A stretch of 64,000 bases of DNA from Candidatus Dojkabacteria bacterium (GTDB taxonomy: Bacteria > Patescibacteriota > Dojkabacteria > JAOAGR01): positions 131,237-195,236 of the forward strand of contig JAOAGR010000002.1 in the NCBI GenBank assembly GCA_026415655.1, in the 5' to 3' direction. The position numbers were made by a program, and so were the translations under genes. Shown one piece after another: positions 1-64,000 of the stretch. Position 1 is the first letter of the stretch, and each line of letters starts with the position of its first letter. Under the pieces are notes generated by a model that was not told the DNA's origin, did not search any database, and was given only the letters and a program-made list of their open reading frames with translations.

Positions 1-825
1 TTTTCTAAAATTATAAAATTCATGCCCCAGTATTTTTATACATTCATAAGCTATTTGGTGAGGAGATATACATCCAAATTTCAGATGAGCCGATAACCTC
101 GATGTCCCATCTACAGATAAAAAGTCTCTTTTCGATTTATATTCATAAATTTTATTTTTTAAAAACTCATTCCATATTGTCTGAGCTTGTGTTTCTCCAC
201 CCGTAAAAATATTGCTTTTTTCATTTACATCAATTAGTTTAGATAAGTTATTTATTATTGGTATTCCCAATTTATTTAGTACATCTATGAATTCTTTGAT
301 TTTAGTTGGATTACAGAAATTAGGAATATAGTCCAAATTTAAAATGGATAAGTTGTGAGATAAACTGTTTAACCATTCAATTTTATATCTAGTAAAGACT
401 TTAATTGTTTGATTGTCTTTTGTTTCAATTTTCTCCGTATTTTGATCAAAAATCACATTAGAACAATGAATTTTCAGCTTATTTCCTAACAAATCATTTG
501 TTTTATGATCCCTTTTTTTAGAATAAGGGGAATAGTCACGGGATATATGTACTGAATTCACGTAATCTTTAAAGATTTTAAAGAATTCAATTGGATCATA
601 ATCAATGACTATTAAATCCGAACCAAGAGTACGTAGTTGGTTTTGCATATCAATCAGAGATTCAAATAAGAAATTATTTCTTTTTTTACAACTGTATTTA
701 ACATTTAACAATTTATTATCCAATATGAAAATCGGAATTAGGTTATCATAATGTTTATTTGCTTCAAATATCGTTTTATTGTACTTTAATCTCAAGTCAT
801 TTCTGAACCAAATTATATTAAACAT
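1..825 (-). CDS. Deoxyribodipyrimidine photolyase / cryptochrome family protein. Partial: the C-terminus runs off the window start.
   Basis: Manual minus-strand translation from ATG (complement 823-825) is open to position 1: MFNIIWFRNDLRLKYN... (photolyase N-terminal alpha/beta domain) ... TSRLSAHLKFGCISPHQIA (matches the TSRLSPYLHFGEISP-type FAD-domain motif). Absent from the ORF track, presumably because it is incomplete. Confidence 0.6.
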   Translation of the reverse strand, partial: MFNIIWFRNDLRLKYNKTIFEANKHYDNLIPIFILDNKLLNVKYSCKKRNNFLFESLIDMQNQLRTLGSDLIVIDYDPIEFFKIFKDYVNSVHISRDYSPYSKKRDHKTNDLLGNKLKIHCSNVIFDQNTEKIETKDNQTIKVFTRYKIEWLNSLSHNLSILNLDYIPNFCNPTKIKEFIDVLNKLGIPIINNLSKLIDVNEKSNIFTGGETQAQTIWNEFLKNKIYEYKSKRDFLSVDGTSRLSAHLKFGCISPHQIAYECIKILGHEFYNFRK

Positions 826-863
826 AAATTTTGCATTTTAATGTATAATCATAAAGATTATAT

Positions 864-1868
864 ATGTTTTGGAAAAGATTGATAGGCATTGATTTTGGAA
901 CTTATCACTCAAGGATTATATTACCTGAAGGAGTCATTTACGAAGAACCCACCTTGATCGCAAGGAACAAAAAACTAAATAAAGTTGTTGCAATAGGCTC
1001 CAAAGCAGAAGAATTACTAGGTAAAACTCCTAAGGATATTGAGCTTATCAGGCCAATAGAAAATGGAGTAATTACGAATTTACGTGCGGCAGAGTATCTC
1101 TTGCGTCATATGATTTCTACAGTAAGTGGAAATGTTATTTTTACCAAACCTACTATTGTTATAAATATTCCTACAAATGCTTCATCCGTTGAAATTCGAG
1201 CTTTGGAAGAGGTAGCTTTGGCCGCTGGAGCCGGCGATGTTCTGATATACCCAAATACATATTTAGCGGCTTTAGGATCTGAATTTAATATAGAAGAACC
1301 GTTTGGATTATTGATAGTAGATATTGGCGCTGGGACTACAGAAACTGCAATTATTTCTTATGGTGGCATTGTAATATCAGATACTACAAAAATTGCATCG
1401 CATACAATAAACGAAAACCTAAATAATTTTCTTAAAAAGAATTATGGGATAATCGTGGGTGACCTCATGCTTGATAAAATCAAACATCAGATTGCATCAG
1501 CTAGTGAAAACGTTGAAAATATTGAGGTGGAAATACGTGGTCGTGATATTAGTTCGGGACTTCCTAAAAGTATAAATATACGAACTTATGATATTCTCGA
1601 TGTAGTGACTATAGTATTAGAACAAATAATATTACATATAAAAGGCGTTCTAGAAAAATCTCCACCTGAGTTATCTTCGGATATAGTTGATACTGGTATC
1701 ATATTGACCGGTGGTGGTGCCAAACTTCGTGATATTGAGACAGTGATATTAAAAAGTCTTGGTTTACCTGTTGTTAAATTGGATGACGTCGATAAAGTTG
1801 TCTCAAATGGAATACGAACAATTGTGAAAGATTTGGATAGATATGCTTATAGAAATCGAGTCAATTGA
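864..1868 (+). CDS. mreB: Rod-shape determining actin-like ATPase MreB
   Basis: GIDFGT (phosphate 1), DIGAGTTETAIIS (phosphate 2) and ILTGGGAKLRDIE (adenosine motif). Length 334 aa. Confidence 0.85.
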   Translation: MFWKRLIGIDFGTYHSRIILPEGVIYEEPTLIARNKKLNKVVAIGSKAEELLGKTPKDIELIRPIENGVITNLRAAEYLLRHMISTVSGNVIFTKPTIVINIPTNASSVEIRALEEVALAAGAGDVLIYPNTYLAALGSEFNIEEPFGLLIVDIGAGTTETAIISYGGIVISDTTKIASHTINENLNNFLKKNYGIIVGDLMLDKIKHQIASASENVENIEVEIRGRDISSGLPKSINIRTYDILDVVTIVLEQIILHIKGVLEKSPPELSSDIVDTGIILTGGGAKLRDIETVILKSLGLPVVKLDDVDKVVSNGIRTIVKDLDRYAYRNRVN

Positions 1869-2194
1869 GATATTTTCAAAATATTAATTAAATCGAGAAT
1901 AAACATAGATTTCCAATGTGTTTTTTAATAAATCTACAATGTAATGAACAGTATAAGATGTTCTGTGTCAACGCTATAGTTCGTTAGTAAATCGACAAGA
2001 ATTTATTTAAGAGATTCATTACCTCGGTTTATTAACATCAATTTCAAGAAAAGAACAAAAATAGACACAGTGAGGTATTAACTCGTTAGATATTCAAAGC
2101 AATTGACAGATACTAAACGAATGAAATTTATAACAAAACAACAATATATACTCTCTTACATTTTTATTTGTTTTAACTTAGAGTGAATAGATAA

Positions 2195-2881
2195 TTATGA
2201 TAACTGCATGAATTCTGATTTTGTAATTTTTACAGATGGAGTCATAGTCGTTTTGATATGGATTGAGAATATATCACTAAAAATCCCAGGTGTTGATGTT
2301 TTTATCTCTTCTATAATTTTTAATAAATTTTCTCTAAGTTTATCTTTTCCTTGTGAGACTTTACCGAATACTATATTTATTACTCCTGTTTTATCCTCTT
2401 TAAAATTTTTTCTTCCTTGCTTAAATTCTTTTACTGCATTTGATATATCTTGTGTTACAGTACCATTTTTGGGATTTGGCATGAGCCCCTTGGTGCCTAG
2501 CGCTTTACCAAGTTTGGCGATCTTAGACATCACATTGGGATGCGCTATGACTATGTCAAAATCAAACCAATTATCATTTAAAATTTTATTTATATATTCA
2601 TCCAGCCCAGCATAATCAGCACCAGCTTTTAAAGCTTCTTCTGCTTCCTTAGGCTCAGCAAGCACCAGTATTTTGGTTTCTTTGCCAAAACTATGTGGAA
2701 ATACAACACTTATTTTATACGGTTGTGGATTTTTGTTTGACCTTTTTACTGCGATCTTTAACTCCACCGTTTGATCAAATTTATAATTATTTATTTTATC
2801 AAGTACAGATAGATATTCATCTAAACTTTTAGTTGTAGATATGACTTCGCTATTTAATTTATATTTTTTTGATATTTTCAT
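2195..2881 (-). CDS. rplA: 50S ribosomal protein L1
   Basis: KFDQTVELKIAVK and GKALGTKGLMPNPKNGTVT motifs typical of the L1 family. Directly downstream of L11. Confidence 0.9.
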   Translation of the reverse strand: MKISKKYKLNSEVISTTKSLDEYLSVLDKINNYKFDQTVELKIAVKRSNKNPQPYKISVVFPHSFGKETKILVLAEPKEAEEALKAGADYAGLDEYINKILNDNWFDFDIVIAHPNVMSKIAKLGKALGTKGLMPNPKNGTVTQDISNAVKEFKQGRKNFKEDKTGVINIVFGKVSQGKDKLRENLLKIIEEIKTSTPGIFSDIFSIHIKTTMTPSVKITKSEFMQLS

Positions 2882-2892
2882 AGCATTTTTAA

Positions 2893-3318
2893 TTATTCAA
2901 CGATTTCTATACCCATATTTTTGGCTGTTCCTATGACTGTACGCATAGCAGCTTCTATATCTTTCGTATTTAAATCAGGTAATTTTTGCTCTGCTATTTC
3001 ACGTACCTGCGCCATTGTTAATTTACCTACTTTATTTTTGTTTGGTTTATCTGAACCTTTTTCAGTCTTTAGAACTTTTTTGATAAGAGCAGATACTGGA
3101 GGAGTTTTTAGTTGAATATCAAATGTTCTGTCCTCATATATAGTAACTATTGCAGGTACTACAATGTCACCCATATGAGCAGTTTTATCATTGAACTCTT
3201 TTACAAATTGTCCAATATTAATACCAGTCGCACCTAATGCTGGACCTAATGGCGGTGCTGGAGTTGCTTTACCAGCCGGTGCCTGTATTTTTTTTATCAA
3301 CTTTATTTTTTTAGCCAT
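2893..3318 (-). CDS. rplK: 50S ribosomal protein L11
   Basis: The N-terminus MAKKI...IQAPAGKATPAPPLGPALGATGINIGQFVKEFN is diagnostic for L11. Confidence 0.92.
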   Translation of the reverse strand: MAKKIKLIKKIQAPAGKATPAPPLGPALGATGINIGQFVKEFNDKTAHMGDIVVPAIVTIYEDRTFDIQLKTPPVSALIKKVLKTEKGSDKPNKNKVGKLTMAQVREIAEQKLPDLNTKDIEAAMRTVIGTAKNMGIEIVE

Positions 3319-3716
3319 GATAAGGTTGTTATGCGGAAGTATACTATATTAATTAGATTTTGAAAATGTCATGAGTCATATTTTTATAGTATTTTAAATT
3401 AAATCAAGTTTATAGTAATGTAATCTCAAGTATGATCAACTGTAAATTTAATATTTAATAAACTGAGAACTGAGAATGAATCTTGAATGATCTATTTAAT
3501 TAATTATCAAAAATTTAGATATTTTTGGTTGGTGTATAAAAATGGAACTTTAAATTATTTATGATTGTAAATCTAGTTTGCAATATGAATTTTATAAATC
3601 AATTCTTCTGTATTCGTTTGCTCAGATATATTTGATTCGATATTTTCTATAAATTCATCAAAAAATACCTATTTTATTTTATAAATTTTATTCTTTTTAT
3701 ATTTAGTCCACCCTTC

Positions 3717-4079
3717 TCAATATGGTGTTTTTTTATTTTTCTTGTATTTGTCGAAATAAAATTTCAGTTGACCGACGATTTTATTCTTTTTAGGATGCAT
3801 AAATGTGATAATAAAAAATTCTCTAAATTTTTTTATATTTGAAATTAAAATGTTAATTCTGAACTCATTTCGAAATATGTAAATATATTTTTCAAATATT
3901 CCACCTAAACATCCACTCACAGTATCAAATTTGAGATCTGTAAAATTTGCAATTAATCTACATATGAAGATAAAGTGGATTTCAAATATGTGAATCCAAA
4001 CAATGCCTGTATCATAGTTTTTGTGCTTTTTAATTTTAGTCTTTTTCTTATCCGTAGTATTGGGTAATAATCCAGACAA
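3717..4079 (-). CDS. Low-complexity K/I/F-rich hypothetical ORF. Uses a TTG start and may be a degraded remnant.
   Basis: Six-frame ORF only. No recognisable motif. It lies in the approximately 1 kb gap upstream of rplK where nusG/secE are normally found. Confidence 0.2.
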   Translation of the reverse strand: MSGLLPNTTDKKKTKIKKHKNYDTGIVWIHIFEIHFIFICRLIANFTDLKFDTVSGCLGGIFEKYIYIFRNEFRINILISNIKKFREFFIITFMHPKKNKIVGQLKFYFDKYKKNKKTPY

Positions 4080-4300
4080 TAAATCTAATATAGCGTATGA
4101 TTTATATTTGGGATTTGTCGGTATACCACGTTCATCCTTATAACATATTCCTAGAATCGGATGAATTTCTAAATCTTTATGTTTGAAAGAATCCTGATAT
4201 GCTATATAAAAACTGATCGGACATTACTCTTTGCTTCCTCCGCGGCTTTAAGTATCAAATTCAAAATATTCATTTTATTCGTATTTTATATATTAAATGT

Positions 4301-5023
4301 TCATACCTCGCCGGATACTTGTTGCTTTGAGTTAACAATAATAACAGTACCCGTTGGTAAATCAATCCTACCACATTGCATTAATTCGCTGCCGCTCGTC
4401 CGTAACAATTTCAAAGTAACAGTTATAACATTGTTGGGTACATCTATTTCTATGTCTGCATGAGCAAGTGGATGGGATAGTAGACTTGGCAATATAAGGA
4501 GCTTAGCAATGACACTATCAGGTTTATCATGTGTTCCCATATTAGAAATTGCAAACAAAATCGTAGCTGCGGATGGAATAGATCTTCCTAATACATCAAG
4601 GATGTTTTTTATCCAGATTTTGAATCCTATTTCACCCTCATGGCATGATAATGCTCCGAATACAGAAGCTAATGTACTGACTTCATCTGGAGTTGATAAG
4701 CACATAAAAATAGTTCCTTTACATCTATTAGCTCCTTCATTTGGGTGATTACCGCCTTCTTCATTTTGGCGATTACTACCATTTTCCTGTGCATTAGCGA
4801 CTTTGAAGCCTAGAGGGCTATTCATCTCTCTTCTAAATCTAAGAATGTCCTCTTCACTGGCCGATCTCATTTCCCCAATATATTTATCTCCTTCAAATCC
4901 CAATGGACCTATTTGACGCGGATCGGGGATTCGAACCCCTTCATATAATATATAAGTTTTACCAGTACCACGAAAAGCGTCAAGAATCGCACGTTCAATA
5001 TCTTGACTATATGCATGCGACAT
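4301..5023 (-). CDS. Hypothetical protein from a high-GC, atypical-codon family (a paralog of 38276..38773)
   Basis: 240 aa ORF with GC markedly above the surroundings (CGG/GCC/CCG codons). It shares ordered motifs with the 38276-38773 ORF: AYSQDIERAILDAF / SYAIDEQEIARVL; IPDPRQIGPLGF / VPHPCRIVLGPDGISF; FMCLSTPDEVSTL / FTGCSTEDGRNLL; ISNMGTHDKPDSV / AAFGENDSPLACP. Confidence 0.55.
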   Translation of the reverse strand: MSHAYSQDIERAILDAFRGTGKTYILYEGVRIPDPRQIGPLGFEGDKYIGEMRSASEEDILRFRREMNSPLGFKVANAQENGSNRQNEEGGNHPNEGANRCKGTIFMCLSTPDEVSTLASVFGALSCHEGEIGFKIWIKNILDVLGRSIPSAATILFAISNMGTHDKPDSVIAKLLILPSLLSHPLAHADIEIDVPNNVITVTLKLLRTSGSELMQCGRIDLPTGTVIIVNSKQQVSGEV

Positions 5024-5155
5024 ATAATTATATTATATAGTATTTTTTCTGATTTGTCTAATCCTGATAATAATTGGTATCTGTAACATAGCAATAGTTC
5101 TATTAATTATTCTATAGTATTTACTCGATTACGTGTATGCTAAAGATTATAATAT

Positions 5156-5806
5156 TTAATTAATTAAATTTTTAGTGCATATTTCACTAAGTGGACACTT
5201 GTCACAATTTGGTTTTCTTGGATGACAAAAATTTCGCCCTATAAGTATCAATTGTTTTGATATTTTTGTCCAATATTTCTTCGGAATTTTATTCATTAGA
5301 TCTTTTTCTATTTTTTCTGGATTTTTCTCATTCGTGAATCCTAATCTATAAGATACTCTTTTTACATGTGTATCAACAACTATTCCTACAGGTTTATTGA
5401 AGTAATCACATAGTATGACATTTGCTACTTTGCGTCCTACTCCTTTGAGTTTTAATAAATCTTCTATATTGTTCGGCACCTTACCACCAAAATCGGCCTC
5501 AATTATTTTAGCCGTTTCTATGATATGTTTTGACTTTGTCTTGTAATAGTTAATTTCTTTAATAATATCCATAACTTCGGATAAATCAGCTTTTGCAAGT
5601 GATTTATGATCAGGAAAGCGTGCGAATAATTTTGGTGTGACTTGATTTACTTTATTGTCTGTTGTTTGTGCGGATAAAATAACAGCGATTAAAAATTCAA
5701 AAACATTTTTGTGATGTAGAAAATGTGGTACATCAGGGTATATACAATTCAATATTTTTATTATTTTTTTAATCTTATGGTTACTTAGCACATTATAATC
5801 TAGCAT
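5156..5806 (-). CDS. nth: Endonuclease III (DNA glycosylase/AP lyase)
   Basis: LSAQTTD helix-hairpin-helix region, LKGVGRKVANVIL, and the C-terminal 4Fe-4S cluster CHPRKPNCDKCPLSEIC (C-x6-C-x2-C-x5-C). Confidence 0.88.
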   Translation of the reverse strand: MLDYNVLSNHKIKKIIKILNCIYPDVPHFLHHKNVFEFLIAVILSAQTTDNKVNQVTPKLFARFPDHKSLAKADLSEVMDIIKEINYYKTKSKHIIETAKIIEADFGGKVPNNIEDLLKLKGVGRKVANVILCDYFNKPVGIVVDTHVKRVSYRLGFTNEKNPEKIEKDLMNKIPKKYWTKISKQLILIGRNFCHPRKPNCDKCPLSEICTKNLIN

Positions 5807-7119
5807 TAAGGTGTCAATCTGTTTAAGTCTCTAGGAAAGAGTGTTGCCTCTCTAATATTTTTTAAACCGAGTAGATTTTGTGTAAGTCTTTGTAATCCCA
5901 TTCCAAAACCACCTTCTGTTGGTATTCCATATTTATGCATCATAAGATAACCTTCAAAATCATCAGGATTTAACCCTTTTTCTTTTAATCTTTCTATTTG
6001 ATGTTGGTATCTGTTTACTCTTTGACCACCAGTTACTATTTCAGATCCATTTCCTATAAGATCAAAAGATTCACTAAGTTCCGGATTATCTGGATGTGGA
6101 TAGGTATAAAAAGGACGTTTTGATAATGGATAATGTGTTACAAAAACAAAATTAGAATGATGTTCCTTTGGTCCCCATTCAGTACTAAGCCATTTTTCTG
6201 CTCCGGGTGATAGATCCGGTTCCATAGTTTCGTCTATGCCGGTGTATTCCTTATATATTTCTAGGGCTTGTCTCAGTGTAATTCTAGGGAAAGGCTTATC
6301 TTCTGGTACTATAGGTAATGTTGTGTTGAGGATTTCTAGTTCCTTCACAAATTCCTTTTGTATCTTCATAATTATATGTCTAACGACATTTTCGCAATGG
6401 TACATTAGATCTTCAATATTTTCTATGAAACCTAACTCAAACTCAAACTGATTGAATTCCGTTAGATGCCTTGTAGTCGCTGATTTTTCTGCTCTGAAAC
6501 TATATGAGAGTCCATAAACACCTTCATAGACTCCCATCATGATTTGTTTATAAAGTTGTGCGGATTGAGGTAAAGTTGCCTCTTTGCCAAAGTAATCAAG
6601 TTTAAATAGTTCCGCTCCCCCTTCTGATGATGCTCCAGCAAGTATTGGAAAAATTATCTCAGTGAAACCTTGACTACGCATGTACTCGCGGTAACCTTCT
6701 ACTATACCAGCTTGTATTTTAAAAATGGCTCTTAATTTTTGATGTCTTAGTGTAATAGGACGATAGTCAATTATTGTATCAATATGAGCATCTATTTCAT
6801 CCTTATTAATCTCAACAGGTATCATGTCATACACAGGTGATATAATGTGTATTTCATTAACATCTAATTCTATGCCAGACTCTTGTTTATCTGAAGCTCG
6901 TACTATACCCCTGATTTTTAATACGGATTCGACCTGCAAATCTTTAACCTGATTAATTAATTCTTTATTGCTGAGTACACATTGGATAATTCCAGTACGA
7001 TCTCTAAGGATTACAAATGCTATCTTACCTAGAATACGTATTCTATGCATCCAACCAGCTATTATCACTTCCTGATCTATGTGTTTATTTAAATCTGATA
7101 TTAAAACACGATTTTTCAT
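5806..7119 (-). CDS. aspS: Aspartyl-tRNA synthetase, archaeal/eukaryotic type 2, probably non-discriminating
   Basis: N-terminal OB fold; class II motif 2 FRAEKSATTRHLTEFNQFEFE; motif 3 GGFGMGLQRL; and the C-terminal ...FPRDLNRLTP signature of type-2 AspRS (compare eukaryotic ...FPRDPKRLTP). Shares 1 nt with nth. Confidence 0.82.
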   Translation of the reverse strand: MKNRVLISDLNKHIDQEVIIAGWMHRIRILGKIAFVILRDRTGIIQCVLSNKELINQVKDLQVESVLKIRGIVRASDKQESGIELDVNEIHIISPVYDMIPVEINKDEIDAHIDTIIDYRPITLRHQKLRAIFKIQAGIVEGYREYMRSQGFTEIIFPILAGASSEGGAELFKLDYFGKEATLPQSAQLYKQIMMGVYEGVYGLSYSFRAEKSATTRHLTEFNQFEFELGFIENIEDLMYHCENVVRHIIMKIQKEFVKELEILNTTLPIVPEDKPFPRITLRQALEIYKEYTGIDETMEPDLSPGAEKWLSTEWGPKEHHSNFVFVTHYPLSKRPFYTYPHPDNPELSESFDLIGNGSEIVTGGQRVNRYQHQIERLKEKGLNPDDFEGYLMMHKYGIPTEGGFGMGLQRLTQNLLGLKNIREATLFPRDLNRLTP

Positions 7120-7156
7120 AATTTTGTAATTTTACAATATTAAAAAGTACTTATCA

Positions 7157-7378
7157 CTATGTTGGTGTAATTTGTAGTCTATCTTCTAGTGGATTCCCTA
7201 TGTAACCTTGTTTATCGTTGTCTATTAAAAAATCAGTAGGTTTGTTGTCTTCGGGTCCAGTAAAATACCAAAGTGAAAATAATATGATATATACTACAAC
7301 CATAGTAATTAGCAATACTAATAGTAATAGTTTAGTGTCAATTGTTTTAGGTAAATTTTCATTTTGCTCCTGATTCAT
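7157..7378 (-). CDS. Small single-TM hypothetical protein
   Basis: 73 aa ORF with one hydrophobic helix (LLLLVLLITMVVVYIILFSLWYF). Sits between aspS and ftsH on the same strand. Confidence 0.35.
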   Translation of the reverse strand: MNQEQNENLPKTIDTKLLLLVLLITMVVVYIILFSLWYFTGPEDNKPTDFLIDNDKQGYIGNPLEDRLQITPT

Positions 7379-7390
7379 TAAATAAAGATT

Positions 7391-9337
7391 TTATGATGTC
7401 ATTAGTGACATAAATTCGTCTTGTTCGATAACTTCTTTTTCTAAAAGTGTTTGTGCTATCCTATCTAATTTCTCACGATTTTTGACGATTATTTCCTCTG
7501 CAGTTTTTCTTGCTTTTTCAAGAATTTTCGCTATTTCTTCATCAATTTTTTTTGCTGTTTCCTGAGAATAAGTCAAATGTCCAATATCATCATGACTGTA
7601 TTCGACATATCCTAAGCTACTCATTCCGTATTTTTTCACCATATCGGAGGCTATTTGTGTAGCCCTCTTGATGTCACTACTTGCTCCCGTAGTAAAGGTA
7701 TTAAATACAATTCTCTCAGCTTCACGGCCACCGTATAGACTTGCTAGATCAGCTTCAAACTTTTCTATTGTTCGCAGAGAATATGCCTCTTCATCAGGTA
7801 TAAAAATTGTAGCTCCCCCTGAATCCCCTCTTGGAATTATAGAAATACGATGTACACTATCTGCTTCGGGCAAATAATAGCTTACTAATGCATGTCCGGC
7901 TTCATGATAAGCGACAATTTTTTTATATTTCTCTGATTTTGTACGATTTTTTGCTGGTCCCAAAATAACTTTGTTGATAGCTTCTTCTATATCTTCTTTT
8001 TCTATAGTTTGTCGATCATGTTTTGCTGCTATAATTGCGGCTTCATTTAAAACATTTTCCAAATCAGCACCACTATATCCAATAGTTCTTTTGGCTAGAG
8101 TTTCTAAATCTATCTCAGGATTTAGAGGTTTATTTTTTGCATATGTCTTAAGGATTTCTAATCTTCCATTCATATCTGGAAGATCTAACACAACTCTTCG
8201 ATCAAATCTACCTGGTCTAAGAATTGCAGGATCTAGTACATCTGGTCTATTCGTTGCAGCAATTACTATTACATTAGTGTCTTTCTGAAATCCATCCATC
8301 TCGACCAAAATTTGATTCAAGGTTTGATCAGTATTACCAGAATGAATGATTGTCCCCCTTTTTTTGGCTATAGAATCAATTTCATCAATAAAAATAATGG
8401 CTGGCGCCATTTTTTTTGCTTTTGTAAAAAGGTCTCGAACCCTAGAAGCTCCAGCTCCTACAAGCATTTCTTCAAATTCTGACCCTGATGTAAAAAAGAA
8501 AGGGACGCCTGCTTCACCTGCAATCGCCCTAGCAAGTAATGTTTTTCCCGTACCGGGCGCTCCGACAAGCAATACGCCTTTTGGTATTCGCGCTCCCATT
8601 TTTATAAATTTTTTAGGATTCTTGAGAAATTCGACGATTTCTTTTACTTCGTTTACAGCTTCATCAGCACCTTTTACATCATCAAATTTTACATCTTGCA
8701 TTTTTGGTATAAACAGTTTTGCTTTACTTTCACCAAAAGGTAGGCTAGCAGCAGAATTTGATATGTTTTTTGCTGAATAAATAATATAAATAATGAATCC
8801 TACAATAGCCAGTGTGCTTATCAAGGAGATAATTGAAAATAGATTAAACTCACTTGCAGGTACCGCATAGATATTCTTTTGCGTTGGGTCTATATTTGCG
8901 TTACGTAGGTCTTCAAAAAAGGTGATAGTGTTTGGTATGTTTCCTTCTATTTTTTCATTATTGTTTCTTGTAATTACAACTTTTTCAGGATGCACCTCAA
9001 CCTTTGAATATTCTTCTTTTTTAATAATTTCTATGATTGTACCGTAATCAAGCTTGTTTGAATTGTTAATATTATAAATTTGCAGCCCTATTGTAAAAAC
9101 AAACAAAATTAATACCGTAACTATTATGGGATTTTTATACCAAGGTACATTTTTTTTGAAAGGACGTATTATATTAGATTTATTTATTTTGTGAGATTTT
9201 ACTTCAGGTGATTCCTCTGGATTTGGTTTATTGTTAGATTTTTCATTATTAGGAATGTGAGAAGAGTGTTCATCTATGTTTGTTTTTTCTGATTGATCAA
9301 GATTTGATCGGCGTATGTTTTTATTTTTGAGTTTCAT
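7391..9337 (-). CDS. ftsH: ATP-dependent zinc metalloprotease FtsH
   Basis: N-terminal TM helices, Walker [24 protein letters not shown], second region of homology, and zinc-binding HEAGHAL. Confidence 0.93.
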
Positions 9338-9418
9338 TGCGTTTTGTTATTTTAGCATATGGATTTGCGAGCTTATATATTTTATTGCTACAAATATTGA
9401 CAAATCGTATAATCTGAT

Positions 9419-11548
9419 ATGTATAAACTTGTTACTTTTTCTGTGGCTTTATTTGTTGTTTTTGCTACATTATATTTGAATCTTCCAAAGTTAAAAGTAT
9501 TATCACAAGAAAATAGCAATCTAAAAAGAATCTCTATAATAGAAATCAATTGGGCAGGCAGTAAAAAATCATCAAATGATGAATGGATAGTTCTTAAAAA
9601 TCTTACTGATGAAGATATAGACCTTACAGGATATAAAATTTTTGGAGTACGTCGTGGTGGGGGATATTTTGAATTGACAGGTGTCATAAGGGCGAATGAT
9701 ATATTTGTTGTTAGTAGATTTAATCAGGGTGATCCTAATACTGTAATGAGTGTAAATTCTAATTTCGTCAGCTCTTCTTTTTCTATTTCCAATGCCGCTT
9801 TAAACATAAAATTAGAAGATCCCAACGGCCAGATTGTGGATAGTGTAATAACTACGACAAAACCCAGAGTAGGGGATAATTCTTCTACTCCCGGTACGTA
9901 TTTTGCCATGAGTAGGATTAATCCATCTAACGATGGAGATGATCTAAATAATTGGCGTAATGCTGATAAAGTTTATGTTGTGAATATAGTTGAGGGGGAT
10001 GCTTGTAAAAATTATATTGGCTATTCTGAACTTATTGGCAAAGAATTTATTGATCCAGCCGATTTGTGCGAAGGAAATACTCTAACTCCAAACGAAGTAA
10101 TAAATTTAGAATTTTATACAACAGCTAATAGCCTAGAAATTCAAATCAACGGAAATACGTTGAATCATGATAATATAACAAATTTGCTTAGTGTGACAGT
10201 CAATAGTGTGGTTGGCAGTACGAATATTGCTGATGGTATAGACTATGTGAATGGAAGATATTTATCAGAAAATGCCAATGTCTTTGTATATCGTTTCAAC
10301 GACTATACAGGATCTGCATACTATAAGGTTTCTACTCAAATCAAAAATATCAGTAATTTCGAATATTTAATAGACAAATTGGATTTCTTTGTGGAAACAA
10401 ACGTAATTAATCAAAGACTTATAATAAATAAATTTAATATACATGACAATATCAACTATGTAAATAATCTGTTTAGTTTTGTGGGAAATGACGAATATAT
10501 TGAATCTATAACGCCAATCAACCGACTGATAAAAGATCAAAATTTAATTATTTATATCGACAATCTAAATCTAGAAAACTACAATTCGGGTTTTATAGAA
10601 ATTGGTAATCAAAGGATTCCATTAGTTCGGTTCCTAAATAACAATAGAGTGATATTGAATAACGTCAGTACAAATAAGCTAATTTTAGATATAAAACAGG
10701 ATGAATTAGTAAGTTTTAGTTCTATAAATATTGAATTAGTAGATCCAAATTATATCGGTGATTTACCTCTGGATATAAGTGAATACATAAATTCAGAGGT
10801 CACTACAGAAATTATTAACAACACCATTAAGTTTACGAATGAAAGTTATTCTCATATTTTAACCTTAGAAAAAAATAAAGTTTGTGATAGTTATTTCGTA
10901 AATATTTGTAATATCAGTTTAGTATTTAGGTTGGAAGAGAACACCATATCATCCGATCAAAATGTCCTGAAAATAAAGTATGGTAGAACCGATCATAGGG
11001 TGTTTAATGAAAAAATATTAAAATATAATGATTTTAATCAAAATCAGGTAGAAATCAGATTTTCGTTTACAGAAAATATAGATAAATTGCAAATCTATTC
11101 TTATAAGCCGGTTTATTTAATACAGTATCGTAAATTTTTATCAAATGAACTTAATAACATCTTCGAAACTGATTTGGAATCTGTGGAGATGTTAAACATA
11201 ACGCGTAATTATGAAAATTTTACTAATGAGATGAAATGTCAACCTGTTTATTTTGATATGTTATATTTAGCTCCAAACTCTTCTTATAAAATATCTATGA
11301 ATATAAATGGATTATCAAAATATAGAAATTATAGTTTAGTTAAGTTATATTTATTTGATCATCAAGGTAAAGTAATATTAGATGAAAAAATTACAGAAGG
11401 CGAACTAAGGGAGGGAAAACATGACATAGGACCGGTTCTGATTGATAGTAATTTGAGACCTTATATTTATTTAGCACAAATTTGTGATTATTCTAGTCAA
11501 AACCAACCTTATTGGAATAATATAGAAATTCAGTTTACAAAAAAATGA
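9419..11548 (+). CDS. Large secreted/membrane-anchored protein with an N-terminal lamin-tail-domain (LTD)-like region
   Basis: N-terminal TM helix, then ISIIEINWAGSKKSSNDEWIVLKNLTDEDIDLTGYKI, which resembles the LTD core (EINYNP...EWIELYN...DLSGW). The remaining ~550 aa have no recognisable domain. Confidence 0.55.
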   Translation: MYKLVTFSVALFVVFATLYLNLPKLKVLSQENSNLKRISIIEINWAGSKKSSNDEWIVLKNLTDEDIDLTGYKIFGVRRGGGYFELTGVIRANDIFVVSRFNQGDPNTVMSVNSNFVSSSFSISNAALNIKLEDPNGQIVDSVITTTKPRVGDNSSTPGTYFAMSRINPSNDGDDLNNWRNADKVYVVNIVEGDACKNYIGYSELIGKEFIDPADLCEGNTLTPNEVINLEFYTTANSLEIQINGNTLNHDNITNLLSVTVNSVVGSTNIADGIDYVNGRYLSENANVFVYRFNDYTGSAYYKVSTQIKNISNFEYLIDKLDFFVETNVINQRLIINKFNIHDNINYVNNLFSFVGNDEYIESITPINRLIKDQNLIIYIDNLNLENYNSGFIEIGNQRIPLVRFLNNNRVILNNVSTNKLILDIKQDELVSFSSINIELVDPNYIGDLPLDISEYINSEVTTEIINNTIKFTNESYSHILTLEKNKVCDSYFVNICNISLVFRLEENTISSDQNVLKIKYGRTDHRVFNEKILKYNDFNQNQVEIRFSFTENIDKLQIYSYKPVYLIQYRKFLSNELNNIFETDLESVEMLNITRNYENFTNEMKCQPVYFDMLYLAPNSSYKISMNINGLSKYRNYSLVKLYLFDHQGKVILDEKITEGELREGKHDIGPVLIDSNLRPYIYLAQICDYSSQNQPYWNNIEIQFTKK

Positions 11549-11571
11549 CTTTTATTGTATTATTGTCTTGT

Positions 11572-11647
11572 GCGAGTGTAGTTCAGTTGGTAGAACGTCT
11601 CCTTGCCAAGGAGAAGGCCGGCGGTTCGAGTCCGCTCACTCGCTCCA
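11572..11647 (+). tRNA. tRNA-Gly (GCC), CCA encoded
   Basis: Cloverleaf by eye: acceptor gcgagtg/cactcgc, anticodon stem ctcct/aggag with loop ttGCCaa, T-arm ggcgg-ttcgagt-ccgct, discriminator U + CCA. Confidence 0.85.
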
Positions 11648-11886
11648 TTAAATACTTATCTTTCTCAAAATTTTATTCGTATTAGTATCTGAATTTTTTG
11701 GATTTTGATATCCAAAAGCAATAGCAAGTATTTATAATTTAGATTCAAGTTTTTACTACAATGTCAACCATCTTAGGGTAAATAGTAAATAATAGGTGAA
11801 GATTTTTAATAATCACACAATAAACTTGCAAAAAATTTCCTTTGTCAAAAGATTCTTGCCAGAGTTATAGATTAGTAGATTTGTAT

Positions 11887-12969
11887 TCATAATATACTTT
11901 GGGGCTCTAGATCGTATACAGTATTTTTAATTTTTCTGTATACAGTAATATATGCTTCCTTACCTAGTATTTCTAATTTAAATTTTCTTGTGAGTTGCCA
12001 TCCTGGTATTTTGAGAATTTTGGGATAGAGTAGAGTAATCATTTGTAAATTCGGGATATTATTAATTTTTTCAATAAGTTTTTCTTCAAAGTTCTCTGGT
12101 TGTAGATGCTTATCACCAAATGGTGGATTGGTAATAATTTTTTTTGTATAGCGTTTTGATGAAAAAAAATCTTCTGATCGTATGGATATTTTAGATTTAA
12201 GCTTTTCGTATATATGTATCTGTTTTAAATTACTTTTTGTTTTTTCTATAGCACTTTCATCTATATCACCAATTAACAGCTTCTTAAATTTGAAATGTAA
12301 TAAAATTTCGCAGGGGATCGTACCAGCACCTGCAAATGGATCCCATATTGTGTCTGTAGATCTAATATCACTTACATATGCCATAGCAAACGCAACTGAT
12401 GGACGGACTGAACCTAATATATTTTCGTGTTTATAAAATCTATGTCTCTTAGTCTTGTCAGTAAGTCTAAGAGTGATTATGAGTCTGTTTTTTACTAAAG
12501 TTATCCAAATTTCTTTATTATTTTCATCATCATTTATTTTTATTTTCGGTAATTTAGAATGAAAAAAGTTTTTGAGGCTTTCCTCTAAATCTATACGTCT
12601 AAAGTTATGGGGACTCCTTTTCCTTGTAATTATGCGAAAATTTAGAGATTTATCTGTAAAAATATTTTGGTCTAATATGAATTTTAAGTGACTAGCTATT
12701 TTTTCTTTATCAATTTTCTTAATTACATCTTTTAGTGAAAAATATTTACTAACATCTTTTATGTATTCAAGTACAAAAAATGCATCTTCTATTGAATTTA
12801 ATTCATCCCAGAATTTTTGAAATTTATCCCTCCAATCAATAATCAGAAGACCATTTCTTCTTGGTATATAACCTGATTGATCAAGTGAAAAGGATTTTTT
12901 ATATTTTTCTTCTAATTCTAACTTTGTAATTTTTTCAATTCCAATCTGGGTTTGTAATAAAAATTTCAT
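11887..12969 (-). CDS. THUMP-domain RNA (guanine-N2) methyltransferase, class I SAM-dependent (RlmL/Trm14/TrmN-like)
   Basis: N-terminal THUMP-like region, SAM-binding DPFAGAGTIPCE (motif I) and catalytic NPPFG (motif IV). Confidence 0.7.
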   Translation of the reverse strand: MKFLLQTQIGIEKITKLELEEKYKKSFSLDQSGYIPRRNGLLIIDWRDKFQKFWDELNSIEDAFFVLEYIKDVSKYFSLKDVIKKIDKEKIASHLKFILDQNIFTDKSLNFRIITRKRSPHNFRRIDLEESLKNFFHSKLPKIKINDDENNKEIWITLVKNRLIITLRLTDKTKRHRFYKHENILGSVRPSVAFAMAYVSDIRSTDTIWDPFAGAGTIPCEILLHFKFKKLLIGDIDESAIEKTKSNLKQIHIYEKLKSKISIRSEDFFSSKRYTKKIITNPPFGDKHLQPENFEEKLIEKINNIPNLQMITLLYPKILKIPGWQLTRKFKLEILGKEAYITVYRKIKNTVYDLEPQSIL

Positions 12970-14759
12970 TATAGTTTATTTTCATATTCATGTAGCATAC
13001 GACTAGCTATCTCATCCAATGTCATAAGACCAATATTGAGACCAGATCTAGTGCGAACAGATACTGCTTTACTCTCTGATTCCTTGTCACCAACTATAAA
13101 CATATATGGGATCTTTTGTTCCTGGGCTTTTCTTATTTTATTATTCATTGACTCATTGTCTACGTCTGCTTGTATTCTCAAACCTTTAGATTTTAAATAA
13201 TTTGCTACCTCTAGTGCATATTCGCTATGTTTTTCATTAGATACTGGAATAACCACACCCTGTATATACGAAAGCCATAAAGGAAAGTTTCCACCGACGT
13301 GTTCAATGTATACTGATAAAAATCTTTCTATAGAACCAAGAAGAGCTTTATGTATCATAACGGGAGTTTTTTCTTTTCCATCAGCATCAACATAAGAGAG
13401 TCCAAATCTAGATGGTTGTACAAAATCTAACTGTTGAGTTGCACATTGCCATTCTCGGCCTAAAGAATCTGTAACCATTATATCTATTTTCGGTCCATAA
13501 AACGCGGCTTCGCCAAGTGCAATAAAATAATCTAAACCAAGATTTTTAGCGACATTTTCTATCATCATTTCAGCGTTACGCCATGTTTCTTTATCTCCAA
13601 GATATTTATCTGGATTTTCAGGATCGTGGAATGAAAGCCTTGCTCTAAATGACATTCCCAGAGTCTGATATAATTTTTTTATCATCTGCATAATGTTGTT
13701 TATTTCATACTCGATCTGATCTACTCTACAAAACACGTGTCCGTCATCTTGAGTGAGAGATCTAACTCTTGATAATCCATGTAATTCACCAGCTTTTTCG
13801 TCACGATATACAGTTGTTGTCTCACAGTATCTTATTGGTAGTTCTCTATAACTGCGTATACGTGATGCGTATATCTGAGCATGATGTGGACAGTTCATCG
13901 GCTTTAACGCCATCTCAGTCTCTGTTTCTCTGCTTTGGACTATCATAAGCTCATGGCCAAATTTATCCCAATGTCCAGATGTTTTATAAAGATCTACTTT
14001 TGTAATATGAGGTATCCAAACCATTTCGAATCCCCCCTCCAGTTGTAGTTGTTCAGAATATCTTGCTAATTGATTTCTCAAATAAGTACCGCGTGGGGTA
14101 AAAAGTGGTAATCCCGGCCCAACAAGATCGGAAAAAGTGAATAGATCTAATTGTTTCCCTAATTTTCTATGATCTCGTTTTTTTGCTTCTTCTAATTTAT
14201 TTAGATAATCGTCTAGTTCTTCTTTTGTATCAAACGCTACTCCGTATATTCTTTGTAACATTGGTCTTTTTTCATCACCACGCCAATAAGCGCCTGCTAT
14301 GCTTGTTAGTTTGAATGAATGAGGCTCTATAACAGAAGTATCATCTACATGGGGACCCTTACATAGATCTGTAAATTCTCCTACAGTGTAAAAAGAAACT
14401 TTCTCTGCACCTCCATTAGCTAGGTCATTGACTAGCTCTAATTTAAATTTCTGATCCATTTTTAATAGGTATTCGGTGGCTTCTTCTATTGTCATTTCAG
14501 ATCTCTCAAAAGGATAATTTCGAGCCAGCAATGATCTCATTTCTTCTTCTAGCCTTACTAGATCGTTCTCTGATATGGGCTTATCTAAAAGGAAATCATA
14601 ATAAAATCCATTTTCTATAACAGGCCCAATACCTAGTTTGACATTATCTCGTCCAAATATCCTGATAACTGCATAGGCTAATATATGAGAGAGTGAATGT
14701 CGTTTTTTGTATATAAGATCTTGGTTTGGGGTATTTTGGGGATTTTTGTTTTCTGACAT
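12969..14759 (-). CDS. thrS: Threonyl-tRNA synthetase (lacks the N-terminal TGS domain; editing domain present)
   Basis: Editing-domain HSLSH motif, class II catalytic core (HRKLGKQLDLF..., FRAR-type motif 2) and C-terminal anticodon-binding domain. Length 596 aa. Confidence 0.9.
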   Translation of the reverse strand: MSENKNPQNTPNQDLIYKKRHSLSHILAYAVIRIFGRDNVKLGIGPVIENGFYYDFLLDKPISENDLVRLEEEMRSLLARNYPFERSEMTIEEATEYLLKMDQKFKLELVNDLANGGAEKVSFYTVGEFTDLCKGPHVDDTSVIEPHSFKLTSIAGAYWRGDEKRPMLQRIYGVAFDTKEELDDYLNKLEEAKKRDHRKLGKQLDLFTFSDLVGPGLPLFTPRGTYLRNQLARYSEQLQLEGGFEMVWIPHITKVDLYKTSGHWDKFGHELMIVQSRETETEMALKPMNCPHHAQIYASRIRSYRELPIRYCETTTVYRDEKAGELHGLSRVRSLTQDDGHVFCRVDQIEYEINNIMQMIKKLYQTLGMSFRARLSFHDPENPDKYLGDKETWRNAEMMIENVAKNLGLDYFIALGEAAFYGPKIDIMVTDSLGREWQCATQQLDFVQPSRFGLSYVDADGKEKTPVMIHKALLGSIERFLSVYIEHVGGNFPLWLSYIQGVVIPVSNEKHSEYALEVANYLKSKGLRIQADVDNESMNNKIRKAQEQKIPYMFIVGDKESESKAVSVRTRSGLNIGLMTLDEIASRMLHEYENKL

Positions 14760-14862
14760 AGTTATTAAAAATTGTATATTTACATAAATATATAGTCAAA
14801 TTTATATGTCTTGAAGTTATTCGAAATAAATATATAATTCTGAGGTTAAATTTTAATAACTT

Positions 14863-17800
14863 ATGGAAAATTCTAATTTTAGTAGCAAGCTGGCAAAAAT
14901 TTTTGTTAGCAATTTGCGATTTACATTTATTACTCTCATATTAATTGTTTTATTAGGAGTATATGCACTATTAAATCTTGTACCTACAGGGTTTCCACAG
15001 CCTAGAATTAATTTGATCAGTATAACAGCCACTTATCCAGGTGCTAATACTAATGTTGTATTGAACAATGTTACAATTCCTTTAGAAAGCGTTGTAACCA
15101 AATATTATTCCGATATAGATACATATTCATCAACTATTAACAATGGATTTACAAACATAATAGTAACACCTAAGTTTGGTGTAAATGCTGAAGAATTAAT
15201 TGCTAAGATTGAAAATGATGTGGAACAGCTTAACTTACCAGATGCAGTGGATGTTAGGGTTTCTAAGCCTGAGTTTCCTTCTGTAGATTTTGTGATCGCG
15301 ATTTTTTCTGAGAATAGGGAAGGTCTTTACATAAAATATAAAGAGTTTTTAAGACAAGCTAGATCAATGCCTGAAACTGATTTAGTAACTCCACAGGTGG
15401 ATCTAAAACAAATAGTTGATATTAGATTAGACGAATCAAAATTGAATCAGTATAGGATTAATGCTAATGACATAAAACAAGCAATATCAAATTACAAATT
15501 TAATATTCCTATAGCTCAAAATGTAACTATTGATAATTCTCAAACATCTTTTATTTTAGACAGTTCGGATATAGAAAATTTGGATCAATTGGCGAATGTT
15601 GTCATACGAACACAAAATAATCAGTTAGTAAGATTAAATGAAATCAGTGATATTACATATAAATATGTTTTTACAAATAGTGAATTTGCAAGTCTTGCTT
15701 TTGATGATAATCCAACATATTTTGGCTTTGTTCAAGGTGGCAAAAATTTAACAAAAGAATCAATACTTTTAAATTATTTCGCGGCTGAAGGAAACTCCAT
15801 AGAAGATGTACAAAATAAGATATCAAATTTACTTAAAGATTTAGGTATATCGAAAGTAGATCAAAACGAAGATATTTCTAATCAGAAAATTTATTTTGAA
15901 ATTCCATATTCAGCAAGTACTGTTTCTAAAAAGCAGATTGATGAAGTTGTAAATGGTCTTTTGCAGGGTGCGATTCTGGTTTTTTTGGTGATGTTCGTTT
16001 TTGTTTCTTGGAGAGCGGCAATTATTGCAACTTTTGGTATACCGATAAGCTTGATTTTTGCTTTAATTTACATATTTTTCACAGGTGATGAGTTGAATAC
16101 GTTGGTACTATTCTCTTTAGTATTGGTTGTTGGGTTAGTTGTAGACCCGGCATTGGTTATGTTAGAAGTTTTGCAGAGAAAGTTAGATTCGGGATTGAGC
16201 AAATTACAAGTAGTCATAGAATCAATAAAAGAGGTCGGCGATGGTCTTCTGGCATCAACAATAACGAATATAATAGTTTTTGTTCCATTTGCTGTTGTTT
16301 CTGGTGTGCTTGGTCAGATCTTTGGTTATATTCCTAAAACAATAATACCAGCAATTGTTGGCTCTTATGTTGTTTCAGTAGTATTTCTAGCAATATTTGG
16401 TGGAATGTTTCTTGCTAAACGCAGAAAGAAACAAAATGAACAAGTTGAGGACGAAGAATATGCGGCAATATGGCCAATTTCTAAAAAAATCGAAGCAATA
16501 AATAAATTTATTTTAAATTATCATAACAAAATTAAGAATAAATTTTTGGCAGGTTTGATACAAATTACAATCGTAATAGCTTCTATCATTGTGCCTCTAG
16601 CAATCGTGGGATATCTTTTTGGAACCGGTCAACTTAGATCAACCCAATTTGCTCAAAATAAAACTGGATCAACATTGAATATACTTTTAGAAAAACGTTC
16701 GGATATATCACCTGCAGAAATAAATCAATTCACCAAGCAAACTATAGAATTTATAGTAAGTACTGGTTTATTTGATAATGTAACGCCATTTAGTACACAG
16801 ATGATCGCATCACTCAAAAAAGATTATCAAAATACTGCACTAGAAAAGGCTCAGGATCTGAGAGAACTTCTTGTAAATAAATTTGGTGACAAATATCTTG
16901 ATATAAATGTCGTAGTAGGTGGGGGAGCTAATACAACAAATAGTTATCAAGTTAATCTTGCAATAAGATCAGATGATAATCAAAAGTTAATCGAATCATC
17001 AAGAATATTTGCGGAAAATATAAGGAAAAATCTTTGTCAAGATAATAAAAGCTTATACTGGGATGAAAATTGTGATGAACAAAATAGAGTAATTGAAAAA
17101 GTAGACAATGGGATCGATGGAAGATTACAAAATCAGATAAAGATTACTCTTGATATACAAAAAATATTAGAAAATAATCTAAGTATACCTGGTACTCCAG
17201 TATTTAGTCTTGTATTATCACAGTTACAAAGTCAATTTCCCAAATCTCGAATTACTAGTGTTTCTAATTTAAATAATATTAATGAAACAAAGGTATATAC
17301 GACTATTAATTTGGACGCAGATGTAAATTTGAAAACATTGGATGATGTCAAGAATATAAACATTGTCTCTCCACAAGGTGCTGTTTTAAAGTTAAGTGAT
17401 ATCGCAAATATCGAATTATCACAAATAAATCAGACCATAACTCGTTTTGAGGGCAAAACAGCTAATCGTATTAAAATAAGGCTAAAAGAAGAATTTAGGT
17501 TAGATCAGGCTTATGCATCTAGAGTGGCAAACTTTATTTTTCAGACATATGCAAAAGATAATTATAAATTGACAAAAGAATTGGGACTAGCAAATGAAGC
17601 AATCTACATCGATCGATCCGGTGCTAGCGCAGAATTTGTCAGAGGATTTACCGAACTTTTGACGGCTTTTGCATTAAGTATATTTTTGATATACGCAGTT
17701 TTAGTTGTTCTTTTCAAATCATTTTCTATGCCTGTTGTAGTTATATTTACTATTCCACTTTCATTTATTGGTGCATTTTTAGGAATAAAATATTTTGTTG

Positions 17801-18171
17801 GTCCAGAATTCGGATTTTTGGAAATTATAGGGCTTATTATACTTGTTGGTATAGTTGTAAACGTAGCTATATACATGATTGACCTAGCAAATCAAAAAGT
17901 AAAAGAAAATGGATGGGATGATAAAAAAGCAATTATCTATGCTTCTGCTGTGAGATTTAGACCAATATTTCTTACCACATTTACATCCATTACATCATTG
18001 ATACCTTTGTATATTAATAGTGATTTTTACAAATCTATCTCAGCAGTCATCATTGGAGGCTTATTTACTTCTACTATCATATCTCTTTTTGTTGTACCTG
18101 TGTTATATGTTTTGATCAATAAGTTGCGTAAAAAAATTCACAGGATATTTCATAGGTTTTCTTTAAGTTAA
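14863..18171 (+). CDS. RND-superfamily transporter permease (AcrB-like, 12-TM with two large periplasmic loops)
   Basis: 1102 aa. N-terminal TM followed by ATYPGANTNVV (compare the AcrB ATYPGAS region). Two TM bundles (residues ~365-520 and ~910-1090), each preceded by a ~300 aa periplasmic domain. GLVVD in TM4 (proton-relay Asp). Confidence 0.8.
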   Translation: MENSNFSSKLAKIFVSNLRFTFITLILIVLLGVYALLNLVPTGFPQPRINLISITATYPGANTNVVLNNVTIPLESVVTKYYSDIDTYSSTINNGFTNIIVTPKFGVNAEELIAKIENDVEQLNLPDAVDVRVSKPEFPSVDFVIAIFSENREGLYIKYKEFLRQARSMPETDLVTPQVDLKQIVDIRLDESKLNQYRINANDIKQAISNYKFNIPIAQNVTIDNSQTSFILDSSDIENLDQLANVVIRTQNNQLVRLNEISDITYKYVFTNSEFASLAFDDNPTYFGFVQGGKNLTKESILLNYFAAEGNSIEDVQNKISNLLKDLGISKVDQNEDISNQKIYFEIPYSASTVSKKQIDEVVNGLLQGAILVFLVMFVFVSWRAAIIATFGIPISLIFALIYIFFTGDELNTLVLFSLVLVVGLVVDPALVMLEVLQRKLDSGLSKLQVVIESIKEVGDGLLASTITNIIVFVPFAVVSGVLGQIFGYIPKTIIPAIVGSYVVSVVFLAIFGGMFLAKRRKKQNEQVEDEEYAAIWPISKKIEAINKFILNYHNKIKNKFLAGLIQITIVIASIIVPLAIVGYLFGTGQLRSTQFAQNKTGSTLNILLEKRSDISPAEINQFTKQTIEFIVSTGLFDNVTPFSTQMIASLKKDYQNTALEKAQDLRELLVNKFGDKYLDINVVVGGGANTTNSYQVNLAIRSDDNQKLIESSRIFAENIRKNLCQDNKSLYWDENCDEQNRVIEKVDNGIDGRLQNQIKITLDIQKILENNLSIPGTPVFSLVLSQLQSQFPKSRITSVSNLNNINETKVYTTINLDADVNLKTLDDVKNINIVSPQGAVLKLSDIANIELSQINQTITRFEGKTANRIKIRLKEEFRLDQAYASRVANFIFQTYAKDNYKLTKELGLANEAIYIDRSGASAEFVRGFTELLTAFALSIFLIYAVLVVLFKSFSMPVVVIFTIPLSFIGAFLGIKYFVGPEFGFLEIIGLIILVGIVVNVAIYMIDLANQKVKENGWDDKKAIIYASAVRFRPIFLTTFTSITSLIPLYINSDFYKSISAVIIGGLFTSTIISLFVVPVLYVLINKLRKKIHRIFHRFSLS

Positions 18172-18585
18172 TTTAATTAGACAACGTAATAAAAAGTTTT
18201 TTGTATTTGTATTTTGAGACTTAAGCACAAATAGCGATGTTGTACATTATGTTAGGCAATCAACTCATGATATTATGGTTTACTTATAAATATATTTGCA
18301 TTTCAATTTCTAAAAGTAGACAATAAACTTGCATACGATATCAAAATAAATTAATTGTAATCATCATATTCGATCGTTTGATATTGTATTTGTATTTTTA
18401 TAAAACAGTATTGTGACGGAATTGTGAATAATTAGTAAAAAATGAACATGCTAAATTTAGTTAGAACACGGTAAAAAATGGATTATTATTTTATTACAAC
18501 AAAATACGACATTTTATTTCATTACTTCATAAGTCCGATTCAAGGCAAAAAATTGATTACTGAATTTGACGATTAAAGATCTATA

Positions 18586-19833
18586 TTATTCGTATCTTAA
18601 GGCATCAATCGGATTTAATTTGCTTGCTTTAATTGCTGGTAGCGTCCCGGCTAAAAATCCTATGATCATCATGAATGCATTAATTAGCAAAAGGAGTTGA
18701 ATATCAAAAACAAAAACTTGAAAGCCTTCTAGAGTTGTTTTGAATGTATTTACAAATAAAGAATTTAAACCATTACCTATTAGGATGCCCATAAAAATCC
18801 CCAATATACCACCCCATAATCCCAGTAAAATCGCTTCTATAGCGAATAATAAAAATATTTCAAAACTTGTCATACCAAGAGTTTTTAAGAGACCAATTTC
18901 ACGAGTTCTTTCGTATACACCCATTAGTATTGTATTTATGATGCCTATACTGCCAGCGATAATAACAATGAGAGCAAATGCATTCAAAATTAACTTTAGT
19001 ATATTTAGTACATTTCTAATTTCATTTACTGCTTCATCCCACGTTACTCCATTAAACCCTAGTTTTTTAAGCTCTTCTTTGGTATTTTTCATTGATTCTT
19101 CATCGTTTTTTTCAAGAATTCCAATAAGTTCAAAATTTCTTTTGTTATCACCATATAATTCCTCAGATAATTCTGTTATTTCTTGATAACTTAGTCTTGT
19201 TATACCTCCTGTCAATGAATTTATTAGGACACCTGAGATTTCATATTCTTTCTCAAAAATGTTGTTATCTTGTTTTTTATATCCGATTTTAATTTTTTTA
19301 CCTACAGCTTCTGATGCATTTGTAAAACCTAGAGGTGATAAATAATTGTAAGATAAAAGTATTTTGTCTTTTTCATCAGCTGAGGGAGTTTTGCCTGCAG
19401 CTAGAGGGATCTGTACCTCATCGATGATAGAACCTACAAGCTGTATTTCATATTTTTCGTTTGTGTTTTTATAAATATACTCTGGAAATAAATTATAAAG
19501 TTTATAGACTTTTTTGATATTTTTTATATTCTGAATTTTTTCTATATCTTCATCTAAAGTTTGTGATCTTGTTCTGTTGACTTTATTTTCAGGGTCGTAT
19601 TTTTTAACTTCAAGTGGATTGTTAGTAACCGTGATTGGTGTGATTCGTATTGTATTTTGTGAATTAATAGAATTCACCTGTGCGTTGACATAAGTTTGAA
19701 TCCCATCACTTAAAGCATTTGTTAAAGTCAATGTTAGAGTGCCTATCGATAAAGCCAATATCGTAAGGAAGCTTCGGAGTGGTGCTCTAAGCATGTTTTG
19801 TTGAGAAAGTTTTATTATATCTATTATTTTCAT
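18586..19833 (-). CDS. ABC transporter permease, MacB/FtsX family (periplasmic domain + 4 TM)
   Basis: N-terminal TM, ~230 aa extracytoplasmic domain, C-terminal FtsX-type 3-TM bundle ending ...LPAIKASKLNPIDALRYE. Overlaps the ATPase gene by 4 nt. Confidence 0.82.
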   Translation of the reverse strand: MKIIDIIKLSQQNMLRAPLRSFLTILALSIGTLTLTLTNALSDGIQTYVNAQVNSINSQNTIRITPITVTNNPLEVKKYDPENKVNRTRSQTLDEDIEKIQNIKNIKKVYKLYNLFPEYIYKNTNEKYEIQLVGSIIDEVQIPLAAGKTPSADEKDKILLSYNYLSPLGFTNASEAVGKKIKIGYKKQDNNIFEKEYEISGVLINSLTGGITRLSYQEITELSEELYGDNKRNFELIGILEKNDEESMKNTKEELKKLGFNGVTWDEAVNEIRNVLNILKLILNAFALIVIIAGSIGIINTILMGVYERTREIGLLKTLGMTSFEIFLLFAIEAILLGLWGGILGIFMGILIGNGLNSLFVNTFKTTLEGFQVFVFDIQLLLLINAFMMIIGFLAGTLPAIKASKLNPIDALRYE

Positions 19834-20516
19834 GATCTTTCGATTATTCCGTTTTTTATTTTTAATATAACATCACATTTATTTGCAATATCAAAATCAT
19901 GAGTGACAATAATAAGTATAGTTTTATGTTTTCTATGTAATTCAAAAAGTAGATTAATGATTTTTTCGCCGTTTTCAGAATCAAGGTTGCCTGTTGGTTC
20001 ATCGGCAAATATTATTTCGGGCTCTGTAATGAGCGCGCGAGCTATAGCAACGCGTTGTTTTTGTCCCCCAGACAAATTTATCGCTTTTTGATCCATCTGT
20101 TCTGTCAAATTCACTTCTTTTATTATTTTTCTAGATTTTTTATCAATTTCTTTATAAGATTCCCCCCTAATGATTAAAGGTAGCTCGATGTTTTCTTTTA
20201 CAGTCTTATTTGGCAAAAGAAAAAACTGTTGAAATATGAATCCAATTTTATGATTTCTTAACTGTGCACGTTTATTTTCAGGATATAAACCGATATTTTG
20301 ATTATTGTAAAAAATTTTACCTTCTGTCGGAGTATCTAAACCAGCCATGATATGCATAAGAGTAGATTTTCCAGAACCAGATTTACCGACAATCCCATAG
20401 GATTTACCTTTTTCAAAAGTGTAATTTATGTTTTTTAGTACTTGAATGGAGTTTTTACCATCTTTATAAGATTTATAGATATTAGTTAGTTTTATCATTG
20501 AGACATTATATAGCAT
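19830..20516 (-). CDS. ABC transporter ATP-binding protein (MacB/LolD-like)
   Basis: Walker [13 protein letters not shown] signature [15 protein letters not shown], Walker [14 protein letters not shown]-loop VTHD. Confidence 0.9.
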
Positions 20517-20567
20517 TTATTCCATTCATACATTGACGGAATTTGCTTAAATAAGTAAGATTTTTAT

Positions 20568-22778
20568 ATGTATAAAAATATTAGATTTTTCAAAAAATTT
20601 AAAAATATTTTTAACTCATTAAACCATAAAGCCTTTTTAATTTTTGTTTTATTGATAATTATTGTTTTGACTGCTACAACTGTGATATTTTTTGCTCGAG
20701 GTAAACAGTATACATATCATACAATTCCACCTATGCAAGACAAAGATAAGAATTTATCCGGTAATGACATGGATAACATAGATAACAATCGTAATAGTGA
20801 AGAGAATCAGCTAAAAAAAGAATTAGAAAAAAAGTTTATAGAAAAATTTGAAACTTATACTGGGTTAGATTGGGAGAAATACTATAAATTTTTGTCCAAT
20901 ACATCTTATATGCTTATAAATTCTTATTTATTTACGGGGGCAGGTGTGTTTCAAGATTCCGATTATACTAATGAAATTATTAGATTATTAAATTATCGTG
21001 ATTCTATTCATGATTATTTCGCACTAAAAAAAACTAATTCAAATCAATTTCGTTATACAAGTTGTAAATTGGAAAGTGTTGATAGGTTAACGATATTGGA
21101 TATGCCGGTTAAAGATTATAATTATTTGTTAAATTATGCACATAATGTTCCTTATATTAATGATTTTAAGGAAGGACTCGAAACAGACTATGCATCCTCA
21201 AATAAATTAGAGCAAATTTTAGGTTCTAATGCTAATTTCAAAGTATTGTCTGGAGTTAATAATTCAATTAATTATGCAAAAGCTGTTTTGTATTCTCTAG
21301 ATTCAACTCAAAGATATACTGTTAATTCAATCAATTTTTATGGTTCAACATATGATCCTTTTAGTGTGAATTATACGGTCGATAAGTATGTGGATGGCCA
21401 TTTTGAGGCTGCGGAATTTTTTAGAGGTAATTATTATTTTTGGTTTAATAGTCCAGAATTAAAATTTGAAATTCAGGATAATAATTATGTACTGATTTAC
21501 GATAAGAATGAAGACTTTTTAAAGGTAAATTACATCTTTGATAGTAATTTTGATCTGAAACAAGTGAATTTAATTGTGCAAAATTCAAACGATCGAGATG
21601 AAAGAATAATTATGTCGGTATCCTGTAATCATGATGTAGTCTCGTTTGATGAAATAAAGACAAAATTTAACCAGATATATTCACAGCTGGAAAATCAGAC
21701 CAATTTCAGATCATATAATTTTGATAATCTTGATGAGGTCAAATATTATAATTTGTCTGAGGTAGTATCAGAATTTCCATTTATTTCAATTAATGATAAT
21801 CCGTTTTTATATCAATTTAATAAAAATAATACCAAGTATGATAAATATTTAGGGGACATTTATAATATACAACTTAAAGGATCGAGAATAAGTCCAATAA
21901 AAATTTCAGAGTCTTCTTCTTTGTATATAAATTCAATAGATTATTCCATATCGTACAACCCAAATGGTGTTGGTTTAATGAACAGTTGTGGTACTTATAC
22001 GTTGTTTTTGGAAGGTTTCGGGAATATAGAGTTGGAATGTAACAAGTTGCATATAGAATTAAGTGAAGAATATAAAAATAGATTGATTAGTGAAAATAAA
22101 AGTTTTCATAGTTATAGGATTAAAACTGATATAAGTAAGAGATTTGGATACCAACCTGCCAATATATACATATACCCAAAATCATATGAAGCTCAAAAGA
22201 AATTAGAAGAAAGAAAGATAAGGTTAAAATTATTAAATACAAATGAGGTTAAAAATTTGGATGAAAAATATAGAAATATAATAATTCATCTATACAATGC
22301 AAATAGAAATCTAGTTTTTAATAATATATCTAAGGAAGAATTAAGGACGAATGTAATATTAAAAAATGATTTTAATACATCCTTTAGTAAACTTTTGGAA
22401 CCTAATGATAAACAAAAAAACTGCTATGCATTTTTTGATAATGTAAATAAATTTGATGTAAAATTGTTTAATGTATTAGAAATTCAAGATATTGAAAGAT
22501 ATTTTCTAAAGTGTGCAACGGGTATATCTAATGGTTATCAAATGATATTACAATATAAAGACAATGATGAGGATTTTTTTGATGTATATGTTATTTACTC
22601 AAATGAATACGTAGAAAAAATTGTCAATTTTTATGTAAATTCTGATTTATACAAAAAAGACCAAAAAATAAGGGGAATGCAATATAAGAAACTTGGTGAT
22701 ATGTATATATTTATATACAGCGACAAAGCAAAAGAAAAGGTAACTGAGGTGTTAAATGATATTCAATTAGTAGAATAG
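20568..22778 (+). CDS. Large type-II membrane-anchored hypothetical protein
   Basis: 736 aa with an N-terminal signal-anchor (AFLIFVLLIIIVLTATTVIFFA). C-terminal region carries a Cys-bracketed motif (SCGTYTLFLEGFGNIELECNKLH) also seen in 23301..25949 and 26529..27335. No known catalytic motif. Confidence 0.6.
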   Translation: MYKNIRFFKKFKNIFNSLNHKAFLIFVLLIIIVLTATTVIFFARGKQYTYHTIPPMQDKDKNLSGNDMDNIDNNRNSEENQLKKELEKKFIEKFETYTGLDWEKYYKFLSNTSYMLINSYLFTGAGVFQDSDYTNEIIRLLNYRDSIHDYFALKKTNSNQFRYTSCKLESVDRLTILDMPVKDYNYLLNYAHNVPYINDFKEGLETDYASSNKLEQILGSNANFKVLSGVNNSINYAKAVLYSLDSTQRYTVNSINFYGSTYDPFSVNYTVDKYVDGHFEAAEFFRGNYYFWFNSPELKFEIQDNNYVLIYDKNEDFLKVNYIFDSNFDLKQVNLIVQNSNDRDERIIMSVSCNHDVVSFDEIKTKFNQIYSQLENQTNFRSYNFDNLDEVKYYNLSEVVSEFPFISINDNPFLYQFNKNNTKYDKYLGDIYNIQLKGSRISPIKISESSSLYINSIDYSISYNPNGVGLMNSCGTYTLFLEGFGNIELECNKLHIELSEEYKNRLISENKSFHSYRIKTDISKRFGYQPANIYIYPKSYEAQKKLEERKIRLKLLNTNEVKNLDEKYRNIIIHLYNANRNLVFNNISKEELRTNVILKNDFNTSFSKLLEPNDKQKNCYAFFDNVNKFDVKLFNVLEIQDIERYFLKCATGISNGYQMILQYKDNDEDFFDVYVIYSNEYVEKIVNFYVNSDLYKKDQKIRGMQYKKLGDMYIFIYSDKAKEKVTEVLNDIQLVE

Positions 22779-22807
22779 TATAGTTATGAATGTAATTTGA
22801 TTGGATA

Positions 22808-23326
22808 ATGAATAAATCTTTTGAAAAATTCTACGAAGAAACCTTTAAAGAAGCTTACAGATATCTCTATATGCGAATTAACAACGTGAGTGACGTGGAA
22901 GATATACTGCATGACGCGTATTTAGTAATTTACGAAAGCTATAAAGATAAATTAGATAGTAATGAAAGTAAAAAAATATTGTTTGGTATTCTTCAAAAGA
23001 AATATGTAGATTATATTAGACTAAAATATAGAGAATATGAAAATATAGAGTATATTGACAATTATGCAGGGGAACAAAACAATGTGATTTCGCATTTGGA
23101 CTTAGCCCAATTAGAAGACAAGCTGAGGGATTATATTTATAAATTAGAAAAAAAGTATCCCAAATTGATGATTATCCTTAGAATGAGACTTTTGGATAAA
23201 CTTAGCAGAAGAGAAATCGCAGAAGTCTTAAATATTACTGAAGATCATGTTCATACCTACCAAAAGAGAGCTATAGCAATAATAAAAAAAATTATTACAA
23301 ATGAAAAAGATGATGAAAATAAATAA
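22808..23326 (+). CDS. ECF-type RNA polymerase sigma factor (sigma-70 family, group 4)
   Basis: Region 2 (DVEDILHDAYLVIYESY) and region 4 helix-turn-helix (LSRREIAEVLNITEDHVHTYQKRAIAIIKK). Length 172 aa. Confidence 0.78.
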   Translation: MNKSFEKFYEETFKEAYRYLYMRINNVSDVEDILHDAYLVIYESYKDKLDSNESKKILFGILQKKYVDYIRLKYREYENIEYIDNYAGEQNNVISHLDLAQLEDKLRDYIYKLEKKYPKLMIILRMRLLDKLSRREIAEVLNITEDHVHTYQKRAIAIIKKIITNEKDDENK

Positions 23327-25949
23327 AGATAAAAAATTGTACCCCCAAGACGATATATATAGTGAAATGGATCAAGTTGATCAAAAAATTGAAGAAATTC
23401 TCACATCTGCTTTGGTAACCGTGCCGGCAGATGAGGATATATTATCTGCGCAGATAAGGGTAAAAAATCAGCTTGTCCATTCGATAAATAGAAAAGCTAT
23501 GGATCAAAAAAATTTTGTAGCTCAAGTTTTTCCTGAAGAAGGAGCGGCTACACAAAACGATAATATTCAGACTTCTCAAACAAAGCCCAATGCATTTATG
23601 AATCTTTTTCATAATAAACCATTTGTTATATTTTCTACATTGACATTGATAACTATTGTCACATTATCAGGGATAGGTATTTATTACTTAAACACAACAA
23701 AAAATAATCAAGATACATCTACGGAATTTGTAAATAGAGCAAATAAAAGTGGGGATATTGTTACCCTGGCAAAGGAAAGATTTAAACAATTATATGGAAT
23801 TGAATATGATGACTATGTAAAAGTAGCATCATCAATAGATGCATCATCGAATCCTAAAGAAGGGTTAAAATCAATGCTAGCTTCAACAGGACGAACAAAC
23901 CAAAGAATGATCATGGCACAAGAACGACCAGAGGTACAAAATATCTTGGATAATGTTAATACAACACAAAATAAAGGGGTTTTATATAGGTATACCGTAG
24001 AAATGAACAAGGCAGACTATACGAAGTATACGGATGTGTATATCCCCACAGATACTGCTTATTTTGGTCTACATGATTTTATCCGTTATCCGGAGGCGAA
24101 TTATGAATATTATATGTCTTTGCATTCCACAGGTACTGTTGTCAGGAGAGGTAAAGATATTCTATATGCCACCGTATCAGATGTTTCCGCTCAGGGTAAT
24201 AGCTATCATGTGCGGTCATTAGAATACAGAAATGGCAAACTTGCATTAGAAGGCAACTATATACATCCAAAGGGATTCTATGAAGAACAGAATATTTCGT
24301 ACATCCAATTTACTCCTGATTATATACTGTTACAAAAATTAGAAAGTAAAGATGAAAACATAAAAGATTTAGGAGTAAAAGATATTGATGGAGTACAATA
24401 TAGGATTATTGAAGAAAGTATTAACGTTTTGGGACCAGTATATTCTCCACCTCCACCCGCAGAGAACACGGAACAGGAAGAGTCAATTGTTTATCCAACG
24501 GGACCTGAGATTATCATTAGAAAAACGTATTATATAAATCCAAATAGTCTACAGATAGTAAAAACAGAATTTAGTGAAGATAATGATTTATTATTCTCTA
24601 TAAAATATGAAGAACACAAGATAATCGATAATACTTATATTCAAAATAATTATAATGAAGTAAAAGATTCTATCCGAAAATTAGATAAAGAAATCAAGAC
24701 ATTTGACTTTGGTGCAGTATATGATATTAAAGCTTATCCTAAATTAGCAGATTTTGTGAAAAAATATCCTGTATTCACTATTGATACTGATGGAAGGGAG
24801 AGATTCAATTTCTATGATAACGATAGTGAACAGGCTAGACTTTATAATGAGTACTTTAGATTGTATTCGTCACAAGATTTTGACCCATCTTATGAAAGCT
24901 CCGGCGAGGCCTTGGTTGTAGATGAAGGTTCTCTTGCTCATTTTGGATCGATGCGTCTTGGGATCGAGTATTATAAGTCGGGTCAAAAGAGATCAAACAT
25001 AGTATGTACTGGTAAAAAGTCCACAATCAACATAGATGGTATTGGTCAATTTGAGGCTGAGGTGTGTAAATATTCGTATGATGATGTAATGACAATTCAA
25101 ATGGAAGAAGGTTCTACGTCTCCAAACAATTCCCTGTTACCAGTTGAAAACGCAGATGTAGTATATAAATTATCCCAAAAGATAGGCTCGTATCCACCAT
25201 ACGATATCTACATATCATTTGGTGGATTGCAAAACGATAACTGGACTGTTAATTACATAAATGAGCAAAAGGCAAAACAATATGATGATGAGATTAGACA
25301 AATTATAACTATGGAGACTGTCATGTACGGTGGTCAGATTGACCAGTCAAAAATCTCCGGATTTATAGCAACACCGGTAGAATTTGTAAAAAAAGAAAAT
25401 TATCAGGTATATACTCAAACATTTAGTGCGCCATATTATGGTAAGGAAGAAACATGCGTCATACCGTTGCAAAATGCGAAAAAAAATCCAGATTTGTTGG
25501 AATATCTTTATATGCAACATAAATTTGTACTAGATTGTATCGCACTAATAGCAGATGGTTATATGCTAAGTTATCATGCATCATTGAGCCCAGAGATGTA
25601 TGAAATTCCAACCGTTAATGAGATTGGTGAATCCAGCCCTGTTGCTAAAAACGTTCAAGTAGCACAGTCAAGTTTTGATGTATATATCTTCGAAAAAACA
25701 GATTTTACATATTCGGCTTTGGAGTTTTATATAAATTATTTAAAAAATAAATCTGAAGATGAGACTCTTATTCCGGTTTATAAGGAAGTTAATGGATATA
25801 TTGTAGTGATAGTTAACTCTGTTTTTGGACCATACGATCTAGCTGATGATATCGTTGGAAGTAGAAGGAGACTACTAGAAAATATACGCCTATTAAGCGA
25901 ACAAGAGAAAAAGCAATTCTTTGATATGCTTAATGAGCAATCTAAATAA
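23301..25949 (+). CDS. Putative anti-sigma factor: ~110 aa cytoplasmic N-terminus, single TM, ~750 aa extracytoplasmic domain
   Basis: Overlaps the ECF sigma gene by 26 nt. TM at ~aa 108-130 (FVIFSTLTLITIVTLSGIGIYYL). C-terminal Cys-bracketed motif (VCTGKKSTINIDGIGQFEAEVC) shared with neighbouring proteins. Confidence 0.55.
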   Translation: MKKMMKINKDKKLYPQDDIYSEMDQVDQKIEEILTSALVTVPADEDILSAQIRVKNQLVHSINRKAMDQKNFVAQVFPEEGAATQNDNIQTSQTKPNAFMNLFHNKPFVIFSTLTLITIVTLSGIGIYYLNTTKNNQDTSTEFVNRANKSGDIVTLAKERFKQLYGIEYDDYVKVASSIDASSNPKEGLKSMLASTGRTNQRMIMAQERPEVQNILDNVNTTQNKGVLYRYTVEMNKADYTKYTDVYIPTDTAYFGLHDFIRYPEANYEYYMSLHSTGTVVRRGKDILYATVSDVSAQGNSYHVRSLEYRNGKLALEGNYIHPKGFYEEQNISYIQFTPDYILLQKLESKDENIKDLGVKDIDGVQYRIIEESINVLGPVYSPPPPAENTEQEESIVYPTGPEIIIRKTYYINPNSLQIVKTEFSEDNDLLFSIKYEEHKIIDNTYIQNNYNEVKDSIRKLDKEIKTFDFGAVYDIKAYPKLADFVKKYPVFTIDTDGRERFNFYDNDSEQARLYNEYFRLYSSQDFDPSYESSGEALVVDEGSLAHFGSMRLGIEYYKSGQKRSNIVCTGKKSTINIDGIGQFEAEVCKYSYDDVMTIQMEEGSTSPNNSLLPVENADVVYKLSQKIGSYPPYDIYISFGGLQNDNWTVNYINEQKAKQYDDEIRQIITMETVMYGGQIDQSKISGFIATPVEFVKKENYQVYTQTFSAPYYGKEETCVIPLQNAKKNPDLLEYLYMQHKFVLDCIALIADGYMLSYHASLSPEMYEIPTVNEIGESSPVAKNVQVAQSSFDVYIFEKTDFTYSALEFYINYLKNKSEDETLIPVYKEVNGYIVVIVNSVFGPYDLADDIVGSRRRLLENIRLLSEQEKKQFFDMLNEQSK

Positions 25950-25967
25950 TTAAATTAAAAATTCATT

Positions 25968-26369
25968 ATGGAAAGAATAAAATTAAATCAAATGAACAAA
26001 AAATCAATATTTTTAGCAATTGGATTACTGGCTATTTTGGCTATTGGATCAATTATTCTCTATTTATCTTTTTTACAAAATCAAAGTTCATCAGGGGTAG
26101 TATCCGAAAACACCGAATCTGGCAAAATAGATGAAACGAGTGATTCTATTGATGCCAAGCAGACACCGTTTTCGGAATTAGAGAAAACTGATTTTGAGAT
26201 TGATTCGAATCTACGAACAGTGGAAGGTATAAAAGATAATATCTTAAATTATATTTTCGGTGATGAAGAGTTCAGAAATGAGAATTTTTATAGTCTGATG
26301 TCTGATACGATTAATCTAGCATTAATAAATAAGTATGATATTAATGCTTTTGTCCCTCGTTTTGATTGA
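25968..26369 (+). CDS. Type-II membrane-anchored hypothetical protein. Probably the N-terminal part of a single gene continuing into 26529..27335 across an in-frame TGA.
   Basis: 133 aa with an N-terminal TM (IFLAIGLLAILAIGSIILYLSF). Its TGA stop (26367-26369) is followed by 53 stop-free codons in the same frame leading into the next ORF. Confidence 0.5.
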   Translation: MERIKLNQMNKKSIFLAIGLLAILAIGSIILYLSFLQNQSSSGVVSENTESGKIDETSDSIDAKQTPFSELEKTDFEIDSNLRTVEGIKDNILNYIFGDEEFRNENFYSLMSDTINLALINKYDINAFVPRFD

Positions 26370-26528
26370 GCAAAGAAAATAGATGTAACAAATTATGAAA
26401 GAAATTTCATTGAAATAAATTATACTGTTAAGGAAACTAATAGTACTAATTTCAAGTTTAGATGTACACAAGTTTTAAATGTATATTTAATAGCAAATAT
26501 ATGTAAAGACTCAAATGATCGCATTAAT

Positions 26529-27335
26529 TTGGAGAAAAGTGCCCTTCATTTTGTGAAAAAAGCTTCAGACCAGATTAATTATAAATTTGTACAACGAATA
26601 AATGAAAATAATGATAACTACGGATATAAATATATGATTTATCAGTATCCATATTATAATGTTGCACTTTACAATATTTTTCAAGAATATGCTTATATTT
26701 ATGAAAATATTGATGAAGCACTAATAGATAATACTGGGAACAAATTTGTTGTAATGGTAAATATTGATGATGTGCAAATTGTTTACGATCATCCCAAGTT
26801 ATTTGAAAGCAATAATGAAGAAGCGGAGAGATATTTTGATATGATAATAAATGAAATATCAGAACAACAATCTATTGTAAAGGTTGAGGAAAATTATATT
26901 TTTAATATTGATGAATTTGTAAATATGTATCCTGTTTTGGTTCCACAAGGTAAATTTAAAGAATTTGCGTATTTCAGTAATTATAAAATGGGGGTTGCAA
27001 ATATGAATTATGGAGATTCTACCACTATCAGGATTATTCTTGAATTCTACAAGTACGGTAGTCAAGGAAATGAGAATGTAAATTGTTCAGATGAAAACGG
27101 TACAAAACAAATAATTATCGAAGGAAAATCATTTAACGCCAATGTATGTCGAGGTGATAGAATAGCTGGTAATGTAGTAAAGCTTACCAATGTAAAAGGT
27201 TATGATATTTATGTTCAGGCTGTTGATTATTCAATGAATCCTGAAGATAACTCAGTGGATATCATGCCAAGAGAATTTCGCTTTATGACCGCAGATGAAT
27301 CGCCTAAATATGAAATGAAAGTGCAACAATCATAA
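26529..27335 (+). CDS. Hypothetical secreted-domain protein (TTG start as called; same frame as 25968..26369)
   Basis: 268 aa with no signal peptide of its own. Carries a Cys-bracketed motif (NCSDENGTKQIIIEGKSFNANVC) similar to the two larger neighbours. Confidence 0.5.
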   Translation: MEKSALHFVKKASDQINYKFVQRINENNDNYGYKYMIYQYPYYNVALYNIFQEYAYIYENIDEALIDNTGNKFVVMVNIDDVQIVYDHPKLFESNNEEAERYFDMIINEISEQQSIVKVEENYIFNIDEFVNMYPVLVPQGKFKEFAYFSNYKMGVANMNYGDSTTIRIILEFYKYGSQGNENVNCSDENGTKQIIIEGKSFNANVCRGDRIAGNVVKLTNVKGYDIYVQAVDYSMNPEDNSVDIMPREFRFMTADESPKYEMKVQQS

Positions 27336-27354
27336 AATCAATTTCAAGTACTAA

Positions 27355-27392
27355 AATAAAAAGGCAGGATTTATTCCTGCCTTTTGTTTGTT
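27355..27392. terminator. Bidirectional rho-independent terminator between convergent genes
   Basis: aaaaAGGCAGGatttattCCTGCCTtttgttt: a 7-bp GC-rich stem flanked by A-run and T-run. Sits between the 26529..27335 (+) and ilvE (-) ends. Confidence 0.7.
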
Positions 27393-27402
27393 AAGTTTTA
27401 AC

Positions 27403-28320
27403 TTAATTATAAGTAGATTTTAACCAGTTACTGTATCTGTTGTCATTCCCTCTCACAGCATTAAAGTATTTTTCTTGAATTAATTTTGTTGTATTGCCTA
27501 TTTCACCGTTACCAACTTTGCGGTGATCAATTTCTATAACGGGTGTAACCTCAGCTGCGGTACCAGTCATGAATGCCTCATCGGCTGCATATAGTTCACT
27601 TCGTGCTATTTTACGTTCTTCAAAGACAATTTGTAGGTCATCAGCCAACTGTTTCACCGCATTGCGGGTGATTCCTTCGAGTATATGATCCGAATACTCT
27701 GGTGTTATTATTTTGCCACTTCGTACTATGAATATATTTTCGCCTGATCCCTCGGATACGTATCCTGCAGAATTTAGCATTACAGCCTCATCAAATCCAG
27801 ACAAAATTGCTTCTGTCTTCGCTAATGCGCTATTTACATATCCACCAGCCACTTTCCACCTTGATGGAATAGAGTTATCATCATTTCTAACCCAAGAGGA
27901 TGTCTGCACACGAATACCTTTTGAAGTATCAAGATATTTACCAAATCTGTAAGTATATATAGTGATGGTAGCTTTATATTCTATTAACTTTGGAGTAAGT
28001 GCTAAATCAGAAAAATAAACTAATGGCCTTATGTAAACATCTTCTTTGATGTTGTTTTTTCTTAGTAATTCCAGAGTTATATCGACTAACTCTTCAGGTG
28101 TATATTCAATATTCATAAACATAGATCTTGCATTACGGACTAATCTCGTATAATGTTCTTTCCCAAAAAGTAAAAATAGATCTTTCTTTTCTTCGTTCCA
28201 ATAAGCTCTTATACCTTCGAATATTGCAGTTCCATAATGCAGCGAATTGGTTTTTACGCTTATCATCGCATTTTCGGCTTCAACAAACTGATCGTTGAAA
28301 AATATGTATTCTTTGTTCAT
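27403..28320 (-). CDS. ilvE: Branched-chain amino acid aminotransferase (PLP fold type IV)
   Basis: FEGIRAYW motif near the N-terminus, class IV aminotransferase core, EGSGENIF. Length 305 aa. Confidence 0.8.
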   Translation of the reverse strand: MNKEYIFFNDQFVEAENAMISVKTNSLHYGTAIFEGIRAYWNEEKKDLFLLFGKEHYTRLVRNARSMFMNIEYTPEELVDITLELLRKNNIKEDVYIRPLVYFSDLALTPKLIEYKATITIYTYRFGKYLDTSKGIRVQTSSWVRNDDNSIPSRWKVAGGYVNSALAKTEAILSGFDEAVMLNSAGYVSEGSGENIFIVRSGKIITPEYSDHILEGITRNAVKQLADDLQIVFEERKIARSELYAADEAFMTGTAAEVTPVIEIDHRKVGNGEIGNTTKLIQEKYFNAVRGNDNRYSNWLKSTYN

Positions 28321-28397
28321 AGGATAAAATTGTATGATAAATTTCTTCCTTTGTAAATTTGAAAAGCAATACCGTTATGTATTAAAATACTTTTCGT

Positions 28398-28483
28398 GGA
28401 GAGTTCGCCTAGTGGTCTATGGCGCTGCTCTGGAAAGGCAGTTGGGGAAACCCTCGTGGGTTCGAATCCCACACTCTCCGCCA
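28398..28483 (+). tRNA. tRNA-Ser (GGA), long variable arm, CCA encoded
   Basis: Acceptor ggagagt/actctcc, anticodon stem ctgct/ggcag with loop ctGGAaa, long variable arm, T-arm gtggg-ttcgaat-cccac, discriminator G + CCA. Confidence 0.85.
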
Positions 28484-28619
28484 TTTATTATTTTCACTAG
28501 TTCTCGAAATTCTGAGCATATTTAAAGCCGTATTAATCTAGATTGTATATTTCCAACTATTTAACTATTTAGTTATTGGATCGCACGCGTATATTCAAAC
28601 TCTTGCCAATTTTGGCACG

Positions 28620-29465
28620 CTAAAAAATCACACAATTTATTTATTGGCAAATAATACCGTAAGATGAACACCAAATAATTAATAACACTAGCTATTGCAA
28701 ATATCTTTTCTGTTCTTTTCGGTGGTATGCCAGCTACTGCTGCTTTAGCTTGAATTTCCTTAAATATAAAATCTGATGTTACTTCAAGAGTATCCGGTAT
28801 TATTAATGTTCTTGGAATAATAATTTCAATGTTTTTCCTGAGTTACTTTCGTTTTATACCCATGGCTGTAATAGTATCTATCCTTGTTTATGTATCTGTA
28901 TAGATGATAGAGAAGGAGCATTTTACTAAACTATATAAATATGAAAAAGAAAGTTTCTTATATCCTTGATCGTTGCTTTTTTCGTTATTATCACTGATCC
29001 GATGATTGGTATTTTATTAGGTGTTTATTTGTTATTACTATTACAGATTAATCGTATATCGAAGGGGATATATGAGATAAGAGAAAATGCATTGTGCGAT
29101 GATGGATCATCGAAAACTATGAAAAAAATCCATCTGTACTTCTTTATTCTTTCAAAGGTAAATTAATTTATATCAATGCAAAGGTACACTTATTACGTTT
29201 TGAAGAAAACTTTGCTAAATATAAAGTTATTATATTTCGTTTTCGAGAGGTATACTATATCGATATTGATGGAATAGAGGCTATAGACGAAATGACTAGT
29301 ATATGTAAATCACGAGGACAGCAAGTAATCTTGACAAGTGTGCCGGATCGAATCAAAAGCTTATTAGTGGAATGTTCGCATTATTACGATGAAATTGAGA
29401 AACAAAATCTAATTTTCCCTAAAACTGAGATGGCCTTACGATTCTTAGGCGTACCAATAAAATAG
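28620..29465 (+). pseudogene. Remnant of a SulP/SLC26-family anion permease. C-terminal TM region plus STAS domain, broken by at least 3 stops/frameshifts; N-terminal half missing.
   Basis: Successive frames read ...ITLAIANIFSVLFGGMPATAALA* (SulP GG-P-T motif), ISLNIKSDVTSRVSGIINVLGIIISMFFLSYFRFIPMAVIVSILVYVSV*, MIVAFFVIITDPMIGILLGVYLLLLL... and STAS-like ...VIIFRFREVYYIDIDGIEAIDEMTSICKSRGQQVILTSVPDRIKSLL... Confidence 0.8.
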
Positions 29466-30015
29466 TAGATAGAATTCTTAATTTAAAAGGATTATCTATA
29501 TATTCAATATAATAATTTTAGAATTTTGAAATGATATACTTTTAATAAGATCAGAAAAATGAACTGATATAAGGTTGCTATTTAACTCTAGAGTGAAGTA
29601 TTGAAGGAGAGGGTTGTATCTTACAGAATATTATTGAGAATATTTTTGTTAAACAAGGTGAATTTCGATATTAAAAGGTTAGGTGCTAATGCATCATGGT
29701 AATGGTAAACACCTTATAGTTATTAATTATCCAATTTTCATAAATAGATTATAGACTTAATGTAATTCGACAATGGGGAATAATATGATTTTTATAAGAC
29801 GTTCCAAAATTATGGGTTGCCAATAACGATCTTAATATATAGTTTGCATCCAAAAAAGACTAAATGATTCTGTTTCCTGGTGATAAACGTGGATTATAAT
29901 ACACAAAATTACTTTATGCGTTAATATTTACGAATTTATTAGTACTGATGTGGTTTGAATCAATTAATTGTGGACATTTTAATATTGTAAATTTTATTAA
30001 AAGTGCTAAACTACA

Positions 30016-31399
30016 TTGATGTCGAATGATAACTACGTTAATCAAATAGTTTCACAGCTACAAGCTGGCATTCCAGAGCAACAAATCTACAACAACCTAA
30101 TAGCTAGTGGAATTTCAAATGATGCAGCCATAAATTTGTTGAATAATGCCAAATATTTGATGTCTTCCATCCAAAATTCGTCTCCTCAGGGATCATCGGG
30201 TCAGTTTAATTCTAATTTTCAGAATAGTGTTCCTAATATGCAATATTCTGGACAACCAGGTCCTAGTCCTGTGAATTTTATGTCGCCTAATTTACAACCT
30301 AATAACCACATTCCAAATAACATTAATTATCCATTGGAAAGCATGAGTTCAAATACTGCAGGAGGATTTGGTATGAATATGCTAATAGTTGGACTTTTGA
30401 TTTTTGGAGTTTTGCTGTCTTTTGTCTCATATCTTGGACTGGCGTTTCCAAACCTAGATTTAAATGGATTTGAACTGTCAAAATTTTTTTGGTTGGTTGG
30501 TGTCTTATCATTAGTATTATTTATCATTCCCTCCGCAATTTTGTTATTCGTTAATAAAAATAAAATATCTAATTTTTTAGTTGTGGTAATAAGTGTGTTT
30601 TTGTCGATGTTTTTGGTACTTGCAAATACAGGTGCTGGGGCATTTTTGTCATTTAGAGATTCTTCTGCACAAAATCAAGAGAACAACACTAATTTGTCTA
30701 AGAATGATGATGAAAAGACGCAAAAAGAGAAAAAAGACGATCAAAAGTCTAACCCTTCACCAACAAATACTCCAAAAAAAAACTCCAACATTCACTCCCA
30801 CTCCTACTCCTACAGCGAGACTTACACCTACGAGAACAGCTCCAATACCAACTCAAGGTCCTGACTATCAAGAATATTTAAATTACTTAGAAAACAATAC
30901 TTATCGTTATACTAATACACAAAATAGATTTTCTTTGAGGATTCTCAATACTTTAAGAAAAGTGTTTACAGATAATACCGATCCTAATAATTACTCAGAA
31001 ACATTTGGTTCTTCTGACGGTAATACATCTTTATCAATTATATATGGTAAAAATCAAAATAATTCCAATGATTTTAGAAATGTATATAGTTTATTGAATG
31101 ATATTGAAGATTCAATAAAATCATCAAATAAGAATCTTGGTGTTACTTGTAATGTTCAAGATGTAAAAGTAGAATATGTTGTTTGTCAGTATGTTACGAC
31201 TCTTCCAAATGGAAAGTATGCATATGTGGTTCAAACTGTTATACCAGATCAGAGAGATTATTCAGGTATTGTTGTGTTGACCGGACTTTTTTTGATACAA
31301 AATCCAGAAGCAGCGGAGAATTTGTTCAATGAAGAAAAATTTGCTTTATTTATAATAAGTATAGGGGTTTATTCAGCTTATACCATTGAATTTAATTGA
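30016..31399 (+). CDS. Membrane/surface protein split by a +1 frameshift at an A9 tract (30774-30782). N/Q-rich N-terminus, TM helices, Pro/Thr linker, C-terminal globular domain.
   Basis: Track ORFs 30016..30864 and 30593..31399. The PT-rich linker ...SPTNTPKK continues as TPTFTPTPTPTARLTPTRT... only in the +1 frame after the A9 run. An A8 allele would give one continuous ~465 aa protein. Confidence 0.6.
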
Positions 31400-31424
31400 T
31401 TTACTGTTAAAATAAATAGTAAAT

Positions 31425-32213
31425 ATGGACAATAACTCGCCACAAATACAAAATATACATCAGTCTAACATGCAACAAATTAGTATGCAAGAAAATATAA
31501 ACAATCCCGTAAATGAATTAAGAAAAAAAATAAAACAGGCGTTACTTATTTCTATTCTTGTTGTTTTAATATTGTCGGGAGTAATTGCAGCGGTGTTGGT
31601 TGCTATATCCGTCCAGTCCGCAATTATACTTCGAACTTTTACATTTATATTTAATTTAATTTTCCATCTTGCTATAGCATTAGTATTAATATGGGACGAG
31701 AAGAATAATATATTAAATAGCCGTTTTCAGGTTTTGATGATGACAATATTTTTTAGTGTAATAGTTAATTTCATTAGTTCCTCTATACCGATATTTTGGG
31801 ATGGATATGAGTATTCTAATTCTGTATTTATATCTCTTGTAACTACGATTGGAGTTGTTAGTATATTTGAATACATATATAGAATATTAGGAAGGACGGT
31901 TTATTTAGATGTTGCATTGTATTCTACATTCTTTTTTGTTTTACTTTCATATTTTTTGGTTTTACCCTTATATTTTGAACCAGATATAATATTAAGTGCC
32001 TTTGATAGATATGGTAATATACTGTTATCTATGCTTATTCTTATGTCAGTTTCTGTATTTTCTTCAATTGTCCTTTATAGAATATATCTAAATAAAAACT
32101 TAGAAGCGCAGAAAGAAAAGATAATGACATCTGATATGCAATTACTTTTATCTATTGTTATCATTATATTTGTGGTGGTGTTTTGCTATAGTTTTGGGTT
32201 GTTTGTATCTTAA
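31425..32213 (+). CDS. Polytopic membrane protein with an N/Q-rich N-terminus
   Basis: 262 aa. Q/N-rich first 30 aa, then ~6 hydrophobic helices. Confidence 0.6.
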   Translation: MDNNSPQIQNIHQSNMQQISMQENINNPVNELRKKIKQALLISILVVLILSGVIAAVLVAISVQSAIILRTFTFIFNLIFHLAIALVLIWDEKNNILNSRFQVLMMTIFFSVIVNFISSSIPIFWDGYEYSNSVFISLVTTIGVVSIFEYIYRILGRTVYLDVALYSTFFFVLLSYFLVLPLYFEPDIILSAFDRYGNILLSMLILMSVSVFSSIVLYRIYLNKNLEAQKEKIMTSDMQLLLSIVIIIFVVVFCYSFGLFVS

Positions 32214-32254
32214 TTATAGATCCTTACATTTTTAATATGTATAAAAATTAGTTA

Positions 32255-33331
32255 TTGTTTTGCATTGTGAATAGGCTTTTAATAATAGACATTATTAGGG
32301 GACACTTATTACTTGCTGTAATATGGGATCATCTAGCCTATCTTATAGGACCATCGATCTTTGCTTACTACAATTATTTTGGTCTTTTGTGGGTATCCGC
32401 GGCAGAGGGATTTGTGATTATTTCAGGTTTTTTGTTGGGTTATTTATTTCTATATAAGGGTAGGTATTCAAGCAAAGAGTTTATCAAGATAATTTCAAAA
32501 AGGATAGTGTTATTATACTCAATATCTGTTGTATCAACAATCTTGGTTTCTATCTTTTTTTGGGGCGGAAACAAACTTGAATTAAGTGGAATATGGCGTA
32601 GTAATCGGCCTCGAGAGTTAGATTTTTTTGAATTAGTTTTATATTCGGTGCTTTTTATCCATCACTTTGGTTGGATGGATATTTTTGTGCTTTATGTATG
32701 GTTGTTTTTGATTGCTTTAGCGATACTTCCTATTATGAAAAAGCATAAATTCTCTTATATAATGGTTTTAATTGTCTCTTTTTTGATCTGGTTATTTGAT
32801 AATGTATATCGTTTAGAGTTAAATCTTATACAGGTTAGCTCATTTAGACTTCTATCATGGCAGTTTTTGTTTACTATTAGTTTAGTTTTAGGTATGCATT
32901 TTGAAAGGTTACGAGATATTTTAATCTACTTTTATAAAAAAAATATATTACGCATTTTTGTAATAGTTGCATTTATAATTTTTTTTATTTTGGGAATCAT
33001 ATTTCCATATATGAAGAATGATCTTCTTTTAATTTTATTCTCAAAAGAATTTGTCGGCTTGGGTAGGCTGATTTTATCGTTTTTTTGGTTATATTCTGTT
33101 GGGATAATATTGAAAATTTTGTCTGATAGAATAAATTTCTTGGGTAGTACGTTATCCTACATCGGTAAAGAATCTCTTTATGTTTATGCGGTACATGCCG
33201 TCATTATTACTTTTTTGGATAAAATATTTATTAGTGATTTATTTCTAAATAGTTTATGTGTATTTTTAATAACGATATTTATATATTTCCTTGTTTATTT
33301 AAAACATAAATTTTTGAAAAGATTGGGTTAA
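32255..33331 (+). CDS. Acyltransferase family 3 (Acyl_transf_3/OpgC-like) integral membrane protein
   Basis: N-terminal IDIIRGHLLLAVIWDH matches the acyltransferase-3 motif (LDxLRGxAALxVVxxH). About 10 TM helices, 358 aa. Confidence 0.6.
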   Translation: MFCIVNRLLIIDIIRGHLLLAVIWDHLAYLIGPSIFAYYNYFGLLWVSAAEGFVIISGFLLGYLFLYKGRYSSKEFIKIISKRIVLLYSISVVSTILVSIFFWGGNKLELSGIWRSNRPRELDFFELVLYSVLFIHHFGWMDIFVLYVWLFLIALAILPIMKKHKFSYIMVLIVSFLIWLFDNVYRLELNLIQVSSFRLLSWQFLFTISLVLGMHFERLRDILIYFYKKNILRIFVIVAFIIFFILGIIFPYMKNDLLLILFSKEFVGLGRLILSFFWLYSVGIILKILSDRINFLGSTLSYIGKESLYVYAVHAVIITFLDKIFISDLFLNSLCVFLITIFIYFLVYLKHKFLKRLG

Positions 33332-33395
33332 ATTAATAAATTTTTGGATATTTGGCCATTGACAATTACAGAGGCATATAATACGATTTGATATT

Positions 33396-34037
33396 ATGGA
33401 GAATACCACAAATAGTAATTCAGAAGTTAGTATCAATAACAAAGATAGAAGCAAACTTCCACTTCTAATAACCACAATTATTTCTATTTCTACATTAGTT
33501 ATAATTATATTTTTTAGTTTTTTACCTAATCTTGTAAAGATGCCATTAACAAAATATAAATTAGTATTTGCAGTGATTGTTGAGAAATTTCAAGATGTTG
33601 AGAATGTTCAATATAATTATGTTTATTCTTTAAACAAAGTTAGAATAAGCAAAAATCAATATAAAATAAAAATTTCAAATCAAAGAGGCGAGGATATAAA
33701 TACTGTAAGGCAGTTTTTTTCTACAACTAGGAAATATTATATGTATGACTTTAAATTGGGAAATATGAAAGAAATAAATTTAGATGATGCTTTATCGATG
33801 GCTTATTATATGAATCAAAATTTTGGCTTTACTCATAATGTAAGTGCACTTTGTGATGATTCGCCCGATGGGTATAAGTTGGAAAGTGTGGGTAATTATG
33901 ATTTCCCAGATTATAAAGTCAAACCAGAATTGATGGATTACCAAGATGAGGACAAAGGATTGTACATAAAAAATTTTTTTGTTCGACATAAGTTTTATGA
34001 TGGATATATGTCCGAATGTTTTGGCTGGACACTATAG
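33396..34037 (+). CDS. Type-II membrane-anchored hypothetical protein
   Basis: 213 aa with a signal-anchor (LPLLITTIISISTLVIIIFFSFL) followed by a Cys-containing extracytoplasmic domain. Confidence 0.55.
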   Translation: MENTTNSNSEVSINNKDRSKLPLLITTIISISTLVIIIFFSFLPNLVKMPLTKYKLVFAVIVEKFQDVENVQYNYVYSLNKVRISKNQYKIKISNQRGEDINTVRQFFSTTRKYYMYDFKLGNMKEINLDDALSMAYYMNQNFGFTHNVSALCDDSPDGYKLESVGNYDFPDYKVKPELMDYQDEDKGLYIKNFFVRHKFYDGYMSECFGWTL

Positions 34038-35086
34038 ATAAAATTTATATTTTTATGACAAAAGAAATGCCAAATGCTACACAACGAAAATTATCGATAG
34101 AATTTATAGATATACTCTTTTATGTTTCGTCCTTGATAATATCAATAGGTACTCTGGTATTTATAAATCAATCATTGAATTTTATTTTGAAGTCAATCAT
34201 AGTAACGTTTCTGGCTGTCTTACCTGTATTATTAGTTTTATTTGTCAAATTTAGAAACATACAAATGTTTGAAAAATTGGAGAATCCACTTTTGTTATTG
34301 CATGTATTGGTCAGTACATCGGCTTTTTATGCCTGGTACGAACCCATCGCTGATCTGTTTCTAATGTTGTTTGAGTATAAATTGTTACATGTATATTATA
34401 TTTTGCTGGTTTCTTTGGTATTGGTAGTATGGTTTTGGTTTTTATCTAGAGTTTTAAATGGAAATCAGTTACTTATGTATTTTACTATCATTACTTTGCC
34501 AGTTAGTTATATATCGTTAATACAGTCTTACTTAGAATTATTTCAAGATCTATTTAACATAAAATATCCTTTTGCTGATTGGAGTAGCTATTACCATTTT
34601 TATCAATTTATTGTTATGACAGTTGGTTTAAGTTTATTTTCTATATCAAATTATTTGTATAATTTGGGTAGTAACCATCGTATTTTGATGTATTTTGTAA
34701 GGATAAGTGCACTTATTGCAATATATTTTTCTCTTGTGGCATTTACATCTTATTTCGCTTATAACGATGTCATTCACACATTTTTGTTGTTTTTCAACTA
34801 TGTAATTGTCCTATTCTTCTTTTATTATTTTAATAAAATAAGGGCTGTTGATGGTTATATATTAACTTCTATATTTTTAGTTTCATTAATTAATTATTCG
34901 ATATTTTATTTGCTTAACAAATTTGATTTTCTGGTGGGACGAGAATATATAGGGACCTTGATCTTTATTACATCAGGTATTTCTTTGTTAATTATTTCTG
35001 TGATTGGTTATTATTTTTTGAATAAAAAAAAGCTTGTGAGTGGTACAATTGACAACTTACACAAGGAAGAGAACGCACAAAGCTGA
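34016..35086 (+). CDS. Polytopic membrane protein (~9 TM)
   Basis: 356 aa with multiple hydrophobic helices. Overlaps the preceding ORF by 22 nt in another frame. Confidence 0.55.
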   Translation: MFWLDTIDKIYIFMTKEMPNATQRKLSIEFIDILFYVSSLIISIGTLVFINQSLNFILKSIIVTFLAVLPVLLVLFVKFRNIQMFEKLENPLLLLHVLVSTSAFYAWYEPIADLFLMLFEYKLLHVYYILLVSLVLVVWFWFLSRVLNGNQLLMYFTIITLPVSYISLIQSYLELFQDLFNIKYPFADWSSYYHFYQFIVMTVGLSLFSISNYLYNLGSNHRILMYFVRISALIAIYFSLVAFTSYFAYNDVIHTFLLFFNYVIVLFFFYYFNKIRAVDGYILTSIFLVSLINYSIFYLLNKFDFLVGREYIGTLIFITSGISLLIISVIGYYFLNKKKLVSGTIDNLHKEENAQS

Positions 35087-35331
35087 TAAATCTGGTTTAA
35101 TACTTCTGTTTATATACCTTCTAACTTAGAGCTTTATATTAAAATTAACTTAATATTAACTTTAGTTCATACTTTCTCGTAGATTGAATAAATTTGGATT
35201 TCGTAACAATAGTTCTTCAAATCTTAGAATTTCGTTCTATTATTACGAACTTGTATTTGTGGGAAAGGTATGAATTTGCTCTAACAATAACTCATAAATC
35301 GTTTATTGTGCCGATTATAGGTGAAGGTTTA

Positions 35332-36735
35332 TCATCGATTATTCTGGACTAATGCTTCACATTTAGTATCCAAGTCATCTATCTTTATCCTAATTTGTTC
35401 CATGCTATCTCTGTCTCTTATTGTTACCTTGTTATCTTCTAGTGTTTGATAATCGACAGTGATGCAATATGGAGTACCGATTTCATCTTGTCTTCTGTAT
35501 CTTTTTCCAATAGAACCGGAATCATCATATTCTGCAATATAATATTTTTTGATATGATGATAAATTTCTTTAGCTACATTTTGTAGATCTGGCTTTTTAA
35601 ATAGCGGCAAAACAGCAAATTTGATAGGACTGAGCCTTTTATCCAATTTTAATACAATTCTTGTATCATCATTAACAATTTCTTCTGTATAAGCATTGTC
35701 TATGAACATCATGACAAATCGTCCAAGTCCAGCTGAGGTTTCTAAAATGTGTGGAATGTACCTTTCTTTTATTTCCTGATCATAATAATCTAGTGTCATA
35801 CCACTATATTTGGTATGTTGGGATAAATCCCAATTACCTCTTGCATGTATACCTTCAACCTCAGCAAATTCACCTAAACTTGCAAAGTTATACTTGATAT
35901 CATATGCATCACTTGCATAATGAGCTAGTTTTTCATGTTTATACCACTTTAGAGATGTTTCATTAATGCCATATTCTAAATACCATTTCCATCTATATTC
36001 CTTCCATTCATTATATTTGAATTCCATCTCTGAGGGATGTAAAAAATATTGCATCTCCATTTGCTCAAATTCTCTTGTTCTATAAATAAATTGCCTAGCT
36101 ACTATTTCATTTCTAAATGCTTTACCCACTTGTGCGATACCAAAAGGCAATTTTGCATGTAAAGTGTCTACTACATTCTTAAATTGTAAATATATTCCTC
36201 CACAAGTTTCGGGCCGTAAATAGGTTAGTTCATCATCAGAGATAGAATCAACAGTACATCCAAGATTAGATTTAACCATCAGAGAAAATCTACGAGCTTG
36301 TGTCAAGTTTTTTGATTTACAGTTTGGACAGAATAGTTTGTTATTTGTTCTTAACTCATCTAGTTTTTGATTTATCTCATCCGTTGTTGCTTTATCATCG
36401 ATTTCGACACCAAATTCTGCCAATAGATGATCAGCTCGGTATCTGTGCTTGCAGTCTTTGCAATCTACCATTGGATCGTCAAAGGTAGCTACGTGGCCAG
36501 ATGCCACCCAGGTGGTTGGATGCATGAAAATCGCAGAGTCCAATAAGTAAACGTCGTCCCTCTCATTGATCATATTCCTAATCCAAGCATTTTTTATGTT
36601 TTCCTTGAGTAAATAGCCATAATGTCCATAATCATATATTCCAGAAAGACCACCATATATCTCTGAAGATGGATAGATAAAGCCACGCGTTTTACAAAAA
36701 TTAGCTAATTTTTCTAAAGAAAGAGATTTTGACAT
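35332..36735 (-). CDS. glyQS: Glycyl-tRNA synthetase, homodimeric alpha2 type
   Basis: Class II aaRS core of alpha2 GlyRS type, with an insertion carrying C-x2-C...C-x2-C (CKDCKHRY...FCPNCKS). Length 467 aa. Confidence 0.88.
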   Translation of the reverse strand: MSKSLSLEKLANFCKTRGFIYPSSEIYGGLSGIYDYGHYGYLLKENIKNAWIRNMINERDDVYLLDSAIFMHPTTWVASGHVATFDDPMVDCKDCKHRYRADHLLAEFGVEIDDKATTDEINQKLDELRTNNKLFCPNCKSKNLTQARRFSLMVKSNLGCTVDSISDDELTYLRPETCGGIYLQFKNVVDTLHAKLPFGIAQVGKAFRNEIVARQFIYRTREFEQMEMQYFLHPSEMEFKYNEWKEYRWKWYLEYGINETSLKWYKHEKLAHYASDAYDIKYNFASLGEFAEVEGIHARGNWDLSQHTKYSGMTLDYYDQEIKERYIPHILETSAGLGRFVMMFIDNAYTEEIVNDDTRIVLKLDKRLSPIKFAVLPLFKKPDLQNVAKEIYHHIKKYYIAEYDDSGSIGKRYRRQDEIGTPYCITVDYQTLEDNKVTIRDRDSMEQIRIKIDDLDTKCEALVQNNR

Positions 36736-36780
36736 AATAAATTATACTAAACTTGTCTGATTTTTGGGAAATCAAAAAAA

Positions 36781-38049
36781 TCAATTTTGATATTTTTGAT
36801 TAATAATCTCTTCTATTCTTATCAATTCATTGTATTTTGCTACTCTATCTGTACGCGATGGTGCACCGCTTTTTATCTGACCACAATTTGTGCCAACAGC
36901 TAAATGGACAAGTGTTACATCTTCAGTCTCGCCTGATCTATGACTCACTACATTTTTCCAACCAGCATTTTTTGCCATTTTTATTGCTTCTATTGTTTCA
37001 CTTAGAGTACCAATCTGATTCATTTTGACTAATAGTGTATTACACAAGCTATTTTCAATTGCCATCTTAATTCTTTCAGTATTTGTAACAAGTAAGTCAT
37101 CACCAACTATTTGTAAATTATTACCATACTTTTGATTACAAATACGCCAGGATTCAATATCATCCTCACAAAACCAATCTTCAACGCTGATTATTGGATA
37201 TTTTTCATAAAGATAATTAAACCATTCAATCATTTCATCAGAAGTTTTTTCTACACCATCCCTTTTTAATACATACATACCTTTTTCGGCATCAAAAAAC
37301 TCGCTAGCAGCAGCATCAAGTCCTATTGCAAAGTCTATTTCAGGCTTATATCCAGCTAGTTCTACTGCGTTAATGATTGTTTGGATAGCGTTTTCGTTAG
37401 ATTCAAAGATAGGGGCATAGCCACCTTCATTACCTACATTTGTGCTGTATCCATGACTTTTTAATATTTTACCTAAATGGTGATAGACTTCTGCGCACCT
37501 TCTTAGATTTTCACGCCAACTAGAAATATTTATCGGTATTATCATGTATTCTTGTATATCTGTTGCCCAGTCAGCATGCTTGCCTCCATTCATGATATTC
37601 ATCATGGGACGGGGTAGAGAATAGGTTGTGTTTGCTGATATTTCACCGATATATTCAAATAACTCTAAATTTCTGCTATTTGCACTAGCCCATGCATATG
37701 CCAAACTTACCGCAAGGATTGCATTTGCACCGAAGTTTGACTTGTTTTTTGTCCCATCTAGATCTATCAGTCTTTGGTCAAACAATTCTTGTTTATTTGA
37801 TTCAAATCCAAAAAAGTAGGTATTGAATAAGTTATTTATAATATTTACTGCATTTAATACGCCCTTTCCTAGGAATCTTTTAGGATCATTATCACGTTTT
37901 TCTACCGCTTCATAGGAACCTGTAGATGCGCCAGAAGGTACAGATGCCCTGCCTTTGGATCCATCATCTAATATAACTTCAGCTTCTACTGTGGGATTGC
38001 CACGTGAGTCAAGAATTTCTCTGCCAATTATTTTTATAATCTTTGCCAT
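36781..38049 (-). CDS. eno: Enolase
   Basis: MAKIIKIIGREILDSRGNPTVEAEV N-terminus plus the enolase signature region. Length 422 aa. Confidence 0.95.
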   Translation of the reverse strand: MAKIIKIIGREILDSRGNPTVEAEVILDDGSKGRASVPSGASTGSYEAVEKRDNDPKRFLGKGVLNAVNIINNLFNTYFFGFESNKQELFDQRLIDLDGTKNKSNFGANAILAVSLAYAWASANSRNLELFEYIGEISANTTYSLPRPMMNIMNGGKHADWATDIQEYMIIPINISSWRENLRRCAEVYHHLGKILKSHGYSTNVGNEGGYAPIFESNENAIQTIINAVELAGYKPEIDFAIGLDAAASEFFDAEKGMYVLKRDGVEKTSDEMIEWFNYLYEKYPIISVEDWFCEDDIESWRICNQKYGNNLQIVGDDLLVTNTERIKMAIENSLCNTLLVKMNQIGTLSETIEAIKMAKNAGWKNVVSHRSGETEDVTLVHLAVGTNCGQIKSGAPSRTDRVAKYNELIRIEEIINQKYQN

Positions 38050-38275
38050 ACAATATCATTTTAGTATATTGTATAAACTATTTGCAGAATATATAACTTG
38101 TTTTTATATTAAATATGTAATGTTATATAAAGATAATATAGCCTTTGTGTAATGTTTATAATGATCAAGATGTAATAGAATTGTGTTATATAAAAATATG
38201 TTAGAGTTATAGTTGATGGGAGAGTAAGGTTGGCACAACTGATTAAATGTATTAGAATACTATACTATGTTTAGT

Positions 38276-38773
38276 ATGCGCGAAGACTTTTCCTACGCAA
38301 TCGATGAACAAGAGATTGCACGTGTTCTTTGACGATCTATAGATTACTCTGTTCCTCACCCATGCCGTATTGTATTAGGTCCTGATGGAATAAGTTTCTA
38401 TGATACCAATCCTAAATCTGTTACACCTGATGGAAGTAATGAGAATGGTAAAATAGAGTTTACTGGTTGTAGTACAGAAGATGGACGTAATTTACTGGAA
38501 TTATTTAAAGTTATGGTGCAATCAATAGCGGCGGGTTATATTCAATTACCAGATTTAAAGGAAGTAAAGGTTATTAGCACTATTGAGGTAGTTGAAGGAG
38601 CATATCTATTAGCATGCGCAGTCGCAGCATTTGGAGAGAACGATTCACCATTGGCATGTCCAGTAAGATATACAGACAGAATAGAAACGTTGTATAGAGG
38701 GTATGAAGTACCAAACACTTATGAGGCCAGGGTAGACAACAACGGATTTATTCTTCATTTAAAGTATAAATAA
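38276..38773 (+). pseudogene. High-GC-family hypothetical gene (paralog of 4301..5023) interrupted by an in-frame TGA at 38330-38332. The track calls only 38513..38773.
   Basis: ATG 38276 gives MREDFSYAIDEQEIARVL, then TGA, then 60 stop-free in-frame codons (RSIDYSVPHPCRIVLGPDGISFYDT...) joining the called ORF. Paralog similarity spans both sides of the TGA. Elevated GC. Confidence 0.55.
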
Positions 38774-38787
38774 CCTAAGAATTAAAG

Positions 38788-40179
38788 TTAAGTTATATGA
38801 TCTTCTAACGTACTTACTTTCGTTCTCAATCTATCCGCCTCTTCCCATCTTTTCTCAGCACGTAACTGATTCCATTGGGATTTTAATTTATTTATTTCAT
38901 TTTCATGTGGATTTACTAAGTTTTCTCTAATCTTTAACCCCAGCACCTCATCGAAGCTTAAAATTTGTTTTAATTTTTCATCAACATTAATGTTTTGATC
39001 TTTTAATAACTGAAAAAACACACCCACCGCTTTTGGGACATTGAGATCATCTGCAATCGCATTTTCGAATTCCTGCTGATAAGTATTTTGTAATTTTTCC
39101 GATGGAACATTGTTAGAATCAGAAAATGAGGATAATCTAAATAATTCTCTTATTTGCTTGTATATTTTTCTTAGAGCATTTTGACTAGCGGTCAGAGAAT
39201 CAAATGTAAAGTTTAGTTGATCACGATATTTATTTTGTAAATAAAGCAATCTTAATGCTAATGGATGAAAACCTTTTTCTTGTAAATCACTTAAAAGATA
39301 TGTGTTGCCAAGAGATTTACTCATCTTTTGTCCTTCAACCAAAATATGCTGATGATGTAGCCAATACCTAACAAACTGCTTGCCTGATACACCTTCGCTT
39401 TGGGCAATTTCATTTGTATGATGAATGTTTATGTGCTCAGGACCACCAGTATGTATGTCTATTTGTTCACCCAACAGTGCAAATGCCATAGCACTGCATT
39501 CGATATGCCATCCCGGGAATCCATCTCCCCAAGGGGAATCCCAATGTAATATATGATTTTTGAATCTTCCAATTCTTTTAAACCACAAAGCAAAATCATA
39601 TGGTTTTTTCTTTTGTGGATCAACATTGACTTCATCTCGAGCTGCCTGGATAAGATCTTCTAATTTTTGTTTAGAAAGTCTTGTGTAATTTTCAAATTTA
39701 TCTACTTCAAAATATAACGCTTCATTAGTTTCATAGGCATATCCTTTCTCCTTCAGGATTTTGTTCATTTCAATCATTTTCTGGATGAATTCTGTAGCTC
39801 TTGGTCTATATGTGGGATGAGTAATATTTAGTTTTTCTACATCTTCGAGATATTTTTCAGTAAAAAACTGAGCTATTTCTAAAGGTGACTTACCATATTT
39901 TTTTGCTCCTTTTTCAAGTTTATCTTCGCCTTCATCACTATCACTTGTCAGATGTCCAACGTCGGTAATATTCATGACATTTATAACTTCATAACCTAAA
40001 TATCTAAAAATTCTAGCCAGATAATCCGCAAATACTGCAGAGTAGAGATTACCAATATGTTGATAATCATAAACTGTTGGACCACAACTGTATATTTTTA
40101 CCTTACCATCTTCTATGGGAATAAATTCTTCTATTTTACGAGTTAGAGTGTTAAATAAATAAATTTTTAACATACTCAA
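38788..40179 (-). CDS. cysS: Cysteinyl-tRNA synthetase
   Basis: HIGN (HIGH) motif, KMSKS motif, Zn-binding Cys residues. Length 463 aa. Confidence 0.93.
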   Translation of the reverse strand: MSMLKIYLFNTLTRKIEEFIPIEDGKVKIYSCGPTVYDYQHIGNLYSAVFADYLARIFRYLGYEVINVMNITDVGHLTSDSDEGEDKLEKGAKKYGKSPLEIAQFFTEKYLEDVEKLNITHPTYRPRATEFIQKMIEMNKILKEKGYAYETNEALYFEVDKFENYTRLSKQKLEDLIQAARDEVNVDPQKKKPYDFALWFKRIGRFKNHILHWDSPWGDGFPGWHIECSAMAFALLGEQIDIHTGGPEHINIHHTNEIAQSEGVSGKQFVRYWLHHQHILVEGQKMSKSLGNTYLLSDLQEKGFHPLALRLLYLQNKYRDQLNFTFDSLTASQNALRKIYKQIRELFRLSSFSDSNNVPSEKLQNTYQQEFENAIADDLNVPKAVGVFFQLLKDQNINVDEKLKQILSFDEVLGLKIRENLVNPHENEINKLKSQWNQLRAEKRWEEADRLRTKVSTLEDHIT

Positions 40180-40371
40180 ATTGTATCAGATTTTCACTTT
40201 TGTATTACAGTGATTGATTTTAAGAGTTTATTATTAAATATAACTTAAATATTCCAATTGTCAGTTAAAAAAGCGCCGTTAATTAGTAATTAAATAATAA
40301 AATTTCTACTGATAAGTATTTATTGGATTATGAAATTTTTATTGATTAAATAGTTAGAATTCAGTGTATAT

Positions 40372-40400
40372 AAAAAAGCATGCCTAAAAAAGGCATGCTC
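40372..40400 (-). terminator. Rho-independent terminator downstream of rplL
   Basis: On the minus strand: GCATGCC-tttttta-GGCATGC followed by ttttttata. Positioned 20-50 nt after the rplL stop. Confidence 0.7.
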
Positions 40401-40421
40401 TCGAAAATATATTTAATTAGT

Positions 40422-40802
40422 TTACTTCAACGTTACTTTTGCTCCTGCTTCTTCTAGTTTTTTCTTGATTTCTTCAGCTTGTTCTTTTTTAACACCGGAC
40501 ATTACAATAACTGGTGCTGATTCAACTTTGGCCTTTGCTTCTGCCAATCCTAGGCTTTGATCAATCTCTCTCAGAGCTTTGATTACATTCAGCTTCTGAG
40601 CACCAATTTCGGTTAATTCCACATCAAATTCGGTTTTTTCTTCTGCAGCTTCTGCTGCTTGTGCTGGTCCTGCCGCAACTGCCATAACAGGTGCTGCCGC
40701 AGTGACACCAAACTTCTCCTCCATTGCTTTTTTTAGCTCTGCAGCTTCTAGCAAGGTTAGAGAAGCGATTTCTTCTAGTAATTTTTGAATTTTCTCTGAC
40801 AT
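40422..40802 (-). CDS. rplL: 50S ribosomal protein L7/L12
   Basis: N-terminal dimerisation helix, Ala/Glu-rich hinge ([22 protein letters not shown]), C-terminal domain ending ...GAKVTLK. Confidence 0.93.
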
Positions 40803-40805
40803 GAT

Positions 40806-41318
40806 TTATTGATTTTGTTTTTTAGCTACTTCTTCTACGAGATATGCAATATCTCTCATCACAGCATTTATAGATCCAACAACACCGCTTGCTCCAGAGT
40901 CCAAAAGATAAAGTATTTTTGCCAGAGTTTGTTCTCTGGATTCAACTTTGGATAATTTGTCTATTTCGGAACCATCATGTAATGTTCCTTCTACAAAACA
41001 GAAGAGATATTCACATTTTTCCTCTTTTTTTAATGCCGCCAATTTTTTGGCAATTTCAACAAAATCATCATAACAAAAAAATACAAATATCGGTCCTTTT
41101 AGATCTAATTTCGTGGATAAATTTTCATCCGCTGCTATTCTAAAAAGTGTATTTTTAATTAGTGTAAAGTAGCAATTCTTTTCTTTCGCGTATTGCTTCA
41201 ATTCATTAGCCTCTTGACCGTTGAAATTGCCTCTAATAGCAAAAATTGCATTAGATTTAGATATAGAATCCTTATAAGTATCTAAAATAGCTGATTTTTG
41301 TTGTCTTGTTTTTGCCAC
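40806..41318 (-). CDS. rplJ: 50S ribosomal protein L10
   Basis: 170 aa L10-like N-terminus, immediately upstream of rplL. Confidence 0.85.
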   Translation of the reverse strand: MAKTRQQKSAILDTYKDSISKSNAIFAIRGNFNGQEANELKQYAKEKNCYFTLIKNTLFRIAADENLSTKLDLKGPIFVFFCYDDFVEIAKKLAALKKEEKCEYLFCFVEGTLHDGSEIDKLSKVESREQTLAKILYLLDSGASGVVGSINAVMRDIAYLVEEVAKKQNQ

Positions 41319-41483
41319 AACAAGTTATTCGATTTATACAAAACGTCTTCCCCGTAGACGTGAAGTCAAAGAAACTAGGAAAATAAGACTAAAAACCATT
41401 TAAAGTCTCATTAGGTCTTATTTTTGTGCCTAATTTCTCTGACTTTCTGACGTATTATACACAAGAGATAAGTTTAGTTCAAC
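41319..41483 (-). promoter_or_regulatory. Probable rplJ leader (L10/L12 autoregulatory 5' UTR) and/or rpoD terminator region
   Basis: 165-nt untranslated gap between rpoD and rplJ with stem-loop potential (aagactaaaaaccatttaaagtctcattaggtctt). By analogy with conserved L10 leaders; structure not verified. Confidence 0.3.
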
Positions 41484-42590
41484 TTACTTTAGGTATGCGA
41501 CTAAATTTTGTTCTAATCCTTTTTCTTTTAGTTTTCTTATAGCTTTTGCTTCAATTTGTCTTATACGTTCTCTTGTTACATTAAATTCTGCCCCTACTTC
41601 TTCTAAAGTTCTTTGCACACCATCATTTAGTCCAAATCTTAGTTCTATTACTTTTCGCTCACGATCTGATAGTTCACTAAGTGCTTTTTCTAGTTCGTTT
41701 TTTAAGTTCGTGTACTCAGCATAGTCATGAGGGGTTGTTGTGTTTTTGTCAGCTATTATTTCTGCGAGAGATGATGAATTATCATCACCTATGGCCATTT
41801 GTAAAGATGATGGATTTTGAGAGATAGTTTTTATTTCGATTACCTTTTCAACATCAATTCCCATCTCCTTGGCGATCTCTTCTTCTGTTGGTTGTCTTTG
41901 GAGTTTTACAGCAAGTTGTGAGACAATTTTATTAAAGGTATTAATGGTTTCTATCATATGTACAGGGATACGTATAGTACGAGCTTGATCGGCAATAGCT
42001 CTTGAGATTGCCTGTTTTATCCACCACGATGCATATGTCGAAAATTTGTAACCTTTTTTGTAATTAAATTTTTCTACGGCTCTCATAAGCCCGACATTTC
42101 CCTCTTGGATAAGATCTAAAAGATCTAGTCCTCTTTTGTCATATTTTTTGGCATTACTTACAACTAGCCTCAAGTTTGCTGTTATCAAAAACTGGGCGGC
42201 TTCTTGATCTCCCTCTTCTTTTCTTTTGGCTAGTATCACTTCTTCTTCTGCAGTAAGTAGTGGTATACGTCCTATTTCCTGTAAATAGGCTCTGATAGGA
42301 TCTGTCGCGATATTTGCTTGTATGCTCCTAAAAATCTTAATTTTATCCTCAAGAGTCATTGTATTTTCTGGTACTTCCTCAGGTTTTACACTTTCGTCTA
42401 TTCCTGTGATTTCGATGTGATTATGATAAAACTCGTAGATTATATCCTCGACTAAATCAATATGGGCTTCCGGATCCGGTAAGATTTCTAAAAATTGATT
42501 AACATTTATAAATCCTTGAGTCTTGGCAATATTTAGAATTGTATTATATATTTTTTCCTCTTTTTGTTTCTTGCGTTCCATAGTTATCAA
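41484..42590 (-). CDS. rpoD: RNA polymerase primary sigma factor (sigma-70)
   Basis: Region 2 with the -10 recognition helix ([19 protein letters not shown]), region 3, and region 4.2 HTH ([28 protein letters not shown]). Length 368 aa. Confidence 0.92.
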
Positions 42591-42665
42591 ACTAAAGGTT
42601 TATTATATTTAAAAATGAGAAAATAGTCACCATATATTTAGTAAATATCAGTTATATTTGGATCA

Positions 42666-42742
42666 TGGAGGCACGAGCGGGATTCGAACCCGCGAATAGC
42701 GGTTTTGCAGACCGCCGCCTTGGGCCACTTGGCTATCGTGCC
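42666..42742 (-). tRNA. tRNA-Cys (GCA), CCA encoded
   Basis: Reverse complement gives acceptor ggcacga/tcgtgcc, anticodon stem gcggt/accgc with loop ctGCAaa, T-arm gcggg-ttcgaat-cccgc, discriminator U + CCA. Confidence 0.85.
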
Positions 42743-43050
42743 GGACTCAAATACCTAATTATGCAATATTATACAAATAAAATCTATGTGCAAGATTTGA
42801 GGTTTGCAAGTGTCAGTTTGAGTTTTAACTTAATGATGAGTAATGAGAAAGGAGTATGAATATTTGTACTTTATTTGATTTCTATAAATTTCTTAACGTG
42901 GAGATTGAAATATAAGTTAAGAATGCAAAATTTAAATTAAATTTTTCTTACACAAAATGATGCTAGTGCCATGTTTAAATTTGCATTCATCTTTGGATGG
43001 GTGTCCAATCTCACAGAACGCGTACGATCGATCATATGGTTTATAGCATT

Positions 43051-43614
43051 TCATTGATTTGGGTTGAATGGTAAAAAATTGTAGGCTTTAGATAACTTTT
43101 TTATTGCCTCAGGAGAAACTTGATCTGGAGTAGCCACGTCGATAATTATCAAGTATGGTGGACCATAATCAACTAGTGATTGAGCTATCCTTAATTGATT
43201 GTCTGCTCCATATGTTCGGTTTCTTGTTAAGCCTATTGCTGCGGTAAAGTTATTAGATTCGGCATTGTAATATTGATTCCCAAATACGTTTTTCAATATT
43301 GCAGCAATGCTGATTTTATTATTTTTCAGAAATTTTTGTATAGTTGTTTGTATGGTTGAAACTCTAAATCCACATAAAGGTGAAAATCCAGTAAAGGGAT
43401 TCCTCAGAGTATGTACTTGTTCTTTTATTCTTCTATTAAAATCTTGTTCATCAACAAGTGCTAGACTATAAGTACAGTCTTGTATATCAGGATAATATAA
43501 TACATGAGGTTCTGTTTTAGCGGATATCTCAGCTAGGATTACTGCGTCGCCCCAATATAACAAATCATCTACATCTGGCCCACTACCCAAAACTGCAAAG
43601 TCGTACAACCCCAT
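43051..43614 (-). CDS. Hypothetical protein with moderately elevated GC. Possibly related to the 45429..46037 ORF and the high-GC family.
   Basis: 187 aa. The N-terminal LYDFAVLGSGPD (strand plus Gly-rich loop) resembles LFTIVFAGCGKF of 45429..46037. The C-terminal IIIDVATPDQVSPEAIKKL resembles IEIDVPNNVITVTLKLL of 4301..5023. Adjacent to tRNA-Cys. Confidence 0.45.
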   Translation of the reverse strand: MGLYDFAVLGSGPDVDDLLYWGDAVILAEISAKTEPHVLYYPDIQDCTYSLALVDEQDFNRRIKEQVHTLRNPFTGFSPLCGFRVSTIQTTIQKFLKNNKISIAAILKNVFGNQYYNAESNNFTAAIGLTRNRTYGADNQLRIAQSLVDYGPPYLIIIDVATPDQVSPEAIKKLSKAYNFLPFNPNQ

Positions 43615-43743
43615 ATTTTAAATAACTATTATATGACGAAAGGTAAATCAATATTAAACTTTTAATGATATCTTTGTTATAATCTAATTGCCCATCGACA
43701 TTTAGGTGATTTGTGTTGAGGTTGTCGATGGGTACTCTGCATC

Positions 43744-44745
43744 TTGTACAGATTTCATAATTTTGATAAAATAGGTACTAATATGACAACGACAGATAAA
43801 AATCAAGATAATCAAAATCTAAATCAAAATCCAGAAACACTAGAGTCACAAATTAATAGTGTGCCAGCCACATCTGGACCAATGGCTGAATCAAACAGAC
43901 CGGATGATGAAATTAATCAAATTAAAACTAAAGTTGCGGATGAAGAATCTCAGGTTATAGGTAAAGATATAGAATCTCCTACAAAATCAACGTCTGATGT
44001 TCAATCAGTTCCACAACAGGAAATAAAAGACGATACAAATACGAATTCATCAGAACAGAGTGCTAAAACTAATGTAAATAACACAAATCCTATAGAAAAT
44101 GCCTCAAATCAAATATCTAATTTTGTAAATGAAACTTTGTCAGGTGTGATGCCTAGCAACCAACAAGGTCAGAATAATCAAAATGAAAAAAACAAAAAGA
44201 TAATTTTGTTCGGTATTGTTATTATTGTTATATTATTAGTATGTTGTATATTGTATGTACTTGGTATAACTGTGTTTAAATCAGCTTATGATGGCCTTTT
44301 TGGCCCTTATGGAAATAAACAACAAGATGTAACGCAGCAAAATGCTAACAACAATAATAAATCAGAAGAGAATGATAATAATGATGACACTAAAATTACT
44401 GGAGAAGACAGGAGGGTAAAAAGAGATTTCGTGAAGATATTTAGCGCATCAGGTGATAGTGGCACTAGTTCATCTACAGAAAGCTTCACTGTTAAGGAAA
44501 AAAAGAATCTCAAGTTTGTAGGTACATACAAAAATGTAAGTAGATTTGGATCTTGTGTTATGACTGTCTTAGTTAAAGGAGTTACAGATCAAACTTATTT
44601 CAGTTATGCTCAAACGGTGGAAATACCTAAGGGTGAGGAAAAGACACACGAATCCATGGTTTATAACGTACCCGGTGGTGAATATTATCTAAATGTAAGT
44701 GGTTATGGGTGTGAGTGGAAGGTTGATGTGTATGAAGCAAAATAA
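43744..44745 (+). CDS. Single-TM membrane protein with a long N/Q/S-rich N-terminal region and a small Cys-containing C-terminal domain
   Basis: 333 aa. Low-complexity Q/N-rich aa 1-150, TM (IILFGIVIIVILLVCCILYVLGITVF), and a C-terminal domain with Cys pairs. Confidence 0.55.
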   Translation: MYRFHNFDKIGTNMTTTDKNQDNQNLNQNPETLESQINSVPATSGPMAESNRPDDEINQIKTKVADEESQVIGKDIESPTKSTSDVQSVPQQEIKDDTNTNSSEQSAKTNVNNTNPIENASNQISNFVNETLSGVMPSNQQGQNNQNEKNKKIILFGIVIIVILLVCCILYVLGITVFKSAYDGLFGPYGNKQQDVTQQNANNNNKSEENDNNDDTKITGEDRRVKRDFVKIFSASGDSGTSSSTESFTVKEKKNLKFVGTYKNVSRFGSCVMTVLVKGVTDQTYFSYAQTVEIPKGEEKTHESMVYNVPGGEYYLNVSGYGCEWKVDVYEAK

Positions 44746-45123
44746 GAGTAGTATTGTATTAGTTTATATTTTTGAAATTTTGATGTTTTATGCTGATATG
44801 TTATGAATTTGTTTCTTCTTGCTTGTCTAGTTTATCTAGATTTTATTCTGATTAGTTATCATTGTGTCATAGAATTTGTTTTCTGTCGTACCAAGATAAT
44901 AATCAAAGGTCTAATAAATCAATGAACAACACGACAAAGCACCAGAGTATCTTTTAGTTCAAATATGTTGGGATTAAAATAGCGCTAGATAATTTCAATA
45001 AGAATAAGTTATACCTTGCAATTCTCAGACCCATAATCATCTAGATATTTTATTACAGTGATAATTTACATCTATCCGTGTATTATAAAATAAAAATATT
45101 CAAAATATATTTTAAAATTAACT

Positions 45124-45199
45124 TGGTGAGGCGTACTGGACTCGAACCAGTGACAGGCTGCTTAAGAGGCAGCTGCTCTACCGACTGAGCTAACGCCCC
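45124..45199 (-). tRNA. tRNA-Lys (CTT), CCA encoded
   Basis: Reverse complement gives acceptor ggggcgt/acgcctc, D-arm gctc-agtcggt-agagc, anticodon stem gctgc/gcagc with loop ctCTTaa, T-arm actgg-ttcgagt-ccagt, discriminator A + CCA. Confidence 0.85.
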
Positions 45200-45428
45200 A
45201 AGAAAATCTTATGTATTTTATAACAAGATTAATATATGGTAAATAGATTGTAGAAATTAGATCTATTAATTCATTCAACCTGTAGCCTAAGCCACTATGA
45301 ACTTATGAGAATTCGTGATCCCAATCCGATCCTTATTCCACTGTAAAAACCATCAAATGTGTTATTTCTGTTTAGCAAAAGTCTTTGCTACTAAAGTGGA
45401 GATGAATGTCTCAACGCCTGAATATATT

Positions 45429-46037
45429 CTATCTGGTTCGTCTTGTGAAGGCGCTTACGTAAATACAGCCTTGATATGGTGTATTGGGGATGTTTGGATG
45501 GGGTAGTACCTTAGGTGCGCCAAATGGGTCCTCTTTTCGTATGGCTTCATAGCTTTGTAATACCTCAGGTTTCAATTGTATTTCTTGCATTTGTTCTCTT
45601 AGTTTTTCTAGAGATGCCACGACTACCGGCTTATGGACCTCTTCAGGTGTGTATGAGTCCACAAATAGGGCGCCCTTAATTTGTCTCTGCAAGCCAATAC
45701 TTTCTAATAAGGGTGGAATATTGTCGCTCTGATCACCTGGAAGACAGAGTACATTCCGTGCCACAACGTAAATAGGGCCGGGATGTTGTGAGACTATTTG
45801 TCCAATTGCGTCGGAGAATGGTTGATTTGGATAGTATGTAACTTCCTTTAGTGAAGAATGATTGTCGATGTACAATCTGATAGCATGCAGCGGCATTTGG
45901 TTAATCAATTCCGCGTCATTAAAGGCTATACGGAACGACCCCTCTAATCCAAATATATTTTGCACCACGGCTACATAACCAATGTCAGATGGTGGAAATT
46001 TTCCACAACCTGCAAATACTATGGTAAATAAGTTCAT
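45429..46037 (-). CDS. Hypothetical protein, high-GC atypical-codon ORF, co-oriented with and immediately upstream of tRNA-Lys
   Basis: 202 aa with GC clearly above background. The N-terminal hydrophobic strand plus Gly-rich loop (LFTIVFAGCGKFPPSD) suggests a Rossmann-like fold. No assignable family. Confidence 0.45.
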   Translation of the reverse strand: MNLFTIVFAGCGKFPPSDIGYVAVVQNIFGLEGSFRIAFNDAELINQMPLHAIRLYIDNHSSLKEVTYYPNQPFSDAIGQIVSQHPGPIYVVARNVLCLPGDQSDNIPPLLESIGLQRQIKGALFVDSYTPEEVHKPVVVASLEKLREQMQEIQLKPEVLQSYEAIRKEDPFGAPKVLPHPNIPNTPYQGCIYVSAFTRRTR

Positions 46038-46267
46038 AGTTTTATATTATGCATTTTTATATCGGGGCTGTTAATCTATTAAGTTCATCAGAATAAACGA
46101 ATGCGATGAACTATAGACAAATGACGTCGTAGGCGACGTTGTTATTAACAAAATTAATGCGAGATAAATTTATGTGATAAAAGGCCCAAAAGTCGGTAAA
46201 AATATGATAATCGGTAAAAATATAAAATGTATTACCATTCATTTTTATCTTTGATAAAAATAATCCA

Positions 46268-46915
46268 CTAACGACAATTATCTACCTGCATAGATTGGGT
46301 TTTATCAAATAACCGTGCATGCTTTAGTGGTATAAGTACGGCAAAGATTTTGCCTTTTAATGTATTGACTTCAGGGTTTACAAACATAAAAACTCGTGAG
46401 TCAGAGCTTTCAGCTCGGTTATCACCAAGTACGAATAGATGTTTTTTAGGGACCTCGTATTCGACGCCCTCTTCCATGCGATCATTATTTCTTATTTCAG
46501 TTTTTCTGTCTTTAGGTAGATACCTTTCTTCGATTTCTTGGCCATTTACATAAACTTTTCCGTTTTCGATTTTTATTTTATCTCCTTCCATCGCAATTAT
46601 GCGTTTGATTAGATCTTGACCTTCACGTAATTGAAATACTATCACATCACCTTTTTGATAACCCGTAAAGTTTGGTGATAGCTTGTCAGTGATTACTACA
46701 TCGCCAGAGCAAAAGTTTGGCTGCATGGATACACCTTCAATGGTATGGGGAGAAAAGACAAACATGTTTAGTATTATCATTGTTGCCAAGCCTATAATTA
46801 GTACTTGGGCAAAGTCCATTATCCATGCAATGATAGAAGTCAAAAAACGAATAATGATATTATCACTAGATTGAAGTGTCTCGTAATGCGATTTTACAAA
46901 GTCTTGTGCTTGCAT
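46268..46915 (-). CDS. lepB: Signal peptidase I (S26 family)
   Basis: N-terminal TM, catalytic Ser/Lys regions, and box E GDNRAESSDSR. Length 215 aa. Confidence 0.88.
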   Translation of the reverse strand: MQAQDFVKSHYETLQSSDNIIIRFLTSIIAWIMDFAQVLIIGLATMIILNMFVFSPHTIEGVSMQPNFCSGDVVITDKLSPNFTGYQKGDVIVFQLREGQDLIKRIIAMEGDKIKIENGKVYVNGQEIEERYLPKDRKTEIRNNDRMEEGVEYEVPKKHLFVLGDNRAESSDSRVFMFVNPEVNTLKGKIFAVLIPLKHARLFDKTQSMQVDNCR

Positions 46916-46950
46916 GATATCTTTTTGTATAACTTGTATAATATCACATC

Positions 46951-47556
46951 ATGGTAATATTTTGTCGACATGGAAAGACTGTGTATAATGAACAAGATAA
47001 ATTTCAAGGTTTTTCTGATAGTCCACTCACGTCAGAAGGAATAAATCTAGCTTACAAAATACGACATTTCTTAGAGAAAAATGTCATTGATACAAAAAAA
47101 TTAAAATGTTTCTCTAGTCCGTTACAAAGAGCAAAATGTACAACTGATCTAATATTTAAAAATTTAGATATAAAGGATAAACCTGAAATTACAACAACAA
47201 AATTGCTTACAGAGATTTGTTATGGATCATGGGAAGGTATATCGCGAAGTGCTATTGAACCGAAATTTTTAGAACGTAGAGAGGAAAATAGATATATGTT
47301 TATACATCCGGGCGTTTTTAATGGTCAAAAAGGTGAAAGTTATAAATCTATTTTTCTTAGGACTAAGAAATTTCTACAAAAAGTCCTGTTATTAGCTAAA
47401 GATTATCACGTATTAGTAGTAACTCATCATGGAGTGTTGATAAATGTATTTAAATATTTTGGTCATCTTAACGATAAAGAGATTAATAAGATAAGAATAA
47501 AGAATAATCAGTTATTGATTTTGAATAGAAATAAATTTGACATTTACGAACTTTAA
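46951..47556 (+). CDS. Histidine phosphatase family protein (phosphoglycerate mutase-like)
   Basis: N-terminal catalytic motif FCRHGKTVYN (RHGxT-xN) and the downstream His region (VVTHHGV). Length 201 aa. Confidence 0.75.
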   Translation: MVIFCRHGKTVYNEQDKFQGFSDSPLTSEGINLAYKIRHFLEKNVIDTKKLKCFSSPLQRAKCTTDLIFKNLDIKDKPEITTTKLLTEICYGSWEGISRSAIEPKFLERREENRYMFIHPGVFNGQKGESYKSIFLRTKKFLQKVLLLAKDYHVLVVTHHGVLINVFKYFGHLNDKEINKIRIKNNQLLILNRNKFDIYEL

Positions 47557-47568
47557 TTAGTTGATTAA

Positions 47569-50055
47569 TTGACACTTTTTGATTATTTGATACAATTTAA
47601 GATCATGTCAGCTGGTTATAATCACCAAGAAATTGATTCAAAATGGCGAAAAGCCTGGACGGAGAAGAGCTTTTACGTAGTTGATAATAAATTATCAGAC
47701 AAGAAAAAAATCTATATTTTAGACATGTATCCATACCCTTCAGGATCGGGGTTACATGTAGGGCATGTTGAAGGTTATACTGGTACAGATGTGTTATCTC
47801 GGTTTTATAGAATGAATGGATATGAGGTTTTACATCCTATGGGATGGGATTCTTTCGGGCTTCCAGCTGAAAACTATGCTATAAAAACTGGTATTCATCC
47901 TAAGAAAACAACGGAAGATGCTATTGCTACATTTAAGGAACAATTACAATCTTTAGGATTTTCTTATGATTGGACTAGAGAGATAGCTTGTCATACTACA
48001 GAGTATTATAAATGGACGCAATGGCTATTTAAGTTTTTATATCAAAGAGGATTAGCTTTTAGAAAAAAAGCACCGGTAAATTGGTGTGATAAATGTAAGA
48101 CAGTTATTGCTAATGAACAAGTAATAAATGGACTTTGTGAAAGGTGCGATAGTCAAGTCATACAAAAAGAAATGGATCAGTGGTTTTTCAAAATTACTGA
48201 ATACGCGGATAGATTGATTGAAGATATAAAAAAAGTTGATTGGCCTGAGTCGACTAAACAGAATCAATTGAATTGGATAGGTAGATCAGAAGGTGCAGAA
48301 ATAGATTTTGATATTTTAGGTAAAGATGAGAAAGTTACAGTTTTTACAACTCGTTTAGACACTATTTATGGTGTTACATTCTTGGTGTTGGCACCGGAAC
48401 ATCCATTGGTTCAGCAAATTGTAGATGAAAATTATCGACAACAAGTAGTTGATTATATAGAAAAAACAAAACAAAAAACTGAACTAGATCGTATATCTCA
48501 AAAAGAAAAAACAGGAGTTTTCACCGGAGCTTATGCAATAAATCCATTTAATAACGAAAAAGTACCTATTTGGATTAGTGATTTTGTACTTTATCACTAC
48601 GGTACTGGTGCTGTAATGGGTGTACCAGCACATGATGAACGTGATTTTGAATTTGCAAAAAAATTTGGTTTAGAAATAAAAAAAGTTGTTACCAGAAGTA
48701 TGGGATGTTGTTGTGGTAATTGTTCTTGTGAGGATCTACCGATCGTGGAAGAAGATGGAGCAGTGCTTGTGAATTCAGGAGACTTTGATTATCTATCAAC
48801 TCACGATGCAAGAGTAAAAATGCTTGATTATGCAGTATCAAAAGGCCTCGGTAGGAAGAAGGTAAGTTATAAACTACGAGATTGGTCTATTTCAAGACAA
48901 AGATATTGGGGATGTCCAATACCTGTTGTTTATGAAAAGGATGGAAATATCATTTTAGTTGACGATGCCGATCTACCTGTGATATTGCCTGATGATGTTA
49001 ATTTTGTTCCAACAGGACGTAGTCCATTATTAGATCATGAAGAATTTATTGATGTATCTGATAAATATGGAGAGGGTGCTAGAAGGGAAGCCGATACTAT
49101 GGACACATTTGTAGATTCTAGTTGGTACTTTTTGAGATTTTGTGATCCTAATAATGCTTTTGAATTCGCAAGTCGTGAATCTATGAAAAAATGGGCTCCA
49201 GTAGATATCTACGTTGGTGGAGCAGAACATACTACTTTACATCTTTTGTATGCGAGGTTTTTTACGAAAGTGTTATATGATGCGGGTTATATTGATTTTG
49301 ATGAGCCTTTTTTGATGCTAAGACATCCTGGTATTGTTCTGGGTGAGGATGGTTCCAAAATGAGTAAAAGGCTTGGTAATGTGATTGATCCTTTATCTGT
49401 TGCATCAGAGTATGGCGCTGATGCTTTACGTACTTATGAACTTTTTATGGGGCCTTTCAATAAGATGAAAGCTTGGAGTACATCTGGCGTGCGTGGTATA
49501 AGAAGATTCTTAGATAGAGTCTGGAAGATTTATGATAATGGGCTCTATGAAAATTCTGAATATAATTCAGAGGTCGATGCAAGATTGCATAAAACTATAA
49601 AAAAAGTGACAGAAGATACTCAAAGTTTTGATTTTAACACCGCAATCTCAGCCATGATGGAGTTTATAAATTTTGTAGAAGATAATAATAGTATTACTCT
49701 TGATCAATATAAAAAATTTTTACAACTTTTGGCGCCATATGCACCGTTTTTGACAGAAGAAATTTGGCAAAAGGTGAATAACAATAATGAAGATACTTTT
49801 GATGAAAGTAAATCTATCCATTATTCTGTATGGCCTGAGTATGATGAATCAAAGATAGTGGAGAGTATGGTAACGATTGGAGTGCAGGTGAATGGTACAG
49901 TACGTAGTGAGTTGACAGTAAGAGCAGATGAAAGTTTGGAAGTAGTGAAAGAAAAAGTTTTATCTGATCCGAAGATACAGAAGTGGATTGAGGGAAAAAT
50001 TATTAAGGATATAATCTATAAGCCAGGTAAGATAGTAAATATTATTGTTGAATAA
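47569..50055 (+). CDS. leuS: Leucyl-tRNA synthetase
   Basis: HVGHVEGY (HIGH), CP1 editing domain, KMSKRLGN (KMSKS), C-terminal anticodon-binding domain. Length 828 aa. Unusual Cys-rich insert GCCCGNCSCED. Confidence 0.95.
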   Translation: MTLFDYLIQFKIMSAGYNHQEIDSKWRKAWTEKSFYVVDNKLSDKKKIYILDMYPYPSGSGLHVGHVEGYTGTDVLSRFYRMNGYEVLHPMGWDSFGLPAENYAIKTGIHPKKTTEDAIATFKEQLQSLGFSYDWTREIACHTTEYYKWTQWLFKFLYQRGLAFRKKAPVNWCDKCKTVIANEQVINGLCERCDSQVIQKEMDQWFFKITEYADRLIEDIKKVDWPESTKQNQLNWIGRSEGAEIDFDILGKDEKVTVFTTRLDTIYGVTFLVLAPEHPLVQQIVDENYRQQVVDYIEKTKQKTELDRISQKEKTGVFTGAYAINPFNNEKVPIWISDFVLYHYGTGAVMGVPAHDERDFEFAKKFGLEIKKVVTRSMGCCCGNCSCEDLPIVEEDGAVLVNSGDFDYLSTHDARVKMLDYAVSKGLGRKKVSYKLRDWSISRQRYWGCPIPVVYEKDGNIILVDDADLPVILPDDVNFVPTGRSPLLDHEEFIDVSDKYGEGARREADTMDTFVDSSWYFLRFCDPNNAFEFASRESMKKWAPVDIYVGGAEHTTLHLLYARFFTKVLYDAGYIDFDEPFLMLRHPGIVLGEDGSKMSKRLGNVIDPLSVASEYGADALRTYELFMGPFNKMKAWSTSGVRGIRRFLDRVWKIYDNGLYENSEYNSEVDARLHKTIKKVTEDTQSFDFNTAISAMMEFINFVEDNNSITLDQYKKFLQLLAPYAPFLTEEIWQKVNNNNEDTFDESKSIHYSVWPEYDESKIVESMVTIGVQVNGTVRSELTVRADESLEVVKEKVLSDPKIQKWIEGKIIKDIIYKPGKIVNIIVE

Positions 50056-50185
50056 CTCTTTTTAAATAGGTTAAAAACATCTAGAATTCAAAATTGAAGG
50101 ATTTTTTATTTATTTTTTGTCTAGAAAATTCATTTTGTTAGTAATTTAATTTTATTTAGGTAAAATAGATTAGATTCTGTGTTAT

Positions 50186-53100
50186 TTATATTGTCTCAAT
50201 ATTATTAACTATGTTCTGAAAATCGGTTAGATTTAAATCTGATGGATATTTCTTTTTTAATTTTATCAAATGATCTTTTGTGTGATTTGGAATTTGAATA
50301 TAAATATCTATACCATTATCACAAGCTATACTTTTGAGATACAAACTTAATTTTTCTAAATCTTCTTTTGTAGTACCACGATTGATAATTATTTTAATGG
50401 CTTTATTTTGTATTTTGTCCGGTTCTAATTTTTGAGGAGTGTCTATTGTTCTAGTATTTGTTTTATCTTCATTCTGTTGGTTATTAGAGAGTTGATTTTT
50501 TGTAGAGATAGAAATATTTTGGATTTGTTTTTCTGATAGCTTTTCTCTTGTTTTAACTTCTTCCTGTTTTGAACTGGATTGACCTTTATTGATTTTTAAT
50601 TCATATAGTTTTTTTAGCTGTGTTGTGGTAAAGATCTTAACTTTTTCTGGTACTAACTCTGTTTCGTACTTTTTGTCAATTATACGGGTAATTAGTGTTC
50701 CTTTAATATTTATATAGTCATTTATTTCCGGCTCTTTCTCAAGAGACCCAAATATTTTTGGAAATAAAGTTACTTCTATACTGCCTGTTTGATCGGCGAC
50801 GGTAACAAATGCCATTTTTTCCTGTTTCTTGGTTGTAATAATTTTTAACTTAGTAATTTTTCCAAATATATTTACTAGCTCATTTTTTGTATAACTATCA
50901 TTGCTTTCATTTTCGTCGTCAGCTTCCATTATTTCACTCTGTTCGTTTTCGGCAAGTTCGCTTATTGTATTGTAACCATTAGAGTACAGATATTCAGATA
51001 CTTTCATTCCGATATCTTTTGTAAATTGTAATTTTAAAAATTCAAGTTCCCATGATATTTTTTCTTCGTCTGTGGTATCTTTGTTTGGTACAAGTGTTAC
51101 ATTATTCCAATTTGTATTTTTTGTCGTTTCTTGCCCAAAAAGGTTCGTCATACCTGTATCTACATGATCTTGTAATGAGTGAAATTTTGAATAAATTCTT
51201 TCGTAGATTTCTAACAATCCATTTCTATCACCAAATTCATCAAATGCACCGATTTTTATAAGTATTTCAAGGCATTTTTTAGTAACTGCTCTGTGATCTA
51301 CTCTATAACAAAAGTCATCAAGAGATAAATATTCACCATTTTTTTGGCGTTCCTCTACGATATTTCTTACTGCATTATCACCGACACCTTTGATACTGCC
51401 AAGACCAAAACGAATGTTGTTTTGATTTTCTATCGTAAAGTAGATATCTGATTTATTTATAGATGGGGGAAGTATCTTGATACCGTGTGCAGCGGCATCT
51501 ACAGCAAGCTTTGCTATTTTTTCCAATTTATCCAAATATCCAAACATCATTGCTACATAGTATTCGATAGTGTAGTTTGCCTTTAGGTATGCGGTTATAT
51601 AAGCGATATAACCATAGGCTGCGGAATGTGATTTATTAAAACCATAATCTGCAAATGGTAAAACATATTGCCAGAGCTGATCAGCTATTTCTTTGCCATA
51701 ATGAGGAAATTTTTCTATAAAACCGTTCTTAAATTTTGTTTCCTCTTGAGCAATAAGATCATTTAATTTTTTACCAACGGCTTTTCTTATGTTGTCAGCG
51801 CCACCAACTGTATATCCACATAGTTCACTTGCGATCCTTAACAATTGTTCTTGATATATAGCAAAACCATATGATATTTTGAGTATAGGCTCTAGTTCCG
51901 GAATTATATATTCAACTGGTTCACGTCCATGCTTGCGATTAATATATCTTGGAATATACTCTAACGGACCGGGACGATATAAGGCGCACATAGCGACGAT
52001 TTCTTCTATCTTTGTGGGTTTTAACTCTTTTAAGTATTTTCTCATTCCTGCAGATTCAAGCTGGAACACACCTGTAGTATCACCTTTTTGTAATATTTCG
52101 TATGCTTTTGGGTCATCTTCTGGAATATGAAAAACATCAATTGTAATATTTCGGTATTTTTTAATTAATTCAATTGTCTTGTCAATCGTTGATAAATTTA
52201 TTAAACCTAAAAAATCGAATTTCATCATTCCAAGTCCTTCTAGATAAGCACCTTCGATTTGAGTTATTATACGATTACCTGATTGTCTTTCTTTCTGTAC
52301 AGGACAGTATTCTATAATTGGATTTGGGGTTATTAGATATCCACAAGCGTGTGTTGAAATGTTTCGGGGTGAGTTTTCTAGCCCTTTTACATATTGTATC
52401 AATTTTGCATTTTTGGGGGTGACATCTATGAGATGGGTTAGTTCCTCACCGCATTGACAGTGAGTTTCATGGGTGTCGTAGAATAGTCTTTTTTCTTTAA
52501 TACAGGCTTTTATTTGAACTAGATTCGAACTATCACCCTTTAATATCTCTCGAAATCTTAAAATTTTTTCCCTATTTTTATCTAAGATACCTTTTTCTTT
52601 ATTACTTGCTAATAAATCAGAAATTAATGGATATATTGGCATGACCTTTCCAAATGTTACGGGAACAAGCTTGGAAAGGCTATCAGCTGTTTTTAAATCT
52701 ATATCTAAGACTCGTGCTGCATCTCGTATTGCATTTCTGGTTGTTAGTTTACCTATGGCTCCAACGTTACATACATTCTCTTCACCATAAGTTTTTTTGA
52801 CGAATTCTATTACTTTTTCGCGACCGTGGTCTGCGATATCTAAATCAATATCAGGAAAGGATTTTCTTTCGGGATTAAGAAATCTTTCGAAGATTAATTC
52901 ATATTTGATTGGATCAACTGTAGTGATGCCTATTGCATATGCGACTGCCGATCCAGCAGCCGAACCTCTTGTTGATACGAATATACCATTCTCTCTAGCC
53001 CAGTTAACTATTGACCAGACAACCAAAAAATACCCATCATATCCTTTTTCGTGGATTACTTGAAGTTCATAATTTAGTCTGTCCTCCAACTCTTTGTTAT

Positions 53101-54031
53101 AATAACCGAATCTTTTTTCCGCATTTTCAAATACTAACTTTCTCAAAAACGACTCTTCCGTCTCCCCTTCGGGTATAAATGGATAGACCGGCTGTACTTT
53201 ACCATGACTTATGCTGTATTGTTCGACCTTTTCTGCTATTTCTAGTGTAGCCTGTAATGCTTCTGGAAGATCTTCGAATAACTTTTCCATTTCTTCCGGA
53301 CTTTTGAAATAAGCCTCATGTGTCTCTTGTTTACGACGACTAGGATCTGACATTTTTTTGCCATCATCTATGGCCCACATTACCTCTCTGATCTCAGCAT
53401 CTTCTTCAGTTAGATAATAAACAGGGTTTGTAGCAACAAGTTTTATTCTTTTTTGTTGAGCCAATTTAATTAATTCATCATTGACATAGCTTTCGTACTG
53501 ATAACCTAATCTTTGGATCTCAACATAAAAATCATCACCAAAAATGTTTGTGTACCACTCAATGATCTGATCGGTTTCCTTTTTGTTACCAGTATATATA
53601 GTATTTGCAAGTTGACTTTTTGGACCGCCTATGAGACATATAATCCCTTCTTTGTATTTTTCTAAAAGTTCCTTATCTACCCGAGGTTTGTAATAAAATC
53701 CTTCGATATGTGAATATGAGATTATCTTTATTAAATTTTTATATCCTATGAAGTTTTTTGCCAACAGAGTTATGCTGGATGTTTTTTCATCTATTTTTGC
53801 CACTTTATCAAAACGGCTACGTGGTGCGATGTTAGTATGTACACCGATGATAGGTTTGATTTCCTTTTCTTTGCATTTGTCAAAAAATTTTGGCAGCCCG
53901 TAAAGATTAGAATTATCAGTCAGTGCTATCGCAGGCATGTTGTAAGATTTGGCTTTCGACGGTATAATATCTACGTTGAGGTTGGAATCCAAGATAGAGT
54001 AGTGACTGTGGACTCTGAGGTGAATGTACAT
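50186..54031 (-). CDS. dnaE: DNA polymerase III alpha subunit
   Basis: N-terminal PHP domain MYIHLRVHSHYSILDS, polymerase palm/fingers, and OB-fold near the C-terminus. Length 1281 aa. Confidence 0.95.
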   Translation of the reverse strand: MYIHLRVHSHYSILDSNLNVDIIPSKAKSYNMPAIALTDNSNLYGLPKFFDKCKEKEIKPIIGVHTNIAPRSRFDKVAKIDEKTSSITLLAKNFIGYKNLIKIISYSHIEGFYYKPRVDKELLEKYKEGIICLIGGPKSQLANTIYTGNKKETDQIIEWYTNIFGDDFYVEIQRLGYQYESYVNDELIKLAQQKRIKLVATNPVYYLTEEDAEIREVMWAIDDGKKMSDPSRRKQETHEAYFKSPEEMEKLFEDLPEALQATLEIAEKVEQYSISHGKVQPVYPFIPEGETEESFLRKLVFENAEKRFGYYNKELEDRLNYELQVIHEKGYDGYFLVVWSIVNWARENGIFVSTRGSAAGSAVAYAIGITTVDPIKYELIFERFLNPERKSFPDIDLDIADHGREKVIEFVKKTYGEENVCNVGAIGKLTTRNAIRDAARVLDIDLKTADSLSKLVPVTFGKVMPIYPLISDLLASNKEKGILDKNREKILRFREILKGDSSNLVQIKACIKEKRLFYDTHETHCQCGEELTHLIDVTPKNAKLIQYVKGLENSPRNISTHACGYLITPNPIIEYCPVQKERQSGNRIITQIEGAYLEGLGMMKFDFLGLINLSTIDKTIELIKKYRNITIDVFHIPEDDPKAYEILQKGDTTGVFQLESAGMRKYLKELKPTKIEEIVAMCALYRPGPLEYIPRYINRKHGREPVEYIIPELEPILKISYGFAIYQEQLLRIASELCGYTVGGADNIRKAVGKKLNDLIAQEETKFKNGFIEKFPHYGKEIADQLWQYVLPFADYGFNKSHSAAYGYIAYITAYLKANYTIEYYVAMMFGYLDKLEKIAKLAVDAAAHGIKILPPSINKSDIYFTIENQNNIRFGLGSIKGVGDNAVRNIVEERQKNGEYLSLDDFCYRVDHRAVTKKCLEILIKIGAFDEFGDRNGLLEIYERIYSKFHSLQDHVDTGMTNLFGQETTKNTNWNNVTLVPNKDTTDEEKISWELEFLKLQFTKDIGMKVSEYLYSNGYNTISELAENEQSEIMEADDENESNDSYTKNELVNIFGKITKLKIITTKKQEKMAFVTVADQTGSIEVTLFPKIFGSLEKEPEINDYINIKGTLITRIIDKKYETELVPEKVKIFTTTQLKKLYELKINKGQSSSKQEEVKTREKLSEKQIQNISISTKNQLSNNQQNEDKTNTRTIDTPQKLEPDKIQNKAIKIIINRGTTKEDLEKLSLYLKSIACDNGIDIYIQIPNHTKDHLIKLKKKYPSDLNLTDFQNIVNNIETI

Positions 54032-54097
54032 GGAGTAAGTTTAGCAGATTGGTAAAACCAGTTTGTAGTCTGATAAATATATAATAAAAAACTAAAT

Positions 54098-55078
54098 ATG
54101 TCTCTAACACGCATAACAGAAAATTTGAGAAAAATGTTTCAAGGTTACTCAGTAGTAAATGTTGCCAGTGCAATATTTGAAATGTTTTCAATCTTGATGC
54201 CATTGTGCTCTCAGAGAGACGATTCATCTGACAATAGATTCGCCTGGACGAGCATAGATATTTATTCTTGCCAACATAGAGATCAAGAAATTAAATTTGA
54301 TGGTGTTAAAAGGATGGGACTATTCCAAAGATTACATGCCGCCGGTATTGCAAGGATAGTATATACGTTAGAAGGATATGGTCCTGCTTTTTTTCATCCG
54401 GCCTTCAGCGTTAAGCCTCCACAACCATCATCAGAGGAAAGTGTTCATAATTATTATCTGTTACTCTATTTTAATCTTGGAATAAAAAATTTTGTGCTTA
54501 GATTTCCTATTGGGACTTTGCATATTGATTGTGGACCAATAAAACAGCTAGAGACCGGTAAATTAATAGAATTGAATCAAGATAGATTAAAAGAATTGAA
54601 TCAAGATAGATTAAAAGAATTATCAGATTTACTACAAGATCAAAGATACGCTGTACAATTAGGAAGAGCAGCAATATTACCTGGATTTAGGCGTAGAAAT
54701 GCTGCTTCTAGGAATCATGCAATGAATGTAAATGGTTCAGATACTGGTAATATTTATCAAAAAGTAGGAAGGTTTGTGCAATCATTATTAATTGATATTT
54801 CTTCGTCACAACCACAACAAATATTCATAGTTTCACTTATAAATAAAGGTAATCAAGGTTCTTTGAGTGGATTCAAGAGAGTAGTAAGGGCAGCATTAAA
54901 TCTACAAACTGATGATGGTTTTGATAATTACATATATGCATTGCAATCACCTGAAATACCGTATTCTTATAGACATTTTATGAGATATTTTAGTGATATT
55001 AATATACTTGCTGTTCCCAGTCGTACAGTGAATCCTTCACAACATGAACAAACTAATGTCTCTACCAACATTACATAA
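54098..55078 (+). CDS. Hypothetical protein with elevated GC; contains a 24-bp tandem duplication and may be distantly related to the high-GC family
   Basis: 326 aa. Internal repeat ELNQDRLKELNQDRLK encoded by tandem 24-mers. Weak resemblance (QEI...YTLEGYGPAFFHPAF) to YILYEGVRIPDPRQIG of 4301..5023. Confidence 0.45.
   Translation: MSLTRITENLRKMFQGYSVVNVASAIFEMFSILMPLCSQRDDSSDNRFAWTSIDIYSCQHRDQEIKFDGVKRMGLFQRLHAAGIARIVYTLEGYGPAFFHPAFSVKPPQPSSEESVHNYYLLLYFNLGIKNFVLRFPIGTLHIDCGPIKQLETGKLIELNQDRLKELNQDRLKELSDLLQDQRYAVQLGRAAILPGFRRRNAASRNHAMNVNGSDTGNIYQKVGRFVQSLLIDISSSQPQQIFIVSLINKGNQGSLSGFKRVVRAALNLQTDDGFDNYIYALQSPEIPYSYRHFMRYFSDINILAVPSRTVNPSQHEQTNVSTNIT
54569..54622 (+). repeat. Perfect tandem duplication of a 24-bp unit (gaattgaatcaagatagattaaaa x2, plus a partial third)
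   Basis: Seen directly in the sequence. In-frame (8-aa ELNQDRLK repeat) inside the 54098..55078 ORF. Confidence 0.9.
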
Positions 55079-55094
55079 ATATGATTATAATTGA

Positions 55095-57452
55095 TTGATG
55101 GAAATATTTTTTTTTGTGTTATATGTGTCCATTATATTGTTTGAGGCATTTATTTTATTCATTTTGCGAAACTATGTTGAACGAAAATTTTATAAATTTG
55201 TTTTTTATTTTATATCTTTTCATATATTGTGGATGGCATCTGTTTATCTATTTTTGGCAACACATTTTTTGTCCAATTATTCGGAAGTTATAGACTATAT
55301 AAAAGGAATTCCGCATGCTTTTGGATTGCTTGCTATTTTTTTTGTTTATATTTTCCTATACAATATATCACTAAAAACCATCCACGGAATTAAGTTTTTT
55401 ATAATAACAAATCATTATATAATTATTATATTTACTTTTTTTAATTTTGTTATATGCTTATTCACGGATAATATAATTCAAGAAATTGATATAAACAATA
55501 CAAAACCAATATTTGGTCAACTATATTTTTTTTATATATTAAATGTGATTTATATATTAATTGTAAATATCATTATTGTTATATCTTCTATGGTTTTTAG
55601 TGTAAAAAAAAGTTTTTATACATACATCATATTGGGGTTGTTATTATCAGTTACTTGGGCTGTTATTACTAATTTATTTATACCTGTATTATTTCGGACG
55701 TCGTCTTATTCCTTATTAGGTCCTCTTGGGATTACTTTCTTTCTTTTCTCTGTATACCAAGCATATGTAAAAACGAAACTTTTATCACCAAGTACTATTT
55801 TAAAAAAGATTTTAATATATTCGATTATATCGATTTTTTCATATACAGTGTTTTATCTAGTCGCTTATATGGAAACTGTATTTTTTGGCTCTATATTTAG
55901 TCGAGAGGCGTATTTGTTTGGTATTTTAGTTGCTCCAACATTCGTGATTTTTTACGAACTTATTAATAGATCAATATATAGGTTCCCTTTGATCTTTCCA
56001 AAAGGTGTTACCACGAAAAATTATGTAGATGAATTTGCAATCACTATAAAATTGTCTCAGAATTTTGATAGAATAGAAACCAATCTAGACAATATACTTT
56101 CTATCTTAATTAATACTAATGAATATAGTATTATAATAACAGGACAATATATCTTTAATTCATTAAATACATCTCGTATTAAATTTGATCCAAATTGGGA
56201 CAAGAAACTTATTTTTTTTAAGGCAAAGAAGGAAATTATGAACCAATTATATGTTGTAAAAGATATAGTACAATTGGGCATTAAATATAATACTGATAGT
56301 TTGGCTTATTTGATAGATCACATGAACAAAAATAATTATGTAATATTTGGAATTTTCGGTGATGAATATGTCAAAATATGTATTTTTTTAGGGAGTAAGG
56401 ATAGATTTGACATAAATATTGAAATATTAGATCTATTATCGAAAGTAATGCACAATACTGCGGAAACAATATCGAAGATTGTCTTAAATGAAATTTTCAG
56501 AAAAAGACTGTTACTATTAAAGAACTCTATGTCAATTTTTATAGAAAAAGAAAAAGAACAAATAAAGATCGTACAAGAAAAATATCAGAGAGAAAAAGAT
56601 ATGCTTGGTATCATTGGTCATGAACTTAAAACACCTTTAACTGTTGCCAGGGGCAATATGGAGTTTTTATATGATAAAGTAATGAATGCGAATTCTATTA
56701 TTGAACTGGATCTTGATTATCTAAAAAAGAAAATAGATAAAATATTCAAGTCTATTTCAAAAGAAATTGATTTGGTACAAACTTTACTTAGCTCAGGGCA
56801 TGTAGAAAATGATAAAATCAGTTTTCAGTTTTCTCTTTTCAATTTTCTTGATGTTGTTGATTATTCGTATGAGCTATTTTCAGATGATGGTATAAGAAAA
56901 GGATTATGTGTAAATTATGAGAAGCCAACTGATTATGAAAATTATATTGTATTTTCCGATCAATCACGACTTTTAGAAATTACCAATAATCTCATTTCCA
57001 ATGCAATTAAATATACAGATAAAGGTGGGGTTGATATATTGATATCTCAAGATGGTGAAAGGATAATATTTAAAGTAAAGGATACTGGAAGAGGAATACC
57101 AAGGCATTTGCTTCATAAAATAGGACAAAAGTATTTTAGGATAGATCAGTATGGTAAGGGCAGCGATGACGCTAATGTTGTGCGTTCGGGAGGAACTGGA
57201 CTTGGTATATATGTAATTAAAAACATCTTAGATGCGATGGGTGGTAAATTAAATATAGTAAGCGAATATGGTGTTGGATCAACGTTTACTGCCTATATAC
57301 CAAAAGATGTACCAAACTATATAGCATCAAGAATTAATGATCTTGGATTTATGACTACAAATCCACTGGCAGTAAAGATATTTCAAGAAATCAAAGTATA
57401 TAGTGGAAAGGGTTCAAATATCACACAAACAACCCAGTCTCCGCAAATATAA
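55095..57452 (+). CDS. Sensor histidine kinase with a large polytopic N-terminal membrane domain (orphan; no response regulator in the window)
   Basis: About 10 TM helices in the first ~300 aa, HisKA H-box HELKTPL, and HATPase_c N/G1/G2 boxes (ISNAIKYT, DTGRGIP, GGTGLGIYVIKNILDAMGG). Confidence 0.85.
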   Translation: MMEIFFFVLYVSIILFEAFILFILRNYVERKFYKFVFYFISFHILWMASVYLFLATHFLSNYSEVIDYIKGIPHAFGLLAIFFVYIFLYNISLKTIHGIKFFIITNHYIIIIFTFFNFVICLFTDNIIQEIDINNTKPIFGQLYFFYILNVIYILIVNIIIVISSMVFSVKKSFYTYIILGLLLSVTWAVITNLFIPVLFRTSSYSLLGPLGITFFLFSVYQAYVKTKLLSPSTILKKILIYSIISIFSYTVFYLVAYMETVFFGSIFSREAYLFGILVAPTFVIFYELINRSIYRFPLIFPKGVTTKNYVDEFAITIKLSQNFDRIETNLDNILSILINTNEYSIIITGQYIFNSLNTSRIKFDPNWDKKLIFFKAKKEIMNQLYVVKDIVQLGIKYNTDSLAYLIDHMNKNNYVIFGIFGDEYVKICIFLGSKDRFDINIEILDLLSKVMHNTAETISKIVLNEIFRKRLLLLKNSMSIFIEKEKEQIKIVQEKYQREKDMLGIIGHELKTPLTVARGNMEFLYDKVMNANSIIELDLDYLKKKIDKIFKSISKEIDLVQTLLSSGHVENDKISFQFSLFNFLDVVDYSYELFSDDGIRKGLCVNYEKPTDYENYIVFSDQSRLLEITNNLISNAIKYTDKGGVDILISQDGERIIFKVKDTGRGIPRHLLHKIGQKYFRIDQYGKGSDDANVVRSGGTGLGIYVIKNILDAMGGKLNIVSEYGVGSTFTAYIPKDVPNYIASRINDLGFMTTNPLAVKIFQEIKVYSGKGSNITQTTQSPQI

Positions 57453-57481
57453 TATTGTTATATATGATAAAATAATACATT

Positions 57482-58927
57482 ATGGATAGTGGAAGATTGG
57501 TAGATATATCAAAAAATTCTAACAATATTATCTTTATATTGCCAGAATTTGTCACTATAGACGTAGTTTCTGCTACATTACTTTTGGCAAGATTTTACAA
57601 AAATAATGGTAAAGAAGTCACCTTGGGGCATTCAGGTAAATTGGGCAAATATGCGGAGTATCTGATTGAATATGCTGGATTTAAGGTATCCGATATTAAA
57701 AAATCTATAGATCCAATATCTTATGTGGTGAAGATTAAAGATTTAAATGATCAGGTTTATGTTGGATATAAACAAGTTGATGATATTTTAGAAATATACG
57801 TAACCCCAGAAAATAAGGCTGTGGACTTTTCTAAAATAGTTTACACAAAAACCGGAGGAATATATGATACAAATATTTATTTAGGTTGTTCCGATATATC
57901 TGTTTTGGGAAGTATTTATACAGATTTTGCTGCAAAATATGAAAAATTTAATAATATACCAATAAATAAGAATAATTCTGACATAACATTGGCAGAATTC
58001 GTTTGGGAGTTAATAGTTTCAGAGGGTGCCCATTTTAGCGAAATTGATGCTAAACTGGTTGCTTATGGAATAATTTTCGGCACTAGATTTTTGCAAAATA
58101 TCCGATCAAATAGTACTTATAAATTTATTGAATCCTTACAGTCCATATATAAAATAAACTTAACAGAGATTATCAGTAATATATATGGTGATGATCTGGT
58201 TTATAAACTGAGGAAAAAAGTATATTCAAAAGCTGTGTTAGATAATGTGCGAAAAGCTGTCTATGTTTTAGTAAATACTGATGAACTCGAAAATATGGAT
58301 ATTGATCTTTTATTTTCTTTTTTCGTACTTTCTGATGGAATAAACACGATACTGGTAGAAATTGATGAGAAGTCTCTTTATTTTATCACAAACCGTAGTG
58401 ACCTAATTAATTTTAAATCACAGATAATTATCGATGGAATTAATTATATTTATCGTGAAAAATCGCACGAAGCATTGACCGACGTTATGAATTTTATATC
58501 TTATGGATTTAGTATTGCCCAGAATCAGGTAGTTGAAGACACAAAAAGTGTTGTAGAAGAAAATAAAGTATTTCAACAGTATTCGAGTATAACGCCAAGT
58601 ACATCTCAAACCCAAAACATAACAGATACAAAAACCAATTTTAATTATCACTCAGTTGATCAAACAGCACCACAACATATTTCTGAAAATACTGCGAACA
58701 TATATGATCATAGTTCATTTACGACACAATCGAATTCATTTAATAACCCATCCTATTCTTCAAATAATACCTCTGGATATGGCGCTTCAAATATATCAAA
58801 TAACAATCAGGCTAATGATCAAAGTCCTCCTTTTGTACCATCAAACGAGGTAGTCATAGATCCGAATGCAAAGCCATATTATGTACCAAATAGTTCTACT
58901 GCTTCTCCTTTTCAAAAGGCAAATTAA
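57482..58927 (+). CDS. Hypothetical protein, possibly a degenerate DHH/DHHA1 (NrnA-like) fold, with a Q/N/S-rich C-terminal tail
   Basis: N-terminal IIFILPEFVTIDVVSATLLLARFYKNNGKEVTL parallels the NrnA N-terminus (H-PDGDALGS...LGKEV) but lacks the DHH catalytic residues. About 100 aa low-complexity S/N/Q tail. Confidence 0.4.
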   Translation: MDSGRLVDISKNSNNIIFILPEFVTIDVVSATLLLARFYKNNGKEVTLGHSGKLGKYAEYLIEYAGFKVSDIKKSIDPISYVVKIKDLNDQVYVGYKQVDDILEIYVTPENKAVDFSKIVYTKTGGIYDTNIYLGCSDISVLGSIYTDFAAKYEKFNNIPINKNNSDITLAEFVWELIVSEGAHFSEIDAKLVAYGIIFGTRFLQNIRSNSTYKFIESLQSIYKINLTEIISNIYGDDLVYKLRKKVYSKAVLDNVRKAVYVLVNTDELENMDIDLLFSFFVLSDGINTILVEIDEKSLYFITNRSDLINFKSQIIIDGINYIYREKSHEALTDVMNFISYGFSIAQNQVVEDTKSVVEENKVFQQYSSITPSTSQTQNITDTKTNFNYHSVDQTAPQHISENTANIYDHSSFTTQSNSFNNPSYSSNNTSGYGASNISNNNQANDQSPPFVPSNEVVIDPNAKPYYVPNSSTASPFQKAN

Positions 58928-58981
58928 GAGATATTTACATCTTTGGAAAAAATGTCTATTCTATTATTAGAATAGACGCAT

Positions 58982-59542
58982 ATGAGTCGATCAAAAAATA
59001 ATAATCAAAAAGAGAATCTTATTTATGATTTGGTAGATTTGTCTTTGATTCCAGCCTTTCTTTTGATTCTAGCTAAAGTTGGGGGTATTGCTTTTTTAAA
59101 TTGGATTTTGAATTTGGATTGGAGAATAGTTCAGGATAACGGTTTGTTTATTAGTTTTAAGTTGACCTATCCCACCTTAGAGCAAGTTGTAATTGTTAAT
59201 TCATACTCAAATCTTTTTATGTATATTTGTATACTTGCGGGAGTTATGGTAGTTACTTCAAAGTCGATGCTTTTGAATCATAAAAAGGCTTCGCCATATC
59301 TTGTCTTGAAACTTGCAAAAATGGACTTGCTACATCTTTTGCAGACATCAATCAAAATTTACAAGGAAGTATTTGTATGGATATTATTTTTGATTGTTAC
59401 GACTGTTTATATATTCATATCATTCTTGTTAGAACTTAATTATGCTTGGATAGCTGGATTAACATTAGTAACAACTTTAGTCATTTTGTGGATTATCATA
59501 CAGAATATCGAAGAAGATGTTTTGTATACAAAATACAAGTAA
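58982..59542 (+). CDS. Polytopic membrane protein (4-5 TM)
   Basis: 186 aa, hydrophobic helices throughout. Confidence 0.5.
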   Translation: MSRSKNNNQKENLIYDLVDLSLIPAFLLILAKVGGIAFLNWILNLDWRIVQDNGLFISFKLTYPTLEQVVIVNSYSNLFMYICILAGVMVVTSKSMLLNHKKASPYLVLKLAKMDLLHLLQTSIKIYKEVFVWILFLIVTTVYIFISFLLELNYAWIAGLTLVTTLVILWIIIQNIEEDVLYTKYK

Positions 59543-59581
59543 CTAGAAATTTTTATAAAAATATTCTAAATTAGTGTAGAT

Positions 59582-60292
59582 ATGGAAAATGTAATACAAA
59601 AAATAAATAAAATTGGACATTATTTGAATATTTCATCAGAGTCATTCATGTTATTTGCTCTGGTGTGTATTTTTGCTATCCCTTTTGTAATTGCAAAAAG
59701 TATCGAGCCAGCTGTCCAAACAGATAATAGCTCTAATATTGCTTATATTTACGTACCCGTCAATAACACAAACACAAATCTTGCTGCAAATTCTGGACAA
59801 GGAAACACGACAGAGAATTCACAAAATCAAGAGATCTCTGATAACAATTTAGCTAGCAATGCTATCACACTACCAAATGTACTAGGTTTAATATTAGAAA
59901 ATAATAATGTAATAGCTGATCAGGCTTCACAAAGTTTGTTAAAAGTAAATCTTGTTGATGAACATGAATATATGTTTGATAAATTCGAATATAGCGTTAC
60001 TAGTGAAGAAGAGTATAGACTTAGAATATCTTCCGGTAAACAAATGGATGGTATTGAAATATTGAGAGTAGTAAATAGTTCTACTGAGTCACGTCTGTTT
60101 TCGGTGGATGTACGTAGTTTTTCGGGTGATATACAATTTATAAAATTGAAAGTAGGAGATGTAGCGATAAATATCTCTGATGTAGTTTGGCCTCAGTACT
60201 TTACTATAGAACCTACTCAGGAGGTATCGATATTTTTCTCATATTCATCAGTAAAACCATTTGACATTGACATCCAAATCAAAAACTATTAA
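59582..60292 (+). CDS. Signal-anchored secreted hypothetical protein
   Basis: 236 aa with an N-terminal hydrophobic anchor (FMLFALVCIFAIPFVIA) followed by an extracytoplasmic domain. Confidence 0.5.
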   Translation: MENVIQKINKIGHYLNISSESFMLFALVCIFAIPFVIAKSIEPAVQTDNSSNIAYIYVPVNNTNTNLAANSGQGNTTENSQNQEISDNNLASNAITLPNVLGLILENNNVIADQASQSLLKVNLVDEHEYMFDKFEYSVTSEEEYRLRISSGKQMDGIEILRVVNSSTESRLFSVDVRSFSGDIQFIKLKVGDVAINISDVVWPQYFTIEPTQEVSIFFSYSSVKPFDIDIQIKNY

Positions 60293-60304
60293 TAAATATA
60301 CTGT

Positions 60305-60835
60305 ATGGCAAAAATAAAAATAAATAACCAACTCAAAGGTTTTTCACTCGTAGAAATAATCGTAGTACTAGCAATTATTGGGATTTTGGTTGGTATAGCT
60401 ATACCAGCTATTTTGGCGGCTCAAAGAAGTTCTAGACAGACTGCACAGGAAGCTGTTATGAATACAATAAGAACAGGTTATAGCTCTAATTTTACGAAGA
60501 CATCTTTTAGATCATTTATAATAGCTCCTACTAATAATTTGTGTCCTACCAGTGTTAGCAGTACAGCATATGCACAGACCAGTACTGTGAATCCGAATAG
60601 TAGGTTTTTTATTGTTTCTACCTCAAATGGCAGTAATAGTGGTCCTGGTGTCAGTATAGAATGTTTTTCGGCAGAGAATAGGAGTCAGTTTAATATTCAT
60701 CGTCTTGTTTCCGGGACTTGTTCAGATGCAAATAATCGTAGTGATGCTCAAAATATTAGATTTATAGATAATGGTACTACTCTATTTTATTGTACAGAGG
60801 ATGGATCTTCTAAGGAATTTCCATATAGGTCCTGA
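60305..60835 (+). CDS. Type IV pilin / pseudopilin-like protein (prepilin-type N-terminal cleavage/methylation domain)
   Basis: Class III signal KGFSLVEIIVVLAIIGILVGIAIPAI (G|F cleavage site, Glu at +5), then a Cys-containing globular domain. Confidence 0.8.
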   Translation: MAKIKINNQLKGFSLVEIIVVLAIIGILVGIAIPAILAAQRSSRQTAQEAVMNTIRTGYSSNFTKTSFRSFIIAPTNNLCPTSVSSTAYAQTSTVNPNSRFFIVSTSNGSNSGPGVSIECFSAENRSQFNIHRLVSGTCSDANNRSDAQNIRFIDNGTTLFYCTEDGSSKEFPYRS

Positions 60836-60907
60836 TATAATTTCTACTTTTAGTTATTTTAATCCTTGGTCTTTACCAAGGATTTTTTTTATTTGTATAA
60901 TGCCTTT

Positions 60908-62773
60908 ATGGATATTAGCAAGATTCGTAATTTTTGCATTATTGCTCATATTGATCATGGTAAATCTACTCTTTCGGATAGGCTTATTGAAATAACAAAT
61001 ACAGTGGAAAAAAGGAAATTGGAAGATCAATTTTTGGACAATTTAGATCTTGAGAAAGAACGAGGGATTACAATAAAGCTTCAAACCGTAAGAATGATTT
61101 ATAGATTTAATAATGAGGATTATGTCTTAAATCTTATTGATACCCCAGGACATGTTGATTTTTCTTATGAGGTTTCTAGATCTATGGCTGCATGCGAAGG
61201 CGCAATTCTTTTGATAGATGCAACTCAAGGTATTGAAGCACAAACAATTTCTAACGCCTTTAAGGCAATGGAACATAATCTGAAAATTATTCCAGTTGTC
61301 AACAAAATAGATCTGCCAAATGCAGAACCTGAAAAGCGAGCTATAGAAGTATGTGAAACATTTGGTTTTGATTTGGATGAAATTTTATTTGTATCTGGTA
61401 AAACAGGTGAAGGAGTTGATAGTCTTTTGCATGCTATTGTCAATCGAATACCAGCACCGAAACAACATACTACATTAGATTCTGTACAGGCTCTAATATT
61501 TGATTCCTTTTTTGATGAATACAAAGGTGTTGTTGCATTGGTACGTATCATGGATGGTTTCATCAGCCAAGATGACCTACAGAGAAATCATAGTTTATAT
61601 TTATATAGTACTAATTTAACATTTAATCCTATTGAGGTTGGATATTTGAAACCTAATTTATCTCCTAGTAAATGTCTATATACAGGTGAAGTGGGTTATG
61701 TCGCCACCGGTGAAAAAAATATAAGAAATGTTCAAGTGGGTGATACCATAACATTTGTTGATAACAAACTACCTAAGTTACCTGGTTATAAACGTCCAAA
61801 GTCTATGGTTTATGCTAGTTTATATCCAGTTGATGCAAATCAACAAACTGAATTACGGGAGTCATTGGAAAAACTGGCACTAAATGATTCTTCATTAAAT
61901 TTCGTACCTGAATACTCAAAGGCATTAGGTTCGGGATTTAGGTGTGGCTTTTTGGGCCTTTTGCATATGGATGTTGTTCAAGAAAGGCTCGAGAGAGAAT
62001 ACAGTGTGGATCTAATACTTACTGCACCTTCTGTGGAGTACAAAGTAAAATTAAAATCTATTAAAACAAAAAATAATAATTATAAACCTTCAGATTTTGA
62101 TGAAAATGGTTTACTTACTATTACTACGGCATCTGATTTACCTGATATGAGCATGGTGGACAGTATTTTAGAACCATGGATGAAGGTAGAGATTGTAACT
62201 GCAGCTGAGTATATAGGTGATGTTATGAAACTATGTAGTAGTCGTAGATCAATTTATAAAAATACAGAATATATTGGTAGCACGGCAAATATGTCTCGTG
62301 TAATATTACACTATGAAATGCCATTGATAGAGATAATAAATGACTTTTTCGATAACTTAAAATCAGTTACTCATGGATATGCATCCTTGGATTATTCCTT
62401 CATAGAGTATCGGGTGGGTGATATCGTAAAAGTTGATATTCTAATAAACAACGAAAAAGTTGATGCTCTTTCTTTTTTGATTGATCGTTCTCAAGCTATG
62501 TCGGAGGGAAGGAGAATTGTTGAGAACTTAAAAAAACTTATTCCAAAGCATTTATTCAAAATTCCATTACAAGCTACAATTGGGGGCAAGATCATTGCTA
62601 GGGAAGATATACCAGCGATAAAAAAAGATGTATTAAAAGTGTTATCAGGTGGTGATCATACTCGAAAATTAAAACAATTGGAAAAACAAAAAGAAGGAAA
62701 AAAAAGACTAAAAATGTATGGAAAAGTTTCTATACCACAAGAAGCATTTTTATCTATACTAAAGAAATCTTAG
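60908..62773 (+). CDS. lepA: Elongation factor 4 (LepA)
   Basis: MDISKIRNFCIIAHIDHGKST G1 box, DTPGH, NKID, and LepA-specific C-terminal domain. The track ORF starts at 60866, but the conserved N-terminus supports the ATG at 60908. Confidence 0.92.
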   Translation: MDISKIRNFCIIAHIDHGKSTLSDRLIEITNTVEKRKLEDQFLDNLDLEKERGITIKLQTVRMIYRFNNEDYVLNLIDTPGHVDFSYEVSRSMAACEGAILLIDATQGIEAQTISNAFKAMEHNLKIIPVVNKIDLPNAEPEKRAIEVCETFGFDLDEILFVSGKTGEGVDSLLHAIVNRIPAPKQHTTLDSVQALIFDSFFDEYKGVVALVRIMDGFISQDDLQRNHSLYLYSTNLTFNPIEVGYLKPNLSPSKCLYTGEVGYVATGEKNIRNVQVGDTITFVDNKLPKLPGYKRPKSMVYASLYPVDANQQTELRESLEKLALNDSSLNFVPEYSKALGSGFRCGFLGLLHMDVVQERLEREYSVDLILTAPSVEYKVKLKSIKTKNNNYKPSDFDENGLLTITTASDLPDMSMVDSILEPWMKVEIVTAAEYIGDVMKLCSSRRSIYKNTEYIGSTANMSRVILHYEMPLIEIINDFFDNLKSVTHGYASLDYSFIEYRVGDIVKVDILINNEKVDALSFLIDRSQAMSEGRRIVENLKKLIPKHLFKIPLQATIGGKIIAREDIPAIKKDVLKVLSGGDHTRKLKQLEKQKEGKKRLKMYGKVSIPQEAFLSILKKS

Positions 62774-62858
62774 AGATTTGATTTTATTTTTAGCTATCTT
62801 TCAAATGTTTACTAATTAATTATTAAATTAATGTTCCGAATGTTTCAGTTGGGAAAAA

Positions 62859-64000
62859 TTACAAACTGTGTAATGTATTTATAAATTCATTATTTGTATA
62901 TGTAGATTTTAATCTATCAATAAGTGCAGTACTAGCATCATCACCTAAACTTTTTAACATGCGTCTAATTTTCCAAGAAATCTGTAACCCTTCTGTTCCT
63001 AAAAGCAATTCCTCGTTCCTGGTGCCTGAATGAACTACATCAATTGCGGGAAAAACTCTTTGATTTGCTAATTTACGATCGAGTTTTAGTTCCATGTTTC
63101 CAGTACCCTTAAACTCTTCAAAAATGACGTCATCCATTTTTGATCCTGTATCAACAAGTGCAGTAGCAATGATTGTAAGAGAAGCTCCATTTTCAAAGTT
63201 TCTTGCTGCTCCAAAAAATCTTTTTGAAGGATAAAGAGCATTTGGATCAAGACCGCCAGAAAGTGTACGACCTGAAGCAGGTAATGCTACATTGTATGCA
63301 CGGGCAAGCCTTGTAAGCGAGTCCATGAGTATCACTACATCCTTTCCTGATTCTACAAGTCTTTTTGACCTTTCTAATGCTAATTCAGCAACCAAGACTT
63401 GATGTTTTGGATCTTCATCAAAGTTGGATGCATAGACTATACCATTGACAGATCTTTCGATATCAGTGACCTCTTCGGGTCTTTCACCAATTAATACTAT
63501 TATGAGTTGTATATTAGGATAATTTGTATTGATGCCTTTAGCTATATCTTTTAATAAGTATGTTTTACCAGCTTTTGGGGGAGCCACTATCATCCCTCTT
63601 TGACCAAATCCTACGGGTGATAATATATCAATTATTCGATTAGCAATAGGATATTGACCTATTTCTAATTTAATTTGCTTATTTGGATATATTGGCTTTA
63701 ATTCATCAAAATGAACACGGTTTATATTTATATATTCTTCAACATGTATACCATTTACTTTTGTTACGTTGACAACGGCACGGTAACGTTCGTTATCTTT
63801 GGGAAGTCTAGCTTGCGCTTCTATAAAATCACCCCTTCTAAGTTTTAATTTTTTGATATGAGAAATTGATATATAAACATCCTTATCAGATGGAGATAAT
63901 TTCGGAGTACGCAATATACCATGAGAATTATCTGGCATTATGTCTAAAATTCCATCAACTTCTAGTAGCGGTTCATGAAGTAATATTGTATTAGCGTTAT
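62859..64000 (-). CDS. rho: Transcription termination factor Rho (partial; N-terminus beyond the window end)
   Basis: Walker [18 protein letters not shown]; Q- and R-loops; the N-terminal OB/CSD-like region is open in frame to the window edge (...[23 protein letters not shown]...). Confidence 0.9.

Follow-up and report, generated by a model that had tools for sequence, protein, structure and literature searches.

A tRNA-flanked patch in Candidatus Dojkabacteria is probably a vertically inherited, genus-specific variable slot rather than an integrated element

We analysed a 64-kb stretch of Candidatus Dojkabacteria DNA (the window) in which two tRNA genes and three orphan protein genes lie between rpoD and lepB. 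All of the features placed there by the original prediction were recovered, namely both tRNAs, the three ORFs, the 378-nt and 230-nt spacers and the rpoD and lepB flanks, in the order tRNA-Cys, ORF_A, N/Q-rich single-TM protein, tRNA-Lys, ORF_B:

42666-42742, minus strand: tRNA-Cys(GCA), CCA encoded (ARAGORN; Rfam tRNA 67.1 bits)
43051-43614, minus strand: ORF_A (MCX8034881.1, hypothetical), 187 aa, orphan protein gene, no predicted transmembrane segment
43691-43732, no strand: perfect 10-nt inverted repeat, CCCATCGACA-N22-TGTCGATGGG
43783-44745, plus strand: N/Q/S/T-rich single-pass membrane protein, 320 aa, starting at ATG 43783
44746-45123, no strand: AT-rich, non-conserved 378-nt spacer, lying 3' of the membrane gene as well as of tRNA-Lys
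45124-45199, minus strand: tRNA-Lys(CTT), CCA encoded (ARAGORN; Rfam 69.4 bits)
45429-46037, minus strand: ORF_B (MCX8034883.1, hypothetical), 202 aa, orphan protein gene, no predicted transmembrane segment
46038-46267, minus strand: 230-nt lepB/ORF_B spacer; promoter-like site at 46046-46074, terminator-like hairpin at 46124-46139

The flanking genes were identified by their Pfam domains (Sigma70 for rpoD, Peptidase_S26 for lepB). Apart from a few ORFs without a match, the genes called across the 10-kb flanks all have housekeeping Pfam matches; the matched genes are rpoD, rplJ/L, cysS, lepB, a His_Phos protein, leuS and dnaE. None of the three patch proteins matched a family in Pfam, NCBIfam, PHROG, PADLOC or PDB, and all three genes are confined to one genus-level lineage. 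Both tRNA genes have promoter-like segments of their own. The tRNA-Cys gene is identical in the sister species (L008), where the upstream segment at ~42757-42795, which contains TATAAT, is largely conserved. The tRNA-Lys gene has a conserved promoter-like segment at 45215-45243 (TTTACC-17-TAAAAT); together with ~45 nt upstream, it is 97% identical in the sister species and conserved in a third lineage (L009). These segments are conserved independently of the ORFs, suggesting that the adjacency of the ORFs to the tRNAs may be incidental.

The membrane protein is 11% N and 7% Q, with a low-complexity N-terminal half and one transmembrane segment (approximately residues 135-170 of the 320-aa form). 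The ORF, its composition and its transmembrane segment agree with the original description of an N/Q-rich protein at 43744-44745, but the start codon is more likely to be ATG 43783 than TTG 43744: the gene is called from ATG 43783 in related contigs, giving 320 aa, and other strains carry a 1-nt deletion at 43760, within the proposed TTG-start extension. The gene has a base composition typical of the window, and the protein, for which no Pfam or PDB family was matched, is known only from its own species and the sister species. dN/dS is 0.17 for the whole gene and 0.018 for the last 110 codons, indicating a strongly conserved C-terminal domain; this domain (~110 aa) is probably extracytoplasmic. 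ORF_A and the membrane gene are divergent, and the inverted repeat CCCATCGACA-N22-TGTCGATGGG is situated between their promoter-like sites. It is unique in the window, with 0 expected by chance, and had no match in Rfam. A 44-nt block at the repeat is 100% identical in the sister species, as compared to 40-55% identity for other spacers. We infer that the repeat is a candidate operator that may be shared by ORF_A and the membrane gene.

We compared the patch across three closely related, genus-level lineages. The sister species retains the full order lepB-ORF_B-tRNA-Lys-membrane gene-ORF_A-tRNA-Cys-rpoD, and the third lineage, whose sequence covers only that part, retains lepB-ORF_B-tRNA-Lys; lepB is 91% identical to each. 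Nucleotide identity to the sister species is 80-90% for housekeeping genes, ~70% for ORF_A, 30-45% for ORF_B and 40-55% for spacers. The 44746-45123 spacer, at 40-54% identity, has no Rfam match and no att-like repeat, and the lepB/ORF_B spacer is ~190 nt longer than in relatives (40 nt in the sister species, ~30 nt in the third lineage). Housekeeping neighbours have dN/dS values of 0.02-0.09. For ORF_A and the membrane gene, dS is 0.8-1.4, the same as for the neighbouring housekeeping genes, which, together with the conserved order, indicates that the patch has been vertically inherited. There are three frame disruptions in the sister species within the ~1.2 kb of ORF_A and ORF_B, and none in ~11 kb of flanking genes. 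In a database of 5.8 billion proteins, copies of ORF_A come only from its own 90%-identity cluster, whose listed members differ at 1-2 residues. The homologous region of the sister species has 60% amino-acid identity to ORF_A once two frameshifts are corrected, and dN/dS for ORF_A is 0.16-0.34 (dS 0.8-1.1), indicating weak constraint; both of its two strain-level changes are nonsynonymous.

ORF_B has the highest GC (0.424) and GC3 (0.369) of all 45 window ORFs tabulated. The other 42 window ORFs average 0.319 +/- 0.035 and 0.233 +/- 0.034, respectively, placing the GC3 of ORF_B at z = +4. ORF_A, at 0.349 and 0.234, is typical of the window; hence, the claim that the two minus-strand ORFs are elevated in GC is correct for ORF_B and incorrect for ORF_A. 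Regions orthologous to ORF_B in relatives have a GC content of only ~30-31%, and a GC3 of 0.37 versus 0.23 +/- 0.03 is not expected of an old native gene. Outside its own species, ORF_B has a single real relative (P0011) among 1.84 billion representatives. The orthologous regions in the sister species and the third lineage share 31-35% amino-acid identity with it, and both are broken, by one frameshift in the former and one in-frame stop (TAA) in the latter. With a pN of 0.52, ORF_B evolves almost neutrally; nonetheless, the motifs I[VI]xGGCG, IFG, NVLCxP and DSYTP are kept across the three lineages. The GC of the 45.4-46.0 kb segment is high against the 31% of the genome, and its coding-strand GC skew is the most negative among window ORFs, which could point to a structured non-coding RNA rather than a protein gene. 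However, nothing in Rfam matches the segment at E <= 1, its folding energy is no better than that of shuffled sequences on either strand (z = -0.23, +0.41), its frame is open for 202 codons, and it is amino-acid motifs rather than nucleotides that are conserved. The structured-RNA reading is therefore already largely refuted, and we consider it extremely improbable. Given that motifs are conserved at the protein level in three lineages and that RNA structure is not in excess, we take both ORFs to be present or former protein genes.

Genomic islands and prophage remnants that target tRNA genes encode an integrase and are bounded by attL/attR sites arising from duplication of the tRNA 3' end. 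The patch resembles such islands in having lineage-restricted orphans beside tRNAs, and in the atypical base composition of ORF_B. By contrast with such islands, the patch has no duplicated tRNA 3' end: the 23-nt 3' end of each tRNA occurs once in the 64-kb window with up to 3 mismatches allowed, and no repeat family in 42400-46400 includes either tRNA gene. Thus, the att-like duplications for which the original prediction proposed a search are absent from the window at this stringency. Its statement that no integrase is present holds for the three patch ORFs, which matched no recombinase in Pfam, NCBIfam, PHROG or PADLOC, and the Pfam-matched genes of the 10-kb flanks are housekeeping genes. 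Moreover, ORF_B lies on the 5' side of tRNA-Lys, whereas an island targeting the tRNA would be expected on the other side. Searches of phages and plasmids with ORF_A and ORF_B (tblastn) gave no match, and scans of IMG/VR with alignments of the two families found no relative. The patch is also unlike such islands in being syntenic in related lineages, with core-like synonymous divergence; the genus-level relatives compared have no empty sites, the order being kept in the sister species and, for lepB-ORF_B-tRNA-Lys, in the third lineage. Logan contigs do break at tRNA-Lys, but the breaks fall within conserved tRNA sequence, as expected from shared k-mers, and are not evidence of insertion. The proposal that the patch consists of remnants of DNA integrated at the tRNAs is contradicted by these observations, and the conserved gene order is what was said to argue against it, although the accompanying expectation of typical composition is not borne out for ORF_B. 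An older event is also unlikely, namely that an element such as a prophage or genomic island inserted at tRNA-Lys, tRNA-Cys or both in a common ancestor of the three lineages and has since degraded with loss of the integrase and att sites. Such an element would be consistent with the position beside two tRNA genes, the orphan status of all three ORFs, the composition of ORF_B and the decay of ORF_A and ORF_B. It is difficult to reconcile with the lack of att-like repeats in the window, of recombinase, phage or plasmid homology, with the 5' position of ORF_B, with the native composition and neighbour-like dS of ORF_A and the membrane gene and the strong purifying selection on the C-terminal domain of the membrane protein. 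The label "accessory" is nevertheless apt, since the patch is genus-restricted and fast-evolving, with ORF_A and ORF_B broken in relatives.

ORF_A and ORF_B had been suggested to be paralogs with Rossmann-like folds. They have no visible similarity by BLASTP (E = 0.15). At the profile level, however, hhalign gave a collinear alignment of the two families (A1 and A4) that spans 144 columns and keeps three motif blocks in register (P = 0.013, probability 3%). Its score was attained by 1 of 300 column shuffles; the best pairwise Smith-Waterman alignment has z = 4.6, a value reached by 0 of 500 shuffles. Distant paralogy, with an empirical p of ~0.01, is suggestive only. The idea of a tRNA-associated gene family is weakly supported by this signal, set against tRNAs that have their own promoter-like segments. 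The N-terminal Gly-rich motifs do exist and are also conserved in the orthologues (YDFAVLGSGP in ORF_A, I[VI]xGGCG in ORF_B). In Rossmann-like folds, a GxGxxG-type loop comes after a beta strand; motif I of class I SAM-methyltransferases is "hhDhGCGxG", and FAD/NAD-binding proteins have "GSGPxG". By eye, the hydrophobic strand and Gly-rich loop of the two ORFs (YDFAVLGSGP; IVxGGCG) resemble this arrangement, and the later hydrophobic-strand motifs ILKNVF/ARNVLC and IIIDVATP/LFVDSYTP are reminiscent of methyltransferase motifs II and III, but neither ORF has the third glycine of GxGxxG. Searches for Rossmann families with five family members gave no Pfam match at E <= 10 and nothing relevant in NCBIfam or a PDB profile search, such that the proposed profile searches assigned neither ORF to a family. 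Single-sequence AlphaFold2 models were unusable (pLDDT 36 and 40), and their Foldseek matches all had E > 0.5 and TM < 0.25. The Rossmann-like resemblance is accordingly a lead only, and we claim no family membership.

Disruption of both ORFs in relatives suggests that they are dispensable, and we infer that dispensability is the cause of their decay. They might already be non-functional in the genome studied here, with frames that are not yet broken in a sequence drifting towards loss. This would fit the near-neutral divergence of ORF_B, the strain-level changes that are all nonsynonymous (2/2 in ORF_A, 9/9 and 1/1 in ORF_B), the displaced ORF_B stop codon in one strain, the disruption of both genes in relatives and the lack of a clear upstream Shine-Dalgarno sequence. 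We consider it very unlikely, however, with ORF_A having been under purifying selection for most of its history (dN/dS 0.16-0.34), motifs kept in three lineages, both ORFs intact in every examined Logan contig that spans them, and a 202-codon open frame at 42% GC being very unlikely without selection (~4e-6 per frame).

The strain with the displaced stop codon (L006), in which there is a 2-nt insertion at the stop, differs from ORF_B by 9 nonsynonymous and 0 synonymous substitutions. The two strains are otherwise 99.4% identical, and all of the differences around the gene (9 within it, 2 upstream and the 2-nt indel) fall in 45433-46072. The substitution density is ~20 times that of the background (11 in 640 nt versus 7 in 9.3 kb; Poisson P = 5e-12), which relaxed constraint alone cannot yield. 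A second orphan gene, at 54098-55078, has the same strain-level pattern, and the two genes hold nearly all of the strain-level variation in ~20 kb of near-identical genomes. ORF_B does not fit a target of a diversity-generating retroelement: the substitutions are of mixed types and not adenine-specific, and no ORF_B segment occurs a second time in the window. The Pfam-matched genes called within ~10 kb of ORF_B are housekeeping genes. The clustering of substitutions, the behaviour of the second orphan gene, the top GC3 in the window and the longer upstream spacer are all consistent with ORF_B being a diversifying, exchangeable locus. Several diverged alleles would be in circulation and replace one another through homologous recombination or xenologous replacement, with a host or a phage perhaps exerting the selection; frequent recombination, acting by GC-biased gene conversion or by import from a relative richer in GC, would then account for its GC3. 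Nevertheless, the 9:0 ratio does not depart significantly from neutrality (0.76^9 = 0.085), the substitutions are not consistently biased towards any base, only three alleles are known, and no donor allele or further homologue was found in any database searched. Disruption of the gene in both relatives fits loss rather than an arms race. Overall, we regard exchange at ORF_B as possible but rather unlikely.

We conclude that the patch, rather than being an integrated element, is probably a variable slot in the core chromosome of a Candidatus Dojkabacteria bacterium, specific to the genus and inherited vertically. The two housekeeping tRNA genes (Cys-GCA and Lys-CTT), with their own promoter-like segments, would serve as fixed anchors, with the three lineage-restricted orphan genes between and beside them. 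The membrane protein would be a functional single-pass protein with a cytoplasmic low-complexity N-terminal half and a conserved C-terminal domain that is probably at the cell surface. ORF_A would be a real, weakly constrained protein gene; it and the membrane gene diverge on either side of a perfectly conserved palindrome that may co-regulate the two. ORF_B, possibly a distant paralogue, would be evolving close to the neutral rate. Both ORFs are intact in this species but frameshifted or stopped in sister lineages, suggesting that the family is being lost. Lineage-specific orphan ("hypothetical") genes are common in CPR genomes, and the patch genes are like those of other CPR/Patescibacteria in being small, family-less, restricted to a narrow clade, fast-evolving and located between conserved translation and replication genes. 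They differ from the usual orphans in that ORF_B combines the top GC3 of the window with a ~20-fold excess of all-nonsynonymous strain-level substitutions, and in that ORF_A and ORF_B may be ancient paralogues. Hence, the locus is largely ordinary, with the exception of one unusually GC-rich, strain-variable orphan, ORF_B.

The main value of these data is a negative result: adjacency to tRNAs and the presence of unannotated ORFs are not signs of an integrated element here, and the locus should therefore be left out of genomic-island counts. The patch also documents three genus-restricted orphan families, comprising a strongly conserved probable surface domain, a weakly constrained gene and a near-neutral gene, and provides a clear case of gene loss in sister lineages. 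A more far-reaching combination, which we think quite unlikely, is that ORF_A and ORF_B are ancient paralogues in an undescribed, genus-restricted alpha/beta family, and that a hypervariable, recombination-exchanged ORF_B belongs with 54098-55078 to a strain-diversifying set. If so, exchange would account for both the anomalous GC3 and the all-nonsynonymous cluster, and the two genes would be strain-diversifying determinants of an episymbiotic CPR bacterium, acting for example in its interaction with a host or phage. Should diversifying selection be at work, ORF_B and 54098-55078 would be candidate interaction determinants in these poorly known, uncultivated bacteria.

The interval between rpoD and lepB contains two tRNA genes and three protein-coding ORFs, arranged as follows:

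41484-42590, minus strand: rpoD, one flank of the patch
42666-42742, minus strand: tRNA-Cys-GCA, real by ARAGORN and Rfam
43051-43614, minus strand: ORF_A, 187 aa
43783-44745, plus strand: membrane gene, N/Q/S/T-rich single-pass protein, 320 aa
45124-45199, minus strand: tRNA-Lys-CTT, real by ARAGORN and Rfam
45429-46037, minus strand: ORF_B, 202 aa
46268-46915, minus strand: lepB, the other flank

The outer neighbours are rplJ, rplL and cysS on one side, and a gene for a His_Phos protein, leuS and dnaE on the other. The ORF_A and ORF_B proteins correspond exactly to MCX8034881.1 and MCX8034883.1, both annotated as hypothetical in a Candidatus Dojkabacteria MAG (locus tags N3A71_01160 and N3A71_01175). 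The original prediction was largely correct: both tRNAs, the three ORFs and two spacers lie where it placed them, and the N/Q-rich protein (11% N, 7% Q) has one strong hydrophobic segment. The start of the membrane gene is more likely ATG 43783, the one used on related contigs, than the TTG proposed upstream, because other strains carry a 1-nt deletion inside the TTG extension. A 64-aa ORF antisense to tRNA-Cys (42665-42859, plus strand), called as a gene on Logan contigs, is almost certainly a spurious call due to the GC-rich tRNA sequence. A literature search on Dojkabacteria returned no item bearing on the rpoD-lepB locus.

The patch had been read as a possible remnant of integrated DNA, a reading that is not supported by our data. 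None of the three patch ORFs matched a mobile-element family, recombinases included, in Pfam, NCBIfam, PHROGs or PADLOC, and ORF_A and ORF_B had no relatives among 50,697 phage records, 72,556 plasmids or IMG/VR. With up to 3 mismatches allowed, the 64-kb window has a single copy of each tRNA's 23-nt 3' end, and none of the repeats in the patch involves a tRNA; neither search revealed an att site. Moreover, ORF_B is on the 5' side of tRNA-Lys, opposite to the position of tRNA-targeted islands, which are located 3' of the tRNA. Four independent Logan contigs (L002, L006, L007 and L009) terminate within the tRNA-Lys gene (45131-45160). We did not take these breaks as insertion junctions because they fall within conserved tRNA sequence, as k-mer sharing produces; they probably reflect de Bruijn graph branching on tRNA sequence common to other genomes or copies.

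We observed the same gene order in relatives. A sister species (L008; CAZDBO010000001, a GTDB species representative), whose lepB is 91% identical to that of the window, has exactly the window's order of lepB, ORF_B region, tRNA-Lys, membrane gene, ORF_A region, tRNA-Cys and rpoD. A 1.9 kb Logan contig from a third lineage (L009; lepB 91%) carries lepB, an ORF_B homologue and tRNA-Lys. The DNA of lepB and the His_Phos gene is 81-83% identical between the window and either relative, and 87% identical between the two relatives. Nei-Gojobori dS for ORF_A and the membrane gene was 0.8-1.4, in the same range as for rplJ, cysS, rpoD and the His_Phos gene (0.8-1.3), indicating that ORF_A and the membrane gene diverged together with the chromosome.

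By homologue searches, ORF_A, ORF_B and the membrane protein are all orphans. A word-seeded search of 5.8 billion proteins found only same-species copies of ORF_A and ORF_B and, outside its own species, only the sister-species orthologue of the membrane protein. An exhaustive phmmer search of 1.84 billion representatives with ORF_B found one real relative (P0011, the L009 orthologue); three other matches were rejected as artefacts, being long tandem-repeat proteins aligned in many short stretches. Metagenome scans with the ORF_A alignment and with the lepB alignment gave no match, the patch proteins matched nothing in Pfam, NCBIfam, PHROGs, PADLOC or PDB sequences, and tblastn detected no paralogues elsewhere in the window.

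The genes of the locus differ in selective constraint.

Selection on genes of the locus, window versus the sister species L008
Housekeeping genes: dN/dS 0.02-0.09
Membrane protein, last 110 codons: dN/dS 0.018
Membrane protein, whole gene: dN/dS 0.17; low-complexity N-terminal half diverged, with indels
ORF_A: dN/dS 0.16-0.34; amino-acid identity 60%
ORF_B: dN/dS not computable, synonymous sites being saturated; pN 0.52

The last 110 codons of the membrane protein are a functional domain, which is probably extracytoplasmic, judging from the KNKK ahead of the transmembrane segment. ORF_B, with 31-35% amino-acid identity to the orthologous regions in relatives, has diverged at a rate close to neutral. 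Reading the L008 regions in frame required correction of two frameshifts for ORF_A and one for ORF_B, with none in ~11 kb of flanking genes, and in L009 a TAA interrupts the ORF_B homologue in frame near codon 27, indicating that both genes are dispensable and under loss in sister lineages. Both are intact in all contigs of the window's own species that span them.

ORF_B is also unusual in composition. The elevated GC originally attributed to both minus-strand ORFs holds for ORF_B, which has the highest GC (0.424) and GC3 (0.369) among 45 ORFs tabulated in this 31% GC window (other 42 ORFs: mean GC 0.319 +/- 0.035, GC3 0.233 +/- 0.034), but not for ORF_A, whose composition is ordinary (0.349 and 0.234). 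The ORF_B-orthologous regions of relatives have 30-31% GC and lack the raised GC3 of the window copy. Elsewhere, ORF 30016-30864 (plus strand) has a GC3 of 0.336, 14.5% Asn and, as in ORF_B, a negative coding-strand GC skew; it shares part of its span with a second long ORF read in another frame (30593-31399), and may be mis-framed or an atypical gene.

The window is 99.4% identical to the related Logan contig L006 across 10.9 kb, and the differences are concentrated almost wholly in two orphan genes, ORF_B and ORF 54098-55078, with 7 substitutions in the remaining 9.3 kb. ORF_B has nine substitutions, all nonsynonymous, with two more immediately upstream and a 2-nt insertion that shifts the stop codon. 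The Poisson probability for this 640-nt tract is 5e-12. Because relaxed constraint cannot push divergence beyond the neutral background, the excess calls for one of three causes: a diverged allele brought in by recombination, diversifying selection, or hypermutation at the locus. A diversity-generating mechanism of the DGR type is unlikely because the substitutions are mixed in base type and not biased towards adenine, and the window lacks a template repeat. The improbable clustering, taken with a GC3 anomaly not seen in the relatives' orthologous regions, is compatible with ORF_B being an exchangeable or diversifying locus, an explanation that we consider unlikely. The 9:0 ratio by itself fits neutrality (0.76^9 = 0.085).

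ORF 54098-55078 (plus strand), a 326-aa orphan with no recorded Pfam match, is the second hot spot of strain variation. Fifteen of its 16 substitutions relative to L006 are nonsynonymous, including one nonsense change, and there are indels: a 24-nt unit coding for the tandem repeat LKELNQDR varies in copy number, the related contig L001 carries a 15-nt TTG-repeat insertion, and both L001 and L006 have a 3-nt deletion. The L006 ORF is broken into 185 and 92 aa. The region between eno and cysS (38050-38790) looks like a further decaying or variable orphan locus: a 165-aa ORF with no Pfam match is called in L001 (17264-17761), its counterpart in the related contig L007 (6387-6884) is broken into 86 and 52 aa, and four strain-level substitutions cluster at 38241-38578.

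The GC-rich segment of ORF_B was rejected as a structured RNA: Rfam gave nothing for it, whether at gathering or at E-value thresholds, and its folding energy equals that of shuffles (z = -0.23, +0.41). Nucleotide identity of ORF_B to L008 is only 30-45%, yet amino-acid motifs are kept in all three lineages (I[VI]xGGCG, IFG, NVLCxP, DSYTP and a basic C-terminus). A lipoprotein signal peptide for ORF_B (FAGC) was rejected by inspection because the Cys has only 10 residues ahead of it, a charged n-region is missing, and the corresponding residues of the orthologues are polar.

The alternative reading of the patch as a gene family is weakly supported. Sequence comparisons are suggestive of the proposed paralogy of ORF_A and ORF_B but fall short of establishing it. 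BLASTP detected no similarity; hhalign with orthologues included aligned 144 columns collinearly (P 0.013, probability just 3%), with the N-terminal strand and Gly loop, I..F....ILKNV / ARNVLC, and IIIDVATP / LFVDSYTP in register. One of 300 column-shuffled profiles scored as high, and the top pairwise Smith-Waterman z-score was 4.6. The motifs are reminiscent of Rossmann-like folds, for example motif I of SAM-methyltransferases; searches of HMM libraries with five family members gave no Rossmann-like match. AlphaFold2 single-sequence models of ORF_A and ORF_B (pLDDT 36 and 40) were too poor for use, and Foldseek on them was uninformative.

A promoter-like segment ahead of each tRNA is conserved in relatives and the adjoining spacers are not, indicating that ORF-tRNA adjacency need not be functional. 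Apart from the tRNA genes and these segments, no non-coding part of the patch is better conserved than a 44-nt block between the divergent ORF_A and membrane genes, 100% identical in the sister species. Within this block is a perfect palindrome, CCCATCGACA-N22-TGTCGATGGG (43691-43732; a 10-nt inverted repeat with a 22-nt spacer), which is unique in the window and matches no Rfam family. Because it lies between the promoter-like sites of ORF_A and the membrane gene, the palindrome is a plausible candidate for a shared operator. The lepB-ORF_B spacer (46038-46267) is 230 nt, compared with ~30-40 nt in two related lineages, and since the extra sequence includes both a terminator-like hairpin (46124-46139) and, immediately 5' of the ORF_B ATG, a promoter-like site, ORF_B may have come to be transcribed on its own in this species, as a near-leaderless unit. 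Overall, we think it fairly probable that the locus is a variable slot, specific to the genus and inherited vertically, that holds orphan genes; this is an ordinary kind of feature, with ORF_B as its one modestly unusual member.
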